Shown: positions 1 through 55,869 of the stretch, one piece after another
How the letters are laid out: the number at the start of each line of letters is the position of its first letter
How positions within the stretch are numbered: position 1 is the stretch's first letter
Assembly: GCA_046759465.1 (NCBI GenBank)
Contig: JBHICH010000005.1
Coordinates: 1-55,869, forward strand
DNA: 55,869 nucleotides
Direction: 5' to 3'
Origin: Nitrososphaerales archaeon
GTDB lineage: Archaea; Thermoproteota; Nitrososphaeria; Nitrososphaerales; UBA213
Notes under the pieces: generated by a model
Seen by the model: the letters and a program-made list of their open reading frames with translations, nothing else
What the model was told of the DNA's origin: nothing
Databases searched by the model: none
Translations under genes and position numbers: made by a program

Positions 1-148
1 CTGGGGTAACAGAAGTAACAATAAGAAATAGGCATAAAGGTTTCAAAATTTCTTTAAAACTGTAAGCAAAATTCACACCCCAAAACTCTATCTGACAACC
101 ATAACAACGCCAGTGTTAACTGATTAAGTTCTGCCTAATTAGTACATG

Positions 149-1687
149 CTAAATCGTATATTTCCTTAATTCCTTATCTTTATCAATTGTTCTTTTGAAC
201 ATTATTCTATTAAGTCCATTGATCATTGCTTGCACACTTGCAATTACAATATCCTCTCCAGCTGCCCTTGCAGATGCAACATGACCATTGCTGTCCTCGA
301 CCTTTATGCTAACTTCTGCCAGTGCATCTGATCCACCCGTTATTGATTCGAGTCTAAACTCTCTCAACTTTATGCTAGCAAGTTCGTTTGTGATCTTCTG
401 TATTGCCTTGAGTGCAGCATCAACAGGTCCTAAACCAGTATCGGCAGCAACGAACTCCTTTCCCTCAACTATCAAGCGTACCGACGCCGTTGGCACGACG
501 CTCATTCCCGTCGTTACTACAAAATCCCTAAGCTCTACCTTCTGCTCAACCCCTTCCTGTCGCATTATCTGCCCCGCGATTGCAAGCAGATCCGCATCTG
601 TAATATTTTTGCCCTTGTCGCCCAATTCTTTGATCCTTCCAACAATTTCCTTAAGTTGCTCCTGTTTTGGTTTAAGGCCGTATTCTTCAAGCATGGCAGA
701 AACTCCATGTGCACCTGCATGCTTGCCAGCTTCGAGCCAGCGCTTCCTTCCAACCATTTCTGGGCTTATTGGTTCGTATGTTAATGGATTTGATAATACC
801 CCATGAGTATGAATTCCAGATTCGTGACCAAAAGCATTCTCGCCAATTATCGCTTTGTTTGGCTGCACAATTATACCAGTTAAGCTTGATACCAGTCTAG
901 AAGTTTCATACAATAATTCTGTCTTTATGCTAGTCTTTTTCGCATACAGGCAGTGCAGTGCCATAACAAATTCTTCAAGTGACGCATTGCCAGCTCTTTC
1001 TCCAAGTCCGTTCATGGTTACATGTGCACATGATGCGCCAGCTTCTATACCAGCTATTGAGTTCGCCACTGCCAATCCAAAGTCATCGTGGCAGTGCATA
1101 CTGATCGGAACTTTTACAACCGTTTTTAATTCTCTTATCAGACTATCAATATATTTTGGACTTGAATAACCAACGGTATCCGGAACATCAATCCTATCGG
1201 CTCCAGCACCAACAACAGCTTTGTAGACCTGTTTTAGAAATTCTCTATCTGTTCTCGTAGCATCCTCAGCAGAAAACTCAACATACAGCCCGTGCGCTTT
1301 GCTGTACTCTACAGCTTCAACTGCTTTGCGCAACGCCTCTTCTCTTGAGAGCTTTAACTTGTATTGTAAATGAATATCGGAAGTTGCAATGAATGTATGA
1401 ACATACTTTAGGTTGCAGTTCATGACTGCGTCAATGTCACGCTTTTCTGCCCTCGCAAGCCCTGCTATATTGCAGGAAAGTCCTTGCTTTGCAATTTCTA
1501 TAACTGCATCGACTTCTCCATGTGAAACTATTGGAAATCCTGCTTCGATTACATTAATTCCCAACTTATCCAACTGAATCGCTATCTTCACTTTATTCTG
1601 GGGTGTGAGTGTAACCCCAGGTGTTTGCTCACCATCCCTAAGTGTTGTGTCATAGATTCTAATGTACTCTTCACTCATATAGCGCAC
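149..1687 (-). CDS. leuA: 2-isopropylmalate synthase / (R)-citramalate synthase family (LeuA/CimA)
   Basis: 512-aa ORF. It has the N-terminal HMGL-type motif IYDTTLRDGEQTPG, the metal-site motif HCHDDFG, and a C-terminal LeuA-dimer-like regulatory region. It overlaps the end of ilvN by 17 nt, consistent with an ilvB-ilvN-leuA operon. LeuA and CimA cannot be separated by eye. Confidence 0.85.
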   Translation of the reverse strand: MRYMSEEYIRIYDTTLRDGEQTPGVTLTPQNKVKIAIQLDKLGINVIEAGFPIVSHGEVDAVIEIAKQGLSCNIAGLARAEKRDIDAVMNCNLKYVHTFIATSDIHLQYKLKLSREEALRKAVEAVEYSKAHGLYVEFSAEDATRTDREFLKQVYKAVVGAGADRIDVPDTVGYSSPKYIDSLIRELKTVVKVPISMHCHDDFGLAVANSIAGIEAGASCAHVTMNGLGERAGNASLEEFVMALHCLYAKKTSIKTELLYETSRLVSSLTGIIVQPNKAIIGENAFGHESGIHTHGVLSNPLTYEPISPEMVGRKRWLEAGKHAGAHGVSAMLEEYGLKPKQEQLKEIVGRIKELGDKGKNITDADLLAIAGQIMRQEGVEQKVELRDFVVTTGMSVVPTASVRLIVEGKEFVAADTGLGPVDAALKAIQKITNELASIKLREFRLESITGGSDALAEVSIKVEDSNGHVASARAAGEDIVIASVQAMINGLNRIMFKRTIDKDKELRKYTI

Positions 1688-2162
1688 CCCTTGATAATGC
1701 CGAAACTCCGGTTCTTGCTAACTGTATCAGGCCGTAATGCTCTACTAAACTTTTGAAAGCATCTATCTTGTCTGGAGTGCCAGTGATCTCAACCATTATA
1801 GTTCCTTTGCTTATATCCACAATTTTTCCTCGAAAGACATCTGCTAAATTTATTATTTCCAACCTAGATGTTGGGTCTACTGCCTTTAGTTTCAGTAATG
1901 CTAGTTCTCTATATACGGTTTGATCAGTTGCTAACCGCGTAACCTCAACTACATCCACTAACTTCTGGAGTTGCTTTACAAGTTGTTCAGTAACAGGTTC
2001 ATCGCCATCTATCGTTACAGTAATTCTGGAGAGATCTTGCTGCTCTGTTGGACCCACAGACAAACTTTCTATGTTAAAGTTCCTAGCTCTAAACATGTTT
2101 GAAACTCTATAGAGCACTCCAGGTTTGTTTTCCACGAGTGCTGAGATAATATTCCAACCCAT
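1671..2162 (-). CDS. ilvN: acetolactate synthase small (regulatory) subunit, ACT domain
   Basis: 163-aa ORF. The N-terminal ACT-domain pattern (ISALVENKPGVLYRVSNMFRARNFNIESLSVGPTE) is typical of IlvN/IlvH. It lies immediately downstream of ilvB. Confidence 0.88.
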   Translation of the reverse strand: MGWNIISALVENKPGVLYRVSNMFRARNFNIESLSVGPTEQQDLSRITVTIDGDEPVTEQLVKQLQKLVDVVEVTRLATDQTVYRELALLKLKAVDPTSRLEIINLADVFRGKIVDISKGTIMVEITGTPDKIDAFKSLVEHYGLIQLARTGVSALSRGALYE

Positions 2163-2170
2163 CTTCTCAC

Positions 2171-3859
2171 CTATGCAGATACGATCATATCCTTCAATCC
2201 TGTTCCAGGCGCTACGAATGGATATACATCTTCCTCTGGATCAATCAGGATGTCAATTACTGTGGCAACATCACTCTTCAATGCTATTCTTACTGCTTTA
2301 TCAAGTTCATCCATCGACTGCGCCCTTAAACCCTGAGCACCATAAGCTTCTGCAAGCTTTACAAAGTCTGGCATTGCCTTTAGATCAACCCCGATGTAAC
2401 GCCTATTGTAGAACAGCCTCTGCCATTGAGCTACCATGCCAAGTGAGTAATTGTTCATTAGGAAAACTATGACCGGAAGGTTTTCAAGTACAGAGACTGC
2501 AAGCGAGTTTTCTGTCATATTGAAACTGCCGTCACCAGCAATATCGACTACATGGACATCTGGCTTCGCAGCTTTCGCACCTATCGAAGCAGGAAAGCCA
2601 AATCCCATCGTTCCCAGACCTGTTGAGCTGAAGAAGGTTCCAGGCTGTATTATATCAAAGTGTAACGATGTCCACATCTGGCACTGTCCAACCTCTGTTG
2701 TAACGATAGCTTCTGGAGGAAGTAGTTCTCTCAATTTCTTGAGTGATTTTCTTGCAGTTATATCCCTAGGATGATCTTTAATTGAGGTTTGATAATATTC
2801 TCTAACTTCCTTAATATGTTTGAACCAAGCTGTCTCCTTCTCCTTCTTTGCAATCTTTCTTACTAACATCTTGACCAGTGCCTTAAGTGATGCTTTAACA
2901 TCACCAACGAGGGGAACATCTACTGCTTTGTTTTTGCCAATCTCTGCAGGATCTATGTCTATATGAATTATCTTCATTCTCTGACCAAACTCATCAAACC
3001 TACCAACAGATCTGTCGGAGAACCTTGCGCCTATTGCTAGGAGAACATCTGATTCCAGTATCAGCTTGTTAGCTTCTGCATGTCCGTGCATACCAATCGG
3101 ACCTAGCGCTAAAGGATGATTTTCTGGAAATGCACCTTTACCCTTGAAGGTAGTAACCACTGGGATCATTAACAACTCGGCTAATTCTTGCAGTTCTGGA
3201 AATGCGCCAGAAATGTGCACACCTCCTCCAGCCATTATCACAGGTCTTTCTGCCTTCAGTAACAATTCTACTGCTTGTCCCAGTTGGGAGAGATCTGGAT
3301 CAACATGTGGCGAATAACCCCTTATCTTGACAAGCTCTGGAAAAGTAACATCCTTAACTTCTTGCTGCACATCTTTAGGGATATCAACCAACACTGGACC
3401 GCACCTGCCACTTTCTGCAAGATAAAATGCTTTCTTCACAGTTTCTGGAATTTCTGTAGCTGATCTTGGTTGGAAGCAGTACTTTGTTATGGACGTGCAT
3501 AAACCAATTATGTCAGTTTCTTGAAACGCATCCTTCCCAATCATCGCCCTTGGCACCTGACCTGTTACGGCTACTACTGGTGCCGAATCCATGTAGGCTG
3601 TTGCAATACCGGTAATGAGGTTCGTTGCACCTGGTCCTGATGTAGCAAAGCATACACCGGCCTTTCGTTTTATTCTACCGTAGCCATCTGCCATATGTGC
3701 TGCTGACTGCTCATGCCTAACCAGTACATGCCTTATCTTGCTAGAATAAAGATCGTCATACATTGGCAGGTTTGCTCCACCTGGCATGCCAAAGACTACG
3801 TCTACACCTTCCTTCTCGAGGGCATGCATCAAAGCCTTAGAACCAGAGAGCTCAGCCAT
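2171..3859 (-). CDS. ilvB: acetolactate synthase large subunit (ThDP-dependent)
   Basis: 562-aa ORF. It has the ThDP-enzyme N-terminus (VFGMPGGANLPMYD, RHEQSAAHMADGYGR) and the ThDP-binding motif GDGSF...NN. Confidence 0.92.
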   Translation of the reverse strand: MAELSGSKALMHALEKEGVDVVFGMPGGANLPMYDDLYSSKIRHVLVRHEQSAAHMADGYGRIKRKAGVCFATSGPGATNLITGIATAYMDSAPVVAVTGQVPRAMIGKDAFQETDIIGLCTSITKYCFQPRSATEIPETVKKAFYLAESGRCGPVLVDIPKDVQQEVKDVTFPELVKIRGYSPHVDPDLSQLGQAVELLLKAERPVIMAGGGVHISGAFPELQELAELLMIPVVTTFKGKGAFPENHPLALGPIGMHGHAEANKLILESDVLLAIGARFSDRSVGRFDEFGQRMKIIHIDIDPAEIGKNKAVDVPLVGDVKASLKALVKMLVRKIAKKEKETAWFKHIKEVREYYQTSIKDHPRDITARKSLKKLRELLPPEAIVTTEVGQCQMWTSLHFDIIQPGTFFSSTGLGTMGFGFPASIGAKAAKPDVHVVDIAGDGSFNMTENSLAVSVLENLPVIVFLMNNYSLGMVAQWQRLFYNRRYIGVDLKAMPDFVKLAEAYGAQGLRAQSMDELDKAVRIALKSDVATVIDILIDPEEDVYPFVAPGTGLKDMIVSA

Positions 3860-3875
3860 TTTTAATTACCTCACA

Positions 3876-3904
3876 AAAACCTTGCAGATAAACCTGCAGG
3901 TTTT
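3876..3904 (-). promoter_or_regulatory. imperfect inverted repeat in the ilvB 5' leader or promoter
   Basis: AAAACCTTGCAG-ATAAA-CCTGCAGGTTTT lies 17-45 nt upstream of the ilvB ATG. About 11 bp of pairing are possible, with one offset base. Confidence 0.25.
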
Positions 3905-4032
3905 AATCTAGCAAGACAACTAGCAAAAGCAAATCTACAAGGCTAGTTGTGTTGCTAACTGTGATTATCATAGCGTTCTGCTATGCTTACCTTCCATAAT
4001 TATAAATATTTTGCTCCCATATCACAATCAAA

Positions 4033-4446
4033 TTGGTCGAAAGTGACGAGCCTGCCATCAGAGAAGCTGTTTACAAAGCGTTTGAGATAGGAAAGAGCAA
4101 GGACCTGCAAGCAATACAAGCAATACACTCAAACGACAAAAGGTTCTCGAAGTTTGGCGATACACCTCCATACATGAGAATGGACTTCAATGAAACTTGC
4201 ATGCACGAGGAGCTTTACTTTGCTAGTGTATCAGATTATGACTTTAAGATCGATGACTTGAAAATCGATCTTTTTGGCGATATAGCTATCGCAACTTTCA
4301 TGATCAAGCATACGGGTATGCTCGTTGATGATTACAGCTTTACAGGACGTACAATGAATGTGAAGTCAAGAGCAACGATGGTATTTCAAAAGAAGGGTTC
4401 TGAATGGTTAATTGTGCATGAACACTTCTCAAAAATTCCTTCATAG
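4033..4446 (+). CDS. SnoaL/NTF2-like (DUF4440-type) small protein
   Basis: 137-aa ORF with a TTG start. The cone-shaped alpha+beta pattern ends in ...RATMVFQKKGSEWLIVHEHFS, typical of NTF2-like/SnoaL folds. Confidence 0.55.
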   Translation: MVESDEPAIREAVYKAFEIGKSKDLQAIQAIHSNDKRFSKFGDTPPYMRMDFNETCMHEELYFASVSDYDFKIDDLKIDLFGDIAIATFMIKHTGMLVDDYSFTGRTMNVKSRATMVFQKKGSEWLIVHEHFSKIPS

Positions 4447-4517
4447 CTTTACCTTTTTAATTAAGTATGGTCCATTGCTCAGCATCCCGGTATACCTGTA
4501 TAAAATTTCGAACCAGA

Positions 4518-5324
4518 CTATCTCTCTATACCAATTACCGTTTCTTTTATACTATTCAACAAGTCATACGCTTCTTTTACAGAGGCATTTTCATGAACAA
4601 TATGACGTACTGCTCTAATCATAGCCACAGGATAATCCGATTGCCAGATATTTCTTCCCATGTCTACACCTGCAGCTCCGTGTTGGATGGCATCATAGGT
4701 CAGTTGCAGTGCATCAGTCTCCTTCGCGAGTTTCTTACCACCTGCAATAATGACTGGAACAGGACAACCCTCTACAACTTTTTCAAAGCTTTCACAATAG
4801 TATGTTTTCACCATCTTTGCACCTAATTCTGCTGCAATTCTGCATGCCAATCCAAGGTAGCGAGCATCTCTTACCATCTCTTTTCCGACAGCAGTTACTG
4901 CCAATACTGGAATACCATACCTTTCACCTTCATCAACAAGTTTTGCTAGATTAACAAGAGTCTGATGCTCATGCTGCTCACCTACAAAGATGGAAAGGGC
5001 TAGCGCAGCAGCATTAAGTCTGACAGCTTCTTCAATTGATGTTGTGATTGCTTCATTGGATAGATCTTTTCCAATGATGCTTGTACCACCAGATACTCTA
5101 AGGACTATCGGTGTGTTGATATTAGGATTCACGGACGTGCGCAACACACCCCTTGTAAGCATTATAGAATCAGCGTATGGAAGAAGCGGTTCAATTGTCT
5201 TTCTAGGAACTTCCAGTTTTTCAGTTGGTCCTAAAAAATATCCGTGGTCCACAGCCAACATGACTCCACGTCCCGTATCGGGCTTGATTATTCTTGCCAT
5301 ACGGTTTTTCATTCCCCAATCCAT
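4518..5324 (-). CDS. class I aldolase, DhnA/ADH-synthase family (possible 2-amino-3,7-dideoxy-D-threo-hept-6-ulosonate synthase)
   Basis: 268-aa ORF. The N-terminus MARIIKPDTGRGVMLAVDHGYFLGP and the TIM-barrel pattern resemble archaeal DhnA-type aldolases. The exact substrate cannot be resolved by eye. Confidence 0.7.
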   Translation of the reverse strand: MDWGMKNRMARIIKPDTGRGVMLAVDHGYFLGPTEKLEVPRKTIEPLLPYADSIMLTRGVLRTSVNPNINTPIVLRVSGGTSIIGKDLSNEAITTSIEEAVRLNAAALALSIFVGEQHEHQTLVNLAKLVDEGERYGIPVLAVTAVGKEMVRDARYLGLACRIAAELGAKMVKTYYCESFEKVVEGCPVPVIIAGGKKLAKETDALQLTYDAIQHGAAGVDMGRNIWQSDYPVAMIRAVRHIVHENASVKEAYDLLNSIKETVIGIER

Positions 5325-5374
5325 TTTGATTACCTGTTAATTCTGAAAGGGAGAATCGCCATAGTTAAATTTTG

Positions 5375-6412
5375 CTAAGATGTTACCAAGACCTTCATGA
5401 CATCCTTTGCTTCATAAGCACACTTGATCGCAACCTCAGCTTTCTCCAAAGTAAACCTATGAGTAATTATCGGCTTGATGTTGATACGTTTTGTTGTGAT
5501 TAACTCTAAGGCTTGATTGGTTTCCTTCTCCGATGCTGCCAGACTCGGAATCAATCGTATTTCGTTAGAAAACAGACGATTAACATCCAACCGTACGTTT
5601 GAAGGCTTTGGCGGCACCCCAAAAAGTATGACTCTGCCTCCTCTTCTAACCAATTCTAGAGATTGAAGCAGGGCTTTCGTGCTTCCAGTTGCTACTATTA
5701 CAATATCTGCACCCCTGTCATCGGTGGATTCCTTGATCATCTTACTCGCATCCTGTTCTCCTATGTTTATCGTAAGATAAGCGCCAAGATTCTTGGCAAA
5801 ATCTAACCTAAAATCATTAATGTCAAGTGCAAAGACCTTGCCTGCACCAAAGGACTTGGAAAGTATAAGATGCATTATTCCAGCAGGGCCTACACCAACT
5901 ACTGCAATATCATCGCCATTTTTCATGCCAGATTTGTTTATCGCCTTTATGCAGCAGGCCAAGGGTTCTATCATTGCAGCCTCTTCAAAGGAAACACTGT
6001 CAGGAAGTTTGATCATTCCTCCCCTACTTACATTCCATTCAGGAACAAGAAATTCCTCCGCCAATCCACATGGCTCTAAATTGCTCTTTTGATATTGTGG
6101 GCAGATGGTATAATCTTCATTTTGACAATAATGACATGAATAGCATGGTACATGGTGGTGGACAAAAACTCTATTACCAACTTTGAAATCTGTAACCTTG
6201 CTTCCGAGTGAAACTATCTCTCCCGAGGGTTCATGTCCAAGCCTTTGCGATACCATGCCATAGTGTCCATACACCTTTTCAAGATCAGAACCACATAACC
6301 CACAAGCACGCATCCTCACCAAAACATCGCCATCGCCAATTTTAGGTTTTGGAAAATCCTTCACACTAACTGTGTTATGTTCGGTAACAAAAACTGCTTT
6401 CATGTTAGTCAT
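5375..6412 (-). CDS. zinc-dependent alcohol/threonine/sorbitol dehydrogenase family (MDR)
   Basis: 345-aa ORF. It has the catalytic zinc motif CGLCGSDLE...GHEPSGEIV, the structural zinc cluster CYSCHYCQNEDYTIC, and the Rossmann motif GVGPAG. Confidence 0.85.
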   Translation of the reverse strand: MTNMKAVFVTEHNTVSVKDFPKPKIGDGDVLVRMRACGLCGSDLEKVYGHYGMVSQRLGHEPSGEIVSLGSKVTDFKVGNRVFVHHHVPCYSCHYCQNEDYTICPQYQKSNLEPCGLAEEFLVPEWNVSRGGMIKLPDSVSFEEAAMIEPLACCIKAINKSGMKNGDDIAVVGVGPAGIMHLILSKSFGAGKVFALDINDFRLDFAKNLGAYLTINIGEQDASKMIKESTDDRGADIVIVATGSTKALLQSLELVRRGGRVILFGVPPKPSNVRLDVNRLFSNEIRLIPSLAASEKETNQALELITTKRINIKPIITHRFTLEKAEVAIKCAYEAKDVMKVLVTS

Positions 6413-6485
6413 TTTATTGCTCGGCTATAAATAACCTATTCTTCATTTTTGTCGTGTAAATATTGAATAAAAATAAAAAGGGAGA

Positions 6486-6737
6486 TTATTGCTGTAGTTC
6501 CCTTGCTAAGAAAGTTTCTGTTGAGGTTACACCTGGTACTCCCCTTATTTTTCCAGTCACCCAATCAGATACCGCCTTTTCATCTGGCGCATCAAAAAGT
6601 ATAGCAATGTCGAATCTACCCATTAGGAAGAAAGTGCTGACAATCTTTCCTTGGGCTGGAGGAGCAATCTTCTTTATCTGCTCAATCGCGTCTTCAGTTT
6701 TTTCAGAAGCTACGTTAGCTAGTGTCAAGAAACGCAT
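6486..6737 (-). CDS. GYD-domain-like small protein
   Basis: 83-aa ORF whose ferredoxin-like pattern (...STFFLMGRFDIAILFDAPDEKAV...) resembles the GYD family. The assignment is made from memory of the family pattern. Confidence 0.5.
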   Translation of the reverse strand: MRFLTLANVASEKTEDAIEQIKKIAPPAQGKIVSTFFLMGRFDIAILFDAPDEKAVSDWVTGKIRGVPGVTSTETFLARELQQ

Positions 6738-6897
6738 TGCATCTCACTAAGCCTCTAACCTATTTAAGTCCTTAGTGTAGAACGTTCAGGATTTTTACAC
6801 ATAGGATTATGGTTTAACCATAGAAATTTTATTGAATAATGGATCAAAAATTTGGAACATTGAGGCATAAATTCTATTTTACTTCCAGCGAATATTG

Positions 6898-7020
6898 ATG
6901 TTCTGTCCATTCTGCGGATATGAGCTGGAGCCTGTACCCGGAAAGCACATGGTCTGCTATAAGTGCGAAAAGAGATTAGACTGTTCAAAGCTGCTCGGTT
7001 GCATCCTAGATAGCTTATAA
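6898..7020 (+). CDS. 40-aa zinc-ribbon mini-protein (not in ORF track)
   Basis: Manual translation gives MFCPFCGYELEPVPGKHMVCYKCEKRLDCSKLLGCILDSL. Two CxxC pairs (CPFC, CYKC) have zinc-ribbon spacing. Confidence 0.45.
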   Translation: MFCPFCGYELEPVPGKHMVCYKCEKRLDCSKLLGCILDSL

Positions 7021-7060
7021 TTCGTAGGTTCGGTCAAGCTAGATGGTTCTGACTCTGACC

Positions 7061-7207
7061 CTATCTTTGCTTCTTTACAGCCTTAAGATGGCTGCATCCT
7101 GAACATTCGCATAACTTCCTACAACAGGATCTACAGTGTTCGCAACAGAAACACCAATCATAAACTTTCCAGATATGCCAGCAGTAATGTCTGCTTTTTT
7201 GATGCAT
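7061..7207 (-). CDS. Cys-rich 48-aa mini-ORF inside repeat copy A (reading frame uncertain)
   Basis: MHQKSRHYCWHIWKVYDWCFCCEHCRSCCRKLCECSGCSHLKAVKKQR has 10 Cys. The same frame is open in copy B. The two coding differences between copies are one synonymous (GTA/GTG) and one conservative (R/K) change. No SD-like motif lies upstream. Confidence 0.35.
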   Translation of the reverse strand: MHQKSRHYCWHIWKVYDWCFCCEHCRSCCRKLCECSGCSHLKAVKKQR

Positions 7208-7222
7208 GGGGGTGCGACGATT
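7071..7222. repeat. 152-bp direct repeat, copy A
   Basis: It aligns base-for-base with 8607-8758 at an offset of 1,536 bp. There are only 4 mismatches (7076, 7119, 7211, 7219). Confidence 0.95.
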
Positions 7223-7323
7223 CATGCCTTCGCTCCGCAACAGCATGAGCATATATCGATACATTCTTCAATGATTCTGTGCTCACATTTGTCACAGTAA
7301 CATCTGTCACCCTTCGATTCCAT
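7222..7323 (-). CDS. Cys-rich 33-aa mini-ORF upstream of repeat copy A
   Basis: Manual translation gives MESKGDRCYCDKCEHRIIEECIDICSCCCGAKA (8 Cys). It lies 14 nt upstream of the 48-aa Cys-rich ORF and has no clear SD. Confidence 0.25.
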   Translation of the reverse strand: MESKGDRCYCDKCEHRIIEECIDICSCCCGAKA

Positions 7324-7482
7324 CTTACTATGCGTGCCTTCCAATACTTCATCATGCTGGGTCAGATTATTCATACGTGATTGTCTATATCACTAGCGAA
7401 TATTTAACTGTATCGCTAGCGATGCTTATAGCTCTCCGCTAGGAATTACAGTTTATTTTACGTTTCATACTACAATGTCACG

Positions 7483-8064
7483 ATGCAGTTCAAGTGCGTC
7501 CAGGGATGTTCTGACTGTTGCATCTACAGAGAATACTACCCTGACAGGAGTTACGGCAAGATCGGAGTTCTTATCTTACCTTCAGAGAAGGAAAGGATCG
7601 AACAACTCGCAAAGAGTCTGGACAAAACAATAACCATACTGCCTAGGATAGGTGTAGGAAGTGAGTATAGAAATGAAGAGAAGGTAGGGCCAAAGAGGGT
7701 GATAGCGTATCAACTAATGGGTGTTAGGAAGGATGGAAACCTATGTCCGTTCTTGGATGTTGATAGCGAGCAACGTTCACCCCATGGAGGCTATCGGTGC
7801 TTGATATACGAAAATAGACCGTTGGCATGCAGAGCATATCCAGTTATAGAGGCTACGAAAGAAGTGAAATTAGATGGTAAATGTCAATTCTGTAAATCGT
7901 GTTCTGGCAGTGTTGAAGGGTTGCATGATGAAATAGAAGCCCTGATAGGCATAAAGCATGCAGTGCGTTCTGACGAAAAAGACGTCTGGAGGTATGCAAC
8001 CGGTGTGTGTGAAGAGAAAGATAAGCATCTGACTCATAAGGATTGGATTTTGGAAAGGCGTTAG
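7483..8064 (+). CDS. YkgJ/UPF0153-type Cys-cluster (zinc/iron-chelating) protein
   Basis: 193-aa ORF. It has an N-terminal CxxxCxxCC cluster (KCVQGCSDCC) and further Cys motifs (CPF, CLIYENRPLACRAYP) typical of PF03692-like proteins. Confidence 0.6.
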   Translation: MQFKCVQGCSDCCIYREYYPDRSYGKIGVLILPSEKERIEQLAKSLDKTITILPRIGVGSEYRNEEKVGPKRVIAYQLMGVRKDGNLCPFLDVDSEQRSPHGGYRCLIYENRPLACRAYPVIEATKEVKLDGKCQFCKSCSGSVEGLHDEIEALIGIKHAVRSDEKDVWRYATGVCEEKDKHLTHKDWILERR

Positions 8065-8155
8065 ATGTGGTTATAAACGTCAATTTAATTTAATAATTGT
8101 GTAATACAAAAATTCTAACAAATATTATTATGAATGACAAGTGAACGGAGGCAGA

Positions 8156-8275
8156 ATGATTGAGGTCGACCCAACATTAAGACTTGTAATTGCTTCTGTG
8201 ATCATAGTTATAGGATCTGGATTGTTATCTTCATATTTCATGGAAAAGAAGAAAATTCAGAAGCAAAAGCCGTAG
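8156..8275 (+). CDS. 39-aa single-pass membrane mini-protein (not in ORF track)
   Basis: MIEVDPTLRLVIASVIIVIGSGLLSSYFMEKKKIQKQKP has one hydrophobic helix and a Lys-rich tail. A GGAGG motif lies 5 nt upstream of the ATG. Confidence 0.45.
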   Translation: MIEVDPTLRLVIASVIIVIGSGLLSSYFMEKKKIQKQKP

Positions 8276-8363
8276 ATTCGTATCGAAGTGCTTATTTTAC
8301 CGTAGATTAATATACGACGGTTGAGCGAATCCCTTTTTATAACAGTCGAACAAATTATTTGGC

Positions 8364-8552
8364 ATGGTGGATGCCCTGACATCGCTTATAGTTATAGGCG
8401 TAATGGGATATATTGGCGCAGATCTACTTCTATCATATTTGAGTTTAAACAAGTACCGCGACAGGGATTGGAGCAAGGTCAAAATCATTGGACCACTCAC
8501 TTATTATACTAAACTAACACTCCGCCGAAATTCAGAGATATCAAAGGCATAA
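8364..8552 (+). CDS. hypothetical 62-aa protein with N-terminal hydrophobic helix
   Basis: This ORF is in the track. The N-terminus LTSLIVIGVMGYIGADLLLSYL looks transmembrane. There is no SD, and competing ORFs exist on both strands. Confidence 0.3.
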   Translation: MVDALTSLIVIGVMGYIGADLLLSYLSLNKYRDRDWSKVKIIGPLTYYTKLTLRRNSEISKA

Positions 8553-8602
8553 GAAGTTTAGAGCTAGAGGTTTCGTTACAACTTAAAAACCTCATTGCAT
8601 CT

Positions 8603-8743
8603 CTACTTCTTCACAGCCTTAAGATGGCTGCATCCTGAACATTCGCATAACTTCTTACAACAGGATCTACAGTGTTCGCAACAGAAACACCAATCATAAA
8701 CTTTCCAGATATGCCAGCAGTAATGTCTGCTTTTTTGATGCAT
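8603..8743 (-). CDS. Cys-rich 46-aa mini-ORF inside repeat copy B (reading frame uncertain)
   Basis: MHQKSRHYCWHIWKVYDWCFCCEHCRSCCKKLCECSGCSHLKAVKK is the paralogue of 7061-7207. It lies 25 nt downstream of the stop of the 505-aa surface protein gene. Confidence 0.35.
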   Translation of the reverse strand: MHQKSRHYCWHIWKVYDWCFCCEHCRSCCKKLCECSGCSHLKAVKK

Positions 8744-8758
8744 GGGAGTGCGACCATT
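8607..8758. repeat. 152-bp direct repeat, copy B
   Basis: Matches 7071-7222 (148/152 identical) in the same orientation. Confidence 0.95.
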
Positions 8759-8767
8759 TATACGCGC

Positions 8768-10285
8768 TTATGTCAGATAAAATGTCATGTACATTATATT
8801 ATCCTCTCCATCTGAAGCTAGTACGGTATAATATCCAGACGCAATTGGCAAGCAGTCAGGATCATTAGGATTAGTTGATATATCACAAGCAGGATTGCTA
8901 GGGTCAGGCATCATCGTTGGAATCTGTACTGTCACAACGTCACCACTTGTAATTTCGCCGAGTCGCGTATACGAATTATCAGGGTAAATCCAATCAACAC
9001 GATATGGGTATGGGTCATTGGTAGTAACCTTCACATATACAGTTTCCCCAGCGCTTCCTTGATTTTTGTCACCAAGAGAGACACCGCACCCCTTATCAGT
9101 AACTGATTTTATACAGGCAAAAAACGCAGACCCTGACTTAGAACTTAGTATATCGGTAACCAAGACGGCTTGATACGGTATTGTCTGTGCATAGGGCTGC
9201 CCATTTTCAAATTCAGCACGTGCGATCACGAAGAAGAAACTCATCTCAGAAGCGTCTGGGTTCCATCTAGGATCGAAGGTACCGATATCTCCATTCAAAT
9301 CACAGAAGGTTAAGTTGGTCCATCCTGCTTCTGGATCTGGATTGCCGAAAACATTTGGAAGAACAATCGGATCAGAATCATAATACTGGCTTACGGTGCG
9401 ACTTGCCACGTCAGACTTACAAATGAAGCCAGTTGCCTGACTGAAACTCACACCGCTGCTCATTGTTAATACGACACCTGTATGGTGCAATAAAGTCATG
9501 TCCATTCCAGATTGGTCTTTATTTCTCACCCTCATTGTCATGTATGTGTCCTCATCTGCAGGAAAACGAAATGCTGGATATCCTTCAACACCTTTCACGT
9601 TGATTTCCCAACCTGCCTGATCAACTCCATTTCTCGCCTGTTGATTTGGAAATATTACTCCCAATGAGGTGTAATTCAGGATTATCGAGCCAGTATTTTG
9701 TGCCAGTGTACCTTCGCCTCCTCCTCCGCCAAAGCCAGCAAATGCAGATGTGCAATCGTCACAATCCTCCAATGCTTCCGAGAGTTCTCCGGGCGAGAAC
9801 AGTGGTAGAGGTGGATATGTTGTGCTCTGAATATTGCCCCTCTCGCTAATGATATCTATCCTGTAAGGTTCAGGAGGGTCTGATAGAAATGTAATATTCT
9901 GATCAATGTCACCTGTATTGATCACCTCGCTAAGGGCTGGATTGATAGTTAGTGGATTTCCACCGATGAGTGGTGCTCCTTGTAATAGTGGTATAGAATT
10001 TTGATCATATACTATAAGGTAAGATGCGGTCATTGGAATTGGACCGATATTATTTAGTTGAATCTGAATATATTCATCATCATCAGTAAGGTCAGCGAGG
10101 GAACGAATTTCAAAAACCTCTAGCAATTTCTCGTTCTTGTATGATTGAGCCTCAAGTTCGGCCTTGCTTTTTGCATTCTCTCCTTGCACTAAGGAAAAGA
10201 AGAAGATAGCTACACTACTGAACAGTATTGCTGCAAGGAATATGCCACCAATTATACCAGCTACACCTTTCTTTTCTTTCCTCAT
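8768..10285 (-). CDS. large extracellular/surface protein with archaeal type IV pilin-like (class III) N-terminus
   Basis: 505-aa ORF. The N-terminus MRKEKKG|VAGIIGGIFLAAILFSSVAIFFFSL has a basic stretch, then G, then a hydrophobic helix. The rest is Thr/Asp/Gly/Pro-rich with a GGGGGEG linker. No known catalytic motif was seen. Confidence 0.65.
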   Translation of the reverse strand: MRKEKKGVAGIIGGIFLAAILFSSVAIFFFSLVQGENAKSKAELEAQSYKNEKLLEVFEIRSLADLTDDDEYIQIQLNNIGPIPMTASYLIVYDQNSIPLLQGAPLIGGNPLTINPALSEVINTGDIDQNITFLSDPPEPYRIDIISERGNIQSTTYPPLPLFSPGELSEALEDCDDCTSAFAGFGGGGGEGTLAQNTGSIILNYTSLGVIFPNQQARNGVDQAGWEINVKGVEGYPAFRFPADEDTYMTMRVRNKDQSGMDMTLLHHTGVVLTMSSGVSFSQATGFICKSDVASRTVSQYYDSDPIVLPNVFGNPDPEAGWTNLTFCDLNGDIGTFDPRWNPDASEMSFFFVIARAEFENGQPYAQTIPYQAVLVTDILSSKSGSAFFACIKSVTDKGCGVSLGDKNQGSAGETVYVKVTTNDPYPYRVDWIYPDNSYTRLGEITSGDVVTVQIPTMMPDPSNPACDISTNPNDPDCLPIASGYYTVLASDGEDNIMYMTFYLT

Positions 10286-10673
10286 TTAATCACCATTATT
10301 CAAGCAGGTTTGATCAGCATCTGATTGGCTAATTATGCTTGTTCCCCATGCACCCATGGTCATTAACTTTGTCATATCATATTATTAGATTTGTGCAGAC
10401 GGAATATGTATAAGAAATTCGTTTTGCAATTACAATCACAAACCTTGCGTACACGTCATCATGATAGAAATGAAGTCTTGTCGATTCTTAACATAAGTTG
10501 GCAGCAAGTATTTCTAGTCGGCAACCTTTTTAGGCATACCAGTAATGGATTTACTTTCGAATGCCTCGTCAACATTATATGTTCAAGACTGCATTCTGCA
10601 ATACTTTTTTATAGAATAAAGTAAAGGATCTTAAACCCAGCCTCTCAAATAGACTTTTACAAATACTTGAGTA

Positions 10674-11468
10674 ATGCCCACTATAATTTCGGTAGCAAAC
10701 GAGAAGGGAGGGGTCGGTAAGACAGATCTCTCGGTAAACCTCAGTTCCTGCTTAGCTCGAGCAATAAGCAGGGAGATTCTGCTAATAGACCTTGATCCTC
10801 AAGCAAATACAACAAGATACCTGATTAAAGAAGAAAGTGAACTAACTTCAGCAGACCTCCTTATAGATCCAGCTATTAACATCGATGATCTAGCGATACA
10901 AACCAACGTGCCCGGACTCAGTCTGATACCAGCAAGCAAAGGCCTGAGTGCAGTACAGTTACGCATCGCAACAGATGCTGACATGCAGTTCAAGCTGAAA
11001 CGTAAGTTAAGTCTGCTAACAGATCGCTATCAGCTGATTTTCATAGATACACCCCCATCGTTAGGAGTACTAACGATAAACGCTCTGGCAGCTTCCAACT
11101 TCGTGATTGTTCCAGTGCAAACACATTACTTCCCCCTATACGGATTAAGTGATTTAATGGAAACTATTGACAAGCTCAAGTTTGAGATCAATCCCAGTTT
11201 AGAGCTGCTCGGCATAGTGCTCACCATGTATGATAAAAGAACACGAATAGCAAGAGAGATCGCAGATACGATAAGAGAGAGGTTCGATGGGAAGCTATTT
11301 TCAACAAAGATACCGGTTTGCGTAAAGACCGCCGAATCTCCTAGCCATCATAAACCCGTGATGACCTATGCACCCTCAAGTTCAATTACTCAATCCTACA
11401 AGTCATTGAGCGAGGAGTTTCTGAAATGTCTAGAAGGTTGCAAGATAACCCCTTGCACAATGAAGTAG
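10674..11468 (+). CDS. parA: ParA/Soj/MinD-family partition ATPase
   Basis: 264-aa ORF. It has the deviant Walker A NEKGGVGKTD, the Walker A' LLIDLDPQAN, and the Walker B-like IFIDTPPS. Confidence 0.9.
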   Translation: MPTIISVANEKGGVGKTDLSVNLSSCLARAISREILLIDLDPQANTTRYLIKEESELTSADLLIDPAINIDDLAIQTNVPGLSLIPASKGLSAVQLRIATDADMQFKLKRKLSLLTDRYQLIFIDTPPSLGVLTINALAASNFVIVPVQTHYFPLYGLSDLMETIDKLKFEINPSLELLGIVLTMYDKRTRIAREIADTIRERFDGKLFSTKIPVCVKTAESPSHHKPVMTYAPSSSITQSYKSLSEEFLKCLEGCKITPCTMK

Positions 11469-11653
11469 CAAGGCGAAAGAAGTCGCATCCTGACAGATAC
11501 CTTAGACCATTCTTTAAAAAGAATGTTACCCGAGATTATTCGCCCTGCTGTCCAAAATGTTTTCAACAACTATTTCAGGATCATGGGGACGAATACGTGT
11601 GGTGCGATTGCGGGAAAAGTTACCAGCTAGTGGAGATGGATGCACCACAGTGA
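11426..11653 (+). CDS. basic N-terminus + zinc-ribbon small protein, overlapping the parA 3' end
   Basis: 75-aa ORF whose start lies 43 nt inside parA. It has an Arg/Lys-rich N-terminal half and then CCPKC...CDCG (a 4-Cys ribbon). Confidence 0.5.
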   Translation: MSRRLQDNPLHNEVARRKKSHPDRYLRPFFKKNVTRDYSPCCPKCFQQLFQDHGDEYVWCDCGKSYQLVEMDAPQ

Positions 11654-11893
11654 TGTGGAATGAAAGAAAATCAGTGTTATCTCCGTAGTATTGCTTAAGC
11701 TCGACTCCCTGTAATCTTCTAATTTGCATCTTTTATGTGCAGAAAGATATTTTAGATGAAGGAAGATTTTGGTTATTACGTGGATTTCTAATATTTGTTC
11801 AAAATTTAGCGGTCCTAAAAATACTACTGTACAATATAGATTTCAAATCCAGAATACTTAACTTCTTTGAAGTGATAAAATACTTGTAGGGCG

Positions 11894-12019
11894 ATGAGGA
11901 GGTCACGTCGCTGTGCATATTGTAACAAGCCACTATCGGTAGAAGAGCTTCCAACTCACAATGAAGCATGCAAAGTCATCAATGAATTGATAGATAAGTA
12001 TGACAACATTGCGAATTGA
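11894..12019 (+). CDS. 41-aa CxxC...HxxxC mini-ORF (not in ORF track)
   Basis: MRRSRRCAYCNKPLSVEELPTHNEACKVINELIDKYDNIAN. It competes with the antisense ORF 11933-12127. Confidence 0.3.
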   Translation: MRRSRRCAYCNKPLSVEELPTHNEACKVINELIDKYDNIAN

Positions 12020-12086
12020 CTGAAGGATTCTTCCTATCATCAAAAAGCCCACATTGCATGGTCTTATAACTATAGAGATAAGTGTT

Positions 12087-12350
12087 TTACGTGTAGCATG
12101 AATATCCCTGCGCCTTAATCTTGTCAAAATAATATTCTGATATCACTAGATCAAGACTATTCATTATCTCATATCTGATCTTATTAGGAAGTTCTATCAG
12201 ATAAAGCTCATGAGCTGAAAGAGGAAGTTCGAATCTAAGCATAAAAGGACTTTTCCCACAATTATCTTTATTGTATGTTATTTCCAGACTTCTTAGTTTG
12301 ACCATTTCTAAATTATTGGTCTTTGCCATGGGCCTGTGTGTTAGACTCAA
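12087..12350 (-). CDS. hypothetical small protein
   Basis: 87-aa ORF in an AT-rich, gene-poor stretch. No recognisable motif. Confidence 0.3.
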   Translation of the reverse strand: MSLTHRPMAKTNNLEMVKLRSLEITYNKDNCGKSPFMLRFELPLSAHELYLIELPNKIRYEIMNSLDLVISEYYFDKIKAQGYSCYT

Positions 12351-12572
12351 GTGGATAAATAATAAGCATTATGCACAAGTAATCTATATTCATAATATAC
12401 ACTCATCTTCTATATTCAATGAGAATATTTAGTATCGATGGAAGAGCTGCGCATTTTAGAAATTTAGAGATTGATTTATTTTGCGTTGAATTCGAACCAT
12501 AACTATTAGAAATAAATATTTCGACTCGACAAGGTTTAATTTTCTTTCATTATCAACTTATCACAGGGAAGT

Positions 12573-12701
12573 ATGGAAGAAATTAGACCGCAAACAGTGC
12601 GCAAACTTGTTTTTTGCAAGGCTTGTGGATGCGTCTATATCAGAATAGGCTCTCCCAGCTGTCCTGCATGTAAAAACGGCTATTACGACGTGGTTGAATG
12701 A
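12573..12701 (+). CDS. 42-aa zinc-ribbon mini-protein (not in ORF track)
   Basis: MEEIRPQTVRKLVFCKACGCVYIRIGSPSCPACKNGYYDVVE has CKAC...CPAC pairs. A GGGAAG motif lies just upstream of the ATG. Confidence 0.45.
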   Translation: MEEIRPQTVRKLVFCKACGCVYIRIGSPSCPACKNGYYDVVE

Positions 12702-12804
12702 GGAGTTGGGTTAGTCCGCGTTATCAAATAGATAACAGATGAACTAGCGATCTTAAATTTTACGAGCAGATTTAGAGGCACATAGTCTTAAATGATTCTC
12801 AATT

Positions 12805-13410
12805 TTAGAATTCAATCATGTAGGCACTTAGCATGGAAAATACTATGAACATGTTGGTTGCAAAGTGTGCGGAGTATGCATTGTTCAGTCCATGCTTATC
12901 GTAAATGTACTTGTAGATGAAGCCTACGGGGAGCAGTGCTAATGCAATGTGGACCTGTACACCCATAGCTATGTGCAGGAATGCCCATAACACAACCAAT
13001 ATCTTTTTCTTCCTGAAGTACATTTCTTCATAATAGTTTAGATGCAATAGCATGTAGATCAGTATAGGAATAAACGGTATTATCCCAAAGAAGCCTTGGT
13101 CCCCAAGAGGTCCTAATGCTATATTGTACCCCAACCATCCCCAGTTCAGTATCGGTACAGTGTTTAGATGCTGCTGTACGAATAATGCATATGTCATCAA
13201 GATTGCAATTGTTATCGGTGCAAACTTGAATCCCCTGACACTGGAGAGAAGTATCCTAACTCTTCCTTTAGTCTCCTTGGCAACTATTAGCGATGACGCA
13301 GCAATAATCACATAGTATGCGATGGCTACCTCGTTCAACAAATCCGTAAAGCTGCTAATATTATTAAAGGTAGTGAAGACATAGTAGAGATTATAAAATA
13401 ACTGATACAT
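12805..13410 (-). CDS. CPBP-family (CAAX protease-like) intramembrane glutamic endopeptidase
   Basis: 201-aa polytopic membrane ORF. It has the three CPBP motifs in order: EEMYFR (EExxxR), FLH (FxxxH context) and HFATN (HxxxN). Confidence 0.7.
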   Translation of the reverse strand: MYQLFYNLYYVFTTFNNISSFTDLLNEVAIAYYVIIAASSLIVAKETKGRVRILLSSVRGFKFAPITIAILMTYALFVQQHLNTVPILNWGWLGYNIALGPLGDQGFFGIIPFIPILIYMLLHLNYYEEMYFRKKKILVVLWAFLHIAMGVQVHIALALLPVGFIYKYIYDKHGLNNAYSAHFATNMFIVFSMLSAYMIEF

Positions 13411-13419
13411 TATAGATGT

Positions 13420-13893
13420 ATGGTGAATGAAGGCGAGCTAGCAGAGGACTTTGAACTGCGATCAAACAAAGATGAGCAGGTCAGTCTGACTTCATTCAAG
13501 AACAGAAAGAATGTGGTTCTATGTTTTTATCCGAAGAACCACATGTGGGGCTGTCCCTCAAAAAAAGTATTCGAGCAGGCAAAGAGTGTAGTCGATAACT
13601 ATGAGCGCATAAAGCAACTGGATGCTGAAGTGTTTGGCATAAGCGTTGATACCGTAGAATCACATAAAAAGTTCGCCGGGGAATACAATATACCTTTTCA
13701 GCTGCTGAGTGACAAGGATAAGAAAGTTTGTAAGCAGTATCCTGGGCTTAACATATATGGCCTTGCAAAGAGAACCACATTCATAATAGATAAGGAGGGC
13801 AACGTTGCAAAAGTTTTTACGCAAATTGATCACAAGTCGCATGGAGAAGAGATCATTGCTGCTTTGAGCACTATTGCGAAGCGGGTCCCTTGA
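13420..13893 (+). CDS. AhpC/TSA (Bcp-like) thioredoxin-fold protein with atypical active-site context
   Basis: 157-aa ORF with the overall Bcp pattern (VVLCFYPKN...GISVD...KKFAGEYNIPFQLLSD). The peroxidatic-Cys motif reads HMWGCPS rather than T-P-G-C-T. Confidence 0.7.
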   Translation: MVNEGELAEDFELRSNKDEQVSLTSFKNRKNVVLCFYPKNHMWGCPSKKVFEQAKSVVDNYERIKQLDAEVFGISVDTVESHKKFAGEYNIPFQLLSDKDKKVCKQYPGLNIYGLAKRTTFIIDKEGNVAKVFTQIDHKSHGEEIIAALSTIAKRVP

Positions 13894-13896
13894 TCC

Positions 13897-14322
13897 TCAC
13901 TCGAATGTTTTGTCTATAAGAGATTTTGTCCTAAGATATTTTGCCATGTCTGAAACCGTTACAATCCCTACAAGTTTTCCATTTTCAAGTATAGGCAATC
14001 TGCGGATCTTGTTGTTGAACATTCGCTGCACAGCTGTCTCTATTGGCACATCTGGCCCAGCCCAGATAACCGGACTTGACATGACATCTTTCAAAGGAAT
14101 CTTGCTGCTCGGGTTGTCTTTTGTGCATACGTTACGAACCAGATCCCTTTCAGTAACTATACCAACAGGCTTGTCATTAGTAACGATAACCAGACTTCCA
14201 ATCTCATGTTCAGCCATAAGCTTGGCGGCATCTTGCGCTGTTTTATCATGATCGATCGTGATAACCTTCTTGATCATTATATCGTTGAGCCGTTCCATAC
14301 GCTTTAACTGTTTAGTAAGCAC
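13897..14322 (-). CDS. CBS-domain pair protein
   Basis: 141-aa ORF with two CBS repeats (IMIKKVITID...GSLVIV; VMSSPVIWAGPD...RRLPILENGKLVGIVT). Confidence 0.85.
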   Translation of the reverse strand: MLTKQLKRMERLNDIMIKKVITIDHDKTAQDAAKLMAEHEIGSLVIVTNDKPVGIVTERDLVRNVCTKDNPSSKIPLKDVMSSPVIWAGPDVPIETAVQRMFNNKIRRLPILENGKLVGIVTVSDMAKYLRTKSLIDKTFE

Positions 14323-14444
14323 ATAAAAAGTTAAACTGATGCTACACGAATCAAATTAGATCAACATATGCTATTAATTTCTGCAAACGATTTTTAGGTT
14401 TACTAGCAATACCCTTATATCTCACAAAAAATAGGCTAGTCTAA

Positions 14445-15488
14445 ATGAAGTGTGTTCAGTGCTTCGGAATAGCAGCTGGTATGTTGTTGCTTCTATCAGG
14501 CGTGTTTGCGAATGCAAGCGCACTACGATTGCAACCAACTGAAATCACTCTCGATATTTCGTCTTTGGAAGTTAATCTTAATGAGACTGTAACATTTACT
14601 GGTACTTTGGTTAACTCCAACACAGGTGAAGGCTTGCAGGGCAAATCCATAACGATATACATGGAGGGGCCCATAGTACCAGAGCGTATAGCACTGGGGT
14701 TGACAGGTATTGACGGGGCCTTCTCAACAACATGGGTTACAACCTTGGATATGAACAGGGACAGATTGGTCACTGTATTTGCGCAGTTCAATGGTGATGC
14801 TCAAGCAATGGCATCACGAACTGGGAAGACGACTTTAAGGGTGGCATTAATACCGATCAACCTTGAGATAACTACAGATGGAAACAAGAACAGATACTTC
14901 GTAGGTAAGACAGCATTTTTCAGTGTTGCGTTCTTTGATGGAATGGGTAACTTTCTTGATCCAGATGTCATCAAAGCAACATACGATAGTATCTTCATAT
15001 CGTTGAAGAGAGAGGATTTAGGAAGGTATACTTTTCAAACACCAAGACTGGTTACCTTCGCGCAGCATCAGTTTGGCGTATTTGCCGGAGGCTTTGGCTA
15101 TACTTCTGCACAAGAGTCGCTTACAATAACTGTTTTTGGTGCTGAAATAGCAAAACCAATCAGAGCTACTGCTCTTAAGATCGGAGACGATATTAGTGTC
15201 AGAGTGAAGAATCATATGCTGAGCCCTCACGATATCTACACATTCAAGGGAAAGTTTATTGGAGCATCTCCCACAACGGGTTCGAGCACTAACTGGCAAT
15301 TCACTATTGAAGCCGGCACAGATTCATTTGCTTTCAAATCGTTGGTGAAATCTTTGCCACCAGGTAAGTTCACTTCGTTTAAAGTAAAGGTCGAGGGTTC
15401 TCCCGCAAAGATGCTGTGGAAAGCTTTTGATCTCCATGGCGAAGAAGTTGCTGCTGGTGCTACTACAGTTAGAGCAAAACGTGCTTGA
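14445..15488 (+). CDS. secreted protein of unknown function (beta-rich)
   Basis: 347-aa ORF with a signal peptide MKCVQCFGIAAGMLLLLSGVFANASA. The composition is Thr/Gly/Val-rich and Ig-like. Confidence 0.7.
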   Translation: MKCVQCFGIAAGMLLLLSGVFANASALRLQPTEITLDISSLEVNLNETVTFTGTLVNSNTGEGLQGKSITIYMEGPIVPERIALGLTGIDGAFSTTWVTTLDMNRDRLVTVFAQFNGDAQAMASRTGKTTLRVALIPINLEITTDGNKNRYFVGKTAFFSVAFFDGMGNFLDPDVIKATYDSIFISLKREDLGRYTFQTPRLVTFAQHQFGVFAGGFGYTSAQESLTITVFGAEIAKPIRATALKIGDDISVRVKNHMLSPHDIYTFKGKFIGASPTTGSSTNWQFTIEAGTDSFAFKSLVKSLPPGKFTSFKVKVEGSPAKMLWKAFDLHGEEVAAGATTVRAKRA

Positions 15489-15662
15489 CGAAGTCAAATA
15501 TCATATAATAATTTTTCCAGCGATTGAATGTTGTGTCCCTGGCTTTGCTCCTTGTTCCTATAGTTTCTGTATGGGCATATTAATTACCAAATAGTAAGTA
15601 GAAGTAACAATTGGCTAGTTTTAAAGTATTACTTACGAGATAAGAAAATAGGTCAGCGAGAA

Positions 15663-16343
15663 TTAACTCTGCCTTCTATAAGCCACAAATTTCATGCGAT
15701 AATAGTCTTCGTAAAGACGTATAATTGAATAATTGATAAATTCTGACATCGTAATTTCTGAATTCATCTCTTTACAGAACAAAGCATAGAAGCCAAGCAC
15801 CTTAGGCCACAAATTCACCGTGTTTGGAAACTCGAGGTCGGACCTATCAGGGAACAAGAACACTTCTCCATCAGAGAATGTCGCACTATGAAGAGCATCT
15901 TTTGATACTTCTGCTCTTTCCATCTTTCTTAGCTGATTCTTCAGTGTCTGCAGCAGACGCAGGATCTTAGGCTGCACAGAAGGATCAACCGGGAGGTCTT
16001 TACGTGCGTATTTTTGTAATAACTCCGTTAATTCGTATATTTCCTGGGTATACAGCTCCGCTACCGGTGCAAATCTTTGTTTCGCATTACTCTTTTTTAG
16101 CAAATCTTTGAAATCATCTGGCAAAATCTCGCGAATATAACTACTTGCATACGGACAGTCCACACATAAACGCGCGCATATCCGATGGCGCTGATGCTTG
16201 TACTCCTCGGTTTCGGCAAGCGCATCGGCCGCTTCTAAAATAAGATGTTTTACATCCTTCGTAGTCTTATCGTTTATTGCCTGAACAATGTGCCTGTACT
16301 GCTCCCATTCAGTTGATGATTGTCGATTGAGGTTTGACATCAA
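15663..16343 (-). CDS. hypothetical protein
   Basis: 226-aa ORF with normal protein-like composition and no recognisable motif. Confidence 0.6.
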   Translation of the reverse strand: MMSNLNRQSSTEWEQYRHIVQAINDKTTKDVKHLILEAADALAETEEYKHQRHRICARLCVDCPYASSYIREILPDDFKDLLKKSNAKQRFAPVAELYTQEIYELTELLQKYARKDLPVDPSVQPKILRLLQTLKNQLRKMERAEVSKDALHSATFSDGEVFLFPDRSDLEFPNTVNLWPKVLGFYALFCKEMNSEITMSEFINYSIIRLYEDYYRMKFVAYRRQS

Positions 16344-16415
16344 TTGTAAGCGAATTGAACTAGTATTAAAAAATTGCGTATCGACTCTATAGTGACTATA
16401 GAGCTCCGAAATTAA

Positions 16416-17171
16416 CTATGATACCAGCATCTTTTTTAGCTCTTTGTATTCTTCTTTGGTTATTTCGTCTGTTGCCAATCTGAGTTTGAGCAGAAGAAGA
16501 GGATCGTGTATTGGTTTTATCTTCTGTCCTTTGCATTCACCGCCCTTATCTTCTAATTCTTCCTTCATTCCATCGCTGCTACATATCATTTTGAACATTT
16601 TACCTTTCTTTCTCACGTAAGCTACAAACGGCAACTGATCTGATGCTATGAACACACAGGTTATAGATTTACGAGCAGCATTAAATCCAAGCCTTCTGCT
16701 GGCAGATGCAGTATAGAAAGATACGATACCTTGCTTTTCAATGTTAAATGCATTATCTCCTCCTATATTTGCACGATACGAAGCCATGCAAGGCAAGTTG
16801 GTTCTGATGTGAGAAGCAGGCTCTAGTGCGAACCCCTTTGCACTCAATATTTCTTCGTAGTATTTTTCTTTCCTAATCAGCCCTCTTGTTTTTTGTACTT
16901 GCCTATACGCAAGGACGGCAGAGCACTTCATGTATTTCTGCAACTCCTTCCCTTTCACCAACAACATTATTTCAGATGGATAATCTAATGCTCCTCTTGG
17001 ATTATCAAGGGTATCATAATATACATGATGGTACTTTACGTCTTTGATATGTAATTGCTTCGTCTTCCCTATGTATGAAATATCTGAAACATAGTCGTCT
17101 AGGCTGCTATCGATCTTTACCATTCCTTTCCACAACGGCTTTGCTATCCCTTCGAAAGTGACCTTTGCCAT
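16416..17171 (-). CDS. hypothetical protein with SHOCT-like C-terminal tail
   Basis: 251-aa ORF. The C-terminus LLKLRLATDEITKEEYKELKKMLVS matches the short SHOCT oligomerisation motif. The N-terminal domain is unknown. Confidence 0.6.
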   Translation of the reverse strand: MAKVTFEGIAKPLWKGMVKIDSSLDDYVSDISYIGKTKQLHIKDVKYHHVYYDTLDNPRGALDYPSEIMLLVKGKELQKYMKCSAVLAYRQVQKTRGLIRKEKYYEEILSAKGFALEPASHIRTNLPCMASYRANIGGDNAFNIEKQGIVSFYTASASRRLGFNAARKSITCVFIASDQLPFVAYVRKKGKMFKMICSSDGMKEELEDKGGECKGQKIKPIHDPLLLLKLRLATDEITKEEYKELKKMLVS

Positions 17172-17311
17172 TATATCACCTTGTTAGCATCCATATTGTT
17201 GGGCCCAATGCTCACGGCTAAATTCACTGTCATGACAGAATCTAGTATCAATTACTACAAGTCCACTATTTAGCAACTCCGTGTTTAGAACTTTCCGCAC
17301 CCTGTAAGATA

Positions 17312-17387
17312 TGGGCGAGGAGGGATTCGAACCCTCGACCTTTGCTGTGTGAGAGCAATGTCCAAGACCAGGCTAGACGACTCGCCC
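17312..17387 (-). tRNA. tRNA-Val (anticodon CAC)
   Basis: Manual cloverleaf: acceptor GGGCGAG/CTCGCCC, D arm GTCT..GGAC, anticodon arm TTGCT-CTCACAC-AGCAA, variable loop AGGTC, T arm GAGGG-TTCGAAT-CCCTC, discriminator A. No intron, and CCA is not encoded. Confidence 0.92.
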
Positions 17388-17454
17388 GAGTATTGACGAT
17401 TTTTACAATCTATTTTACCTTTGCTAAGCGTTAAATTGCATAAATAACGAAAAT

Positions 17455-17622
17455 TTACTTCTTAACACCTAGACTTCTGTTCTTCAAGCGCAGTTGATTA
17501 CCATGACACTTCCTGCACCTGTAAGCACTGATAGGATTCCTTGCACCACATTTGAAGCAGATCTTGAAGAACAGCCTTCTCTGTTGTGCTATCTGCTTCT
17601 TGAAAGCATCAGTTATCGGCAT
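17455..17622 (-). CDS. rpl40e: 50S ribosomal protein L40e (not in ORF track)
   Basis: Manual translation gives MPITDAFKKQIAQQRRLFFKICFKCGARNPISAYRCRKCHGNQLRLKNRSLGVKK. It has the characteristic L40e CxxC...CxxC ribbon and basic tail. Confidence 0.85.
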   Translation of the reverse strand: MPITDAFKKQIAQQRRLFFKICFKCGARNPISAYRCRKCHGNQLRLKNRSLGVKK

Positions 17623-17705
17623 GCAGGGACATAAGCATAATCGTGATTTTTACCTTTCTATTGCCCTAGAGGCAATAAAGTCGCAGCTGTAACCGCTAAA
17701 TTGCT

Positions 17706-18626
17706 TTAGGAAACCTGTTTTTGCTTCAGTTTTTGTGCTAGAAGTACTGGTATCTCTGCAGGCCTCTTTGCAACAGGTACGCCCGCTTTAGTGAACATGC
17801 TAACCTTCGATTCAGCCGAGCCAAAATTCCCGTATATTATTGCGCCGGCATGTCCCATTCTCTTTTCCTTCGGTGCTGACCTACCAGCAATGTACGCAAC
17901 GACCGGTTTATCAAAACCCGTTGATACGATAGACTCTGCAAGTTGCTCTTCTGCATCCCCACCAATCTCACCCACTACAACAACTGAGCTAACATCGGTT
18001 CTGTCTCTTACCATATCAAAGCATTCTATCAGTGTTGTGCAGTTGATTGGATCTCCTCCTATGCCAAGTGAAATTCTTTGGCCAAAGCCAGATATGCTCA
18101 ATATGTGTGAAACTTCGTACATCAGTGTTCCGCTTCTTGAGAATACCACAACATTTCCAGGCTCAAAGGGCTCTGCTGGCATAATACCGAGCTTGATCAC
18201 ACTTGGTATAATTATTCCAGGAGCGTTTGGTCCGAATATTTTTGCACCTTTTGCCTTTGCAAGCTCCAAACACTTCAAGCTATCCTTTGCTGGAATATGT
18301 TCAGGAATCGCAACCAATAATGAAATTCCATCGTTCAGTGCTTCTTCTGCAGCACCCAGAAAATATTGTGCTGGTACGAACATTACAGAGATCTTTGCAC
18401 CCGTATTTTTTACAGCTTCTGCAACGCTATCATACACTGGTACGCCATCGAAGTTTTGTCCGCCCTTACCTGGAGTAACGCCAGCAATAATCCTTGTGCC
18501 ATACTGGACCATCAATTTTGTGTGGAAGGTTCCAAACTTACCAGTAATTCCTTGCACAATAACTGGTTTCTTCTTGTAGTCTTTGTCGCCCTCATCTCCT
18601 AGCAGAATTTTAAAAATGTCAAACAT
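17706..18626 (-). CDS. sucD: succinyl-CoA synthetase (ADP-forming) alpha subunit
   Basis: 306-aa ORF with the CoA-binding motif VQGITGKFGTFH, the active-site His region GHAGAII, and SRSGTL. Confidence 0.9.
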   Translation of the reverse strand: MFDIFKILLGDEGDKDYKKKPVIVQGITGKFGTFHTKLMVQYGTRIIAGVTPGKGGQNFDGVPVYDSVAEAVKNTGAKISVMFVPAQYFLGAAEEALNDGISLLVAIPEHIPAKDSLKCLELAKAKGAKIFGPNAPGIIIPSVIKLGIMPAEPFEPGNVVVFSRSGTLMYEVSHILSISGFGQRISLGIGGDPINCTTLIECFDMVRDRTDVSSVVVVGEIGGDAEEQLAESIVSTGFDKPVVAYIAGRSAPKEKRMGHAGAIIYGNFGSAESKVSMFTKAGVPVAKRPAEIPVLLAQKLKQKQVS

Positions 18627-18630
18627 TCAA

Positions 18631-19731
18631 TTAAACCTCCTTAACAGCAGCTGCTATTGCTTCTTCTACTGTATCGAACATCCTTGCACTGCTTCCCTTT
18701 AGCATCTCTTTAGCCTGGTCTGATTCTGCCCCTGAAATTCTTGCAAAGAGAGAAACCTCGATAAGCTTATTCTTGTATGCGTCAACTATTGCCTGAGCAA
18801 CCATACTCGTTCGAACTATGCCTCCGAATAAATTCACGAGGATTGCGTTCACGTTGGGAATCTTACTTATAAGTGTCAAAGCTGTGTACACACTTTCTGT
18901 AGTTGCTCCACCACCAACATCTAGAAAGGATGATGCTTTGCCGCCGTGATCACTTAGCATATCAAGTGTGGACATAACAAGACCTGCGCCATTACCTATT
19001 ACTGCGATATTGCCATCAAGTTCTACCAGAGAAAAACCACTCTTCTTTGCTTCGGCTTCTAAACTCGATATGTCTTCATACTGTTTGAGCTCCTCATGCC
19101 TGAACATTGCATTGTCATCTATGATGATCTTTGCATCCAATGCTAGCAAGCTACCATCTTCCTTCATTGCAATTGGATTAATCTCAGCAAGTTCGGCTTC
19201 TTTTTCTACGACCAATTTTGAAAGTTTGGATGCTAGCTCAGCGAAACTTTGTGTACTGTTTGCGTCTAGTCCAAGTTTCGTTGCAACATCTTTCAGTTCT
19301 TTGTCGCTTATACCGTCAACACCAACATCAACTATAACTTTGCTTCCAACACTTTCAATATCAACTCCTCCTTCTGCAGAGGCTATTATGGAATAGCATC
19401 TTTTGCTTCTATTAAGATAGACGGACAGATAGAGCTCCTTCACATGTTCTGCAAATTCTTCAACCAACAAAGTTCTAACTGGCTCACCCTGTACACTCTT
19501 TTTCACGAGATTTTCAAATGATTCTTTTAACGCATTTGGGGTTTTGCATATAGAAATTGCGCCTGCCTTGCCTCTCCCCCCAACCTTCAACTGAGCCTTC
19601 AGAACCAATGGAAAACCGAGTTCATCGGCATGCTTCCTTACCTCATCAAAATTATCTGCAACATAGCCTTTTGGAATTGGTATGCTATATTTATCCAGCA
19701 AAGATTTCGCCTGATACTCCAGTAAACGCAT
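18631..19731 (-). CDS. sucC: succinyl-CoA synthetase beta subunit (ATP-grasp)
   Basis: 366-aa ORF with N-terminus MRLLEYQAKSLLDKYSIPIPKG and the C-terminal ligase-CoA motif NIAVIGNGAGLVMSTLD. It lies directly upstream of sucD. Confidence 0.9.
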   Translation of the reverse strand: MRLLEYQAKSLLDKYSIPIPKGYVADNFDEVRKHADELGFPLVLKAQLKVGGRGKAGAISICKTPNALKESFENLVKKSVQGEPVRTLLVEEFAEHVKELYLSVYLNRSKRCYSIIASAEGGVDIESVGSKVIVDVGVDGISDKELKDVATKLGLDANSTQSFAELASKLSKLVVEKEAELAEINPIAMKEDGSLLALDAKIIIDDNAMFRHEELKQYEDISSLEAEAKKSGFSLVELDGNIAVIGNGAGLVMSTLDMLSDHGGKASSFLDVGGGATTESVYTALTLISKIPNVNAILVNLFGGIVRTSMVAQAIVDAYKNKLIEVSLFARISGAESDQAKEMLKGSSARMFDTVEEAIAAAVKEV

Positions 19732-19947
19732 GCCACTGCATTGACAAAGATTAATCCTATATAATCTAATGCACTGGGATTGTTGGAGATCTACTTGATA
19801 CAGCTTTGATCGTCCCTACAGGAGTAGAAAGCACATTTACTGAACAAAAGGAAACCTGAAGTGTCAGTGCACTTAGCCCCCAAAAAAGAAAAAGTTCTTT
19901 AGTTCCTTCCTAACGCTCGAAAATTTTATGCAACATAACTTTTAAAT

Positions 19948-20280
19948 TTAGTCTTTAATTTCTTCTTCCAGGTTATCTAAAGACTTGAGGAAGAGCTCCT
20001 TGCTCCTCTTCCTTATCCAATCTGGAAACTCATTAATTGGAAACACAAACTGCTGTTGGAAGCTTGGAGGTATGAAGCCTCCATGAGTAATTACCTGCAC
20101 TATGACATAGCGACTAGTTACTGTTGCAACTTCTTCTTCCATTGCATGCTCACTTTCTTCGACTGCATGCCTGTACAATGTGATCGGTCTGTCTGTCTTT
20201 GCTGCAATGACACTTGCTCTGTGTAGTAGGTCCTTAAATCTGGTACTCAGCCATTCATCCAGCGTGACTTGTTTCTTCAT
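19948..20280 (-). CDS. hypothetical protein
   Basis: 110-aa ORF upstream of ileS on the same strand. No motif recognised. Confidence 0.5.
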   Translation of the reverse strand: MKKQVTLDEWLSTRFKDLLHRASVIAAKTDRPITLYRHAVEESEHAMEEEVATVTSRYVIVQVITHGGFIPPSFQQQFVFPINEFPDWIRKRSKELFLKSLDNLEEEIKD

Positions 20281-20337
20281 CTTGACCTGCTTCCCTTCTT
20301 GTTATATAAGAGAGAAATAGCAAATAATCTTTACCAA

Positions 20338-23300
20338 TTATTCAACCGAAAGACTGATCTGCTTTCCATCTATCTCATCATTGGCCCAGTTGACACCCTC
20401 TTGGGCATCTCGCATCAACTCAATTTTCTTGACTCGAACGAGGTATGCCAGTTCATCGTTCATTCCCTGTAGAAGTCCAAGGGCTTCTTCGTCAAGTTTT
20501 GCCACATATGCAGCATCAAGTATCTGTGTAGGGTTGTAGCCTCTCTGCTTTCTCAGTGACTGTAACCTTCTTGCCAGGTCCCTGACAAGACCCTTGGCAG
20601 TGAGTTCCTTATCACGTACAGTAGAGATCAGAACAAAGATATTTTCACGTTCAGCAATGGCATAGCCATTCCCTGGCTCATAGCCGATCTCAACATCATC
20701 TTTCATAATTGTTACCTCTTTTCCATCATACTTCAAATCAAAATGTCCCTTGCTCTCCAGATTGTGCAACAGCTTAACTTGATCTTTGTCGCCAAATTCT
20801 TTCTGCACTTTACCAATATCTGCCTTGACTTTTTGAGCAACACTTCCACGTTTCAGTGTTATCTTAGGCTTTATTGGTAAGCCGTTGCCAATCATTGCAA
20901 GTATTCTTGCACCTATACCTGATTGCGCAAGTCCGATCACTTTAAAGTAGCTAACATTGAGTTGTGATCTGAGTAATGCTTCTAGAGCATTAAGTGCGCG
21001 TCCATCATCTTTATTGATACATACGTAAGCATTTTTCAAGGGCCATCTCCTCTTTAGAAACGCTTTCATCCTTGCTGCATTTGCAAGAGAGACAACTTCC
21101 TTCAGCAAATCAAATGAACGCTCGACATTTTTGTTGACAAATTTCTCCTCCTTGCTAGGCCATTGCTCAAGCAACACACTTTTTTTATAATCGAAGAATG
21201 TCACATACATATAATCTGTTACGAACGGACAGATTGGATGCAGTAGTATATCAATTGTTTTAAGAATGTAAGCAAGAGTAGAGTAGATTGCTCGTCTTCT
21301 ATTGAGATTCTCATTGCTGTCATCCCAGATCTCGTTTCTTGTTAAGGGTATGTATGTTTGACTTAAATGATTTATAACAAATTCTTCAATTGTTCTAGCA
21401 GATTCATGATATCTGCACCCATCGTATCCATTTGTTACGGTTTCTACTAGCTCCTGTAGTTTTGACAACAGCCAAGTTTCTGTTTCCCTGAGCAATTTGT
21501 TTGACACTGCCCATTCTATCGTGTTCTTCTTGGGGTCGTATCCATCATAGCTACTGTTTTGTTTAAAGTAAACGTGTAGATAGTAAAGAGTGCTCAAGAC
21601 TTGGTAGGGTCTTGTCTTCAGTTCTTCAACAGCAAAATTAAGCCCATCGATTGGACTCGACTTCCATATATAATAAAACCTGATAATGTCAACCGCATAT
21701 TCTTTTAAAAGTTCGATGCCATCAATTACATTGCCAAGACTCTTACTCATCTTGTTGCCGTTCTTGTCCATAACATGGCCTTGAAAAAGAAATGCTTTGA
21801 AGGGAGCTTTATCACTTGCATTCAAGATAACATTTTCTATCAGCAATGTATAGGCCCATCCTCTAGTTTGGTCGATTCCTTCAGTCAGAAAAGGCGTAGG
21901 CACTAATTCGTTATATTCTTCATCCGTTAGTGATGAATATGGTGCAGCACCGCTATTGTGCCATGTATCGAGCACAAATGGTTCGCGATATGAGTTTGAC
22001 CCACATGCATCACACTTGATAACAACTCTGTCTATCCACGGTCTATGTAATTCAAAATTCTCGCCATCAGGTAGCTCGGATGCTTGATCCACAATCTCTT
22101 TCCTACTAAAGAGTGCAGTTTTGTTATTGCAGTTGGTGCATACCCAGATCGGCAATGGCGCACCCCATACGCGTTCCCTTGAAATGCACCAAGGTACACT
22201 TTCTTTTATTATTCCTAGGAACCTGTTCTTGGGCTCGTTGTAAAAATATTCTACCTTCTCGGCCGCACTTAGCGCAAGATCAGCTATCTTTTCTATCATA
22301 TTGAAGTATTCACGTCTGGCAAGCCATACTAGCTTATGGTGTGAGCGCCAGCAGGTTGGGTACTCGTGTTTTATCCTGCCTACCTTTACTACAGCATTAA
22401 GCTCTCGGAGTGCCTCAACTACTTTTTGATCTGCATCACGAACAAACAACTTGTTGAATATGCCTGCCTGCTCTGTGAACCTTACCTGGTCATCAATTGG
22501 GTTAAAGACAGGTAACTTGTGATTGGAAGCCGCTTCAAAGTCCTCTGTACCATTTGCTGGCGAGAGGTGGACCAAACCACTACCAGTGTTGATATCAACG
22601 AACTTTTCTGCAATGACGATGTGTATTTTGTCAGCCAGTTCCTTTAAGCCAGGTATTTTGTCGAGCAATGGATGGGCATAGCGCTTTCCGTCAAGTTCAA
22701 TGCCCTTTACTTTCTTCGATATAGAATAATTTGTTATCTTTAACTCCTTCGTCAACGGCTCGAGCCTGTTTTGAGCTACTACCCAATCTTCATTGTTAAC
22801 TCTTATGTAAAGGTAATCTGCGTCAGGATTCATACCAACCATTTCGTCTGTAATAACTGTAAAAGGCATTGTTGTCCATATTATCAGGTATGCATCTTCA
22901 TCAGCAAGTTTGACTTTGTAGTAAAGCGATGGATCTTCCACAACTTCATAGCCTTGGTTTACCTCTGAGTGACTTAAGGATGTCTGGCAGCTCGGGCAGT
23001 ATGCAACTACTCTATATCCTTCTACAAGTATGTGCTGCTCCCATGCCCTCTTAAGATACTTCCACTCACGTTCAATGTAGTCATCATGATATGTCCAGTA
23101 AGCTTTATCGTAATCAAATGATATCCCAAGCAATTTGTCAGCTTCTACCCACTTCTCGTTGTACCTCTGCACAAGTTTCTTGCACTGTTCAACAATTTTT
23201 TCAACACCAACTCTCTTCAGATTTTCTACCTTACTTCCAGATAGGCCTAATTCCCTTTCTGCCTGCAACTCAACTGGTAAACCTTGTGTATCCCATCCGG

Positions 23301-23541
23301 CGCGGAAAATAACGTTAAACTTGCATAGAGTTGAAAATCTGTACCAGATATCCTTCATCACCCTTCCTCTAAGGTGACCAACATGTGGCTCTCCATTCAT
23401 CGTTGGAGGGCCTTCAACGAACCCTATCTTCTTCTTGTCTTCAAGTTCGTCATCAAGCAAGCTACGTAAATCTATACCTCTCCAGTATTCTCTAACTTGG
23501 TTTTCAACTGATTTAGCATCAAACTTGTCCTGCAGTTCCAT
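20338..23541 (-). CDS. ileS: isoleucyl-tRNA synthetase (archaeal type)
   Basis: 1067-aa ORF with the class I HIGH variant PHVGHLRG, KMSKS, a CP1 editing-domain insertion, and zinc-binding CPSC/CTNC. Confidence 0.93.
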   Translation of the reverse strand: MELQDKFDAKSVENQVREYWRGIDLRSLLDDELEDKKKIGFVEGPPTMNGEPHVGHLRGRVMKDIWYRFSTLCKFNVIFRAGWDTQGLPVELQAERELGLSGSKVENLKRVGVEKIVEQCKKLVQRYNEKWVEADKLLGISFDYDKAYWTYHDDYIEREWKYLKRAWEQHILVEGYRVVAYCPSCQTSLSHSEVNQGYEVVEDPSLYYKVKLADEDAYLIIWTTMPFTVITDEMVGMNPDADYLYIRVNNEDWVVAQNRLEPLTKELKITNYSISKKVKGIELDGKRYAHPLLDKIPGLKELADKIHIVIAEKFVDINTGSGLVHLSPANGTEDFEAASNHKLPVFNPIDDQVRFTEQAGIFNKLFVRDADQKVVEALRELNAVVKVGRIKHEYPTCWRSHHKLVWLARREYFNMIEKIADLALSAAEKVEYFYNEPKNRFLGIIKESVPWCISRERVWGAPLPIWVCTNCNNKTALFSRKEIVDQASELPDGENFELHRPWIDRVVIKCDACGSNSYREPFVLDTWHNSGAAPYSSLTDEEYNELVPTPFLTEGIDQTRGWAYTLLIENVILNASDKAPFKAFLFQGHVMDKNGNKMSKSLGNVIDGIELLKEYAVDIIRFYYIWKSSPIDGLNFAVEELKTRPYQVLSTLYYLHVYFKQNSSYDGYDPKKNTIEWAVSNKLLRETETWLLSKLQELVETVTNGYDGCRYHESARTIEEFVINHLSQTYIPLTRNEIWDDSNENLNRRRAIYSTLAYILKTIDILLHPICPFVTDYMYVTFFDYKKSVLLEQWPSKEEKFVNKNVERSFDLLKEVVSLANAARMKAFLKRRWPLKNAYVCINKDDGRALNALEALLRSQLNVSYFKVIGLAQSGIGARILAMIGNGLPIKPKITLKRGSVAQKVKADIGKVQKEFGDKDQVKLLHNLESKGHFDLKYDGKEVTIMKDDVEIGYEPGNGYAIAERENIFVLISTVRDKELTAKGLVRDLARRLQSLRKQRGYNPTQILDAAYVAKLDEEALGLLQGMNDELAYLVRVKKIELMRDAQEGVNWANDEIDGKQISLSVE

Positions 23542-23694
23542 TCTTGCAATTGCATTGATATGGAAGATATATTAGTCTATCAATTTTGACAAGTTAATTG
23601 TAGCTAGGATATTTAATAAAAGAAGTTTATTGAATTAAGAAGGGATTTCTTCTACAATCAGGCTATAGCTGATTAAGTGAATATAGTTTCTTGC

Positions 23695-23784
23695 TCATAT
23701 CACGCCCTCCACAAGCATCGTTATCATAACAAGAATGCCCATGAATAGCAGGAAAGCTAAGATACCTCTAGACATATGCTTCAT
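23695..23784 (-). CDS. micro-ORF 8: 29-aa hydrophobic (single TM) peptide
   Basis: MKHMSRGILAFLLFMGILVMITMLVEGVI. The ATG abuts the stop of micro-ORF 7 (TAAATG). GGGTGA lies 8 nt upstream. Confidence 0.4.
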   Translation of the reverse strand: MKHMSRGILAFLLFMGILVMITMLVEGVI

Positions 23785-23901
23785 TTAATTCACCCAAGTA
23801 ATTCCCATTCTTCGCATGTGTTTTTCAGAACAACTGTTACACCGCAGAAAACTGCGGCCAATCGGTTTTCCGCAATTTTTGCATTTAAACATATTTTTCA
23901 T
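23785..23901 (-). CDS. micro-ORF 7: 38-aa zinc-ribbon peptide
   Basis: MKNMFKCKNCGKPIGRSFLRCNSCSEKHMRRMGITWVN has CKNC...CNSC. AAAGGTGAG lies 4 nt upstream of the ATG. Confidence 0.5.
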   Translation of the reverse strand: MKNMFKCKNCGKPIGRSFLRCNSCSEKHMRRMGITWVN

Positions 23902-24009
23902 TTTCTCACCTTTAGGGCCAGCTTAGATACTGAAGCATCTACTGGCGCCGGCGTGCGGTGGTGATGATTCGGAACGAATGTATTGAAAACGATGTCCGTT
24001 CCTTTGAAT

Positions 24010-24141
24010 TCACTCCGTCAAGCTTCTATATTCCATATGACCGCAATGCATGCAAAGTCTTCTTGTGTCGTTTAAATTATGCCAGTTTTTCTCGTTACAT
24101 ATTGGACAATTGCATAGTTCGGACATTCTTACTTTTGTCAT
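24010..24141 (-). CDS. micro-ORF 6: 43-aa zinc-ribbon peptide
   Basis: MTKVRMSELCNCPICNEKNWHNLNDTRRLCMHCGHMEYRSLTE has CNCPIC...CMHC. It starts 1 nt after the stop of micro-ORF 5. GGGAGTGATG lies upstream. Confidence 0.5.
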   Translation of the reverse strand: MTKVRMSELCNCPICNEKNWHNLNDTRRLCMHCGHMEYRSLTE

Positions 24142-24142
24142 C

Positions 24143-24304
24143 TTACATCACTCCCGCTATTTCCATCGGTTGTTCCATATTTCCGTTGCCGCGATTATGA
24201 CAAGTACATTTACAATCCTCATGACTTCGTCTGTAGTACGTGCATTGCTGGCAATAGTTCGTATGACCGTCTGGCTGTCCTATGTATTCGTAGGGCTTAT
24301 TCAT
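24143..24304 (-). CDS. micro-ORF 5: 53-aa Cys/His-rich peptide
   Basis: MNKPYEYIGQPDGHTNYCQQCTYYRRSHEDCKCTCHNRGNGNMEQPMEIAGVM. Its ATG overlaps the rps30e stop (ATGA). AAGGAG lies immediately upstream. Confidence 0.5.
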   Translation of the reverse strand: MNKPYEYIGQPDGHTNYCQQCTYYRRSHEDCKCTCHNRGNGNMEQPMEIAGVM

Positions 24305-24510
24305 CTCCTTTGATCCCTCCGTCTAAATTGGTAGTGCGGTTTGCGTTTCTGCATGTTCTTATATCTTCGTTTATGTTTAGTTAATGGATGGTGTCTGTTG
24401 ACAGTGTTAACTGTTTTCAGAATCTTCGGTGTCTGACTCTTTACTTTACCGGCTTTTGTCAATGAGCCATGACTGGCCATCTTTGCTGGTGTGCGCTTGG
24501 TGCAGCTCAT
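24301..24510 (-). CDS. rps30e: 30S ribosomal protein S30e (micro-ORF 4)
   Basis: 69-aa ORF containing the eS30 signature HGSLTKAGKVKSQTPKI and a basic tail. AAGGTGAG lies upstream of the 24510 ATG. The alternative start MASHGS at 24480 has no SD. Confidence 0.8.
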   Translation of the reverse strand: MSCTKRTPAKMASHGSLTKAGKVKSQTPKILKTVNTVNRHHPLTKHKRRYKNMQKRKPHYQFRRRDQRR

Positions 24511-24666
24511 TTAGTTCATCTCACCTTCTCTTCTGTAGATCTGTCTGATTGGTGCTTCTATAACTCTCAGTTTATGGACTTGCTCTGCATGATCTATCAT
24601 TCTCCAATAGTTGCTAGTCTTGAAACCGCATTTTTCCTGAGCGCAAATGAAATCTGATAGAGTCAT
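24511..24666 (-). CDS. micro-ORF 3: 51-aa classical C2H2-type zinc-finger peptide
   Basis: MTLSDFICAQEKCGFKTSNYWRMIDHAEQVHKLRVIEAPIRQIYRREGEMN has C-x4-C-x12-H-x4-H spacing. Its stop abuts the rps30e ATG (TAAATG). GGAGTGAGG lies upstream. Confidence 0.5.
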   Translation of the reverse strand: MTLSDFICAQEKCGFKTSNYWRMIDHAEQVHKLRVIEAPIRQIYRREGEMN

Positions 24667-24667
24667 T

Positions 24668-24772
24668 TTAACACATCCTCACTCCGCTTTGAACTATTGA
24701 TATGTAGTTGATTTCTGGTTTGATCTTCAGCTTTGGCTTTGTTGGTTTTACTTTATTTTCTGGTTTATTCAT
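24668..24772 (-). CDS. micro-ORF 2: 34-aa Lys/Pro-rich peptide
   Basis: MNKPENKVKPTKPKLKIKPEINYISIVQSGVRMC fits exactly between micro-ORFs 1 and 3 with 1-nt gaps. This is the weakest of the set. Confidence 0.3.
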   Translation of the reverse strand: MNKPENKVKPTKPKLKIKPEINYISIVQSGVRMC

Positions 24773-24773
24773 T

Positions 24774-24908
24774 TTATCTCACTTCCGCACCTAGTTCTAC
24801 TAATTCATGTCTTAGACAGTCGTTGCAAATGTCAACGGCTAGGACTGATAATACCCAATTGATTGGTATGTGTCCTCCACATTTCGTACAACTATATTTC
24901 TTATTCAT
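24774..24908 (-). CDS. micro-ORF 1: 44-aa zinc-ribbon peptide
   Basis: MNKKYSCTKCGGHIPINWVLSVLAVDICNDCLRHELVELGAEVR has CTKC...CNDC. GAGGAGTGATGAGA lies directly upstream of the ATG, close to the archaeal anti-SD complement GGAGGTGAT. Confidence 0.5.
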   Translation of the reverse strand: MNKKYSCTKCGGHIPINWVLSVLAVDICNDCLRHELVELGAEVR

Positions 24909-25003
24909 TCTCATCACTCCTCAAGATTACATACACAAACATCGCTTATATAGGTAACTATAGTATGATATAGTTTAAATATTATATTTGTGTATGAAAT
25001 ATT

Positions 25004-25153
25004 ATGAGTGAAATTAGTAATCAGTTCAAGTTTGTGGGAAAAATCTCGAAAATGGGTGATAACCGCATTATCTGGATTCCTAAAGAATTTCATGGATATC
25101 TAGAATCAATGATGGGTAAGCAAGTTAAGATCGTTCTTACGGATGATATTTAG
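25004..25153 (+). CDS. 49-aa AbrB/SpoVT-like (swapped-hairpin) putative DNA-binding protein (not in ORF track)
   Basis: MSEISNQFKFVGKISKMGDNRIIWIPKEFHGYLESMMGKQVKIVLTDDI shows the pattern K-hS-K-h-G-x-x-hhhhIPKEh...G-x-x-V-x-I. It is divergent from the micro-ORF operon, sharing a 95-bp AT-rich region with TATA-like CTTATATAGG and TTTAAATATT. Confidence 0.45.
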   Translation: MSEISNQFKFVGKISKMGDNRIIWIPKEFHGYLESMMGKQVKIVLTDDI

Positions 25154-25269
25154 AATATTTTTCGCACTTGCAAAACATGCAGCAACTCCTTAATGAAAGT
25201 GTAATGTAGGCGAATTTTGGATAAATCAATCTCTCTAACACATTTTGGTGCTATTCAATTCCTGTAAAA

Positions 25270-25735
25270 AATAGGGGGGTTGCTTGAGCATTTCATTGAT
25301 AAATCAAGGTACCTTTTGTGTTCTTGCCGCTTCGCTCTATGAGACGCAGTATTTCAATTCTTTTTCCTAGCATAGCACTACAGGGAGGTTAAGGTAATTA
25401 CAGCAAGCAGCGAAAGGGCGATAACGAGCGTTTGTAAGCTCACCGGAATCTCAGTGCTGTAGTATGCGGTACTCAATGCTAGCATCGCGGAGAGGGTGTT
25501 TGGTAATGTGCCAAAGCCGTATCTTGAGCACTTGCTTAAGAAAGACCATTGATCAAACCGATCGTGTAATTTATTTTGATTAATCACTAGTGATAATTCT
25601 ACCAAAAAACAATTTAAACCAGCGGTTCCATCAAAATATCGACTAGTGGATGCGATCAGAGCATGCACTGGGCAATGGAATTGGGCAAAGTAGGAATTTC
25701 TTGTAATTCCTGCCGTCCCACCCAATTCCTGTTAA
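25270..25735. ncRNA. candidate structured non-coding RNA region (identity and strand unresolved)
   Basis: This is part of a roughly 900-bp stretch with no credible ORF. Local GC is higher than in the flanking spacers. A compound hairpin sits at 25677-25729 (GGAATTGGG/CCCAATTCC enclosing AGGAATT/AATTCCT). A perfect 12-nt palindrome ATCACTAGTGAT is at 25583-25594. CTTGAGCA is duplicated (25283, 25523). Short plus-strand resemblances to RNase P CR-II/III exist (GCGAAAGGGCG..TAACGAGCG at 25409-25430), but no clear CR-I. Confidence 0.3.
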
Positions 25736-26066
25736 TGCAATTTTTATCGTCAGTTCTGTAACAATGAAACTACCAGCTAATTAAAAGTATCTTTTACATG
25801 AACACTAATCCTAATTTTAGCTTATTTAAATATCAAAAATTTTTCCACGACTTGGATCATAAGATGACCATTCCGTCGGATCATCAGCCGAAAAAAATTG
25901 CTTGATTTTTTCTAACAAATTTCTGTATCAGCATTTTCTAGATCAAGTGATGTCATAATGCGTTCGTTCATAAATGAATTTCTGTAAACGTTGTAAATTT
26001 CAATTTGCAGAAAAGCGGCGCCCACAGTAAGCATGTTCGCCATCTATCGGTGCTGTATTGTGATTG

Positions 26067-26831
26067 TCAGATCGATTGAAGTAATGGCGCTGGTACACCA
26101 TTGCTCCACACATGTTCAAACATTGCGTTGTGGACATTACGTAACACTGCAGCAGACCTGAAAAGGACGCCTTTTCCATTGCTGCTACTGACCATAACTA
26201 TCGTAGATTTGTCGATGACAAAGAGGTTCATGTTTGTATCTCCAACTCTTACGGCAACTTCTTTTGGAAATGCTAGTAAAACATCGTTACTCATGCTTTC
26301 ATTGGAAACCAGCACCCTGACACCAACATAGCTGGCAATGGCCTTTGCTAAGGAGTCATTGCAGTGGGATAGTAACCTTATTCCCCAGGTATCTAGCATG
26401 CAAGCTATGCTTGACTTGGCTGCGGCAATCAATTTGCTCAGCATTTTTAAAACCGCATTAGGGTCTAGAACAAGGTATCTTCGTTCCTCAGCACCTTGTG
26501 GATTCATTCCTTCCTCACTTATCTTTTGTAAGTTTCCTACCATTCTCTTCATTCCTTTGACCCTATTCTCTTGCGTTACAAGCAATTCGCTGAACGCTTC
26601 ATCTGGCAATATTGCACTACAAATGAGTGGTTTGTCCTCGCTACTCACAACCAAGCCCTTCTTCGCCAACTTCGTCAGAGTAGTGTATACCTTCGTTCTA
26701 GGCAGGTTGGCATAATAGGCAAGTTCGCTTGCCGACAGCGGACCCTTGCTCAATAGTGTGAGATAGGCCCTAGCCTCATACTTGCTTAGACCAAACTCCT
26801 CTAAGCTTGGCGCTAGTTCATTTCTTCGCAT
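26067..26831 (-). CDS. TrmB-family transcriptional regulator
   Basis: 254-aa ORF. The N-terminal winged helix LEEFGLSKYEARAYLTLLSKGPLSASELAYYANLPRTKVYTTLTKLAKKGLV is a textbook TrmB N-domain. Confidence 0.85.
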   Translation of the reverse strand: MRRNELAPSLEEFGLSKYEARAYLTLLSKGPLSASELAYYANLPRTKVYTTLTKLAKKGLVVSSEDKPLICSAILPDEAFSELLVTQENRVKGMKRMVGNLQKISEEGMNPQGAEERRYLVLDPNAVLKMLSKLIAAAKSSIACMLDTWGIRLLSHCNDSLAKAIASYVGVRVLVSNESMSNDVLLAFPKEVAVRVGDTNMNLFVIDKSTIVMVSSSNGKGVLFRSAAVLRNVHNAMFEHVWSNGVPAPLLQSI

Positions 26832-26908
26832 TTACATTGATTTGATACGAGGGAAGGTAAGTATCATAGCCAAATAGATTTGAACAAACGCTCAAAATCT
26901 TGCATTTA

Positions 26909-26929
26909 GTAAACATTGTTTACAATGTT
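26909..26929. promoter_or_regulatory. interleaved palindromes in the trmB-cdvB divergent intergenic region (candidate operator)
   Basis: GTAAAC-ATT-GTTTAC (26909-26923) overlaps AACATTG-TTTA-CAATGTT (26912-26929). The site lies 63-83 nt upstream of the cdvB ATG. Confidence 0.3.
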
Positions 26930-26991
26930 AATCAAATTGCAGGCACATAGCGGTATTAGTGCTGTGCTTAGATCAGATCCTCGGTGTAAAC

Positions 26992-27636
26992 ATGTCATTT
27001 GCAACAAAATGGACGAAATCAAACGAACCTAGTTTGGGTGAGAAGCTACATGATGCTGTCAAACCGACAGGTCCACTAAAGCCCCGAATAGAACAGGCGC
27101 AGAGGAAATTGCAGCTACAGGTATCAAGACTGGAAGCAATAAATAACAAAATGAAGGACAAAGACCAAGCATTATTCAAGAAGATCGTAGGTGCTATACA
27201 GCAGCACGACACTCAATACTCCACTGTGCTGTCAAACGAACTTGCACAGATAAGAAAGATGGGCAAGATTGTCGGCCATGCAAAACTAGCACTAGAACAA
27301 ATACAGATCAGGCTGAGCACGATAACAGAGTTAGGCGATGTTGTTGTAACACTGAGCCCAGCAATGGCAGTTGTCAAGAACGTTAGGGCAGGACTCACAG
27401 GAATGATGCCAGAGGTTGACAACGAAATGGGCGAGATATCGCAGATGCTTGGAGGCATACTAATGGATGCAGGACAGATAGGAGGATACACAATCAACTT
27501 TGACTCCGCAAATGAAGAAGCAACAAAGATACTTGAAGAGGCTTCAAGTGTAGCAGAAAACAGAATGAAGGATAAGCTTCCCGATCTCCCGGCTACGATT
27601 GAAGAAGGAACAGAGACAAAAGGGGTGGTAGGTTAA
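26992..27636 (+). CDS. cdvB: ESCRT-III/Snf7-like cell-division protein CdvB
   Basis: 214 aa from the ATG at 26992 (the track ORF begins at an upstream GTG). It has an all-helical Snf7 core (LQLQVSRLEAINNKM...LALEQIQIRLSTITELGDVV...), an acidic C-terminus, and a Pro-containing LPDLPA tail resembling a MIM2 element. Confidence 0.8.
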   Translation: MSFATKWTKSNEPSLGEKLHDAVKPTGPLKPRIEQAQRKLQLQVSRLEAINNKMKDKDQALFKKIVGAIQQHDTQYSTVLSNELAQIRKMGKIVGHAKLALEQIQIRLSTITELGDVVVTLSPAMAVVKNVRAGLTGMMPEVDNEMGEISQMLGGILMDAGQIGGYTINFDSANEEATKILEEASSVAENRMKDKLPDLPATIEEGTETKGVVG

Positions 27637-27710
27637 CAACGGTGTTTGCAAGAGTAGCACCCCCTTTTTATGCTACTCCACAAACACGACTTTTTTGTTA
27701 GGGATATACT

Positions 27711-28241
27711 ATGCAGATACCAACCAATTTCTTTGCTACAAGAAAGAGTATTGATTTGAAGGACAGAACCTTTCAGGCTATAAGCGATCTTGAAACCGAG
27801 ATAAAGGCAATGCATTCTTTGCGCAATAGACTACAGTCTAACGTTAACGATGTGTTGGTGTCTGCAATGAAATCAGATAATAAGGAACTCACAAGTCATT
27901 ATATTGAGGAGTATGATGATCTAGCAAACTTGCTTAATATAGTAAGATCTGCTGAACTTCTGCTGCAGAATCTTTCTGTAAAGATCGATGGAACAAGGTA
28001 CCTGCAGGAACTTGTAGGCATACTCGATAAAGCTATGGGTTCCTTACGTGTCATCAAGTCAGATATATCGAGAATAGTGCCTGCTATAGATTCAAGGTTA
28101 AACACCATAAGCGGTTCTATAATTGAGATAAAGACAGATTTAATGATAAAAGAATTTGACCAGAGCAAGGTTTACGAATTGCCAGCACTAATGCCTAGGA
28201 TCAAAATCGAGTTACCCGAAATGATAAGACAGAGAAAATAG
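27711..28241 (+). CDS. ESCRT-III-like CdvB paralogue
   Basis: 176-aa helical ORF. Its helix pattern aligns by eye with the CdvB core (LLLQNLSVKIDGTRYLQELVGILDKAMGSLRVIKSDISRIVPAID versus LALEQIQIRLSTITELGDVVVTLSPAMAVVKNVRAGLTGMMPEVD). It lacks the Pro-rich tail. Confidence 0.6.
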   Translation: MQIPTNFFATRKSIDLKDRTFQAISDLETEIKAMHSLRNRLQSNVNDVLVSAMKSDNKELTSHYIEEYDDLANLLNIVRSAELLLQNLSVKIDGTRYLQELVGILDKAMGSLRVIKSDISRIVPAIDSRLNTISGSIIEIKTDLMIKEFDQSKVYELPALMPRIKIELPEMIRQRK

Positions 28242-28337
28242 CTAATATTGGTGCAATAAATTTAACCAGTTTTACTACTGCGGTTCACCCTCAGATATAG
28301 GTAAACGATATTAGGATTAATGAAAGGGAGATGTTGA

Positions 28338-29510
28338 TTGACATTAGCACCTCAAGAATTAGAGAACACTGCGAGCAAATTTGCTGAAGAAGCAATAAGG
28401 CTGGACTCACAAGGCTCTAGGGGTATGGCTATCCAGCATTATCAGAGAGCTGTTGAATCACTACTAAAACTCGTGCAGCTCTACCCTGAATACAAATTGA
28501 ACAAGATCTATGTTGAAAGAGCCAAGGCGTATCAGAACAGAATAAAAGCACTGCAGCTTTCACACGGGCTTGATGGTGAGAATACTGCCGACCCACAAAA
28601 CGGTAAATCTACAGGCAGTGTAGAGATGCTGAAGGCTAACTTTGATGACCTGATAATAAAGGACAAGCCAAACATTCACTGGGATGAAGTTGTTGGTCTT
28701 GAAGATGCCAAGCGTGCACTTAACGAATCGATTGTCTATCCCGCTCGAAGACCAGATCTTTTTCCACTAGGATGGCCGAGGGGAATATTGCTTTATGGTC
28801 CTCCTGGATGTGGAAAGACGCTTATCGCAGCAGCAACTGCAACCGAAATTGCAGGTTACTTTATCAATGTTGACGCAGCTTCGATGATGAGCAAGTGGCT
28901 CGGTGAAGCTGAGAAGAACGTTGCAAAGTTGTTTTCGATGGCGAGAAAGATTGCACAGAAGGAAAGTGTTCCAGTAATACTATTTGTCGATGAATTGGAT
29001 TCACTGCTTGGGACAAGGATGAATGAAGTTGGAGGAGAGATACGGGTAAAGAACCAGTTCCTATCGGAAACGGATGGTATAAACGCAAAGTCAAAAGAGC
29101 TGCAGATGTATGTTATTGGTGCGACAAACAAACCGTGGAGTCTTGACTGGCCATTTCTACGAAGATTTCAAAAGAGAATTTGCATATCATTGCCAGATCA
29201 TGATGCAAGATGCCAAATGTTCAGGCTTTACACATCGCCATTGAACGTCGACGGCAGCTTAAAGATTGATGAACTTGCAAAGGTAACCGAAGGATACTCA
29301 GCAAGTGACATAAGAGACATCTGTCAGTCAGTTCAGTTGCGTGTAGTTAACGAGCTCTTTGAAAGTGGAAAGGCAAATGAAAACGACTCCAAAACAAGAA
29401 GCATCACGATGAACGACTTGAAGAACATTCTAAAGATGAGGAGGCCCAGCGTAAGCTTGGAAATGACCAGGGCTTATGCACGCTGGACAGAGCAGTTCAA
29501 AGCCCTCTAA
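28338..29510 (+). CDS. cdvC: CdvC / Vps4-type AAA+ ATPase with N-terminal MIT domain
   Basis: 390-aa ORF with a TTG start. It has MIT-like helices (AIQHYQRAVESLLKLVQLYPE), Walker A GPPGCGKT, Walker B ILFVDELD, and the second region of homology ATNKPWSLDWPFLRRF. Confidence 0.9.
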   Translation: MTLAPQELENTASKFAEEAIRLDSQGSRGMAIQHYQRAVESLLKLVQLYPEYKLNKIYVERAKAYQNRIKALQLSHGLDGENTADPQNGKSTGSVEMLKANFDDLIIKDKPNIHWDEVVGLEDAKRALNESIVYPARRPDLFPLGWPRGILLYGPPGCGKTLIAAATATEIAGYFINVDAASMMSKWLGEAEKNVAKLFSMARKIAQKESVPVILFVDELDSLLGTRMNEVGGEIRVKNQFLSETDGINAKSKELQMYVIGATNKPWSLDWPFLRRFQKRICISLPDHDARCQMFRLYTSPLNVDGSLKIDELAKVTEGYSASDIRDICQSVQLRVVNELFESGKANENDSKTRSITMNDLKNILKMRRPSVSLEMTRAYARWTEQFKAL

Positions 29511-29542
29511 AATTATTTATTGCGTTTTAGATTAGCAATGCC

Positions 29543-30007
29543 ATGGTAAAGTGGGATATAGAGCAAGAAGAATATTATTACAAGATTTATGATGTAGAGA
29601 AGGAACTTGCCGGTTACTTTCAGCCCGACTACGGTGAAATTCATCCGGCTGAGAAGCAAGACGAAATAATAAACGAAATGCTGAGGAGACAAGATAGTGT
29701 TTATGGTGGTGTTCTATACGTTCCACTTTTGAAACTTAATTTGGTAAATGAAGAGCATGATTACGACTTGGATTATCTTTTGCAAAATCTTGATGCATCT
29801 ATAGCTCGAGCTGAAAAGTGGAAGGAATGCCTAGTCGAAACGTCTTCAATATCTTTTGCAAGGGCGCGAAAGTCACATTCCGATCCTGATATGTTAAGTT
29901 TATTGCTGGGCATAAAATTTGTCGGACCTGTTAAACTAAACAAGAATAATCTTCTAAGTGCTCTGCAACCAATTTTAGACCATTTCCACGAAAAGGAATT
30001 GTTATAG
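29543..30007 (+). CDS. hypothetical protein
   Basis: 154-aa acidic ORF immediately downstream of cdvC. No motif recognised. Confidence 0.55.
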   Translation: MVKWDIEQEEYYYKIYDVEKELAGYFQPDYGEIHPAEKQDEIINEMLRRQDSVYGGVLYVPLLKLNLVNEEHDYDLDYLLQNLDASIARAEKWKECLVETSSISFARARKSHSDPDMLSLLLGIKFVGPVKLNKNNLLSALQPILDHFHEKELL

Positions 30008-30069
30008 AAATAACCACAATGCTTATATCTAGTTTCAAGACAAGTGGGAGAGGGTCAAAAATTCCGACA

Positions 30070-31218
30070 ATGCGACCTAAGCACGATGGACTTGAAGCTA
30101 AGCTCGTGCTTGAGGATGGAAGTGTATTCACTGGCATAGGTTTTGGTTTTCAAAGCAAGATAGCAGGCGAGGTCGTTTTCAATACTGGAATGGTAGGTTA
30201 TACCGAAGCGTTAACAGATCCTTCTTATCGTGGACAAATCTTATGCTTAACATACCCACTTGTGGGAAATTATGGTGTGCCAAGTTACAAAATAAAGGAT
30301 GATCTCGGTCTTCCAAAATATTTCGAGGCTGAGCATATACAGGTAAAGGGACTGATAATACACGAACTATCACCATTAGCAAGTCACTGGGCGAGCGATA
30401 GAACTTTAGATCAGTGGTTATATGACGAAAAGATATTGGGCATTCATGGAATTGACACTAGGGAATTGACAAAGCGGATAAGAGTACAAGGTGTCATGAT
30501 GGGTGCAATGGAAGTTTCAAAAAATGGCATTAGTGACGAATCATTGTTCATGGCCGTGAAGAGCAATGTTAGATACGATGATATCAACTTCATACCAGAA
30601 GTTTCTGCAAAATCTGTGAAGACATATGGCGAACAAGATGAGCGCGTTGTGCTGATAGATACCGGCACAAAGTACAGCATAATTCGCAATATAATGCGAA
30701 GGGGTTACAAAGTTGTTAGGTTGCCATATACAGCAAGCATACAGCAGGTTCTGTCATACGAACCCAAGGGAGTTGTTTTGAGTAATGGTCCAGGAGATCC
30801 CAAATTCTGCAAGGAAACTATAGTGCTGTCGAAAGATTTGATAGAGCGTAGAATTCCAACTCTTGGAATATGCTTGGGAAACCAGATACTTGCACTAGCA
30901 TCAGGAGCAGATACATACAAGTTGAAGTATGGGCACAGAGGGCAGAACAAGCCTTGTGTTGATTTACGAGACGGAAGTGCGTATGTTACAAGTCAGAACC
31001 ACGGATACTGCATAAACCCAGATTCGCTGAAGGGGACAGGTTTCAAGCTCTGGTTCATGAATGCAGATGATAATACTGTGGAAGGAATAATCCATGAGGA
31101 CAGACCAATAATTGCTGTTCAATTTCATCCAGAAGCATCTCCAGGTCCGTATGACTGCAGGTTCGTGTTCGATATGCTTGATAAAATGATCAGAGGTGAG
31201 AAAGTTGCCAAAGCATGA
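30070..31218 (+). CDS. carA: carbamoyl-phosphate synthase small (glutaminase) subunit
   Basis: 382 aa from the ATG at 30070 (MRPKHDGLEAKLVLEDGSVF matches the usual CarA N-terminus). It has the GATase triad context GICLGNQIL and FHPE. Confidence 0.9.
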   Translation: MRPKHDGLEAKLVLEDGSVFTGIGFGFQSKIAGEVVFNTGMVGYTEALTDPSYRGQILCLTYPLVGNYGVPSYKIKDDLGLPKYFEAEHIQVKGLIIHELSPLASHWASDRTLDQWLYDEKILGIHGIDTRELTKRIRVQGVMMGAMEVSKNGISDESLFMAVKSNVRYDDINFIPEVSAKSVKTYGEQDERVVLIDTGTKYSIIRNIMRRGYKVVRLPYTASIQQVLSYEPKGVVLSNGPGDPKFCKETIVLSKDLIERRIPTLGICLGNQILALASGADTYKLKYGHRGQNKPCVDLRDGSAYVTSQNHGYCINPDSLKGTGFKLWFMNADDNTVEGIIHEDRPIIAVQFHPEASPGPYDCRFVFDMLDKMIRGEKVAKA

Positions 31219-34200
31219 ATGGACAAAGAAAGTGTTAGTGTTAGGCAGCGGCGCGATAAAGATCGGAGAAGCAGGCGAAAGTCTCTAAAGAGACCGCCAG
31301 TTCGACTACTCCGGCAGCCAATGCCTTAAAGCACTGAAGGAGGAAGGAGTATCAAGCGTTCTGATCAATCCAAACGTTGCTACGATACAGACGGACACAA
31401 GATTTGCCGATAAAGTGTACTTGCTACCAATAACCCCAGCGTTTGTTGAAAAAGTGCTTCAGCAGGAAAAACCCGATGGAATAATGCTGGCCTTTGGTGG
31501 GCAAACGGCATTGAACTGTGGCGTTGCACTTAGTAAACAGGGCATACTAGATGAATACGGCGTTAAAGTTCTTGGGACTCCAATCGATGGAATCGAATTA
31601 ACTGAAGACAGAAAACTATTCAAGAAAACTATGCTGGAAAATGATATTCCTGTTCCAAGAAGCAACGCAGCTTACAACATGGAAGAAGCTCACAAAATAG
31701 CAAAGGAGATTGGTTACCCTGTAATAATTAGGGTCGCATTCACACTTGGAGGACGTGGCGGTGGTGTCGCCCATAATGAATATGAGTTTACAGAAATTGC
31801 ACAGAGAGGTTTGGCAGCAAGCATGGTTCACCAGATACTTATTGAAGAATACATTGGAGACTTCAAGCAGATCGAGTATGAGGTGATGCGTGATTATAAG
31901 GGGAACAGTGTAACCGTTTGCAATTTGGAAAATCTTCTCGGAATGAAGGTTCACACTGGGGACAACATTGTGGTTGCGCCATCGCAAACACTGAACAATC
32001 ACGAATATCATTTGCTAAGAACTGCTGCGATAAGAGCCACAAGCGCATGCAGTATTGTTGGAGAATGCAACATACAGTTCGCATTATCACCCAAATCTGA
32101 GCAGTATTATGCAATAGAGATCAATGCAAGATTATCAAGATCATCTGCACTTGCATCAAAGGCAACTGGATATCCAATCGCATATATGGCAGCAAAGATC
32201 GTTCTCGGCTATACTCTGCCAGAACTGATAAATAAAATTACAAAAGTTACCACAGCATGCTTTGAACCATCGCTTGATTACCTAGTAGTCAAGTTTCCAA
32301 GATGGGACTTCAGGAAGTTCGAGATGGTGAACAGAAAGATCGGAACACAGATGAAGTCAGTTGGCGAGGTCATGGCAATTGCAAGGAACTTTGAAGAGGC
32401 GGTTCAAAAAGCTGTAAGAATGCTTGACATTGGAATGGATGGATTAACTGGGAATGGCAACGGACTTGCTGATGTGCAGATCGAAGAATTGGAAGACAGG
32501 CTGCTTAATCCTGATGATGAAATAATGTTCGCAGTCGTGGACGCATTACGCAAAGGAATAAGCGTTGATAGGATAAGCAAGGTGTCTTCGATAGATCCAT
32601 GGTTCGTAGCCAAGCTGAATAACGTAGTTGAGTTCGAATCAAAACTAGCAAAATCTGAATTAAACACAGAGATTGTACGAGAAGCAAAGAGGCTAGGATT
32701 TTCCGACAAACGAATAGCTAGGTGCATTGGAATAGAGGAGCCCGAAGTTAGAGAGTTCAGGAAGCAGACAAACATACTGCCTGTTGTAAAACAGATAGAT
32801 ACACTTGCAGCTGAATGGCCAGCCAAGACAAACTATCTCTACCTAACGTATGGAGGTTCAACTGACGACATAGTTTTAGAGAAGGATAGCAGTAGGACGA
32901 TCGTTCTTGGTGCAGGACCGTACAGGATTGGTAGCAGTGTAGAGTTTGACTGGGGAACTGTGAACATGGTGTGGGGATTGAAGGACAATGGAATTAACGA
33001 GGTTGCTGTTATAAACTGCAACCCAGAAACCGTATCAACGGATTACGATGTTTGTGATAGGCTATACTTCGAGGAACTGACTCATGAACGTGTGTTGGAC
33101 ATCTATGAAAAAGAGACGGCTGACGGAATAGTAACCTGTGTTGGAGGACAGGCTGCAAACAACTTGACCCCAAAGCTTGCCAGCAGCGGCGTAAAGATAG
33201 TTGGAACCAACAGTGAGGATGTTGATAGAGCAGAAGACAGGTCGAAGTTCAGCAACCTTCTAGATCAACTGCACATAAAGCAACCAGCTTGGCAAAAGTT
33301 TGCAAACTTTGATGATGCAAAGGTATTTTCAAGAAGTGCTGAATATCCTGTATTGGTAAGGCCATCATACGTTCTCAGCGGAGCAGCAATGAAGGTTGTC
33401 TGGGATGAAAAGCAACTGAAGCAATATCTTACTGAAGCGTCTAGTGTGAGTCCAGAGTATCCAGTTGTAATAAGCAAGTTCATGCTCGATGCTCTTGAAG
33501 TTGAAGTTGACGCCGTTTCAGACGGCTGTCAGGTTATTATCGGCTCGATAATTGAGCATATAGAAACTGCAGGAATCCATTCGGGCGATGCAATGATGGT
33601 CATTCCACCGTGGCGGTTGACAAGAAAGAATGTAGAATCTATAGCTGACTATTCCAACCAGATCGCAAAGGCTCTAAAGATAAAGGGACCATTCAACATA
33701 CAGTATCTTGTAAAGGATGACATCGTGTATGTTATTGAATGCAATGTCAGGGCATCACGCTCTATGCCTTTCGTATCAAAGTTTGTTGGACTAAATCTTA
33801 TTGCGCTTGCTGCTAGAGTCATGAGTGACAAACCCATACCAAAGGAGGCAGAAGATGCATGGCTGAAAACTACCGGTTTCGGAATCAAAGTGCCACAATT
33901 CTCCTTCATGCAACTCGAAGGTGCAGATACCGTGCTTGGTGTAGAAATGCAATCAACCGGAGAGGTCGCGTGCTTTGGCAACACATTTTATGACGCATTA
34001 TCAAAGGCACTGATCGCAGCTGGATACTCCTTACCAACAAAAGGTTCTGCATTAGTTACTGTTGGAGGTTCTGACATGAAGAGCAAAGTGCTACCAATGA
34101 TCTCAATACTAAAATCTATGGGGTTCGATCTGCTTGCAACAGAACATACAGCCGAATTCATGATTGAGAGCGGATTCAATGATACGAAGGTTGTATACAA

Positions 34201-34474
34201 GATCAGTGAACCTGACAGGAAGCCCAACATAATCAGTCTGCTTTATGACAGGGATGTAGATTTCATCGTTAACATACCAAGTACGTCGACACTTGAGAAG
34301 TATGTTGGAATGCTTTACGACGAATACCTGATCAGAAGGAAAGCTGTAGAGATGGGATTGCCTGTTTTAACAACTCTCGAATCTGCAAACTCGTTTGCAA
34401 AGACACTTGAATGGTTGAGGAATAATGAACCAAACATAAGCTCGCTTAAAGATTACATGCAGTTCGACCATTAA
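31205..34474 (+). CDS. carB: carbamoyl-phosphate synthase large subunit, frame interrupted by a 21-nt insert with in-frame TAA
   Basis: A TTG at 31205 gives MPKHEWTKKVLVLGSGAIKIGEAGE, the canonical CarB N-terminus. The sequence then reads SL*RDRQ (31280-31300) and resumes in frame with FDYSGSQCLKALKEEG... through to the stop at 34474. The ORF track sees only the 1019-aa part from 31415. The start overlaps carA by 14 nt. Confidence 0.88.
31280..31300 (+). other. 21-nt in-frame insert in carB (candidate BHB-type mini-intron)
   Basis: AGTCTCTAAAGAGACCGCCAG. It is flanked and structured as GGCG-AAA-GTCTC-TAAA-GAGAC-CGCC-AGT. The stop codon 31286-31288 sits in the TAAA loop. Confidence 0.5.
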
Positions 34475-35226
34475 ACTATACTTTTAAGTAACGATTCATT
34501 TCCTACGATTGCACCGTCTAAAGTCATAATCAATGCACTGTCAACGTGCTCCAATGCCTTCTTAACGATTGGTGATATTGATTTTTTATACCGCTTATTT
34601 TGCATCGAGTAGTAGAAGTACCTGTTAAAACCAGGAAGAACTAGTATTTCCAGTGCTCCCTTGCTGTTGCTAAACAAAAACTGTTTGTCAACCTTCAGGT
34701 ATATCCAGACTCTCTGCCCACTGATCACGCTTCCCTCCCTGACAAAGATTGGATGTATGTGACCCATGATAATTCTCTTCAAGGTAGAACTTGTTTTGCT
34801 AGGCATTGTGTGTCCATGAACCAGTAACGTATCGTCAAGTAGCATGCCCGTGCTACTTATCATTCTGATAGCTCTTGGTGCAAGGAATCTTATGTTGCCA
34901 TCATGATTTCCCGGAATGAGAAATACCTTGATCGTTCTAGACAGTTTCTGCAGAAATTCTGGTATATTCTTCCATTCAGCCTTTGTTATTGTATGTGTGC
35001 TGCTCTTGACATCTCCCAAAAGGACAAGTACATCAGGCTCTTCCTTCTTAACCATGTAAGATAATTCATCAAGCATTTCATCGATATACTTGTCAGAACC
35101 AATGTTGATGCCCCTGCCACTCAACTCACTTTCAAACCCTATATGCAGATCAGATATAGCAATATAGCGCTGGTCTCCCTCGAGCAGCAAAGCTGGATGT
35201 GGATTCAGTATCTTCATCTTTGTCAT
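34471..35226 (-). CDS. COG1407-type metallophosphoesterase (calcineurin-like), paralogue 1
   Basis: 251 aa from MTKMKILNPHPALLLEG (the track ORF extends further upstream). Motifs are ISDLHIGFE, LGDVKSS, PGNHDGN and VHGH...GHIHP. It aligns along its full length with 47887-48735. Confidence 0.75.
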   Translation of the reverse strand: MTKMKILNPHPALLLEGDQRYIAISDLHIGFESELSGRGINIGSDKYIDEMLDELSYMVKKEEPDVLVLLGDVKSSTHTITKAEWKNIPEFLQKLSRTIKVFLIPGNHDGNIRFLAPRAIRMISSTGMLLDDTLLVHGHTMPSKTSSTLKRIIMGHIHPIFVREGSVISGQRVWIYLKVDKQFLFSNSKGALEILVLPGFNRYFYYSMQNKRYKKSISPIVKKALEHVDSALIMTLDGAIVGNESLLKSIV

Positions 35227-35260
35227 AAAAGTAATTAGCGGGTATCCAGATAAATCCATT

Positions 35261-35587
35261 GTGCGAGGGACGCAGGTTGAGAAGGCCGTAAAGGTTGCTG
35301 TTGAAAAAGGTGTCAAGGTGCATGTATTCAAGCCAAGCAAGAGGGAGATATGGACAGTTGTTGGGAAGGATCACGAGTACTGGGTCGATACCGAGCATAG
35401 TTTTTGCTCATGCAAGGATTACTACTTTCAAACTTTGAGCGGAAAGGAAAAGTGTTATCACCTGCAGATCATTAGCATAGCAAAGGAAAAGAAGTTGGTA
35501 GACGTTATAGAATTTAGTGATGAAGAATACAACTCCTTTTTACAGGCATTGATAAACGATATTTTTCTTCTAGCGAAAGATGAGTAA
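35261..35587 (+). CDS. SWIM zinc-finger protein
   Basis: 108-aa ORF with a GTG start. It has the CxC-x(n)-CxH SWIM signature FCSCKDYYFQTLSGKEKCYHL. It is divergent from the metallophosphoesterase gene. Confidence 0.65.
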   Translation: MRGTQVEKAVKVAVEKGVKVHVFKPSKREIWTVVGKDHEYWVDTEHSFCSCKDYYFQTLSGKEKCYHLQIISIAKEKKLVDVIEFSDEEYNSFLQALINDIFLLAKDE

Positions 35588-35619
35588 GGCTTTTATCTTC
35601 TCTGCATAAGGCATACTTT

Positions 35620-36069
35620 ATGCAAGAGATTAGCCGTGGGGACGAGGCACCAGATTTTAGAGCTGACTCAACACAAGGAAAGATAAGTTTAAAGGATTAT
35701 CGTGGAAAAAACCTGGTGCTCTACTTTTATGTAAAGGATCAGACACCAGGCTGTACAATGCAATCATGTAGTTTAAGAGATGGTATAGAAAAGCTTAAAG
35801 CTCATAACGCAGAAGTGCTTGGTATCAGCGTAGACGGTCTTGACTCGCACAACAAGTTCGCGTTCAAATACAACTTGAACTTTCCACTGGTAGCAGATCC
35901 AGATTTTAAGATAAGTAAAGCGTATAACGTATTTAACGAGGAAAGGCAAATGTCAAGAAGAGTAACTTTTCTAATAGACAAGAATGGTATGATCACACAC
36001 ATATTTCCAAAAGTTGATGTTCAAGCTCATGCGGAAGAAGTAGTTGAAGTATTAAAATCCATCAAATAA
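35620..36069 (+). CDS. bcp: thiol peroxidase / peroxiredoxin Bcp
   Basis: 149-aa ORF with the canonical FYVKDQTPGCTMQSC (Cp-x4-Cr) active site. Confidence 0.88.
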   Translation: MQEISRGDEAPDFRADSTQGKISLKDYRGKNLVLYFYVKDQTPGCTMQSCSLRDGIEKLKAHNAEVLGISVDGLDSHNKFAFKYNLNFPLVADPDFKISKAYNVFNEERQMSRRVTFLIDKNGMITHIFPKVDVQAHAEEVVEVLKSIK

Positions 36070-36084
36070 TGGTAGGTCGGTTTT

Positions 36085-37356
36085 ATGCCAAATGTATTGA
36101 TAGCTGGTTCAGGCGGTAGGGAACATGCATTAGGGTGGAAGTTAAGCCAAAGTTCCAAGGTTGAAAATACTTTTTTCGCTTCAGGAAATGGAGGAACGAA
36201 TGAGAATATACACATTGCGCCAAGTGAAATAGATAAGCTGATTAATTTTTGCAGGCAGAATAATTGCTTTACGGTTGTAGGTCCAGAAGAACCTCTGTCA
36301 AGAGGGATCGTTGATTCATTCGAAGCTGCTGGGCTAAAAATCTTTGGCACAAGCAAGGAAGCCGCGATTTTGGAAACGAGCAAGGTATGGGCCAAGAACT
36401 TTATGAAGAAATATGGTATAAGGGCACCTGATTTTCAAACCTTCGATGATATTGAGCGAGCAAAGAATTATGTACAGAAAAGTGCAAAGGCATTAGTGAT
36501 AAAGGCAGATGGGTTAGCTGCTGGCAAGGGTGTTATTGTCTGCGACTCTAAAGAGGAAGCATTTAATGCTTTGCATAGGATAATGGTTGCAAAAGAGTTT
36601 GGTGATGCAGGTAGGAGTGTGGTTGTTGAGGAGAGGGTTAAAGGCGAGGAAGCATCGTTCATTGTCATGACTGATGGGAAAACAATCATTCCTCTAGCAT
36701 CGACCCAGGATCACAAGAGAATTTACGACGATGACAAGGGCCCTAATACCGGTGGCATGGGAGCATATTCGCCAACTCCATTAATTGATGAGAAATTAAA
36801 TGACACTATCATGCGTGATGTTATGCAAAAGACAGTAGCTGGCATGAGAAGCGAAGGTAGAACGTTTAAAGGATTTCTTTACGCCGGTTTGATGATCAAT
36901 AATGGCAAACCGTATGTTTTGGAGTTCAATGTTAGAATGGGTGATCCCGAGTGCCAGCCCATCATGATGCGGATGGAGTCAGATCTCTTCGAATATATGG
37001 AACATTGTGTAAATGGTAGGCTCGACGTTCTTGAAGAGATGAAGTGGAGCCAAAGAGCAGCAGTATGTGTTGTGATGGCATCAAAAGGCTATCCAGGCAG
37101 TTATGAAAAAGGTAAGGTAATCACCGGATTGGATCGAATAAAAAACAATAACGTTTTTGTCTTCCATGCTGGCACAGCTAGAAAGAATGGTGGCATTGTA
37201 ACAAATGGCGGGCGTGTTCTAGGGGTCACAGCACTTGGCGATGGAATAGCGAATGCGATAAAGAATGCGTACAATGCTGTAGCGATGATAAGCTGGGATG
37301 GCTCTTACTACAGGAAAGATATAGGAAGAAGAGCTCTCAAGTATTTGAAGGCCTAA
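36085..37356 (+). CDS. purD: phosphoribosylamine-glycine ligase
   Basis: 423-aa ORF with N-terminus VLIAGSGGREHALGWKL, an ATP-grasp core, and C-terminal TNGGRVLGVTA. Confidence 0.92.
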   Translation: MPNVLIAGSGGREHALGWKLSQSSKVENTFFASGNGGTNENIHIAPSEIDKLINFCRQNNCFTVVGPEEPLSRGIVDSFEAAGLKIFGTSKEAAILETSKVWAKNFMKKYGIRAPDFQTFDDIERAKNYVQKSAKALVIKADGLAAGKGVIVCDSKEEAFNALHRIMVAKEFGDAGRSVVVEERVKGEEASFIVMTDGKTIIPLASTQDHKRIYDDDKGPNTGGMGAYSPTPLIDEKLNDTIMRDVMQKTVAGMRSEGRTFKGFLYAGLMINNGKPYVLEFNVRMGDPECQPIMMRMESDLFEYMEHCVNGRLDVLEEMKWSQRAAVCVVMASKGYPGSYEKGKVITGLDRIKNNNVFVFHAGTARKNGGIVTNGGRVLGVTALGDGIANAIKNAYNAVAMISWDGSYYRKDIGRRALKYLKA

Positions 37357-37397
37357 CTAGTTTGTATAGTGATGATTTTAGTATATGGCACAATAGC

Positions 37398-37964
37398 TTA
37401 AGAATCAAATGCCTTGATAATGCGTTTTTCAGTAACTATGAGATTTACACGAAAATCATTCTTTCCATGCGGGATGTCTTCTAAGAGCTGAAAGTCATAG
37501 GCAAGCCCAACGCTTGTTGTTTGTTGACCTGCAAGGTATCTATCATAATATCCTTTACTGTATCCCAATCTATGACCATGTTCGTCCCACGCAATACCAG
37601 GTACCAATACTAGATCGATTTTGTTTATTTTTACGCAATGATTTTTAGGTTCCATTATATTGTAATTACCGACTTCTAATTCGTTTTGCAAATTCTGAAC
37701 TGCAACCAATACAATTTCAGTATCATCATTTACCTTTGGCAACGCAAGCTTCTTCTTCATTTGCAAAACCATTGTCAAAATCTTTGAAGTTTTAACCTCA
37801 GAACCGATTGAACAATATGCTGCGACAGTTTTCGCGCCAACAAACTCATTCATATTCAAAACTCGATCTTGAATCATCTCACTCATTTTATCTAGTATTT
37901 TTTTTGAGAACGAATCCCTTGTCTTCAGCATCGTTTCCCGCAATGCCTTCTTGGAACTATACAT
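37398..37964 (-). CDS. 5-formyltetrahydrofolate cyclo-ligase
   Basis: 188-aa ORF with the signature DLVLVPGIAWDEHGHRLGYSKGYYDRYL. It overlaps the folD 3' end by 8 nt. Confidence 0.85.
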   Translation of the reverse strand: MYSSKKALRETMLKTRDSFSKKILDKMSEMIQDRVLNMNEFVGAKTVAAYCSIGSEVKTSKILTMVLQMKKKLALPKVNDDTEIVLVAVQNLQNELEVGNYNIMEPKNHCVKINKIDLVLVPGIAWDEHGHRLGYSKGYYDRYLAGQQTTSVGLAYDFQLLEDIPHGKNDFRVNLIVTEKRIIKAFDS

Positions 37965-38829
37965 CCACTTGGATCTCCTGGTTCAATGATGTTGCTAATA
38001 CTGTATTCCTTAACAACATTGCAACAGTCATTGGTCCAACTCCACCAGGAACAGGAGTTATAAACGATGCCCTTTCCTTTACTTTATCAAAATCAACGTC
38101 GCCGAGAAATTTTCCATTGACCCTGTTTATACCTATATCAATCACAACTGCTCCTTTCTTGACCATGCCAGCTTTTATAACAAACTTGTCTCGCATGCCA
38201 ACTGCTGTAACAAGTATGTCAGCACTCTTACACTTCTGTTCAATGTTTGGAGTCTTCGAGTGACATATACTTACGGTAGCATTTTGATGCAGTAACATCA
38301 AGCTTAACGGTTTGCCCACAAGCATGCTTCGATTTATAACGACAGCATTTTTTCTTTCAACACTTATGTTGTAATATTTCAAAAGCTCTATAACGCCTGC
38401 AGGTGTGCAAGGCATTAGCTTAGCCTTATCATATGCTAGCAGACCAGCATTGAATGGTGTTAAACCATCAATATCCTTGCTTGGACTTATCATACCTGTA
38501 ACTACAAACTCGGTGATCTGCTTCGGCAATGGCAATTGAACTAGTATACCATGCACCTTTTTGTCTTCGTTAAGTATAGTTATCAATTCTACAAGTTCTT
38601 CCGTGCGGTAGTTTTCAGGAGGATGGTGATCTATTGTTTTTATACCAACATCTGCACATGCCTTTTGCTTTGTTTTTACGTAGCTTGCAGATGCTGGATT
38701 ATCACCTACCAAAACTGTAGCCAAGCAAGGCTCAACACCATTTTCCTTCAATTGCTTAACTGCATCCCCAATCTTTTCTTTTATCTTACCTGCAACAAGT
38801 TTGCCATCAATTATGGTAGCTGTCAACAT
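37957..38829 (-). CDS. folD: bifunctional methylenetetrahydrofolate dehydrogenase/cyclohydrolase
   Basis: 290-aa ORF with LATVLVGDNPASASYVKTKQKA, GILVQLPLP, PCTPAG and PVPGGVGPMTVAML. Confidence 0.92.
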   Translation of the reverse strand: MLTATIIDGKLVAGKIKEKIGDAVKQLKENGVEPCLATVLVGDNPASASYVKTKQKACADVGIKTIDHHPPENYRTEELVELITILNEDKKVHGILVQLPLPKQITEFVVTGMISPSKDIDGLTPFNAGLLAYDKAKLMPCTPAGVIELLKYYNISVERKNAVVINRSMLVGKPLSLMLLHQNATVSICHSKTPNIEQKCKSADILVTAVGMRDKFVIKAGMVKKGAVVIDIGINRVNGKFLGDVDFDKVKERASFITPVPGGVGPMTVAMLLRNTVLATSLNQEIQVDV

Positions 38830-38866
38830 GCATCACAAGCGTTAACCCATTTATAGATTTAAAGCG

Positions 38867-39490
38867 TTAAGGAAGAATCTTTACTCGTCTTCGCTCAATT
38901 GAAAGCTTGTCTTCAGAAAATAATCTCACGGCTTCTGGGTATATTTTATGTTCATACTCTAGTATCCTGGCGGCAACTGAATCAGGAGTATCATCATCCC
39001 TAACCTCAACTGCTGCTTGAATTATTATTGGACCTGTATCAACTCGCTCATCTACGAAGTGAACAGTACAGCCGCTTATCTTAACCCCGTATTCAATCGT
39101 CTGCTTTTGAGCATTCAACCCTGGAAATGATGGGAGCAGTGCTGGATGGATGTTCATTATCCTCCACCTGTAACGCTGAACAAATTCCTTGCTTAGAATC
39201 CGCATGAAACCTGCCAAACATATCAAACCATTTTCTGGAGTTACACCATGATCCTGCAAAGATTCTACGATCTTTTTGTCATAATCCCAGCTGGTACCCT
39301 TCCTGCCTTCATCGTCTATAAATAATGCATTTACTCCATGCTGTTTAGCAATATCAAGCGCCCTAACATCTGGCTTGTTACTTATTACAACACATGGTTT
39401 GACATTCTTGAGCATTCCATCCTTGATCCTATTCAGGATAGCTTCCATGTTGCTTCCTCTTCCAGATACTAGCACACCAAGATTGATCAA
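38867..39490 (-). CDS. purN: phosphoribosylglycinamide formyltransferase
   Basis: 207-aa ORF with LGVLVSGRGSNMEAIL, LAGFMRIL, NIHPALLP and VHFVDERVDTGPII. Confidence 0.9.
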   Translation of the reverse strand: MINLGVLVSGRGSNMEAILNRIKDGMLKNVKPCVVISNKPDVRALDIAKQHGVNALFIDDEGRKGTSWDYDKKIVESLQDHGVTPENGLICLAGFMRILSKEFVQRYRWRIMNIHPALLPSFPGLNAQKQTIEYGVKISGCTVHFVDERVDTGPIIIQAAVEVRDDDTPDSVAARILEYEHKIYPEAVRLFSEDKLSIERRRVKILP

Positions 39491-39693
39491 TTTATGATGC
39501 AGTACGAAGTTTTTATATTAAAATACTTTGCATAATCCGAAAGGTGCGTAACACACACTAAAGCATGTTCACGATTGGCTTTAGTGGGTCGGCTGTGCGA
39601 CATTCGTACGAGTATTCTTTTTGTATTAGTAATAGCAGAACGAACTATCGGTTTATAACTTTGGGAGGTCAATATCATTTATTGAATAAAAGA

Positions 39694-40662
39694 ATGGGAA
39701 TTGCTATTGCGATATTCTCAACCATCTTCTTTTTGGGCTCTGAACAGGCAGATGCCCAATTCTCAAACAACATACGAATCATTGATGAGAAAAGATTAAC
39801 GAATGAACAAGAACATCGTTCAGGAATGCAATTCACACCGGAAGGAAATAAAATATTCTACATCAAGAAAGATGGTATTTGGTCGCTTGAGCTAAAAGAG
39901 CCCTTTGAAGAGAAAATATTTTTGAATTTGACTGATGGTTTTGTGCATGACTTTAGAATAAATTCTGATGGAAAACAATTTGTTTGGATAAAGATCACTA
40001 CTATTGGTGACATAAAAAGGACAGGTTCGTCTAGTCTACTAATCAGTGATCTTGAAGCATTGTCTACAAGTGAACTCTTAAAATTTGATTATTGGGCACT
40101 ATTAGGTACTGACTGGACTCCTGATGGTAAAGAGATTGTTTATCAATTTGGGCCAGATGTGTGGATTTCCAATTCAGATGGAAGCAATAAGCGATTCATA
40201 ACAAGAATAGATAATGTAGCAGCTCCGCTACAACTTGGTCCTGATGGCAAGACCATTCTTGTCTCAACATACTCCTCTGACTATCCACACCCACAGAACA
40301 TTGTCATGGCAACATTGGATGGCAGACAGCAGATTTTGCTTGAAGGTTCTTCGGTGGCTGATTACTGGGCTCCAGTATTGTCACCTGATGGTTCCAAGCT
40401 GCTTTTTGTTCAACGTAACAGCCTCAAAGATTTTGATATTATGATCTCGGAACCGGATGGCTCAAACAAGATGGCTCTGATCTCATCATTGGACGACGGT
40501 AGTTCAATTGATATTACTTCAGATGGAAACAAAATTGTGTATCAAAAGGATAAGAATATTTGGTTAGCAACGTTAAGCCAATCAATTCCAGAACTTCCTC
40601 TGGTGCAGATTGTCTTAACAGCATCAATTATAGCTGTGCTCTTTACAGGCTTTAGAAGATAA
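39694..40662 (+). CDS. secreted, C-terminally anchored TolB-like beta-propeller (PD40 repeats)
   Basis: 322 aa from MGIAIAIFSTIFFLGSEQADA (signal peptide). Repeated xPDGKxIV motifs are present (TPEGNKIFY, NSDGKQFVW, TPDGKEIVY, GPDGKTILV, SPDGSKLLF, TSDGNKIVY). There is a C-terminal TM helix. Confidence 0.75.
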   Translation: MGIAIAIFSTIFFLGSEQADAQFSNNIRIIDEKRLTNEQEHRSGMQFTPEGNKIFYIKKDGIWSLELKEPFEEKIFLNLTDGFVHDFRINSDGKQFVWIKITTIGDIKRTGSSSLLISDLEALSTSELLKFDYWALLGTDWTPDGKEIVYQFGPDVWISNSDGSNKRFITRIDNVAAPLQLGPDGKTILVSTYSSDYPHPQNIVMATLDGRQQILLEGSSVADYWAPVLSPDGSKLLFVQRNSLKDFDIMISEPDGSNKMALISSLDDGSSIDITSDGNKIVYQKDKNIWLATLSQSIPELPLVQIVLTASIIAVLFTGFRR

Positions 40663-40733
40663 ACTTTAATCTGTTAAAGAGAATTAATAGTTCATTAATG
40701 TTGGAAACTTTAAGGAGGTTGTGGTAGATACAA

Positions 40734-43607
40734 ATGCAGATTGAGAATATTTTTTCAATTTTTGCCAAGCCATTGCAAAGAGCCATACAGGTTAAAGGAT
40801 TTCTTTCGCCAACAGACCCTCAGGTAAAGGCAATTCCTTTGATCCTAGAGGGAAAGAATGTGCTGCTAGTTGCCCCAACTGGAACTGGAAAAACAGAAGC
40901 AGCGCTACTTCCAATTCTTAATAAAATATACTCTATGCAGGACAAAAAACATGGCATCAAAGCTATCTACATAACACCGCTTAGAGCATTAAACAGAGAT
41001 CTGCTTGAAAGGTTACAATGGTGGTGCAAGCATTTAGACATAAGGATTGCTGTTAGGCATGGTGATACCGAGATCAAGGATAGAGGAAGGCAAGCCTTGG
41101 TGCCTCCTGAAATCTTGATTACAACTCCAGAAACCTTACAGGCAATACTTCCAGGTTTTCTGATGAGGAAACACTTGATGAGCGTCAAGTTTGTAATTGT
41201 TGATGAAGTTCATGAGCTAGCTGATGATAAGCGAGGAAGTCAGCTTGCTATTGCACTGGAGAGGCTAAGGCAGTTGGTGCTTGAAGATTTTCAAGTTATA
41301 GGTTTATCAGCGACGATAGGTACACCAGAAAAGGTCGCAAGCTTCCTTGTTGGTGACAATGAACCTTGTGAAATAGTAAAGGTTGCAGTGGCTAGGTTTA
41401 TGCAATTAGATATAGTATATCCTCAAGCTTCTCCAACTGATTATAAACTCGCGTCAAAACTTTTAACATATCCTGAAGTCGCAGCAAGGCTAAGGATAAT
41501 CAAGGAGTTTTTGCAGAAGTATCGTTCAGTACTAATCTTTACAAATACTAGAAGCGAGGCAGAGATACTAGCAAATAGATTTAGGATGTGGGATATAGAT
41601 TATCCCGTTGGCCTTCATCATGGCTCATTATCAAAACCGACGAGAGTTAATGCAGAGATCCAACTCAAAGAAGGAAAGTTGTATGGAGTCATATGCACGA
41701 GCTCGCTTGAAATGGGTATAGATATAGGTTCACTCGAAATGGCTATACAGTATAATTCCCCTCGTCAAGTTACAAGACTGCTACAAAGAGTCGGAAGGAG
41801 TGGTCATAAAGTATCCGGAACTGCTAGAGGTGTAATAATTACGCAAGATTCTGATGATACGCTTGAATCGATTGTAGTAGCAAGGAGGGCACATGAAGAA
41901 TTATTGGAGCCAGTATCTATCCCTGATATGCCATTCGATGTACTTACACATCAAATTGCTGGTCTGCTTTTGCATAAAAGAGAGTGGGATCTCGATGAAG
42001 TTCTTCAACTGGTTAGCAAAGCTTATCCTTATAGCAACTTGAAGAAAGAATATTTGCTAAAAGTCTTAGAGTACATGAACTCTCGCTACCCAAGAACTGC
42101 ATGGCTGTCTGAAGATAAAACGCAAATCAAAAGACCTCTAAATGCCAAGCAGTTGTACAAGTATTATTTCGAGAATCTCTCTATGATACCGGAAGAGAAA
42201 CATTATCTTGTGTTAAAAGAGAATGAAATTCCGATCGGGGTTCTTGATGAAGCGTTTGTAGCAGAACATGGAGATATCGGTACAAAGTTTGTTGAGGGAG
42301 GTTCTGTGTGGAGAATAATTCAAGTTTATCAAGACAAAATTTATGTTGCCGCAGAGGATGATCCTACAGGAGCAATTCCGAGCTGGGTTGGAGAAGAGAT
42401 TCCAGTTCCGTTTGAAATTGCTCAAGAAGTTGGCATGATAAGAAGGAAAGTGGAAAATGATCTTATGCAAAAGAGATCTATCAATAAGATAGTAGAAGAG
42501 CTTTGTGGAAAGTATCCTGCTAAGAAGGAAACTCTTGAAAGAATGTTATCTGAGATAAAGGAGCATGTAGAAAGAGTATTAGCCGTACCAACGGACAAGA
42601 GAATTACGATTGAGAAGTGGGATAATTATTTGGTAATCAACTCTTGTTTTGGTCACTTGGTGAACAGAACGCTTGCTAGATTACTTGCACATAAACTTTC
42701 AGAAAAGATCGGAAGTGCTGTAGGAGTTCAGCAAGATCCATATAGAATTGTAGTCAAGAGTCCAGCAACAGATGCCAGAGAACTTGAACCACTGTTCCTT
42801 AATCTTGCGAAGGAAAATATCAAAGACTTGTTCGTTAATGTATTGACAAAAACTGGAACATTTAAACGAAGAATTTTACATGTGGCAAAGAAGTTTGGAG
42901 CAATTTCAAGGGATGCTGACATAACAAGTGTAAGCCTTAACAATATGATAGAAGCCTTTAGAGATACTGCAATCTTCGATGAAGCAGTGAGAACAGTATT
43001 AAGGGTAGACGCAGACTTGCAAAATACAGCCAAAATTCTGTCCTTGATTAAGAGTGGAGAAATCCAGATAACTATTTTGGATAATAATGCTCAACTATCG
43101 CCAATGTCAAGAATCGGTATGGAAAAAATAGGGAGACGCTCTGATCTGATACCTCCACAAAGATTACAGAAGATTCTGCTCGAGTCTACAAAGGCTAGAC
43201 TGCTTTCTGAAGCTAGAACGTTGATTTGTACTCAATGCTGGGATCACATTCGAACTGCTGCAGTCAAAGAGCTGTTGAAGGATGTTAAGTGTCATAACTG
43301 CGGTTCTAACAAGATCGGTTTAACCGAAGAAACCGAGCAAAAATGCATGTTGCTTTGCGAGAAAATCCATTCAAAGCCCTCTGATCTGTCAAAAAGATAT
43401 AGACGAGTCCACAAGAATCTTGTAAAGTCGGCTGAGCTTGTTTCAAAGTATCATTTTGTAGCTGCTTTTGCCTTAGCAGGAAAGAATATTGCATTATCTG
43501 ATATCGAAAAGATTTTGGAAAAAGAAAACAGCGTGAATGATTCGTTAGTAGAGTTGATCTTAAAAGCTGAACGTAGAGCTCTTAAAAGACGTTACTTCGG
43601 GTACTAG
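40734..43607 (+). CDS. lhr: Lhr-type (COG1201) DEAD/DEAH-box superfamily-2 helicase with C-terminal zinc ribbon
   Basis: 957-aa ORF with motif I APTGTGKTEAA, motif II VDEVHEL, SAT, motif VI QRVGRSGH, a long Lhr-like WH/domain-4 region, and C-terminal CTQC...CHNC. Confidence 0.85.
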   Translation: MQIENIFSIFAKPLQRAIQVKGFLSPTDPQVKAIPLILEGKNVLLVAPTGTGKTEAALLPILNKIYSMQDKKHGIKAIYITPLRALNRDLLERLQWWCKHLDIRIAVRHGDTEIKDRGRQALVPPEILITTPETLQAILPGFLMRKHLMSVKFVIVDEVHELADDKRGSQLAIALERLRQLVLEDFQVIGLSATIGTPEKVASFLVGDNEPCEIVKVAVARFMQLDIVYPQASPTDYKLASKLLTYPEVAARLRIIKEFLQKYRSVLIFTNTRSEAEILANRFRMWDIDYPVGLHHGSLSKPTRVNAEIQLKEGKLYGVICTSSLEMGIDIGSLEMAIQYNSPRQVTRLLQRVGRSGHKVSGTARGVIITQDSDDTLESIVVARRAHEELLEPVSIPDMPFDVLTHQIAGLLLHKREWDLDEVLQLVSKAYPYSNLKKEYLLKVLEYMNSRYPRTAWLSEDKTQIKRPLNAKQLYKYYFENLSMIPEEKHYLVLKENEIPIGVLDEAFVAEHGDIGTKFVEGGSVWRIIQVYQDKIYVAAEDDPTGAIPSWVGEEIPVPFEIAQEVGMIRRKVENDLMQKRSINKIVEELCGKYPAKKETLERMLSEIKEHVERVLAVPTDKRITIEKWDNYLVINSCFGHLVNRTLARLLAHKLSEKIGSAVGVQQDPYRIVVKSPATDARELEPLFLNLAKENIKDLFVNVLTKTGTFKRRILHVAKKFGAISRDADITSVSLNNMIEAFRDTAIFDEAVRTVLRVDADLQNTAKILSLIKSGEIQITILDNNAQLSPMSRIGMEKIGRRSDLIPPQRLQKILLESTKARLLSEARTLICTQCWDHIRTAAVKELLKDVKCHNCGSNKIGLTEETEQKCMLLCEKIHSKPSDLSKRYRRVHKNLVKSAELVSKYHFVAAFALAGKNIALSDIEKILEKENSVNDSLVELILKAERRALKRRYFGY

Positions 43608-44176
43608 TTTTTAGATTCTTTACTAGAAGTACCTTCCGCAAGAACTAAGTTTAGCAAGGTCTTCTGCTCCACCTCTGCCTTTGTCCTCCAGCCGATATTG
43701 AGAGTTTCGTCTTTTTCAAGCAGATATCCTCTTCTAATGAATCTATCAAGGTTGAGCTGAACCTTCCACTTTGGGAACTTTTCTCTTAGCATTTGTTCCA
43801 GATCTTTTCTCCTTACCTTGCCTTGTCTAGGAACCATATACGCTATACTTGTAGCAAGTACAGCGATGTCATCTATCCTTAAACCCAGCGTACCACCTTC
43901 ACTTCTCAATAAAGAATCTTTAAAGACAACAAAGAACCTTGCCGAATCCAACTTCTGAATCTCAGATCGTTCTTCTTCTTCCTCTTCAAAAACACTTTTA
44001 ATTGCTAGGCCCAACTTGTCTATTTCAATATTTAATATATCGATGTATCTAGTGTAATCTTTTCCCAATACCTTCCTTAGCTCCCATCCCTTTACTCCAG
44101 GATATCGATGCTTCTGAAGCACCAACATCTGGAAAGCTTTGCTAATCTTTCTGCTAACTTCAGCTTCTTCAGACAT
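43604..44176 (-). CDS. tandem winged-helix KITE-type subunit (ScpB / MAGE-Nse3-like)
   Basis: 190 aa from MSEEAEV (ATG at 44176, overlapping the kleisin stop by 8 nt). Two WH-like halves are joined by an acidic linker (EEEEEERSE). The pattern AFQMLVLQKHRYPGVKGWELRKVL ... FFVVFKD ... IAVLATSIAYMVPRQGKVRRKDLEQML ... LDRFIRRGYLLEK ... IGWRTKAEVEQKTLLNLV parallels MAGE-homology/ScpB double-WH proteins. Confidence 0.55.
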   Translation of the reverse strand: MSEEAEVSRKISKAFQMLVLQKHRYPGVKGWELRKVLGKDYTRYIDILNIEIDKLGLAIKSVFEEEEEERSEIQKLDSARFFVVFKDSLLRSEGGTLGLRIDDIAVLATSIAYMVPRQGKVRRKDLEQMLREKFPKWKVQLNLDRFIRRGYLLEKDETLNIGWRTKAEVEQKTLLNLVLAEGTSSKESKN

Positions 44177-44987
44177 TTCCTCTGCTCTCCAAAATCTTTT
44201 GCCAACACTCATTATCAAATGTAACTGCGATTGATCTTGGAAAGGCATTTTTGGGGGGCAACTTTTGCTCATCATTTGCAACAATGTAAATTGTTTCTCC
44301 TAGTGGATCTATCTCCATAGCGGCGTATCCTTCTGAAACTAGGAAACTTGTGAGATAAGCTCTTCGAACTGAATCTTCATATGATTCGGACGCGATAAAT
44401 TCCCAATACGGAATCTTACCTTCCCTATACTTCGATCTTTTTTCCAAAAGTTCACTCCAAAGCTTTTGCAAATTATCATTGAATTCTTCTTCGCTTAGTA
44501 ATTTTAGCCTTATTAATTCATCAAATGAAATAGAACCGAGTTCAAGCGACGTATCGCGTGACAATGCAATCATCCTTTCCTTTAATGGCAACAGACTGTT
44601 CCAGTAATCAAGCGCTTGCTTAACCTTTGCTGGGGAGATTTGGTCAAGGCTGACAATCGGGTGTAAGCTCTTTAGAAATATACTTGCAAGTGTTTCTTCT
44701 GATAGAATCTTCAGCTTTAATTCTACCAGCAATGGATCCACATACAATGTTGATACTCTATGCTTTATCCATTCACCTTGCAGCCTTATCAGACCCGTTA
44801 TTCTTCTAATGGCCTCCATGTCAAGTAATAACTCGTCCAGCTCCTTCCAGTGTGGTAGATACTTCTTTAAGGTTCTAAGAGATGACTTTACATCAACATT
44901 GAATGGATCAAAGCCTTGCTTCTCCACCACCTTACAAAGGTCGATTATCCTCATGATTTGTTCATAGCTCAACTTTTGGTCGCTCAT
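44169..44987 (-). CDS. kleisin-like subunit (ScpA / Nse4-like)
   Basis: 272 aa from MSDQKL (ATG 1 nt after the SMC-like stop). It has an N-terminal helical domain, a long middle region, and a C-terminal winged helix DSVRRAYLTSFLVSEGYAAMEIDPLGETIYIV that resembles the ScpA C-terminal cap-binding domain. Confidence 0.6.
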   Translation of the reverse strand: MSDQKLSYEQIMRIIDLCKVVEKQGFDPFNVDVKSSLRTLKKYLPHWKELDELLLDMEAIRRITGLIRLQGEWIKHRVSTLYVDPLLVELKLKILSEETLASIFLKSLHPIVSLDQISPAKVKQALDYWNSLLPLKERMIALSRDTSLELGSISFDELIRLKLLSEEEFNDNLQKLWSELLEKRSKYREGKIPYWEFIASESYEDSVRRAYLTSFLVSEGYAAMEIDPLGETIYIVANDEQKLPPKNAFPRSIAVTFDNECWQKILESRGNV

Positions 44988-44988
44988 A

Positions 44989-47004
44989 TTAACTGCCCCC
45001 CTTTGTCGAAGATTTACCGTAAACGTTTTGAACAAATATTAGATGGGCATCTTTCTCCATGACGGTTAGCTGTGAAGGAGTTATCACTATGTACTGGCTT
45101 TCTGGTCTATCCCTTATATGCGAAAAGATCATCTTCAATACAGCCTCTCTGTTTTTAGGGTCTAGATGAAGATCGAACTCGTCAACCGCTCTAAATGGTG
45201 ACAACACACGCTGTTGCAAAGAAAGTAAAAATGCCATAATTGCAACACTCCTTTCACCGCCACTTTGTGTATATGCATCAAGAACCACCATTGGTGCTCC
45301 TCTAAAACCTACAAGTAACTCGAGCCCAGCTTTTTCTATATCGTTGATTTCGACAAGCCTAACAATTCCTGTTGCATTTATCTTTGATAATATATCATGA
45401 TAGGTGGGATTAATCTGTTCTATCAGGTTTTGCAATGTATGTTTCCATAGCTTCTTCCTCTCCTCAAGTTCGTTCATAGTTTTATTCTTATTTTCAGCAA
45501 GTACTGCTAGTTTGTCATTAAGTTCTGCATAAGTTGTTGAAAATTTATTGTATATTGTCTCTGCATCTCCAGGAATATCGCCAAGGCTCTTAATGTGGGC
45601 ATCGGTCATCTTAATTTCTTCAGAAACCTCTGCAGGCGAGCGTTCAGTCTCTATTCTGGGTTCTGCTTGTTCTGCTTGAGGCTGTAGCAAATTTAGCTGT
45701 TCTTCATTTTCCTTAAGCGATTTCTCGATATCAGAGATCTCGCGCTCAATGTTCTTCTTTCTGACATTGAGTAAAGCCTCATTCACCTTGAGCGTAACAA
45801 ACTTGCCAATAGTAGATTGTACGCGGCGCTCAACCTTTGCTATATCGCGCTGAATTGAATCTATCTCTTCATCATAGTCCTTTATCCTACGTTGAAGCTC
45901 ATCATTTTTTGATGATAAAGAATTAGTTTTGAACTCAAACTCATCGATCTTTGTAGTTAACATCTTAGTTGCATCTTCGTCACTAGATGCAATACACTCT
46001 TCAAGAATGTCTATTGTTGAATCAAGTAATGCCCCAGTTTCTTTAAATGATTCGATCTTCGCTAGAGTTTCAGATCTTTCTCTTTCAAGCCTAATCAATA
46101 CAAAGTATGATTTCCTTTGCTCAAATTGACTACCATCAAGATTTTCATTTGTCTTTCTTGCAAGCTCTTCGGTTTTTTGCATCTGTTCTATAACATCATT
46201 AAGAACCCTTTTCCTATTGCCCAATCTATCGTTAAGAGATTTCAGCATATTTTCGAACTTTTTCACCTGAGCCCAAAAAACCTCACATGCGAGAAGCTCC
46301 TTGCTCTGCAATAACTCTTTTCTTTTAAGAAATCTGTCATACATTTCTTTCCAGTATTCAAGTGTTTGGCCTGCACTTTGAAGCACCTTAGATAGTTCCG
46401 ATTGTTCAGTAACCAGCATTGATAACTTTTGTTGAGACTCGAGTATTCCTTCTCTATACTCGTGAAATCCAACCGCTTCTTCAACCATCTTCAGCTTATC
46501 TTGTGCTGATGTTATGCTGAACTCTTCTACCATTCCTTGGTGCATGATTATCAGAAGGTTGTCTGGGTTGATTCCGAACTGTCTGAATAATCTTGATACC
46601 TCGCTTCTGCTCATCTCTCTATAATCTGCTTCATACCAGTAGGTACCATCTGACTTCAGATATCTTGAAAGTATGAACGTGTCAGATTTGCTAAAAGGAA
46701 TGGCTCGTTTACCGTTGCGTATTTTATTATCGAACAATAAACTAACCCTTGCAATATCCTTTCCCCTTCTAATTAGATCGCGTAATCTTCTAGACCTTTC
46801 CGTAGCCGCTTGTCCAAGTGCAACTGATATTGCCAATAATATTGTAGACTTTCCTGCACCGTTCGGACCAGTTATAACATTAATACCCTTTTTGAGTGGT
46901 ATTCTACCATATTCGTAACTCATGAAGTTTTCCAGAATAATCTCCGATATGCTTGGTGAAACATTCTTGTATCTTTGAGGTGAAATGCGCTTCTCGGCTT
47001 CCAA
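44989..47004 (-). CDS. short hinge-less SMC-like ABC ATPase (Smc5/6-like head)
   Basis: 671-aa ORF. It has N-terminus ILENFMSYEYGRIPLKKGINVITGPNGAGKSTILLAISVALG (Walker A), about 330 aa of heptad-rich coiled coil with no hinge domain and no CxxC hook, and a C-terminal signature QSGGERSVAIMAFLLSLQ with Walker B FRAVDEFDLHLD. Confidence 0.75.
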   Translation of the reverse strand: MEAEKRISPQRYKNVSPSISEIILENFMSYEYGRIPLKKGINVITGPNGAGKSTILLAISVALGQAATERSRRLRDLIRRGKDIARVSLLFDNKIRNGKRAIPFSKSDTFILSRYLKSDGTYWYEADYREMSRSEVSRLFRQFGINPDNLLIIMHQGMVEEFSITSAQDKLKMVEEAVGFHEYREGILESQQKLSMLVTEQSELSKVLQSAGQTLEYWKEMYDRFLKRKELLQSKELLACEVFWAQVKKFENMLKSLNDRLGNRKRVLNDVIEQMQKTEELARKTNENLDGSQFEQRKSYFVLIRLERERSETLAKIESFKETGALLDSTIDILEECIASSDEDATKMLTTKIDEFEFKTNSLSSKNDELQRRIKDYDEEIDSIQRDIAKVERRVQSTIGKFVTLKVNEALLNVRKKNIEREISDIEKSLKENEEQLNLLQPQAEQAEPRIETERSPAEVSEEIKMTDAHIKSLGDIPGDAETIYNKFSTTYAELNDKLAVLAENKNKTMNELEERKKLWKHTLQNLIEQINPTYHDILSKINATGIVRLVEINDIEKAGLELLVGFRGAPMVVLDAYTQSGGERSVAIMAFLLSLQQRVLSPFRAVDEFDLHLDPKNREAVLKMIFSHIRDRPESQYIVITPSQLTVMEKDAHLIFVQNVYGKSSTKGGS

Positions 47005-47152
47005 TACTATAGATTATCCGTTATGCCATTAATAAATTGAAATGAAGTCATGCGTAGACATTTTTACTGATAGAAAACACATAAAGCTGTAGGCAAATAA
47101 GCTTACTGTGGTTTTAGCTGCAAAGATCTTTCACATAAAAGAAGAAACCGAC

Positions 47153-47797
47153 ATGGATGATATACTTATCAAACTGAGAGATCATAAGAGTAGCGAGGTC
47201 TTTGAAGCAGATGACAAAAAGATTGAGCTCGTTACTGAAATAAGAGACCTGAACATGGAAGAAGATTCTTTTAGTGGCATCTTTGCACAGGACCAGATAA
47301 CGTACATAACTCATCATGGGCAAAAGATCCCTACGCCAAGAACTATGGTGGCTCCGTTTATCCTTAATAAGATCAACGAGAGCACAGTCTTAACAATTCT
47401 AGAAAAGAAGAGAAGAGCCAATTTGGTAGCCAATACGCTAAGCAAAATAGTATTCCTAACTACAGGACATATAGTTGAAGCAAAGATAACACCTGAAACA
47501 TTGCAAAAGTTTCATGAAGAAAACTTTGATGATACCAAGATAATATTCTTTGATGATGTTGATATACCAAATATAGATAAATTGTCACTTTATGGTTCAG
47601 CACTTGGTAATACATCACTTTATGCCGACTACCTTGGTCATGGCAAGTTATGGTACACAGTCATCCGGTCGAAGAAGTATGGCTACATCGTAGGTATAAC
47701 AAGGAACTGTGTGCTTACTGTATTCAGCAAAATTGAACAACCGGAATTTATTGGTTACATCCAAAAAGAGGTCTTTCCTCTAATAACTCTTCCTTAG
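47153..47797 (+). CDS. hypothetical protein, divergent from the SMC-like operon
   Basis: 214 aa from the ATG at 47153 (the track ORF starts at GTG 47108). No Cys and no known motif. It is followed by the second metallophosphoesterase gene. Confidence 0.55.
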   Translation: MDDILIKLRDHKSSEVFEADDKKIELVTEIRDLNMEEDSFSGIFAQDQITYITHHGQKIPTPRTMVAPFILNKINESTVLTILEKKRRANLVANTLSKIVFLTTGHIVEAKITPETLQKFHEENFDDTKIIFFDDVDIPNIDKLSLYGSALGNTSLYADYLGHGKLWYTVIRSKKYGYIVGITRNCVLTVFSKIEQPEFIGYIQKEVFPLITLP

Positions 47798-47886
47798 CTT
47801 TTAATTTAGGTGATATATATGAAGATGACGGGCATAAGTGCTATAAGTTGCCTTGAATAATTGTTTATTGTCGCTGCGAAGTAAAT

Positions 47887-48735
47887 GTGGTGAAGATGAT
47901 TAAGATAATCCCAAATGACCCTGCTTTACTGCTAAAGACAAGAAGAGAAAAGATACTTGTCATACCCGATCTTCACCTTGGATTTGAAAAAGAGCTCGCT
48001 GAAAGAGGAATAGCCTTCCCTTCACAAACAGCGAAAATATTTGCAAGGTTGCAAAGGCTTCTGAAGGAACAGAGACCAGAAAGTCTGATCTTCTTAGGAG
48101 ATATTAAACATGGGACATCAATAATACTGCCTTATGAAGGCACAGAAATTCCCAGGTTCTTTGAAAGATTACTTAAGTTGGTTGATAGAATCTGCGTGAT
48201 TCCCGGCAATCATGACGGTGGCCTTGATAAACTACTTCCAGAGGAGGTTAAGCTAGCATCAGTTAGGGGTTTAACAATAGTGGACGGCAGAAAGAAGATT
48301 TCACTAATTCACGGTCATGCATGGCCTCAGCCAGAATCATTTGCCTGCGATGAGCTAATAATGGCACACCATCATTTTACGATAATGCTAAGGGACTCCT
48401 CAGGGCTGAAGTCTTTTGAACCGATATGGGTTATAACAAGATGGAATAAGAATAAGATAGTAAGATCTTACCTCCGAGCAAGGGGGATAAAAGCTCGCTC
48501 TGATCCGTTTAAAGTCTTCAAAAAGAATTTTGGAATATATGTTAAGAGCCCAAAAATAATTGTCATGCCAACTTTTAACAACATGCTGGGAGGTATTGCT
48601 ATAAATCAAAAAGAGTCTGATTCTAAATACGTGGGTCCGATATTTAGTTCAGGCGGAGTAGATATGAGGACTTCAGAGTTATATCTATTAGATGGCACTT
48701 ACCTTGGCAAGTTATCACAATTAAGTATAAAGTGA
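47887..48735 (+). CDS. COG1407-type metallophosphoesterase (calcineurin-like), paralogue 2
   Basis: 282-aa ORF (GTG at 47887, or ATG at 47896). Motifs are IPDLHLGFE, LGDIKHG, PGNHDGG and IHGHAWP...AHHH. Confidence 0.75.
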   Translation: MVKMIKIIPNDPALLLKTRREKILVIPDLHLGFEKELAERGIAFPSQTAKIFARLQRLLKEQRPESLIFLGDIKHGTSIILPYEGTEIPRFFERLLKLVDRICVIPGNHDGGLDKLLPEEVKLASVRGLTIVDGRKKISLIHGHAWPQPESFACDELIMAHHHFTIMLRDSSGLKSFEPIWVITRWNKNKIVRSYLRARGIKARSDPFKVFKKNFGIYVKSPKIIVMPTFNNMLGGIAINQKESDSKYVGPIFSSGGVDMRTSELYLLDGTYLGKLSQLSIK

Positions 48736-48819
48736 ATTTTAAAAAGATGAGATTCTTTAACTTCTTTTGCCAAGCGTGTTTGTGTTTTTTATTACACAGC
48801 CAGCATTAGAGAAGCAAGG

Positions 48820-49896
48820 TTAATCCTTATGGTTCTTGAAGTATGGCAGAACGTGCCTTCCAAATAATTCTATGTTCTTGTAATATCCTTCTCCCCAGAA
48901 TCTAATTATGAAATGCTTTACACCAGCTTTTATGAATCGTTCTATAACGGATATGACTTCATCAGGCCTTCCTACACCTATAGCCGATCTCGCAACTTTA
49001 TCTGGAATATCTTGTGCAGCTTCTTTCATCTTTTGCATCAATTCTGGTTTTGACATAGCGTATTCTGTAAAGTATTTTCTAAAGTCAAAGTCAGAACGCT
49101 GGGGTACGTTATGTATCTTCAAAAGTTCTGGTTTGTAAAGACTTACCTTTACAGGATTTTTCAATTTTAACCATGCTTCTTCAGTATCTTGAGTATGGTA
49201 GACATCCATATCAAGGCCAAGTTCCATCTTGTCTGGATCTCTACCAAACTCTTTAGCTTTGTCAGTAATTACTTTAGCATGATATTCATAAAGTTCAGGC
49301 GTATATGCAATTGGTATCCATCCATCCCCAAATCTTGCAGTTAATTCAAGTGTTCTTGGAGCACCAGCAGCAAGAAAAATCGGCGGTCTTGGCTGTCTAA
49401 TACTTTTTGTTTGCAAACAAGCATTATTTAGTTTGTAAAACTTTCCCTCAAAACTTACTCTATGCTCCGGAGAGGATTGAAAAAGTAATGATATCACTTG
49501 CAACTGTTCCTCAAATCTAGAAACAGGCTTATCCCACTGTATTCCAAAGTCATTTATGTTCTGGGCTTCTCCAGCTCCGATTCCAAGTATTGCCCTTCCA
49601 TGTGATAATCTATCTAATGTTATGGTTTGCAGCGCAACAGTTGAAGGATGCCTTCTCACAGAATCTGTAACACATGTTCCCAGCTCAATATTCTTAGTAA
49701 CTTGTGACGCAGCAGCAAGGAAGATCCATGCATCGTTTATTATCCCGCTAGACCATTGAGGCACATTCGTATGATCCATTATCCAAGCAGAATCATAACC
49801 CATCTTGTCTGTGATCATGCATGCAGTTAGCTGCTGATCTTCATCTAGTCTTAACCTTGCGACGTTCAAACCCTGCTGCACCCCAAATTTAACCAT
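48820..49896 (-). CDS. luciferase-like monooxygenase (LLM) family, probably F420-dependent oxidoreductase
   Basis: 358-aa TIM-barrel-type ORF with DSAWIMDH...LGIGAGE...FEGKFY motifs typical of the LLM class. Confidence 0.7.
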   Translation of the reverse strand: MVKFGVQQGLNVARLRLDEDQQLTACMITDKMGYDSAWIMDHTNVPQWSSGIINDAWIFLAAASQVTKNIELGTCVTDSVRRHPSTVALQTITLDRLSHGRAILGIGAGEAQNINDFGIQWDKPVSRFEEQLQVISLLFQSSPEHRVSFEGKFYKLNNACLQTKSIRQPRPPIFLAAGAPRTLELTARFGDGWIPIAYTPELYEYHAKVITDKAKEFGRDPDKMELGLDMDVYHTQDTEEAWLKLKNPVKVSLYKPELLKIHNVPQRSDFDFRKYFTEYAMSKPELMQKMKEAAQDIPDKVARSAIGVGRPDEVISVIERFIKAGVKHFIIRFWGEGYYKNIELFGRHVLPYFKNHKD

Positions 49897-49906
49897 GGGG
49901 AACTCC

Positions 49907-51013
49907 TCACTTTGACATGGGCCCGCTTGGCGTTACGAGAACTTTCATTCCTTGTCTGCTTCTTACAATATCCATTGCTTTGTTTATTTCTTGGAGCGAA
50001 AATTGGTGCGTGACCATTTCCATGAAAGGATACTCCTTCCACTTGTAGGCCATGAAATTTACAAACTCGTACTCATGCCTTGGAATTTTCGAGTATGAGC
50101 CTATTATTGATACCTGTCTGCTTGTTATGAAGTAAGGGTTTATTGGAACTGGGCCATAGTCTGCATAAGCACCTACCTCTAACACTCGTCCTCCATCTCT
50201 GACCATATTGATTGCTTCAGGTAAAGCATTTGGATTACCCGTACAGTCCATTACAACATCTGGACCGTAGCCGCCAGCAAGTTCCTTTGCCTTCTTGACC
50301 CTCTCCTTTTGTTCAGTTAAGGTTTTGAGGTCAACAACATCGTCCGCCCCAACCTTCTTGGCAAATTCCAATCGCTCGGTAGAATCAATTGCAATAACTT
50401 GCCTTGCTCCCCTTTCCTTTGCCATTATAATGGCAAATGAGCCAACTGGACCTGTGCCCTGTACGGCGACGATATCCCCGAAGTCCACCCTAACATTTTC
50501 CACGCCTGCTATAACAGTTGGGCCTGCACACCCTACTGATGCAACTGCTGCTGTAGGCAAATTATCAGGCATCTTGAATGTGGTAACTTGAGGTGACAGG
50601 TAGATATATTCCGCAAACCCTCCCTCTAGATAGGGCGGTTTGTCAGAAGGTGTGCTTAAGCCGATTGCTCTTCTATTTAGGCACCTTGTTCTTGTGCCCT
50701 TCAGGCAGTAGTAACATCTACCACAAGTTATACCAAGAGCCCAGTATATTCTGTCTCCTTCCTTCAATTTGTTGCCAACACTGTCTGTTGTAACACCTGT
50801 TCCTAATCTTTCAACAATGCCAATGCTTTCGTGCCCAAGGATTATTGGTGTTGGAACCCATGGAACCTTGCCAGAGATTACATGTATATCCGTCCCACAA
50901 ATACCTGCACTGATTATTTTCGCAAGGATCGCACCCTCTTTTGGTTCTGGTTTAGGAAATTCTTTTAATTCTAAAGGTTTGTTTGCTGAAGTAAATACAG
51001 CTGCAAGTACCAT
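49907..51013 (-). CDS. zinc-dependent alcohol dehydrogenase family (MDR)
   Basis: 368-aa ORF with CGTDIH, GHESIGIV, the structural zinc site CGRCYYCLKGTRTRC, and the Rossmann motif GTGPVG. Confidence 0.85.
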   Translation of the reverse strand: MVLAAVFTSANKPLELKEFPKPEPKEGAILAKIISAGICGTDIHVISGKVPWVPTPIILGHESIGIVERLGTGVTTDSVGNKLKEGDRIYWALGITCGRCYYCLKGTRTRCLNRRAIGLSTPSDKPPYLEGGFAEYIYLSPQVTTFKMPDNLPTAAVASVGCAGPTVIAGVENVRVDFGDIVAVQGTGPVGSFAIIMAKERGARQVIAIDSTERLEFAKKVGADDVVDLKTLTEQKERVKKAKELAGGYGPDVVMDCTGNPNALPEAINMVRDGGRVLEVGAYADYGPVPINPYFITSRQVSIIGSYSKIPRHEYEFVNFMAYKWKEYPFMEMVTHQFSLQEINKAMDIVRSRQGMKVLVTPSGPMSK

Positions 51014-51223
51014 AGCATAGGCTGTGAAACTTACAGTTATTTAAATATTGTAACACTCAGTCCTGCATTCCAGAGTTAGTTCTAGTTTTAGTGGCAAAGA
51101 AAAATTATTCCATTTTTAGTTAGATCTCATGAGCATGGTCAATATATAATCATACAAAAGACAACTAATTTTGAATATCTGCGTAAAAAGCAAGTTGCAA
51201 AAGAGTAGTATGTGTTAATCAAA

Positions 51224-51436
51224 ATGGATGATAAGTTTATGGAAATGGTTGATGAACTGGTTAGGTTAGCCGGTGATGATGAAGAGTTATTTGATGGTAT
51301 AAAATGGATAGATAATGAATCCAAGAAGCTTGGAATATCATTTTATGAAATGTTCTTTATAGTTTTACAGAAACATCTTGCAGATGAAAGGGCAAAAGAG
51401 TGGCTTAACGAAAGAAAGGAAACAGAAAATCACTGA
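51224..51436 (+). CDS. hypothetical small acidic protein
   Basis: 70 aa from the ATG at 51224. It converges on and overlaps the citrate synthase stop by 7 nt. Confidence 0.4.
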   Translation: MDDKFMEMVDELVRLAGDDEELFDGIKWIDNESKKLGISFYEMFFIVLQKHLADERAKEWLNERKETENH

Positions 51437-52596
51437 TCTCTTTTCTGTATAGGAATATATTCACAGCCAAGTGGTCCGCAGTATCTTCCCACGTAAGCTG
51501 CTTTTGGTCGGTACAACATCGGTTTTGGTTGAGCCTCTGCAAACTTCTCTTCTATAACATGAGCAGTCCAGCCAGCAACCCTTGACATTGCAAATATAGG
51601 CGTGTTAAGATCAAGTGGAATGCCCATTGAATAGTAAACGGAGGCACTGTAGAGATCTACATTGGCAAAGATCTCTGCACCTTTCCTCTTTCTCATTTCT
51701 TTCTTTCCAAGATCCTCCAACTTTTTTGTTATGTCGTACCACTTTGTATTAGTTTTAGCTGCGAGTCGCTTTGACATTTCACGCAAAAGTTTTGCGCGTG
51801 GATCATCTGTTTTGTAAACAGCATGACCCATACCCATGATCCTTTCTCCAGAATCGAACCTTGCTTTTACCCATCGTTCCACATTATCTACACTGCCTAT
51901 TTCCTGCAATGCTTCCATGACCTTGACATTCGCACCTCCGTGCAATTCACCTGACAGAGCTCCAACTGCCGCTGCTATAGACGCATACATGTGTGCTCTG
52001 GTTGATGCCACTTCACGGGCAGCAAATGTTGACGCGTTGAAGCTATGTTCTGCGTGTAAGATCAAACAGACATCAAAATCCCTTGCAAATTCTTTGTCTG
52101 GTTCCTCGCCATTCAACATGTATAGAAAGTTTGCAGCATGCCCGAGTTCTATTGAGGGTTCTATTATCGGCAGTCCTTTTCTTACACGATCCCACACTAC
52201 TACTAGCGTTGGAAGCTTTGCAATCAAACTTATAGCTCGTCTTATGTTCGCTTCTCTAGAATCGTCATTTATATTTTCAAGGTCTGCAAGCATGGAGACA
52301 GATGCTTGAAGGACGTCCATGGGACATGCTGACTTCGGCCTGTCCTTCATAGCTTTTATTATTTGGACTGGAATATCTCGGGCAGAATACAACTTGCTGT
52401 TAAAATCCTTCAGCTGTGATTTTACAGGAAGATCACCAAATAACAGCAGATATGACGTTTCTTCAAATGTTGAATTTTTTGTCAGATCAAATATATCAAA
52501 ACCCCTGTAAATGAGCTTTCCATTTTCTCCTTCTATAGAACAGATCCTGGTATCTGCAACCTCGATATTCCTTAAACCTATATTTTTTGTGCTCAA
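51430..52596 (-). CDS. gltA: citrate synthase (or 2-methylcitrate synthase)
   Basis: 388-aa ORF with LILHAEHSFNAST, GALSGELHGGAN, the catalytic GMGHAVYKTDDPRA, and RVAGWTAHVIE. Confidence 0.9.
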   Translation of the reverse strand: MSTKNIGLRNIEVADTRICSIEGENGKLIYRGFDIFDLTKNSTFEETSYLLLFGDLPVKSQLKDFNSKLYSARDIPVQIIKAMKDRPKSACPMDVLQASVSMLADLENINDDSREANIRRAISLIAKLPTLVVVWDRVRKGLPIIEPSIELGHAANFLYMLNGEEPDKEFARDFDVCLILHAEHSFNASTFAAREVASTRAHMYASIAAAVGALSGELHGGANVKVMEALQEIGSVDNVERWVKARFDSGERIMGMGHAVYKTDDPRAKLLREMSKRLAAKTNTKWYDITKKLEDLGKKEMRKRKGAEIFANVDLYSASVYYSMGIPLDLNTPIFAMSRVAGWTAHVIEEKFAEAQPKPMLYRPKAAYVGRYCGPLGCEYIPIQKRDQ

Positions 52597-52754
52597 TTCA
52601 ACACTATACTATCATAGAATCGATATTAAAGTCATTTGTCGATGGTTGTTGGCATGGAACTCGGCTATTCTAAATGTATTCATACAATTCTTTGGCAGAC
52701 TGGGTAAAAAATAGGGTCTCTACCTTAATTAATGCCAATTGATATTTGCATAAT

Positions 52755-53291
52755 ATGATCAATCCTGTACAAAAAGCAAAAGAAATAATCGAAGATAGAA
52801 TCAAAGCAGTAAGAAGCGGTTCTGTAGAACTGAGAAATGGCTGCGTTGCCTGTCATACAATATTCACATTAGCAGACAGGCTAGGTACTAATGAAGCTGA
52901 TGCTGCCGACCTATTAACGCAAGTTTTAGCACAAAATCCTACACTTAGTGACGAATTCATCACCGTAGTAGAAGATATACATATGCGCTCCAGAATGTTA
53001 GCAATGAATTTTTACGGCAGAAGCAGAGAAGCTAAAGACAAATACATAGAATCGTACTTAAGAAATGCCTTGGCTGAATTGCAATCAGATATCACAAAGC
53101 ATAATGGTAGCATAGTAGTACGCAAGCTTGTTCTGAACTATCTTTCAATTTATTTGGCACAGACACTTGGCGTTGATCATCATGCGGCCACTGAAGAAAT
53201 GTATTACATCCTCAGAAAGCATGAAGACTTTGACTCCAACTTGGACCACTTCGTTAATAAAGTGATGAAGGAGTTAAAAGGCAAAAACTAG
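52755..53291 (+). CDS. hypothetical helical protein
   Basis: 178 aa from the ATG at 52755. No motif recognised. Confidence 0.55.
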   Translation: MINPVQKAKEIIEDRIKAVRSGSVELRNGCVACHTIFTLADRLGTNEADAADLLTQVLAQNPTLSDEFITVVEDIHMRSRMLAMNFYGRSREAKDKYIESYLRNALAELQSDITKHNGSIVVRKLVLNYLSIYLAQTLGVDHHAATEEMYYILRKHEDFDSNLDHFVNKVMKELKGKN

Positions 53292-53316
53292 TAGCAATGA
53301 TAAATGGTGCATTAAA

Positions 53317-53643
53317 ATGGCTGACCTGTACGATGCAGAAGAGGTTCTGAGAAAATTGGATGTAAGTGGAAACTGGTTTTACACCTTCATGTCGAAGGGA
53401 ACTATGGATGCTGGTATTTTACGCCTAAAGCCTGGAGAGAAAGACCCACAAGGACCTCATGCAAATGATGAGTTATACTATGTTATAAAAGGTCACGGTT
53501 TCATACAACTTGGTAAAGAAGATGTGCCAGTAAAGCCTGGAAGTATAATATTTGTATCTGCAGGGAAAAACCACAACTTTCATGGTAACAAGGATGAGAT
53601 GCAGATACTGTATGTATTTGCAGGCGAGAACAAGGACATCTAG
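53317..53643 (+). CDS. cupin-domain protein
   Basis: 108-aa ORF with the cupin motifs GPHANDELYYVIKG and GSIIFVSAGKNHNF. Confidence 0.65.
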   Translation: MADLYDAEEVLRKLDVSGNWFYTFMSKGTMDAGILRLKPGEKDPQGPHANDELYYVIKGHGFIQLGKEDVPVKPGSIIFVSAGKNHNFHGNKDEMQILYVFAGENKDI

Positions 53644-53719
53644 GTATAACTTTTTGATCCTATTATTCAGTTTATCTTGTATCATGATCTTAAAACTCGA
53701 GGGAAAGACTAATAGCTCA

Positions 53720-55153
53720 ATGAGTAAGAGCAAAGCATTATTCATAGTAACGATGCTTGTAGCTTCAATCATAGCGTTGGCTGAAAGTGTTAATGCTCAA
53801 GAGGGAAAGACCGTAAATGTTGACATCGTTCCTGGGGCAGCAGATGTTGAGAACGGAAGATTCTACAGTCCTCAAACTGTGACTATCGAAACAGGCACTA
53901 CGATAAGCTGGATGAATTTAGATAAAGATCCGCATACTGTAACAGACGGTACACCTCAAACAAAATGGGGTCAGATATTTGAGTCTGGATTGTTAAGGCA
54001 GGGCAAGGAGTTCAGGTATACGTTCAATGATGCTGGAGTATTTCCATATTTATGCGCGTTGCATCCATGGATGTACGGTAAGGTAATAGTTGAAAATCCA
54101 ATCAAGAACATTGGTGTTAAGGTCATTCAGAAACTTAACGTGTTCGTTAAGAGTGAACATCAGTCATACTCTGAAGATGAAATAGTAAGATTCAGTGTAG
54201 ATGTATTAGGAGCGGGTAACAAGCCAACAGATCCAGATGTTATAGATGCACAGTTTGGTTATGGGGGAGAAGTTGAGCAAATAAAGTTAAGTAGGCTTGA
54301 TATTGGTAAGTATACGTTTGCAACAGCTGAATTAAAACCTAATAGTTACTCACTCAGCGTTGAAGTTTCTAAGGAGGGGTTTGAATCAGGATATTCGATC
54401 TTAACTGTTCATATCATAGCAAAGGAACCTGTAAAGGAAATCGTCGAACCATCTATACCTGCTATCTCGATTGCAACTGAACAAGCAAATTATAATGCTG
54501 GTGATACTGTTGTCATAGATGGTAAAGTGTCCAAGGCGGTGGAGAACAAATCGGTAGTCTTTCAAGTTATCAATCCTGAAAACAAACTGTACACAAGGGG
54601 CCAGACGCAGTTGAACTCTGACGGCTTGTTTGAATGGACATTCAAGGTAGCCAAAACAGCACCTTCAGGTACTTGGACTGTAAAGACAAAATATGTTGAT
54701 GAGATTGTTACAACATCGTTCGAAATCATAAAATCTGGTTTAGAGAACACGTTACCCACTGAAGCTGAACTAGCGACACCTAATATTCCTGTGAAGTTCA
54801 AGAATGAGAAGGTTACGATTGTCAAGTCGGTTATAACTGATCAAACAACTTCACAACTATCGAATGTAAATACAGGCCAATTAGTAATGGTACAATCTGT
54901 AGTAAGAAACAATCAAGAAATGGTACAAACCTTTGCGTATATAGTTCAAATAAAGGATTCTAATGGAATCGTGGTTAAATTGGAGGCAGTTGAAGGTGCA
55001 CTTCCAGCTGGAAAGTCATTTACAGTAGGCATATCATGGACACCAGAGGAAGTGGGTAAGTATAGAAGTGAAGTTTATGTATGGAAAAGTATAATGGAAC
55101 CAGTGCCATTGTCGCTTAATCTGCTGAAAAGTAACATCATAGTAACTAATTAG
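53720..55153 (+). CDS. secreted multidomain blue-copper (cupredoxin, amicyanin-like) protein
   Basis: 477 aa from MSKSKALFIVTMLVASIIALAESVNA (signal peptide). The type-1 Cu ligands are DPHTV ... C-A-L-H-P-W-M (C-x2-H-x2-M). About 330 aa of beta-rich Ig-like C-terminal domains follow. Confidence 0.75.
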   Translation: MSKSKALFIVTMLVASIIALAESVNAQEGKTVNVDIVPGAADVENGRFYSPQTVTIETGTTISWMNLDKDPHTVTDGTPQTKWGQIFESGLLRQGKEFRYTFNDAGVFPYLCALHPWMYGKVIVENPIKNIGVKVIQKLNVFVKSEHQSYSEDEIVRFSVDVLGAGNKPTDPDVIDAQFGYGGEVEQIKLSRLDIGKYTFATAELKPNSYSLSVEVSKEGFESGYSILTVHIIAKEPVKEIVEPSIPAISIATEQANYNAGDTVVIDGKVSKAVENKSVVFQVINPENKLYTRGQTQLNSDGLFEWTFKVAKTAPSGTWTVKTKYVDEIVTTSFEIIKSGLENTLPTEAELATPNIPVKFKNEKVTIVKSVITDQTTSQLSNVNTGQLVMVQSVVRNNQEMVQTFAYIVQIKDSNGIVVKLEAVEGALPAGKSFTVGISWTPEEVGKYRSEVYVWKSIMEPVPLSLNLLKSNIIVTN

Positions 55154-55330
55154 CTATCTTGCAATCTAATCAAGTATTGTGCTCATAATTATGCGCAAGC
55201 AGAGATGAAAACGGCCTAGTGAGACTGGTTGTAATTAAGCATTGTGGAGCTCAGTCCATATTCCGAGCTCTAAAGCTGAAGCTACATAACTCATATTATA
55301 GAACAAAAGATCAATAAAACATAGGTAGTC

Positions 55331-55690
55331 ATGACAACGACTGCTAAACAAATATTCCGCACACCCAAGTTAGTTTACACTTTACTTATCGGCATCTTTC
55401 TGCTCATTGTAGTCATTGATGCAGGTACTACATCATACTTGGTCGAGAATCATCCTGCTGGCATCAATGTCGAAGGCAACCCGTTTGTTAAAGTGATAAT
55501 TTCTGAATATGGCTGGGTCTATATGGTGTTCATAAAGCTTGTGGGATTTATATGCATAGCCATAGCGGCACTTAGTTATGCAAAAAAACATCAGTACGTT
55601 TCACTGGTGAACATTGGCCTTATCATGATGCTTACAATAGCTATTGGTGTTCAGCTCCATAATCTGTATCATATAGAAAGTTTGCTATGA
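55331..55690 (+). CDS. small polytopic membrane protein (DUF5658-like)
   Basis: 119-aa ORF with 3-4 hydrophobic helices and an E-G-N-P motif after helix 1. Confidence 0.55.
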   Translation: MTTTAKQIFRTPKLVYTLLIGIFLLIVVIDAGTTSYLVENHPAGINVEGNPFVKVIISEYGWVYMVFIKLVGFICIAIAALSYAKKHQYVSLVNIGLIMMLTIAIGVQLHNLYHIESLL

Positions 55691-55735
55691 AAATAAGCTG
55701 TGATGACTCTGAATTATTCGGCGCACTCAAAAGTA

Positions 55736-55825
55736 AGCCTCGGGCGGGCTTCGATCCCGCGACCCACAGCTTACAAGGCTCAACCATAAAATGTCTGTTG
55801 CTCTACTAGGCTGAGCTACCGAGGC
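55736..55825 (-). tRNA. tRNA-Thr (anticodon UGU) with a 16-nt intron at non-canonical position 30/31
   Basis: Manual fold: acceptor GCCTCGG/CCGAGGC, D arm GCTC-AGCCTAGTA-GAGC, T arm GCGGG-ATCGAAG-CCCGC. Removing ACATTTTATGGTTGAG gives the anticodon arm ACAGC-CTTGTAA-GCTGT. The pre-tRNA forms CAAC-AG|A...GTTG-AG|C, a bulge-helix-bulge. Confidence 0.8.
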
Positions 55826-55869
55826 TCGCATTATTGGCAATTGGGCGGCATTTAAAATCTTACGCAATG

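Follow-up and report, generated by a model that had tools for sequence, protein, structure and literature searches.

No part of archaeal proteomes is less charted than the small proteins, which are essentially unstudied in ammonia-oxidising archaea. The closest described counterparts of the locus reported here are the C(P)XCG one-domain zinc-finger micro-proteins of Haloferax volcanii, for example HVO_2753 and HVO_0758, which have at most 70 aa and a single domain built on two CxxC pairs, have no enzymatic domain and are often missed by annotation (PMC6562870, PMC11241148, PMC10716476). We analyzed a window of 55,869 nt from the chromosome of a Nitrosomirales-related, ammonia-oxidising archaeon of hydrothermal-vent origin. 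It contains a cluster of eight minus-strand micro-ORFs (o1 to o8), flanked by a TrmB regulator gene and a conserved ncRNA-like element on one side and by ileS on the other. The product of o4 is ribosomal protein eS30, and the other seven are orphan micro-proteins. Like the Haloferax proteins, o1 (CTKCG), o6 (CPIC, CMHCG) and o7 (CKNCG) bear C(P)XCG-like motifs, with two CxxC (or CPxC) pairs each in no more than 70 aa. Unlike them, they show no sequence homology to that group beyond a sub-threshold match of o7 to HVO_2753_ZBP (E 0.38), and here a single operon couples five Cys/His peptides, for which zinc binding is predicted, to the gene of a ribosomal protein. The cluster also resembles archaeal-virus early-gene modules in its overlapping orphan ORFs of less than 70 aa, its richness in zinc fingers, its AbrB-like regulator and its strain variability, but differs from these and from integrated elements in having no hallmark gene, att repeats or viral-contig matches. 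Among archaeal ribosomal proteins, eS30 itself has a patchy distribution (PMC3353972). Ribosomal protein genes borne by elements are known from phages; for eS30, a retrovirus is the sole carrier reported in PMC6375957, which gives no example from an archaeal virus.

All eight micro-ORFs were found on the minus strand with the coordinates and lengths given in the initial annotation. The first cistron, o1 (24774-24908, 44 aa), is zinc-ribbon-like (CTKC...CNDC) and is followed by o2 (24668-24772, 34 aa), a Lys/Pro-rich basic peptide (pI 10) that is the least certain cistron, and by o3 (24511-24666, 51 aa), with a C-x4-C-x12-H-x4-H arrangement. Next comes the eS30 gene rps30e (o4, 24301-24510). 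It encodes 69 aa when read from the ATG at 24510 and 59 aa when Met11, with its ATG at 24480, is the start, and its stop overlaps the start of the Cys/His-rich o5 (24143-24304, 53 aa, CQQC...CxCxCH) in an ATGA. The zinc-ribbon-like o6 (24010-24141, 43 aa, CxCxxC...CxxC, as CNCPIC...CMHC) is separated by a structured spacer of 108 nt (23902-24009) from o7 (23785-23901, 38 aa), which is again zinc-ribbon-like (CKNCG-x9-CNSC) and basic (pI ~10), and the last cistron, o8 (23695-23784, 29 aa), is hydrophobic and single-span. These motifs and peptide characters are those first described, and the computed gaps from o1 to o8 (1, 1, 0, -4, 1, 108 and 0 nt) match the claim of tight junctions with a single exception. 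The chain of same-strand ATG ORFs, with 29 aa as the minimum length, covers 1107 of 1214 nt. None of 2000 dinucleotide shuffles reached 1107 nt (mean 552, sd 144, max 999 nt) or placed more than 6 ORFs in a chain, and the antisense strands of real genes gave chains of at most 846 nt and at most 4 ORFs. By our own calculation, o3 and o4 lie in a common reading frame, as do o6, o7 and o8. The trinucleotide composition of the cluster is ordinary and no outlier, and there is therefore no compositional case for a foreign origin.

The cluster shows the features expected of an operon, namely one strand, minimal spacing and internal Shine-Dalgarno (SD) motifs. The initial annotation placed such a motif before every start. 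With its own motif set this holds for 7 of the 8 starts (compared with 3.5% of ATGs), whereas an a-priori definition, a 5-mer of AGGAGGTGATCC at positions -18 to -3, is satisfied by 6 of the 8, compared with 6.5% among all 2262 ATGs of the window (binomial P ~2e-6 by our own arithmetic). Either frequency speaks against the possibility, also raised there, that these motifs are as common at random ATGs. The exceptions are o2, preceded only by the weak GAAGTGA, and o3, whose GAGTGA is SD-like under the annotation's set and does not contain an a-priori 5-mer. Elsewhere the motifs are GGAGTGA (o1, 5 nt upstream of the ATG), GGAGG/AAGGAG (o5), GGGAGTGA (o6), AAGGTGA (o7) and GGTGA (o8). The eight cistrons would thus be translated by SD-dependent initiation combined with stop-start coupling at spacings of -4 to +1 nt. 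The 108-nt spacer folds at -34.8 kcal/mol (z = -3.1), a stability that none of 200 shuffles attained, and in the predicted structure the CACC of its second hairpin is paired to the GGUG within the SD motif of o7. It could in this way sequester that motif, and it might also divide the transcription unit. A scan for sigma-70 promoters and intrinsic terminators was disregarded, as it is not applicable to archaea.

Upstream of o1, a 95-bp intergenic region (24909-25003) separates the operon from a divergent plus-strand ORF of 49 aa (25004-25153), both as initially described. The claim that a regulator-like gene shares its control region with the operon fits what these 95 bp contain: a TATA-like box on the minus strand that would serve the operon (24946-24952), another on the plus strand that would serve the 49-aa gene (24976-24982, beginning 28 nt upstream of its ATG), the palindrome ACTATAGT (24957-24964) between the two boxes, and a half-site GATATAGT (24967-24974). 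Promoter geometry was deduced here from general archaeal promoter knowledge. On this basis a single transcript of the operon would start approximately 16-19 nt upstream of o1, from the box at 24946-24952; the 49-aa gene has no SD at its start, and its mRNA is probably leaderless. A search for RNA-seq runs of this organism returned none. The palindrome and both TATA-like boxes are identical in variant contigs. ACTATAGT occurs only twice in the window and recurs upstream of other members of the 49-aa family, where CTATAG is found 1.94 times per 130 nt compared with a background of 0.068 (~28-fold).

The 49-aa ORF has homologues at 48 metagenome loci (50-68% identity), which define a conserved family of ~45 aa in Nitrososphaerales, seemingly confined to Nitrososphaerales-like contigs. 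The AbrB/SpoVT label given to it is plausible, in that hhalign against AbrB/Abh/SpoVT gave the expected register (26% probability, E 7e-4), but the match to Pfam MazE_antitoxin (PF04014) stayed below threshold (E=0.03 in 2 of 16 members, none for the copy in the window) and the top Foldseek matches, to RIFT, MazE and VapB chains, had E>1 with a single-sequence AF2 model of pLDDT 69. A PDB profile search returned only 8jvr (E=0.57). Membership of the AbrB/MazE superfamily is thus weakly indicated. The family shares with AbrB, MazE and SpoVT proteins, including AbrB-type VapB and MazE antitoxins, a length of ~45-50 aa, and its motif G..(I/V)(I/V).IPKE(F/L) followed by G..V.I falls in the same register as GRVVIPIELR...DALEIYV of AbrB. 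As in AbrB/MazE systems, the gene lies at a bidirectional promoter with palindromes; unlike genes for AbrB-type VapB and MazE antitoxins, it has no adjacent toxin gene. The protein may therefore be a small AbrB/MazE-like DNA binder with ACTATAGT and flanking half-sites as its candidate operator, and binding between the two TATA boxes would control the 49-aa gene and the operon jointly. Regulation of the operon is an extrapolation, because what lies opposite the family gene at the 48 related loci is a pair of genes for an AAA ATPase and a FUN14-like membrane protein instead of micro-ORFs. Since Nitrososphaerales have almost no characterised regulators, a family of ~45 aa with a recognisable palindromic candidate operator offers an entry point to their transcription control.

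The initial assignment of o4 to S30e was upheld: it passes Pfam Ribosomal_S30 (PF04758; 31.1 bits against a gathering cutoff of 27, E=2.7e-7, residues 14-52) and aligns with solved archaeal eS30. With the NCBIfam S30e equivalog (NF006817) it scores 40.7 bits, below the cutoff of 75, over model positions 1-49 of 52. It agrees with eS30 in the invariant core (HGSLTKAGKV.(S)QTPKI), in a Pro and a Tyr that are conserved and in its basic tail, and departs from other eS30 in a divergent middle segment, in MAS in place of MP(T/S) and in a possible N-terminal extension of 10 aa. In the PDB, alignment of archaeal eS30 chains to o4 begins at Met11; homology to eS30 thus starts only at the ATG at 24480, which corrects the earlier description. 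This ATG has no SD, whereas the one at 24510 does. The nearest full-length relatives are Bathyarchaeia-type eS30 with ~50% identity. In the Bathyarchaeia and other lineages examined, eS30 stands alone or upstream of amidohydrolase and ELP3 genes, with no micro-ORF homologues found in its neighbourhood, whereas o4 occupies the fourth position in an operon of micro-ORFs. No variant of the o4 segment was found in three metagenome runs. A read-depth search did not reveal a second eS30 at the depth of the main genome, and returned only one, from a different population (depth ratio not constant); the search is insensitive because nucleotide identity between eS30 cores is only 60-79% from one lineage to another.

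None of the seven remaining peptides matched a ribosomal-protein model at threshold in Pfam or NCBIfam, nor did o1, o6 or o7 match a named zinc-ribbon family there at threshold. For o6 the best generic zinc-ribbon model was Zn_ribbon_RRN7 (E=0.0018, under the gathering score), and o7 had only sub-threshold matches of this kind, such as that to HVO_2753_ZBP. The spacing in o3 (C8-x4-C13-x12-H26-x4-H31) satisfies the classical C2H2 pattern C-x2-4-C-x12-H-x3-5-H; no Pfam C2H2 family was matched at E<=1, and the single-sequence AF2 model, a weak fold test, was all-helical, not beta-beta-alpha (best pLDDT 76, the other four models 50-64). A paralogue of o5 is encoded on another contig at the depth of the main genome (PRQIDGHNRYCQQCTYYRRSHGNCTCKCHRG), with 71% identity and all Cys and His residues kept. 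No true homologue of o5 was found among 1.84 billion representatives; a match obtained there, to a low-complexity repeat protein, was rejected as spurious. Homologues of the seven peptides were found neither beside any eS30 nor elsewhere in the collections searched. The concatenated peptides gave zero matches in a 5.8-billion-protein database, self-matches included; in metagenomes a first scan with exact 8-mers gave no match, and a second scan aligning reference plus variant sequences recovered only the 49-aa family. Rfam had no match in the region at either its gathering or E-value threshold. Codon log-likelihood favours the proposed frame in 7 of the 8 ORFs; it is highest for o2 (0.34 bits per codon), reaches 0.27 bits per codon for o8, ranks the proposed frame of o1 best of six, and is negative for o7. 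The scores of o4 to o7 overlap the range of spurious ORFs, and we did not rely on this measure because bona fide eS30 itself scores ~0. With a weak SD in o2 and a negative codon score in o7, these two cistrons have little independent support.

Evidence that the ORFs are genes came from variant copies, which are short Logan contigs of the same three vent metagenomes and may be alleles or paralogues, with a few of their differences unlisted. Pooling o3, o6 and the 49-aa ORF, we obtained pN/pS 0.25 (22 synonymous and 26 nonsynonymous differences, P=4.5e-6) and no stops. Stops are present in all five alternative frames, of which four gave pN/pS of ~1.1-1.4 and one, the antisense frame with third codon positions in common, 0.44. 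The dN/dS comparison proposed for the peptide frames thus yields a frame-specific signal of purifying selection, and the tested ORFs are real genes under such selection, as shown for o3 and o6. The variant of o6 has 20 substitutions (11 are also given) and an in-frame deletion of 3 nt, with pN/pS 0.28; its start, stop and all five Cys are kept, and the o5/o6 stop-start junction is identical. In the o3 variant (24592-24666), with five synonymous and three nonsynonymous changes, C8 and C13 are kept, and the variant of the 49-aa ORF is intact (pN/pS 0.30). Variants of o1 and o8 leave the frame open and the character of the peptide unchanged. In o8, ...ILAF ITFIGILVII replaces LLFMGILVMI, by our own translation mostly through hydrophobic-to-hydrophobic or synonymous changes, and in o7 the population contains a single SNP (23788 A>G), which our own reading shows as synonymous. 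In a minor variant, 24710-24903 is swapped for 124 other nt, affecting o1 and the N-terminal part of o2, and the ORF in place of o1 also opens with a CxxC (MKIKKCKICAK). Local divergence is 13-14%, and this and the strain-level replacement occur within flanks that are otherwise identical. The cluster as a whole is fast-evolving and exchangeable between strains.

It had also been suggested that the peptides be sought in relatives by tblastn. All nine peptides gave no match at 16 IleRS-anchored loci, and the cluster is therefore not syntenic there. In the closest relatives (L002, L011 and L001) it is missing upstream of IleRS, where the window has ~2 kb and L002 ~410 nt, while on both sides of it lie core genes in synteny with Ca. 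Nitrosomirales DSS1. The idea of a set built around rps30e as a ribosome-linked module was not supported, given this absence and the occurrence of eS30 in the other lineages examined apart from micro-ORF homologues. Being strain-variable and absent from relatives, the cluster therefore looks like an accessory small-protein operon and not like a conserved ribosome module. We consider it probable that it is a lineage-specific, strain-variable operon of translationally coupled micro-protein genes, controlled by a small regulator that binds the palindrome. Its peptides are most likely small metal-binding factors that bind nucleic acids or proteins, as may be proposed by analogy with the Haloferax zinc-finger micro-proteins, and the linkage to eS30 would be an accident of gene order in this lineage rather than a conserved functional module.

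One might instead regard 23575-25567 (2 kb) as the remnant or cassette of a mobile element, virus or plasmid, inserted upstream of ileS with its own copy of eS30; the zinc-finger ORFs and AbrB-like regulator would then be an early-gene module of an archaeal virus and eS30 an element-borne auxiliary. The absence of the stretch from L002, L011 and L001, the orphan status of all seven peptides, replacement and 13-14% divergence between strains inside identical flanks, and an eS30 atypical enough to fall under the NCBIfam cutoff are all consistent with such an origin, as are a 70-nt dispersed repeat at the right edge and the presence elsewhere, at main-genome depth, of paralogous pieces of o5 and of 34 nt that match the 49-aa ORF at its 3′ end. 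We nevertheless consider it unlikely, as no integrase, replication or capsid gene was found among the ORFs, a search for flanking direct repeats or att sites returned none, three scans of viral contigs (with the concatenated peptides, an o5 alignment and eS30) were empty, and no PHROG or PADLOC family matched significantly. The ordinary composition, and the want of a second eS30 at main-genome depth in what was an insensitive search, also count against it. That the ORFs other than eS30 arose by chance and are non-coding, or are what decay has left of larger genes, is highly improbable. This view could appeal to the codon scores of o5, o6 and o7 (and o4) in the spurious range, to the failure to find homologues in any collection searched and to the common reading frames of o3/o4 and o6/o7/o8. 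However, the codon test does not discriminate, as bona fide eS30 fares equally poorly, and the tiling and SD statistics, the frame-specific pN/pS free of stops, the in-frame indel and retained Cys of o6, the o5 paralogue and the unchanged o5/o6 junction largely refute it for o3, o5, o6 and o8.

Small zinc ribbons are common among archaeal ribosomal proteins, and the micro-proteins, expressed together with eS30, could accordingly be unrecognised ribosomal proteins or factors dedicated to association with the ribosome. Their physical and translational coupling to eS30 in one operon would suit such a role, as would the basic character of several of them (pI ~10 for o2 and o7) and an eS30 segment that is invariant across strains while its neighbours vary. 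Yet no peptide matches a ribosomal-protein model at threshold, no micro-ORF homologues lie close to eS30 in the lineages examined, Bathyarchaeia among them, and absence from relatives and replaceability between strains are unlike core ribosome components; we regard this role as quite improbable. More doubtful still is a combination in which eS30 sits in, or was captured by, an exchangeable micro-protein cassette whose zinc-binding peptides bind or modify the ribosome. If true, co-occurring strains would carry different sets of ribosome accessories, and the locus would provide an archaeal element-borne ribosomal protein with ribosome-tuning micro-proteins, or an extra paralogous eS30.

As an accessory micro-protein operon, the locus yields seven concrete unannotated candidates, several of them with population-genetic evidence of selection, which, lying with the gene of a ribosomal protein in a single operon, can easily be tested together. 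Loci of this kind escape both gene callers and protein databases. In agreement with the initial annotation, which considered these genes overlooked by standard procedures, the 5.8-billion-protein set contains the eS30 of the window and neither its seven neighbours nor the 49-aa ORF. The plus-strand ORFs said to pass the 60-aa cutoff in this stretch are also present, with lengths of 62-87 aa.

Eight consecutive ATG-initiated ORFs, which we call o1 to o8, run along the minus strand from 24908 to 23695 (o1, 24774-24908; o2, 24668-24772; o3, 24511-24666; o4, 24301-24510; o5, 24143-24304; o6, 24010-24141; o7, 23785-23901; o8, 23695-23784). Their lengths (44, 34, 51, 69, 53, 43, 38 and 29 codons), coordinates and junctions are exactly as the initial annotation had proposed, with 1, 1, 0, -4, 1, 108 and 0 nt between successive ORFs, and the divergent 49-codon ORF on the plus strand (25004-25153) is likewise present across the 95-bp intergenic region. 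When ATG ORFs of 29 aa or more are chained along one strand, the best chain comprises eight ORFs and covers 1107 of 1214 nt; in 2000 dinucleotide shuffles coverage averaged 552 nt (sd 144, maximum 999) with never more than six ORFs, and chains antisense to real genes of the window gave a maximum of 846 nt and four ORFs. A 5-mer of AGGAGGTGATCC, the textbook anti-SD complement in archaeal 16S rRNA, lies at -18 to -3 of six of the eight starts; such a 5-mer is found at 6.5% of the 2262 ATGs overall and, among 43 starts of long ORFs, at eight. A Shine-Dalgarno (SD)-like motif had been reported at every start; with the same motif set we found one at seven of the eight, versus 3.5% of all ATGs. Throughout the 55.9-kb window there are 11 distinct SD-preceded small intergenic ORFs, six of them within the 1.2-kb stretch of the array. 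The 108-nt spacer between o6 and o7 (23902-24009, minus strand) has an unusually stable fold (-34.8 kcal/mol, z=-3.1), and in its second hairpin CACC is paired with the GGUG of the o7 SD; the spacer might serve to control translation or processing.

The original observation is confirmed, and the majority of the ORFs are genuine, selected genes that have escaped annotation. We consider a comparison with natural variants to be the decisive evidence. The window sequence was found in three hydrothermal-vent metagenome runs, in which the main population has depths of ~36, 14 and 6 and is accompanied by low-depth diverged versions, and assembled contigs of these metagenomes were aligned to the array region. 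The variant contigs are short and allelic and paralogous copies are indistinguishable, either kind being valid for a comparison of selection. The o6 variant on a 189-nt contig differs by 20 listed substitutions plus a 3-nt deletion that preserves the frame; it reads MTQVRMSELCNCPRCNQKSWHNLDTTKRLCTYCGYMEKSLTE up to the stop codon and keeps the start, the stop and all five Cys. Two contigs with ~14% substitutions leave the 49-aa ORF intact, and the N-terminal half of an o3 variant has 5 synonymous and 3 nonsynonymous changes, with both Cys kept. Conservation of the frames was a check suggested at the outset, and the o3, o6 and 49-aa frames are open in the diverged copies, with zero stop codons and a pooled pN/pS of 0.25 (22 synonymous versus 26 nonsynonymous changes at 58 synonymous and 275 nonsynonymous sites; binomial P=4.5e-6). 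Stops occur in all five of the other frames of the same alignments, four of which have pN/pS of ~1.1-1.4; the antisense frame with common third codon positions gives 0.44, as expected.

Further copies bear on individual ORFs. In a variant of o8 the sequence stays hydrophobic, most changes being conservative or synonymous. A paralogue of o5 sits on a separate contig whose depth matches the main genome in each of the three runs; over 31 residues it shares 71% identity with o5 and retains all Cys and His. In the o1 variant a different 124-nt segment is substituted, the ORF of which also begins with CxxC. The best-supported genes are thus o3, o6 and the 49-aa gene, along with o4 on grounds of homology. 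Variants or a paralogue provide supporting evidence for o5 and o8 and, less clearly, for o1; the case for o2 and o7 rests on context and SD motifs and for o2 additionally on codon usage.

As claimed initially for the S30e ORF, only o4 was recognized by family searches. It passed the Pfam Ribosomal_S30 model (31.1 versus a gathering score of 27) and scored well below the cutoff of the NCBIfam equivalog (40.7 versus 75); its middle part is divergent, and the conserved Pro, the conserved Tyr and the basic tail are retained. Solved archaeal eS30 chains align from Met11 of o4 and agree with it at 18 of the first 20 positions. The true start is ambiguous, as the ATG at 24510 is favored by the SD and the TAAATG coupling and that at 24480 by homology. 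In a database of 5.8 billion protein sequences no protein was more than ~50% identical to o4, and the best full-length matches were eS30 of the Bathyarchaeia type. The eS30 segment (~24273-24592) has zero variants in any run and neighboring segments vary, which fits a stronger constraint on eS30 than on its neighbors. A canonical eS30 (MPTHGSL...; MPTHGSLTKAGKV..QTPKLQARERIS) from a different, related population in the same samples was found on contigs of the first two runs, overlapping 24428-24471 of the window with a core of 86% nucleotide identity; its depths of 17.6 and 3.1, compared with 36 and 14 for the window genome, give ratios that do not track. In the search for a second eS30 in this genome, cores of different lineages share 60-79% nucleotide identity, which lies below read-search detection.

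The gene downstream of the array encodes isoleucyl-tRNA synthetase (IleRS, ileS), with its closest relatives in a Ca. Nitrosomirales MAG (79% amino acid identity) and other Nitrososphaerales MAGs. The flanks consist of core genes (succinyl-CoA ligase, IleRS, TrmB regulator, CdvC-like MIT-AAA ATPase and carbamoyl-phosphate synthase) that are colinear with those of the IleRS-defined relatives. The TrmB gene and ileS are separated by 2526 nt in the window versus 947 nt in Ca. Nitrosomirales DSS1. Alignment across this interval is confined to a 283-nt non-coding element (25567-25848) and the start region of ileS, so that ~2 kb (23575-25567) are specific to the lineage of the window. A tblastn search with the nine peptides against 16 IleRS loci of relatives gave no match for any of them. 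In the Bathyarchaeia-type and '...GQNWI'-tail lineages eS30 either stands alone or precedes genes for an amidohydrolase and an ELP3-like radical-SAM protein, with no micro-ORF homologues nearby. We regard the ribosome-linked functional module that had been envisaged as improbable and as unsupported by conservation, the cluster lacking a counterpart in the IleRS loci of relatives and micro-ORF homologues being absent near eS30 in the lineages examined. Two other archaeal lineages, with '...GQNWI'/'...GQY' tails (L067-L073), have in common a conserved order of eS30 - amidohydrolase (~525 aa) - ELP3-like radical SAM, and neither partner gene is present in the window.

We propose that the array may be a translationally coupled micro-protein operon in which eS30 would be included by happenstance. 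One-domain zinc-finger micro-proteins have been described in Haloferax (PMC6562870, PMC11241148); the array peptides are like these in kind but unlike them in sequence. The main rival explanation is that the 2-kb stretch is a cassette of mobile origin, as might be suggested by its absence from relatives, the orphan nature of the peptides, the strain-level replacement of array segments, the paralogous pieces at other sites and, on the island's right edge, a dispersed 70-nt repeat. However, neither hallmark genes nor flanking repeats were found at the stretch, no relatives were found on viral contigs, PHROG and PADLOC gave no significant match, and the composition is ordinary; we consider a mobile origin improbable and favor the coupled operon. 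The repeat at 25490-25559 is a short dispersed one bounding the variable stretch on the right, and its second copy (8 mismatches, unrelated flanks) is on another contig with a depth equal to the main genome in all three runs. Nearby, the C-terminal part of a 115-aa ORF may, from an internal ATG without an SD, encode a 35-aa hydrophobic peptide (MLALSTAYYSTEIPVSLQTLVIALSLLAVITLTSL; 25378-25485, minus strand).

The product of the 49-aa gene, a small, conserved and putatively palindrome-binding regulator, may control this operon, acting at a compact promoter that works in both directions. The AbrB/SpoVT-like label given to it stands insofar as the protein is consistent with AbrB/MazE/SpoVT, although the assignment is weak. 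In a second metagenome scan seeded with the reference-plus-variant alignment, 48 loci on Nitrososphaerales-like contigs, by appearance largely from soil and rhizosphere, encode a 50-68% identical protein with a conserved consensus of ~45 aa (xxQLKFVGRISSQGKNLIIWIPKEFHKDAKxLKGKQVKIVxDDNI). Its divergent neighbors in those loci are almost always the genes of a FUN14-like membrane protein and an AAA ATPase, and micro-ORFs do not take that place. The shared promoter regions contain two to four copies of CTATAG/ACTATAGT, which occurs upstream of family members at 1.94 per 130 nt versus a background of 0.068. In the window, where the palindrome ACTATAGT occurs just twice in 55.9 kb, one copy is at 24957-24964, together with half-sites. 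It is situated between the TATA-like boxes of the operon (TATATAA, 24946-24952, minus strand, starting 44 nt before the o1 ATG) and of the 49-aa gene (TTTAAAT, 24976-24982, plus strand, starting 28 nt before the ATG at 25004), and it and both boxes are unchanged in the diverged contigs. From the TATA-box geometry and standard archaeal promoter spacing, the operon transcript is predicted to have a 16-19-nt leader containing an SD, and the mRNA of the 49-aa gene to be leaderless. Many family members would also be leaderless, because their apparent GTG start is ~27 nt after the TTTAAA box.

The 283-nt element lies on the minus strand, downstream of the TrmB gene, and shares 77% identity with its counterpart in Ca. 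Nitrosomirales DSS1 (L002, 9285-9561). It has a TTTAAAT box at its beginning and includes a long, perfectly paired hairpin (GGAATTGGGTGGGACGGCAGGAATT...AATTCCTACTTTGCCCAATTCC). Its reading frames are interrupted when the two genomes are compared, and an Rfam search returned no family match; the element is a candidate new ncRNA of ~230 nt. In reads over it there are indels at 25699-25705, and 46 nt are skipped from 25730 to 25777. Elsewhere in the window, two further SD-preceded small intergenic ORFs, encoding a 75-aa protein with a CCPKC...CDC motif (11426-11653, plus strand) and a 39-aa hydrophobic peptide (8156-8275, plus strand), may be additional unannotated micro-proteins. A tRNA-Lys(UUU) was identified by ARAGORN at 55735-55826 (minus strand) and is not listed by Rfam at the gathering threshold; it probably contains an intron, since its length of 92 nt exceeds that of a standard tRNA.

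What the first reader, a model, noticed from the sequence alone, without database searches (positions are those of the whole stretch)
31263..31314. carB is split by a 21-nt stop-containing insert that folds like a bulge-helix-bulge splicing motif (candidate protein-coding mini-intron)
SEEN: The CarB reading frame starts at a TTG at 31205 (MPKHEWTKKVLVLGSGAIKIGEAGE). Between the Glu and Phe of the conserved A/G-E-F-D-Y-S-G ATP-grasp motif there are exactly 21 extra nt (31280-31300, AGTCTCTAAAGAGACCGCCAG). This insert carries an in-frame TAA at 31286-31288. After the insert the frame continues uninterrupted for about 1,060 codons (FDYSGSQCLKALKEEG... to 34474). The ORF track therefore reports only a 1019-aa fragment. 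The local RNA can fold as a 4-bp helix GGCG(31274-77)/CGCC(31295-98), a 3-nt bulge AAA(31278-80), and an inner helix GTCTC/GAGAC closed by a TAAA loop that holds the stop codon. A second 3-nt stretch AGT(31299-301) follows. Cutting after the second nt of each 3-nt stretch removes exactly 31280-31300 and recreates GGC GAA TTC GAC, which encodes G-E-F-D. The same H(4 bp)-NN|N geometry reproduces the independent tRNA-Thr intron in this window (CAAC-AG|A ... GTTG-AG|C, 55736-55825). ESTABLISHED: Archaeal splicing endonucleases cut BHB and relaxed HBh' motifs. Such introns are known in tRNA/rRNA and in cbf5 pre-mRNA of Crenarchaeota. INFERENCE: This carB mRNA may need endonuclease/ligase splicing to make a functional enzyme. 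CAVEAT: The outer helix is poor, with only a distal TCGGAG(31263-68)/CTCCGG(31309-14) pairing, so this is at best a relaxed motif.
Basis: partly seen in the sequence, partly recalled or inferred. Interest (0 to 1): 0.85.

Follow-up and report, generated by a model that had tools for sequence, protein, structure and literature searches.

The report
Spliced mini-intron inside archaeal carB gene
The 21-base, stop-containing insert in this ammonia-oxidising archaeon's carbamoyl-phosphate synthetase gene is a conserved tRNA-type (bulge-helix-bulge) intron that has to be cut out of the messenger RNA, which is very rare for a prokaryotic protein gene and has left this essential enzyme mis-annotated in many public genomes.

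Summary
Window 31280-31300 (21 nt, in-frame TAA) interrupts carB between Glu25 and Phe26. Removing it gives an N-terminus colinear with E. coli CarB.

It is neither an artefact nor a pseudogene. An insert of 16-29 nt sits at the same codon boundary in 150 independent Nitrososphaerota (Thaumarchaeota) contigs. None can be translated through: 55 shift the frame and all 95 with a length divisible by three carry a stop.

The insert has the anatomy of an archaeal splicing-endonuclease substrate:
- a 4-bp helix (GGCG/CGYY) joins exon 1 to the intron's 3' end;
- two 3-nt bulges flank that helix;
- an inner hairpin shows abundant compensatory changes;
- exon codons that build the helices are frozen at synonymous sites only in genes that carry the insert.

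A tRNA-Thr in the same window carries a 16-nt intron of the same design.

Public run assemblies hold contigs that lack exactly the predicted intron. One of 4742 nt has no mismatch to the insert-bearing Ca. Nitrosocosmicus franklandus-type contigs. I could not check the library type of those runs.

Best reading: a relaxed BHB pre-mRNA intron removed by EndA and RtcB. It is a new member of a kind previously reported in mRNA only for crenarchaeal cbf5 and one Haloferax 5' UTR.

The parts
30019..31218 (+). carA, the glutamine-hydrolysing carbamoyl-phosphate synthase small subunit. Its last 14 nt overlap the carB start.
   Evidence: NCBIfam TIGR01368, 437 bits against a cut-off of 307. ORF list.
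31205..31279 (+). carB exon 1: TTG start plus 24 codons, MPKHEWTKKVLVLGSGAIKIGEAGE.
   Evidence: Translation. The amino acids are invariant across insert-bearing relatives while codons -12 to -7 vary synonymously, so exon 1 is under protein-coding selection. Matches CarB profile positions 2-26.
31280..31300 (+). The 21-nt intron, AGTCTCTAAAGAGACCGCCAG.
   Evidence: Homologous 16-29-nt inserts sit at the same codon boundary in 150 loci. The exact excision product is seen in relatives.
31301..34474 (+). carB exon 2: FDYSGSQCLKALKEEG... 1057 codons plus the stop.
   Evidence: TIGR01369 gives 1320 bits for the part from 31415.
31274..31277 (+). Central 4-bp helix H, 5' strand (GGCG, in exon 1). 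It pairs with 31295-31298.
   Evidence: 96% of cells are paired across 95 distinct sequences, GC or GU only apart from 15 G.A at the outermost pair. The Gly codon is fixed as GGC in 37 of 38 insert-bearing genes, against entropy 1.78 in genes without the insert.
31278..31280 (+). 5' bulge B1 (AAA). The predicted cut lies between 31279 and 31280.
   Evidence: B1 is A-R-A in 147 of 148 loci. The cut position is fixed by unambiguous junctions in L212/L213 and L201/L122.
31281..31294 (+). Inner hairpin h': GTCTC (31281-85), loop TAAA (31286-89, containing the in-frame TAA 31286-88), GAGAC (31290-94).
   Evidence: Pairs 1-4 are about 100% paired, with 2, 26, 15 and 35 sequences changed on both sides. 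There are 77 distinct variants. RNAalifold predicts the hairpin de novo.
31295..31298 (+). Central helix H, 3' strand (CGCC, at the intron's 3' end).
31299..31301 (+). 3' bulge B2 (AGT). The predicted cut lies between 31300 and 31301.
   Evidence: B2 is A-[A/G/T]-T in all loci. Junction test.
31263..31272 (+). Outer helix, 5' strand: TCGGAG (31263-68) plus A31270, G31271 and C31272.
   Evidence: The RNAalifold consensus pairs UCGGAG with CUCCGG, then A-U, G-C and C-G. Ile ATC is fixed in 36 of 38 and Gly GGA in 38 of 38 insert-bearing genes only.
31304..31314 (+). Outer helix, 3' strand: G31304, C31306, T31307 and CTCCGG (31309-14).
   Evidence: Asp GAC is fixed in 37 of 38, Tyr TAC in 38 of 38 and Ser TCC in 36 of 38 insert-bearing genes. 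These codons are relaxed in lineages without the insert.
55735..55826 (-). tRNA-Thr(UGU) gene with a 16-nt BHB intron (55779-55794) at a non-canonical position. It serves as an in-window control for the same splicing rule.
   Evidence: Sequence CAAC-AG|A-CAU-UUU-AUG-GUUG-AG|C. After excision ARAGORN calls a 76-nt tRNA-Thr(tgt).

Best explanation
Window 31280-31300 is a protein-splicing-type (bulge-helix-bulge) intron in the carB pre-mRNA of a Nitrososphaerota archaeon.

Shown here:
- The carA-carB transcript can fold so that GGCG at the end of exon 1 pairs with CGCC at the 3' end of the insert.
- A 3-nt bulge (AAA) sits on the 5' side of this helix, before a covarying 5-bp hairpin.
- A 3-nt stretch (AGU) sits on the 3' side, before an imperfect but conserved exon-exon helix (UCGGAG/CUCCGG plus three more pairs).
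- Excision between nt 2 and nt 3 of each 3-nt stretch joins GAA to UUC and restores the universal ...GEAGE-FDYSG... motif and a 1082-codon CarB.

Inferred from established knowledge of archaeal tRNA and rRNA splicing:
- The heterotetrameric (alpha-beta)2 splicing endonuclease EndA makes the two cuts. This is the type found in Thaumarchaeota and the one that accepts relaxed motifs outside tRNA.
- The cuts leave a 2',3'-cyclic phosphate and a 5'-OH end.
- RtcB ligase joins the exons, and the 21-nt intron is released, probably as a circle.
- Unspliced mRNA terminates at UAA after 27 codons and yields no enzyme.

Splicing is therefore obligatory for CarB synthesis from this gene, and thus, unless another copy lies elsewhere in the genome, for arginine and pyrimidine synthesis. 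The intron appears old within the phylum and to have been lost precisely several times.
For: (1) Conservation. An insert at exactly this codon boundary occurs in 38 of 76 loci of a GTDB scan that was blind to this site, and in 112 of 120 metagenome hits. Lengths are 16-29 nt.

(2) It is never translatable. Of 150 inserts, 55 shift the frame and all 95 of length 3n carry an in-frame stop. Exon 1 nevertheless keeps its amino acids with synonymous variation, and exon 2 is intact.

(3) Structure.
- There are 77 distinct inserts, all with the layout H(4 bp)-ARA-hairpin-H-ANU.
- The covariation score is 0.227 against 0.122 in shuffles (0 of 500 reach it). 111 cells are changed on both sides, against at most 9 when partners are slid.
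- RNAalifold recovers the same structure de novo.

(4) Exon synonymous sites that build H and the outer helix are frozen only where the insert is present (GGA 38/38, GGC 37/38, GAC 37/38, TAC 38/38, TCC 36/38). They are relaxed in lineages without the insert.

(5) Excision products.
- L212 (Logan SRR30543910) has no mismatch over its 4742 nt to six insert-bearing Ca. N. franklandus-type contigs, apart from a single 26-nt gap that equals the predicted intron.
- L201 against L122 shows the same for a 22-nt intron.
- In both pairs only the canonical cut positions reproduce the junction.
- L219 and L220 against L221 and L222 lack a 25-nt intron.

(6) The same window has a tRNA-Thr with a 16-nt intron of identical design at a non-canonical position.

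(7) Literature. (alpha-beta)2 EndA occurs in Thaumarchaeota (PMC5829648). There is precedent for relaxed-motif pre-mRNA introns in cbf5 (PMC2738675).
Against: - There is no transcript, proteomic or enzymatic evidence for this window's own organism.
- The RNA origin of the contigs that lack the insert is inferred. I could not look up the library types of SRR30543910, SRR29193635, SRR5413683 and JGI 3300004803.
- In the third pair (L219/L220 against L221/L222) the junction reads GAA where the canonical cut predicts GAG. That needs either an A/G strain difference at a demonstrably polymorphic site or a cut shifted by one or two nt.
- The helix next to the 3' cut is imperfect. The 3' 'bulge' is really a 5 x 1 internal loop in many sequences, and 15 of 95 sequences have G.A at the outer pair of H. 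The motif is therefore relaxed, not canonical.
- The bare motif is not rarer than chance in this window.
- A second carB elsewhere in this genome cannot be excluded.
Confidence: 0.92

Rival explanations
1. Sequencing or assembly artefact, or a decaying carB pseudogene.
For: An in-frame stop 27 codons into an essential gene looks like an error or a pseudogene. Gene callers report only a truncated ORF.
Against: - The same-site insert is present in 150 independent assemblies from many projects.
- Exon 1 and the more than 1000 codons of exon 2 are under purifying selection.
- The insert has conserved, covarying structure.
- Complete genomes of cultured autotrophs carry it: Ca. N. franklandus and Ca. 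N. oleophilus both have truncated annotated CarB.
Confidence: 0.01
2. Programmed translational bypassing, as in phage T4 gene 60. The ribosome takes off at the Glu codon, skips the hairpin, lands before TTC, and no RNA cleavage occurs.
For: A hairpin starts right after the last exon-1 codon, and stop codons lie in or near it. These features superficially resemble the gene-60 gap.
Against: - There is no matched take-off and landing codon. The take-off codon is GAR, but the last insert triplet is CAG, CAA, TAA, AAA, AAG, TAT, CAT or AAT.
- Bypassing does not explain the conserved 4-bp helix between exon 1 and the insert's 3' end, nor the exact 3-nt spacers.
- It does not explain the frozen synonymous sites in exon 2 that pair with exon 1.
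- Nucleic-acid molecules that lack exactly the insert exist in public runs, which bypassing would not produce.
Confidence: 0.02
3. The insert is a real, structured element, but the near-identical contigs without it are genomic variants (very recent precise deletions), not cDNA. On this reading splicing is still unobserved.
For: - The library types could not be verified.
- Genomic lineages that truly lack the insert do exist: L203, L204, L134, L210, L211, most Nitrosopumilus and the Nitrosocaldales.
- The L219/L221 junction differs by one nt from the canonical prediction.
Against: - L212 shows no mismatch over its 4742 nt to the insert-bearing strain. A spontaneous deletion falling exactly at the two BHB cut sites in a clonal culture is far less likely than RNA-seq of spliced mRNA.
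- Lineages that lost the insert long ago show relaxed flank codons. L201, L212 and L219 keep the insert-type flanks.
- L220 ends in a T7 run 27 nt after the carB stop, as a transcript end would.
- Even if this rival were true, the comparative evidence still requires removal at the RNA level.
Confidence: 0.06
4. Two-piece or N-terminally truncated CarB. Translation restarts downstream (for example GTG 31415) and the enzyme works without residues 1-63, or with a separate 27-aa peptide.
For: Database annotation uniformly reports such truncated proteins of 1006-1069 aa.
Against: - The missing part is the first beta-strand and Gly-rich loop of the ATP-grasp N-domain. It is colinear with E. coli and human CPS structures.
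- The break falls inside the conserved GEAGEFDYSG motif.
- Exon 1 is conserved as protein in its own frame from a start codon that overlaps carA.
- Annotated starts differ arbitrarily between relatives, and some read out-of-frame through exon 1, for example MELLRSEKQAKVNYNDRY....
Confidence: 0.01

Closest known systems
The cbf5 (pseudouridine synthase) pre-mRNA intron of Crenarchaeota (Watanabe et al. 2002; Yokobori et al. 2009, PMC2738675)
   Same: - A short BHB-type intron lies inside a protein-coding gene and interrupts a functionally essential motif.
- It often has a relaxed cleavage motif.
- It is attributed to the broad-specificity heterotetrameric endonuclease.
- Its distribution is patchy, with inferred secondary precise losses.
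   Different: - The gene differs: a central metabolic enzyme rather than an RNA-modification enzyme.
- The phylum differs: Nitrososphaerota, where cbf5 was scored as lacking an intron in C. symbiosum and N. maritimus.
- Here the intron sits 25 codons from the start of a gene that overlaps carA.
- Splicing of cbf5 was shown experimentally. Here it is inferred from comparison and from public assemblies.
The BHB intron in the 5' UTR of Haloferax volcanii HVO_1309 mRNA (PMC7714728)
   Same: It is an mRNA substrate of the archaeal splicing endonuclease outside tRNA and rRNA.
   Different: That intron lies in an untranslated leader of a euryarchaeon and does not interrupt the reading frame. Its cleavage was shown in vitro and in vivo.
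Non-canonical-position tRNA mini-introns of TACK archaea, such as the tRNA-Thr intron in this window
   Same: - The architecture is identical: a 4-bp helix between the 5' exon and the intron's 3' end, A-R-N bulges, a short inner hairpin, and a length of 16-29 nt.
- The predicted cut positions are the same.
- The machinery is presumably the same.
   Different: The host RNA is a translated mRNA, so splicing competes with ribosomes. The outer helix is built from codons and is imperfect.
Unconventional cytoplasmic splicing of HAC1/XBP1 mRNA by IRE1 and tRNA ligase/RtcB in eukaryotes
   Same: A small intron (26 nt in XBP1) is removed from an mRNA by a protein endonuclease acting on stem-loops and by a tRNA-type ligase, which changes the reading frame or product.
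   Different: The endonuclease (IRE1) and the recognition motif are unrelated. XBP1 splicing is a regulated stress switch, and no regulation is shown here. This comparison rests on my own knowledge.
Translational bypass of the 50-nt gap in phage T4 gene 60
   Same: A short untranslatable gap with a hairpin and a stop lies inside an essential ORF.
   Different: There are no matched take-off and landing codons, and molecules with the insert excised exist. See the rival explanations.

Membership tests
Archaeal splicing-endonuclease (BHB-type) intron | A central 4-bp helix separates the two cleavage sites. | tested here: met
   GGCG (31274-77) pairs with CGCC (31295-98). 96% of cells are paired across 95 distinct sequences, GC or GU, with 15 G.A at the outermost pair.
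Archaeal splicing-endonuclease (BHB-type) intron | Two 3-nt bulges lie on opposite strands, immediately flanking the central helix. | tested here: met
   The 5' bulge A-R-A is closed on both sides in essentially all sequences. The 3' stretch A-N-U is always exactly 3 nt between H and the first exon-2 base.
Archaeal splicing-endonuclease (BHB-type) intron | Cleavage after nt 2 of each bulge gives a precise, functional exon-exon junction. | tested here: met
   - It restores GAR-TTY (E-F) in all 148 parsed loci. Bulge 1 nt 2 is always R, while bulge 2 nt 2 is A, G or T.
- In L212/L213 and L201/L122 only these cut positions reproduce the observed junction.
- One pair (L219/L221) deviates by one nt.
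- The same rule turns the window's tRNA precursor into tRNA-Thr(UGU), although in that tRNA a one-nt shift gives the same product.
Archaeal splicing-endonuclease (BHB-type) intron | The inner helix h' is maintained by compensatory substitutions. | tested here: met
   All seven inner pairs show changes on both sides. Pairs 1-4 are 99-100% paired. RNAalifold agrees.
Strict canonical hBHBh' motif, as needed by homomeric alpha4 or alpha'2 endonucleases | A continuous outer helix stacks directly on the 3' bulge. | tested here: not met
   The position next to the 3' bulge pairs only when the Ala codon ends in A or G. It is followed by a bulged Y and an A.A mismatch. The consensus shows a 5 x 1 internal loop. 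This is therefore the relaxed class (HBh'-like with a distal outer helix).
Archaeal splicing-endonuclease (BHB-type) intron | A precise excision product exists as nucleic acid. | tested here: met
   L212 (no mismatch over 4742 nt, one 26-nt gap), L201 (22-nt gap) and L219/L220 (25-nt gap) match insert-bearing partners. The RNA origin of these runs is not verified.
Archaeal splicing-endonuclease (BHB-type) intron | The host encodes a broad-specificity splicing endonuclease and an RtcB ligase. | not tested
   Neither gene was looked for in the window. The literature reports (alpha-beta)2 EndA in Thaumarchaeota (PMC5829648). The non-canonical tRNA-Thr intron in the window implies such an enzyme.
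Archaeal splicing-endonuclease (BHB-type) intron | EndA cleaves at the two sites and RtcB ligates. | not testable with these tools
   This needs an in vitro cleavage and ligation assay, or EndA depletion.
Programmed translational bypass (T4 gene 60 type) | Matched take-off and landing codons flank the gap. | tested here: not met
   The take-off codon is GAR. The last triplets of the insert are CAG, CAA, TAA, AAA, AAG, TAT, CAT or AAT.
Glutamine-hydrolysing carbamoyl-phosphate synthase large subunit (CarB) | A full-length match to the equivalog profile, including the N-terminal ATP-grasp subdomain. | tested here: met
   The ORF from 31415 scores 1320 bits on TIGR01369 positions 63-1051. The spliced N-terminus covers positions 2-119. 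It is colinear with the PDB 1BXR chain residues 1-118.

The most novel reading that the evidence does not exclude
The intron is not just tolerated but used. It lies 25 codons into a gene whose start overlaps carA, and every version blocks translation by a stop or a frameshift. EndA/RtcB splicing may therefore act as a kinetic or regulated gate on CarB synthesis, and so on arginine and pyrimidine supply, in globally abundant ammonia oxidisers. It may also be the visible tip of a wider, unannotated set of mRNA mini-introns in Nitrososphaerota. On this reading, its apparent retention across the phylum, with exon codons frozen to keep the fold, reflects function rather than mere difficulty of loss.
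Probability: 0.2. Interest if true: 0.9.

Novelty: new member of a known kind. Interest (0 to 1): 0.8.

Why it matters
Endonuclease-spliced introns inside prokaryotic protein-coding genes are extremely rare. A 2020 paper (PMC7714728) counts only crenarchaeal cbf5 and one haloarchaeal 5' UTR.

This finding adds a second coding-region case. It sits in a core metabolic enzyme and is spread through a phylum that dominates nitrification in soils and waters.

The practical consequences are these:
- CarB is mis-annotated (truncated, or with out-of-frame N-termini) in many Nitrososphaerota records in public databases, including complete genomes of cultured Ca. Nitrosocosmicus strains. Metabolic reconstructions and pseudogene calls there are wrong.
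- Gene finders for archaea need a BHB-aware step.
- The intron gives a natural, phylogenetically rich data set: 77 sequence variants, lengths of 16-29 nt and several apparent independent precise losses. It can be used to study what a relaxed-specificity EndA recognises in a non-tRNA context, how splicing coexists with coupled translation, and how such introns are lost.
- It is directly testable in cultured strains.

Tried and rejected
- **Repeat or mobile element.** The hairpin core occurs only once in the window, so a repeated-element origin is not supported.
- **Rfam.** No family covers the region. Only one tRNA passed the gathering threshold, and the intron-containing tRNA-Thr was missed.
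- **Motif statistics alone.** The loose BHB pattern is as common in shuffled sequence. A scan for other 'ORF-joining' BHB candidates in the window gave 50 hits, mostly noise, and I did not pursue it.
- **Exact look-ups of the window's own proteins.** Neither CarA nor the truncated CarB ORF is on record. No sequencing run of this organism could therefore be examined.
- **Short N-terminal protein searches for spliced fragments**. They found mostly lineages that truly lack the insert. P0046 and P0016 turned out to belong to the L134 clade, which lacks the insert and has relaxed codons. No spliced fragment was found for the abundant soil Nitrososphaeraceae family.
- **Library type.** Paper searches for SRR29193635, SRR30543910, SRR5413683 and the JGI sample ids found nothing.
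- **Prior description.** Literature searches for a carB intron in Thaumarchaeota found none. This does not cover subscription-only papers.
- **Rivals considered and rejected.** Translational bypass, read-through as a 7-aa insertion, and a split protein. See the rival explanations.
Full report
**1. The observation**

- carA (30019-31218; TIGR01368, 437 bits) is followed by a TTG at 31205.
- That TTG opens MPKHEWTKKVLVLGSGAIKIGEAGE.
- Then come 21 nt, AGTCTCTAAAGAGACCGCCAG (31280-31300), with an in-frame TAA at 31286-88.
- An uninterrupted frame runs from 31301 to 34474.
- The ORF lister reports only 31415..34474. That ORF matches the CarB equivalog profile from position 63 onward.
- A translation with the 21 nt removed covers profile positions 2-119 and aligns residue for residue with E. 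coli CarB 1-118.
- RNAfold's minimum-energy structure of 31255-31325 already contains the proposed elements, with z = -2.33.

By itself the fold is not remarkable. A loose scan for the same geometry finds about 250 matches in the window and 191-253 in ten shuffles.

**2. Comparison with relatives**

A protein-guided scan of one genome per GTDB species used peptide patterns far from this site. It returned 80 Nitrososphaerota (Thaumarchaeota) carB loci.
- 38 of these, plus the window, carry an insert at exactly the Glu|Phe boundary. 38 do not.
- A pattern scan of JGI metagenome contigs allowed a gap of 1-31 nt between insert-type exon flanks. It gave 120 more stretches, 112 of them with an insert.

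Insert lengths are 16, 18, 19, 20, 21, 22, 23, 24, 26, 27 and 29 nt. Of 150 insert-bearing loci, 55 shift the reading frame and all 95 whose length is a multiple of three carry an in-frame stop. Not one can be read through.

Exon 1 is clearly protein-coding in these lineages. Codons -12 to -7 keep G-S-G-A-I-K while varying synonymously. This excludes an assembly error and a decaying pseudogene.

**3. Anatomy**

All 148 parsed inserts share one plan:
- exon-1 GGCG (helix H, 5' strand);
- a bulge A-R-A;
- a hairpin of 2-7 bp with a 3-12-nt loop;
- CG[C/T][C/T/A] (helix H, 3' strand);
- A-[A/G/T], then the first T of the Phe codon.

There are 77 distinct versions, with inner stems such as GTCTC/GAGAC (the window), GTCTG/CAGAC, GTCG/CGAC, GCCAG/CTGGC, GCTGG/CCAGC, GCCGC/GCGGC, GTCAC/GTGAC, GTTAGA/TCTAAC, TCTG/CAGA and CCTT/AAGG.

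I counted pairs on an end-anchored alignment of 95 distinct sequences (A1). The arms were taken from the conserved flanks and not optimised per sequence. The results:
- 94.7% of cells are paired.
- 111 cells are changed on both sides, against 35 +/- 4 in shuffles (0 of 500 reach the observed value) and at most 9 when the partners are slid by 1-3 columns.
- Inner pairs 1-4 are 99-100% paired.
- Helix H is 96% paired and switches only between GC and GU, apart from 15 G.A at its outermost pair.

RNAalifold, run on a plain MAFFT alignment of 30 diverse sequences, predicts the same structure. It also predicts an outer helix UCGGAG/CUCCGG extended by A-U, G-C and C-G pairs.

**4. Exon codons are constrained by the fold**

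In the site-blind GTDB set, synonymous positions that build H and the outer helix are frozen only in insert-bearing genes:

| Codon | Insert-bearing genes | Genes without the insert |
|---|---|---|
| Ile -6 | ATC 36/38 | variable |
| Gly -5 | GGA 38/38 | entropy 1.79 bits |
| Gly -2 | GGC 37/38 | entropy 1.78 bits |
| Asp +2 | GAC 37/38 | mostly GAT |
| Tyr +3 | TAC 38/38 | mostly TAT |
| Ser +4 | TCC 36/38 | mostly TCT |

Other Gly codons nearby (-12, +5, +16) stay variable in the same insert-bearing genes.

Genomic contigs that truly lack the insert show relaxed codons.
- Nitrososphaerales L203 and L204 (8.9 and 69.9 kb) have ATA GGC/GGT GAG GCx GGC/GGA ... TAT.
- L210 and L211 have GGA at Gly -2.

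Next to the 3' cut there is at best one A-U pair, then a bulged pyrimidine. In the standard terminology this is a relaxed motif, not a strict hBHBh'.

**5. Cut positions**

The second base of the 5' bulge is always a purine, because it is the wobble base of the Glu codon. The second base of the 3' bulge is A, G or T. Cutting after base 2 of each bulge always restores GAR-TTY. Cutting one base earlier would give Asp in the eight loci whose 3' bulge is ATT.

The same rule applied to the tRNA gene at 55735-55826 (- strand) removes 16 nt (55779-55794). The element there reads CAAC-AG|A-CAU-UUU-AUG-GUUG-AG|C. The result is a canonical 76-nt tRNA-Thr(UGU). In that tRNA a one-base shift gives the same product, so it shows the architecture rather than the exact register.

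ARAGORN's tRNA-Lys call on the precursor is an artefact of the intron, and Rfam missed the gene. A tRNA intron at a non-canonical position implies a broad-specificity endonuclease. The literature places the (alpha-beta)2 type in Thaumarchaeota (PMC5829648).

**6. Molecules that lack exactly the insert**

*(a) Ca. Nitrosocosmicus franklandus.*
- The 90% cluster of its CarB holds the truncated database proteins VFJ12727.1 (1033 aa) and WP_232038044.1 (1055 aa), from the 2.84-Mb genome.
- The same cluster holds a 1096-aa full-length protein, P0389.
- P0389 is encoded on Logan contig SRR30543910_662 (L212, 4742 nt).
- L212 has no mismatch to any of six insert-bearing contigs from other runs (L213-L218; L213, L214 and L216 cover its full 4742 nt), apart from one 26-nt gap.
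- That gap is AGTTAGAATATTTATCTAACCGCAAT, exactly the predicted intron.
- Only the canonical cut pair reproduces the junction GGCGAG|TTTGAC.

*(b) L201 against L122.*
- Logan contig SRR29193635_78562 (L201) lacks the 22-nt insert of JGI contig L122.
- It shows no mismatch for several hundred bases on either side of the junction (none between 1012 and 1449) and 98.3% identity overall.
- The junction is again unambiguous.

*(c) L219 and L220 against L221 and L222.*
- JGI contig Ga0058862_10077476 (L219) and Logan SRR5413683_2553 (L220) encode a full-length 1123-aa CarB, P0478.
- They lack the 25-nt insert of the 99.3%-identical L221 and L222.
- Here the junction reads GAA where the canonical cut of L221 predicts GAG.
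- This is either a strain difference at the bulge/wobble position, which flips A/G between otherwise identical inserts elsewhere in the data, or a cut shifted by one or two bases. It is unresolved.

L220 ends in a T7 run 27 nt after the carB stop, as an archaeal transcript end might.

I could not establish the library type of any of these runs. A precise 26-nt deletion at the two predicted cut sites, in a sequence otherwise free of mismatches to a cultured strain, is most simply spliced mRNA captured by RNA-seq.

**7. Distribution**

A neighbour-joining tree of the first 400 exon-2 residues places the insert as follows.

Present in:
- the window's clade (window, L001, L024, L070, L074);
- most Nitrososphaerales, including Nitrosocosmicus;
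- Nitrosotenuis;
- a few Nitrosopumilus subclades;
- deep branches whose neighbouring genes cluster with 'Nitrososphaerales/Thaumarchaeota archaeon' MAG proteins (L163, L197).

Absent from:
- Nitrosocaldales and Nitrosothermus;
- most Nitrosopumilus;
- scattered sublineages (L203/L204, L134/L210/L211, L033).

The simplest history is an old intron with several precise losses, as was argued for cbf5 (PMC2738675). The tree is a quick NJ tree, so the number of losses is only approximate. Two still more distant insert-bearing loci (L096 and L185, 52-55% CarB identity) could not be assigned to a taxon.

**8. Mechanism**

Shown here:
- the fold, its conservation and its covariation;
- the exact junction;
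- the impossibility of translating through the insert;
- the existence of excised molecules.

Inferred from established archaeal tRNA and rRNA splicing:
- EndA cleaves in the two bulges.
- RtcB joins the exons.
- The intron is released.
- Unspliced mRNA ends translation at UAA after 27 codons.

Speculative: splicing must compete with ribosomes that arrive from the overlapping carA. The intron could therefore act as a gate on CarB output.

**9. Rivals**

Artefact and pseudogene are excluded (sections 2-4).

Translational bypass fails for three reasons. There is no matched take-off and landing codon. It does not explain the exon-intron helix or the frozen exon codons. Excised molecules exist.

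A truncated or two-piece enzyme is implausible. The break lies inside the conserved GEAGEFDYSG motif of the N-terminal ATP-grasp subdomain. The annotated 'starts' also differ arbitrarily between relatives. Some read out of frame through exon 1 and the insert, for example MELLRSEKQAKVNYNDRYFDYSG... in a large Nitrososphaeraceae family.

**10. Known or new**

Full-text searches found no description of a carB intron in Thaumarchaeota. A 2020 study states that, besides its own Haloferax 5'-UTR case, only the crenarchaeal cbf5 mRNA intron had been reported (PMC7714728). Subscription-only literature was not searchable.

I therefore file this as a new member of a known kind: a relaxed BHB pre-mRNA intron, in a new gene and a new phylum. 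It has unusually rich comparative support, and it has an annotation consequence for many public genome records.

Noticed in passing
window 55735-55826 (- strand); intron 55779-55794: ARAGORN calls this gene tRNA-Lys(ttt), and Rfam's tRNA model misses it at the gathering threshold. After removal of a 16-nt BHB intron at a non-canonical position in the anticodon stem, it is a clean 76-nt tRNA-Thr(UGU).
   Followed up: yes
Public proteins P0122/P0386 (Ca. Nitrosocosmicus franklandus WP_232038044.1, VFJ12727.1), P0415 (Ca. N. oleophilus ALI37115.1, WP_231100065.1), and P0174 and about 70 clusters of 1076-aa Nitrososphaeraceae 'carB': CarB of insert-bearing lineages is annotated either N-terminally truncated (1006-1069 aa) or with a false N-terminus read out of frame through exon 1 and the insert (MELLRSEKQAKVNYNDRYFDYSG...). 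None is flagged as interrupted.
   Followed up: partly
L219/L220 against L221/L222, at the exon junction: The contigs without the insert read GGCGAA|TTTGAC. The canonical cut of the 99.3%-identical insert-bearing contigs predicts GGCGAG|TTTGAC. This is either an A/G strain difference at the bulge/wobble base or a cut shifted by 1-2 nt.
   Followed up: partly
All insert-bearing loci (L001-L200 set and the window): Every one of the 95 inserts whose length is a multiple of three contains an in-frame stop codon, either in the hairpin loop or as TAA at the 3' end. This may reflect selection against translating unspliced mRNA into a CarB with an insertion, or it may simply be shared descent.
   Followed up: no
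L096 (19-nt insert) and L185 (16-nt insert, the shortest, with only a 2-bp inner stem): Two insert-bearing carB loci have only 52-55% CarB identity to the window and branch outside all named groups. Their taxon could not be determined. They suggest the intron extends beyond the ammonia oxidisers.
   Followed up: partly
L096 1381-2442 (+), directly upstream of its carB: A 353-aa ORF has motifs that, from memory, resemble a LAGLIDADG homing endonuclease (LVGHVFGDGYVG..., FLKAFFDDDGSV). The exact sequence is not in the protein collection.
   Followed up: no
L201 1614-1637: The Logan contig ends in the Illumina adapter sequence AGATCGGAAGAGCGTCGTGTAGGG. Logan assemblies are built from untrimmed reads, so contig ends there should not be read as biology.
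   Followed up: yes
L202 (JGI Ga0126317_10116664) and L062, exon 2: Both have an in-frame stop within the first 400 codons of exon 2. L202 also lacks the insert but keeps insert-type flank codons. These could be sequencing errors, pseudogenes or further interruptions.
   Followed up: no
window 31205-31218: The carB TTG start overlaps the last 14 nt of carA, which suggests translational coupling. Ribosomes finishing carA would then reach the intron only 75 nt later, which matters for how splicing and translation are ordered.
   Followed up: no

Follow-up and report, generated by a model that had tools for sequence, protein, structure and literature searches.

We analyzed a 55,869-nt stretch of DNA from a Nitrososphaerales archaeon (GCA_046759465.1, JBHICH010000005.1:1-55869), referred to here as the window. 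Three adjacent minus-strand genes in it, which we call g1, g2, and g3, are assigned to an SMC-family ATPase, a kleisin, and a predicted tandem winged-helix (KITE) protein. The features of the locus are as follows, with the basis of each in parentheses.

40734-43607, plus strand: Lhr-type DEAD/DEAH helicase, 957 aa, convergent with g3 (Pfam DEAD, DEAD_assoc, WH_Lhr)
43604-44176, minus strand: g3, 190 aa from an ATG, predicted tandem winged-helix (KITE) protein of the Nse1/Nse3/MAGE type (open reading frame, AF2, Foldseek)
44169-44176, minus strand: overlap of the g2 stop and g3 start, ATGTCTGA (sequence)
44169-44987, minus strand: g2, 272 aa from an ATG, Nse4-type kleisin (open reading frame, Pfam Nse4_C, family profile)
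44187-44414, minus strand: C-terminal winged-helix domain of g2, residues 192-267 (extent of the Pfam Nse4_C match)
44985-44991, minus strand: junction of the g1 stop and g2 start, TAAtATG (sequence)
44989-47004, minus strand: g1, 671 aa from a TTG start, SMC-family ATPase of the archaeal SMC5/6-related clade (open reading frame, Pfam, PDB matches, AF2, Foldseek)
45172-45192, minus strand: Walker B/D-loop RAVDEFD, g1 residues 605-611 (alignment to Smc5)
45247-45267, minus strand: Smc5-like ABC signature motif QSGGERS, g1 residues 580-586 (alignment to Smc5)
45979-45990, minus strand: apex of the g1 arm, a predicted 4-residue turn, A339-S-S-D342, in the place of a hinge or zinc hook (AF2)
46846-46869, minus strand: Walker A/P-loop GPNGAGKS, g1 residues 46-53 (read from the sequence)
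47005-47107: divergent intergenic region, 103 nt (sequence)
47108-47797, plus strand: conserved protein u229, 229 aa, divergent from g1 (locus comparison)
47887-48735, plus strand: SbcD-related/PdeM-like metallophosphoesterase, 282 aa (Pfam Metallophos)

We found that all three open reading frames are present and tightly packed, with the coupling junctions that the sequence-only reading had described. A single base separates the TAA stop of g1 (44991-44989) from the g2 ATG at 44987, and the TGA stop of g2 overlaps the g3 start within ATGTCTGA (44176-44169). Shine-Dalgarno-like G-rich tracts (GGGGGG, GAGG) lie 5' of both internal starts. We concluded that g1, g2, and g3 form a single, translationally coupled operon. 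At its downstream end, the stop codons of g3 and the Lhr-type helicase overlap in one CTAG. Upstream, a TATA-like AATTTATTAA (47038-47029, minus strand) lies ~29 nt 5' of the g1 TTG start, and this spacing suggests a leaderless or near-leaderless operon transcript. The orthologous locus L001 has the same TTGGAAGCT start, with an upstream ATTTATTAA(A).

The motifs quoted earlier for g1 (GPNGAGKST, QSGGERS, FRAVDEFD, and YIVITPSQL) are all present and are invariant or nearly so in 33 homologues. The ABC head is split between residues ~19-180 and ~541-660. Among the 33 homologues, the invariant positions include G46, P47, N48, G49, G51, K52, and S53 of the P-loop, Q156 of the Q-loop, Q580 to R585 of the signature motif, and R605, D608, E609, F610, and D611 of the Walker B/D-loop. 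QSGGERS aligns with HTQSGGERAVS and HHQSGGERSVS of yeast and human Smc5, and RAVDEFD aligns with PFRVVDEIN of Smc5. Pfam SMC_N matches g1 with an E value of 1.5e-35, and the NCBIfam models for Rad50, ASRP, and RecN fall far below their cutoffs. By these matches, g1 is an ABC ATPase of the SMC family in which every catalytic motif is conserved, as had been proposed.

The C-terminal block of g1 had also been judged to be nearer Smc5/6 than canonical SMC, and several comparisons agree. The best PDB matches of whole g1 (phmmer) are human Smc5 (6.8e-28) and yeast Smc5 (2.7e-26), with Pyrococcus SMC heads also among the top matches. When only the C-terminal head is compared, the scores are 70 bits for Smc5, 46 bits for Pyrococcus SMC, and 41 bits for Smc6, and this head has QSGGER(S/A), PFRxVDE, and SQYxxITP in common with Smc5. 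On the N-terminal head by itself, Smc5/6 cannot be told apart from Smc2/3 or archaeal SMC. When 1.84 billion protein representatives were scanned, the nearest relatives outside the archaeal family of g1 were eukaryotic SMC5 and SMC6. The nonfamily matches carried mainly the SMC5 motif QYFLITPKLL or the SMC6 motif type (the two SMC6-type matches looked up in their sources were both named SMC6), and only ~5 were of the canonical type. In the H-loop region, g1 has ITP, whereas these canonical-type matches have I(T/S)(H/L). Foldseek placed Smc6 and Smc5 at the top of the matches to the g1 model. A neighbor-joining tree of head domains, rough and with no support values, put eukaryotic SMC5+6 sister to the archaeal g1 family. 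We concluded that the g1 head belongs to the Smc5/6 type, most clearly in its C-terminal half.

The family of g2 points in the same direction. Pfam Nse4_C matches residues 192-267 of g2 with 26.1 bits against a cutoff of 26, and 32 of 34 family members match this model, whereas none of the 34 matches Pfam ScpA. When the family profile was compared with the PDB, the only matches were Nse4 (8.9e-5) and EID3 (2.8e-3). The winged helix aligns with yeast Nse4 residues 266-359. It is presumed to be the SMC cap-binding domain because the same domain has this known role in Nse4 and ScpA. Neither Pfam nor the profile comparison with the PDB showed any similarity between the N-terminal part of g2 and a kleisin N-domain. 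The kleisin with a C-terminal winged helix that had been recognized by eye is thus, by its domain and profile matches, an Nse4-type kleisin.

For g3, the proposed likeness to MAGE/Nse3 is borne out on structure (AF2 and Foldseek), with negligible support at the sequence level. The AF2 model, of moderate confidence (mean pLDDT 76.5, pTM 0.52), has two H-H-H-E-E modules, with WH1 at residues ~3-85 and WH2 at ~101-161. Its top Foldseek matches are 7dg2_C and 7dg2_A (chains of the Nse1-Nse3-Nse4 complex), MAGE-G1/NSE1, and MAGEA4. The Nse1-Nse3-Nse4 and MAGE-G1/NSE1 chains have E values of 1e-5 to 2e-4 and TM scores of up to 0.63; MukE scores lower, and ScpB ranks 48th. We found no sequence-level match of g3 in Pfam, NCBIfam, or the PDB and none of significance to Nse1, Nse3, or MAGE. 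Pfam ScpB matches 0 of 32 family members. From its model, g3 is predicted to have winged helices in tandem, with Nse3, Nse1, and MAGE as the nearest structural matches.

These results bear on the possibility that the trio is the lineage's ordinary condensin-type SMC-ScpAB, divergent and shortened, serving bulk chromosome organization and segregation. SMC-ScpAB likewise encodes a homodimeric SMC, a kleisin, and a KITE dimer together and has conserved ABC head motifs. The best NCBIfam match of g1 is the archaeal-type SMC model TIGR02169, Pyrococcus SMC heads rank high in the PDB, and JGI names many g1 homologues "chromosome segregation ATPase." However, the TIGR02169 score of 192 bits is far under the 729-bit cutoff, the C-terminal head scores 24 bits higher for Smc5 than for Pyrococcus SMC, g1 has no hinge, and no member of the g2 or g3 families matches an ScpA or ScpB profile. 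In addition, a published table shows related Nitrososphaerales genomes with a separate ScpB-like kite beside the Nse1/3-related one (bioRxiv 10.1101/2024.01.07.573240). We therefore rejected membership in canonical SMC-ScpAB and regard this reading as very unlikely. From the ScpB-like kites in that published table, the trio probably works beside a separate canonical SMC-ScpAB in this lineage.

The arm of g1 sets it apart from long SMC proteins. In the AF2 model, a monomer with a mean pLDDT of 78, helix 181-338 is followed by a turn at 339-342 and by helices 343-446, 457-473, and 481-540. The predicted arm is a single antiparallel helical hairpin of ~158 residues and ~23 nm, about half the length of the arm in canonical SMC. 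Local pLDDT at the apex is 77 to 85, and the apex is the least conserved part of the protein and the sole part bearing indels. Pfam SMC_hinge has no match in g1. There is no CxxC, and the whole protein has only two cysteines (C240 and C337). The earlier description of g1 as lacking both hinge and hook agrees with this 4-residue turn between two long helices, and the central dimerizing hinge of SMC proteins sensu stricto is absent. By analogy with RecN, the tips of two g1 hairpins may still dimerize and restore a closed ring; the model itself is of a monomer.

The survey of gene order that had been suggested found the SMC gene directly 5' of the kleisin gene in ~60 of 80 independent genome loci, reaching beyond Nitrososphaerales. 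The same three-gene order recurs so often that it is not due to chance. All three families occur together in 73 to 77 of the 80 loci, and the kite follows the kleisin throughout. In most of the remaining loci, the SMC gene is interrupted by a contig end or a gap; a few others lack this gene or have it displaced. Wherever complete, the SMC is short (~630 to 715 aa) across these loci, which come from Bathyarchaeia, Nitrososphaerales, and Hydrothermarchaeota; Nitrososphaerales homologues of g1 have 620 to 690 aa. No further conserved partner gene was found around the trio in the 80 loci. The trio is co-inherited across several archaeal phyla.

Some relatives of g1 have a different apex. A hinge-like domain is present in P0394 (Pfam SMC_hinge, E value 4.6e-11) and weakly in P0360 (17.5 bits). 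The same operon also occurs with a long SMC, of 982 aa, that has a probable hinge scoring below threshold: at locus L082, the SMC has a globular apex region with only a weak SMC_hinge match, and the g2 and g3 profiles recover the kleisin and the KITE of this locus with E values of 6e-35 and 6.5e-30. Close Bathyarchaeial relatives of ~1,030 aa have a CxxC, zinc-hook-like apex in place of the hinge; at the one hook-type locus examined, the gene stands alone, with no adjacent kleisin or KITE gene. These hooked relatives favor a reading in which g1 is a Rad50/SbcC- or ASRP (ClsN/Sph)-type ATPase that acts as a nuclease with an SbcD-like phosphoesterase, g2 and g3 being unrelated small proteins. 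Consistent with that reading, an SbcD-related metallophosphoesterase lies 0.9 kb upstream of g1 on the other strand, and NCBIfam gives g1 74 bits for ASRP and ~71 bits for Rad50. In contrast, the cutoff is 300 for ASRP, where g1 scores 73.9, and 700 to 1087 for the Rad50 models, where it scores at most 71, and g1 itself has no CxxC. The phosphoesterase is beside the trio in just 3 of 80 loci (the same position in L001, L002, and L018), whereas g2 and g3, with their kleisin and KITE signatures, are linked to the SMC gene in nearly all. We did not place g1 in either family, and we regard this reading as the most improbable of those considered here.

The genes around the trio recur less often. 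The Lhr-type helicase (NCBIfam PRK13767, 527 bits) is convergent downstream in 9 of the 59 loci having enough flank, and at L082 an Lhr gene lies 3.6 kb downstream. The u229 gene, without a match in Pfam, NCBIfam, PADLOC, or the PDB, lies 5' of the SMC gene in divergent orientation in 13 of 54 loci (Nitrososphaerales, Bathyarchaeia, and Hydrothermarchaeota). The metallophosphoesterase scores 81 bits for TIGR00024 (SbcD_rel_arch) and 60 bits for TIGR04123 (PdeM), both below cutoff.

The sequence-only reading had left the choice between an Smc5/6-like and a defense/repair-type complex, and a defense module against plasmids or viruses, like Wadjet (JetABC), Lamassu, or Smc5/6 restriction of extrachromosomal DNA, has some points in its favor. 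Eukaryotic Smc5/6 silences viral episomes, and short arms are typical of some defense ABC ATPases. PADLOC matches g1 to mad3 (112 bits), LmuB (71 bits), AriA, and JetC and matches the neighboring helicase to the BrxH, SngC, and DpdJ profiles. However, the matches of g1 extend over its generic ABC head alone, neither g2 nor g3 is matched, and the operon has no JetD- or LmuA-like nuclease or effector gene. The trio sits among housekeeping genes with a GC content equal to that of its surroundings, and in many other Bathyarchaeial and Nitrososphaerales genomes its contexts are varied and often housekeeping (e.g., ribosomal-protein genes), with no recognizable defense islands. We did not assign the trio to Wadjet, Lamassu, or another SMC-like defense system, and we consider a defense module unlikely. 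Thus, the Smc5/6-like half of the proposal stood, on the head, kleisin, and KITE matches, and the defense half found no specific support from PADLOC.

The family itself is not new. SMC5/6-related archaeal SMCs ("SMC5/6-related aSMC") were described by Yoshinaga and Inagaki in 2021 (PMC8665677), and van Hooff et al. reported that TACK and Asgard archaea have SMC–kleisin–kite operons related to SMC5/6 (bioRxiv 10.1101/2024.01.07.573240). Our operon has the same three subunit types in the same order, in the same taxa (Thaumarchaeota/Nitrososphaeria and Bathyarchaeia), with a phylogenetic signal to SMC5/6, Nse4, and Nse1/3: its SMC groups accordingly and its Nse4-related kleisin is adjacent, the Nse1/Nse3-related kite being recognized by structure only. 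It differs in its 671-aa SMC with a bare hairpin apex. Both papers treat SMC complexes as hinge dimerized and mention neither arm length nor hinge loss, so a half-length, hinge-less architecture is not discussed in them. For Bathyarchaeia and Nitrososphaerales, the table in the preprint lists genes related to Nse4 and Nse1/3 but mostly no SMC5/6-related SMC; its SMC set was down-sampled, as the authors state.

Compared with the eukaryotic Smc5/6 DNA-repair complex, the trio has the same head motifs (QSGGERS, PFRxVDE, and QYxxITP), the Nse4_C winged helix, and an Nse3/MAGE-like tandem winged-helix fold as predicted for g3. The eukaryotic holocomplex is a Smc5/Smc6 heterodimer, whereas our operon has one SMC gene and its product is therefore presumably a homodimer. 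Eukaryotes have Nse1 (with a RING) and Nse3; here there is one 190-aa KITE with two winged helices and no RING. The SUMO ligase Nse2 and Nse5/6 are likewise absent from the operon, and eukaryotic Smc5/6 arms are about twice as long as those of g1, which has no hinge. The operon thus does not encode the eukaryotic holocomplex, with its heterodimer and two kites.

By NCBIfam, g1 shows no relatedness above background to RecN, Rad50, or ASRP. These three, of which Rad50 and ASRP are zinc-hook proteins, are not known to have kleisin and KITE partners. They and an ocean Actinobacteria "hinge-less" SMC clade (PMC12153180) share with g1 an SMC-superfamily head on a shortened coiled coil and the absence of an SMC hinge, and hinge loss or replacement therefore recurs in the SMC superfamily. 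The oceanic clade is bacterial and derived from canonical SMC, whereas g1 is archaeal; kleisin is never mentioned in PMC12153180.

Taken together, we think it likely that the operon encodes a compact, hinge-lacking form of the archaeal SMC5/6-related SMC–kleisin–KITE complex, acting as a head-proximal DNA clamp. By homology with the workings of SMC-ScpAB and Smc5/6, two ATPs would lie between the heads of two g1 molecules. A single g2 would bridge the pair asymmetrically, with its N-terminal helices on one neck and its C-terminal winged helix on the other cap, and a g3 dimer would sit on the middle of g2. Because the g1 arm tips would carry no dimerization module, the only closed compartment would be that of heads, kleisin, and KITE. 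The result would be an ATP-gated DNA clamp or a short-range DNA bridge atop the g1 heads, corresponding to the DNA-clamp state of Smc5/6 and not to a large hinge-closed ring. The most likely role would be in repair or in replication-fork or junction processing, because an Lhr helicase and an SbcD-like phosphoesterase recur nearby, in a minority of loci, and because ancestry is shared with Smc5/6.

We propose tentatively, with slightly less than even confidence, that the largest archaeal clade of Smc5/6 relatives lost the hinge and distal half-arms and kept the kleisin and KITE. If this is true, the family would be a natural "mini-SMC" in which no hinge-closed ring is possible, a pure head/kleisin/KITE DNA clamp, with sister lineages that retain a hinge (in an operon of the same type) or have a CxxC hook like that of Rad50. 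Among the nearest prokaryotic relatives of Smc5/6, the tip of the arm would in that case be an interchangeable module, and the head module alone would be enough for the ancestral function.

We found three ORFs in succession on the minus strand of the window, at 43604-47004, encoding an SMC-like ATPase (g1), an Nse4-type kleisin (g2), and a predicted KITE protein (g3), which we refer to together as the trio.

Genes of the SMC operon and its flanks
40734-43607, plus strand: Lhr-type helicase, flanks the SMC operon
43604..44176, minus strand: g3, ORF of 190 aa
44169..44987, minus strand: g2, ORF of 272 aa
44989..47004, minus strand: g1, ORF of 671 aa, TTG start
47108..47797, plus strand: u229, 229-aa protein, divergent from g1
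47887-48735, plus strand: SbcD-related/PdeM-like phosphoesterase, flanks the SMC operon

The g1 stop and g2 start read TAAtATG with a GGGGGG tract ahead, and the g2 stop overlaps the g3 start as ATGTCTGA with GAGG ahead. A sequence-only reading had described these genes as a translationally coupled operon, and, set against the ORFs and the window sequence, it is right on coordinates, lengths, junctions, and the motifs it quotes. The TTG start of g1 is shared by the orthologous loci L001 and L002 (TTGGAAGCT), and a ATTTATTAA element lies ~30 nt upstream of the g1 start in the window and in L001. The start and the upstream element would fit a leaderless or near-leaderless archaeal transcript. 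A scan for bacterial promoters and terminators, which is not applicable to archaea, gave fewer sites than in shuffled controls. The GC content of the trio is that of the flanking DNA. The convergent helicase gene and g3 end at a common palindromic CTAG (43604-43607), where their TAG stops, one per strand, share 2 nt; the loci L001, L003, L006, and L018 have comparable overlaps between gene ends.

We found that g1 matched Pfam SMC_N (E 1.5e-35) and scored below the cutoffs of the NCBIfam models for archaeal-type SMC (TIGR02169; 192 bits; cutoff, 729), ASRP (74 bits; cutoff, 300), and Rad50 (at most 71 bits; cutoffs, at least 700). Thus, g1 belongs to the SMC superfamily and is not a canonical SMC, ASRP, or Rad50, in agreement with the claim that it is distinct from the canonical archaeal SMC. 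It has two cysteines and no CxxC motif. ASRP, Rad50, RecN, and RecF were ruled out as identities by the scores and the missing zinc hook.

Among PDB sequences, g1 matched human Smc5 (E 6.8e-28) and yeast Smc5 (2.7e-26), followed by Pyrococcus SMC heads and then Smc6. The Smc5 signal is located in the C-terminal head, for which alone the scores were ~70 bits (Smc5), 46 bits (archaeal SMC), and 41 bits (Smc6); in the alignment, this head shares the motifs TQSGGER(S/A)V, PFRxVDE, and SQYxxITP with Smc5. The N-terminal head by itself gave 55-59 bits with all of Smc2, Smc6, Smc3, and Smc5. We had considered a Smc6-like N-terminal head joined to a Smc5-like C-terminal head, and we dropped this reading because the N-terminal head does not discriminate SMC subfamilies. 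When g1 was run by HMMER exhaustively against 1.84 billion representative proteins, 119 matches reached E <= 1e-30. Among the full-length matches listed, those outside the archaeal family were mainly carriers of the Smc5 motif QYFLITPKLL. The remaining nonfamily matches listed were mostly of the LSGGERS/…LTP… motif type (the two that we looked up are both named SMC6 by their sources), and only ~5 of the nonfamily matches listed were canonical-type SMCs. A rough neighbor-joining tree of head domains, rooted on canonical forms and without support values, made eukaryotic SMC5+6 the sister group of the archaeal family, and Foldseek with the AlphaFold2 model of g1 ranked Smc6 and Smc5 highest. The comparisons other than that of the N-terminal head agree that the g1 head is nearer to Smc5/6 than to canonical SMC, as its motifs had first suggested. 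Published phylogenies, from which the group "SMC5/6-related aSMC" was defined (PMC8665677), show the same affinity. The catalytic motifs (Walker A, Q156, the signature motif, and D608-E609) are unchanged in 33 homologues.

We modeled the g1 monomer with AlphaFold2 from a 33-sequence alignment (mean pLDDT, 78). The predicted arm is a helix at residues 181-338, a 4-residue turn at 339-342, and a helix at 343-446. The descending arm then has short breaks at 447-456 and 474-480, a joint-like position, before a helix at 481-540 leads into the C-terminal head. No globular apex domain was predicted. Counted at ~1.5 Å per residue, the ascending helix of 158 residues corresponds to a predicted arm of ~23 nm, roughly half of the 47-49 nm quoted for the bacterial Smc arm. 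In the homologue alignment, residues 321-360 are the least conserved in the protein and the sole site of indels, which argues that a conserved dimerization motif is absent from the tip. The lack of CxxC and the predicted turn at the apex bear out the earlier proposal that g1 has neither a hinge nor a Rad50 zinc hook. We also observed a conserved patch in a coiled coil that varies elsewhere, ~35-40 residues below the apex, at residues 298-309 and ~385 (window ~46078-46113 and ~45850). The ascending helix contributes K298, L299, Y300, L303, and E307 to this patch, and the descending helix contributes Q385; contacts between the arms or with a partner could be made here.

The kleisin g2 matched Pfam Nse4_C over residues 192-267 (26.1 bits; gathering score, 26). 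Nse4_C was matched by 32 of the 34 g2 family members and ScpA by none of the 34, and the family profile retrieved only yeast Nse4 (E 8.9e-5) and human EID3 (2.8e-3) from the PDB. We concluded that g2 is a kleisin with an Nse4-type C-terminal winged helix, as had been proposed. For the N-terminal two-thirds of g2, Pfam and PDB profile searches detected no relatives outside its own family. For g3, sequence and profile searches of the PDB, Pfam, and NCBIfam gave no significant match, and the predicted fold alone was informative; scattered family members gave weak MAGE or Nse1 matches. The AlphaFold2 model is a tandem pair of winged-helix modules (pLDDT, 76.5; pTM, 0.52). In a Foldseek search of the PDB, the first ranks were 7dg2 chains C and A (Nse1-Nse3-Nse4), MAGE-G1/NSE1, and MAGEA4 (E 1.3e-5 to 1.6e-3; TM, at most 0.63), followed by Nse1/Nse3 chains from yeast Smc5/6 structures; MukE ranked lower, and ScpB was at rank 48. 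The model thus suggests that g3 is a tandem winged-helix KITE of the Nse1/Nse3/MAGE type.

Scanning one genome for each GTDB species, with the kleisin as anchor, gave 80 loci, mostly in Bathyarchaeia, with some in Nitrososphaerales and one in Hydrothermarchaeota. All three families are present in 73 to 77 of the 80, with the SMC gene immediately upstream of the kleisin gene in ~60, so that the three-gene order is conserved. Most loci that depart from it are contig ends or assembly gaps, and in a few the SMC gene is missing or displaced. The SMC is ~630-715 aa wherever complete, the kleisin ~270 aa, and the KITE ~190 aa; the trio is the sole universally conserved unit across the 80 loci. All Nitrososphaerales g1 homologues are 620-690 aa, and g3 homologues are also found in Methanomethylicaceae and Bathyarchaeota.

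Some relatives of g1 have a different apex. In P0360, a related SMC protein of 982 aa, the apex region is globular and matches Pfam SMC_hinge over nearly its full length but below threshold; a search of the PDB by sequence found no hinge in this region, which we regard as a probable hinge. Clear homologues of g2 and g3 come after the P0360 gene in the same SMC–kleisin–KITE operon (L082 4001-8248), and a DUF763 gene and an Lhr-type helicase gene lie 2.5 kb and 3.6 kb downstream, both on that strand. A genuine hinge by Pfam is present in an 835-aa Asgard relative (Freyarchaeum). The Bathyarchaeial paralogues P0316, P0325, and P0328 (1,016-1,047 aa) are 40-44% identical to g1 in the heads and proximal arms and have an apex enlarged by ~400 residues, in which a C(D/E)(K/R)CG motif resembles a Rad50 or ASRP zinc hook; P0325 (L081 4001-7087) has no adjacent kleisin or KITE gene. 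In the rough head-domain tree, which lacks support values, hinge-bearing forms are basal and short forms are the crown. This suggests, without proving it, that the short forms lost the hinge secondarily.

The 80 homologues that Yoshinaga and Inagaki (2021; PMC8665677) classed as "SMC5/6-related aSMC" come mostly from TACK archaea, with Thaumarchaeota and Bathyarchaeota among them. To these, van Hooff et al. (bioRxiv 10.1101/2024.01.07.573240; 2024, v2 2025) added kleisins related to Nse4 and kites related to Nse1/3, and they described SMC5/6-related operons in TACK and Asgard archaea. The central inference of the sequence-only reading, an Smc5/6-like SMC-kleisin-KITE complex, is supported by the family matches of g1 and g2 and by the g3 fold; it is correct, but the family had already been published in these papers. 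Both papers are silent on arm length and on loss of the hinge. The introduction of the preprint calls all SMC complexes hinge dimerized, and its table for Bathyarchaeia/Nitrososphaerales lists a kleisin and a kite and mostly no SMC5/6-related SMC; its authors state that the SMC set was down-sampled. For Conexivisphaera calida, the same table gives the SMC5/6-related trio without a canonical SMC. In the literature searched, we found no hinge-less archaeal SMC5/6-type complex, only a bacterial (actinobacterial) clade of hinge-less SMCs from ocean metagenomes (PMC12153180). Since both papers leave a hinge-less short arm unmentioned, we class the trio, on monomer prediction and sequence analysis, as a putative hinge-less, short-armed variant of the described family. 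Sequences of the short clade are abundant in public databases, and the published trees probably contained them already. The new elements are the predicted architecture and its predicted distribution; the architecture and the diversity of the apex have apparently drawn no earlier comment.

The divergent gene u229 lies upstream of the SMC gene in 13 of the 54 loci with enough flank. Its copies, from Nitrososphaerales, Bathyarchaeia, and Hydrothermarchaeota, are 43-78% identical. The window protein belongs to no recognized family, with no match in Pfam, NCBIfam, PADLOC, or the PDB; u229 may be co-regulated with the trio or be a fourth partner that is loosely linked to it. An Lhr-type helicase gene is convergent with and downstream of the trio in 9 of the 59 loci with enough flank, and an SbcD-like phosphoesterase gene is present in 3 loci. 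In the window, all three of these recurrent neighbors flank the operon, and it looks as if the operon is embedded in a repair-gene neighborhood. The window order (Lhr, KITE-kleisin-SMC on the opposite strand, u229, phosphoesterase) recurs in L001, L002, and L018. We rejected assignment of the trio to a defense system, as the PADLOC matches were to the generic ATPase head only. Elsewhere in the window, a tRNA-Lys(UUU) call at 55735-55826 on the minus strand is 92 nt long, which exceeds the standard tRNA length and suggests an archaeal tRNA intron.

For the trio, the subunit identities, coupling, co-inheritance, intact ATPase, and predicted hairpin arm are established. By analogy with SMC-ScpAB and Smc5/6 structures, g1 would form an ATP-sandwich homodimer, g2 would connect one g1 at its neck to the second g1 at its cap, and a g3 dimer would sit on g2. 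Without an apex dimerization module, the sole closed compartment would be that of the heads, kleisin, and KITE. On this basis, a large hinge-closed ring or a long-range loop extruder seems less likely to us than a putative DNA clamp gated by ATP or a bridge acting at short range. The Lhr and SbcD-like neighbors and the common ancestry with Smc5/6 point to repair or fork/junction processing. The 55,869-nt window contains no canonical SMC-ScpAB set. ScpB-like kites co-occur with Nse1/3-related kites in several Nitrososphaerales families (bioRxiv 10.1101/2024.01.07.573240), and this presence/absence pattern suggests that the trio is probably a second SMC system and not the sole one.

Archaeal SMC5/6-related complexes are proposed ancestors of eukaryotic Smc5/6 and, in the literature searched, are described by phylogenomics only. 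Hinge-less arms of a predicted ~23 nm bear on the need for long arms or a hinge-closed ring in DNA clamping, entrapment, and loop extrusion. The trio would be a small, homodimeric, tractable target for structural and single-molecule work, and its recurrent Lhr-helicase neighborhood is a testable tie to repair or replication-fork processing.
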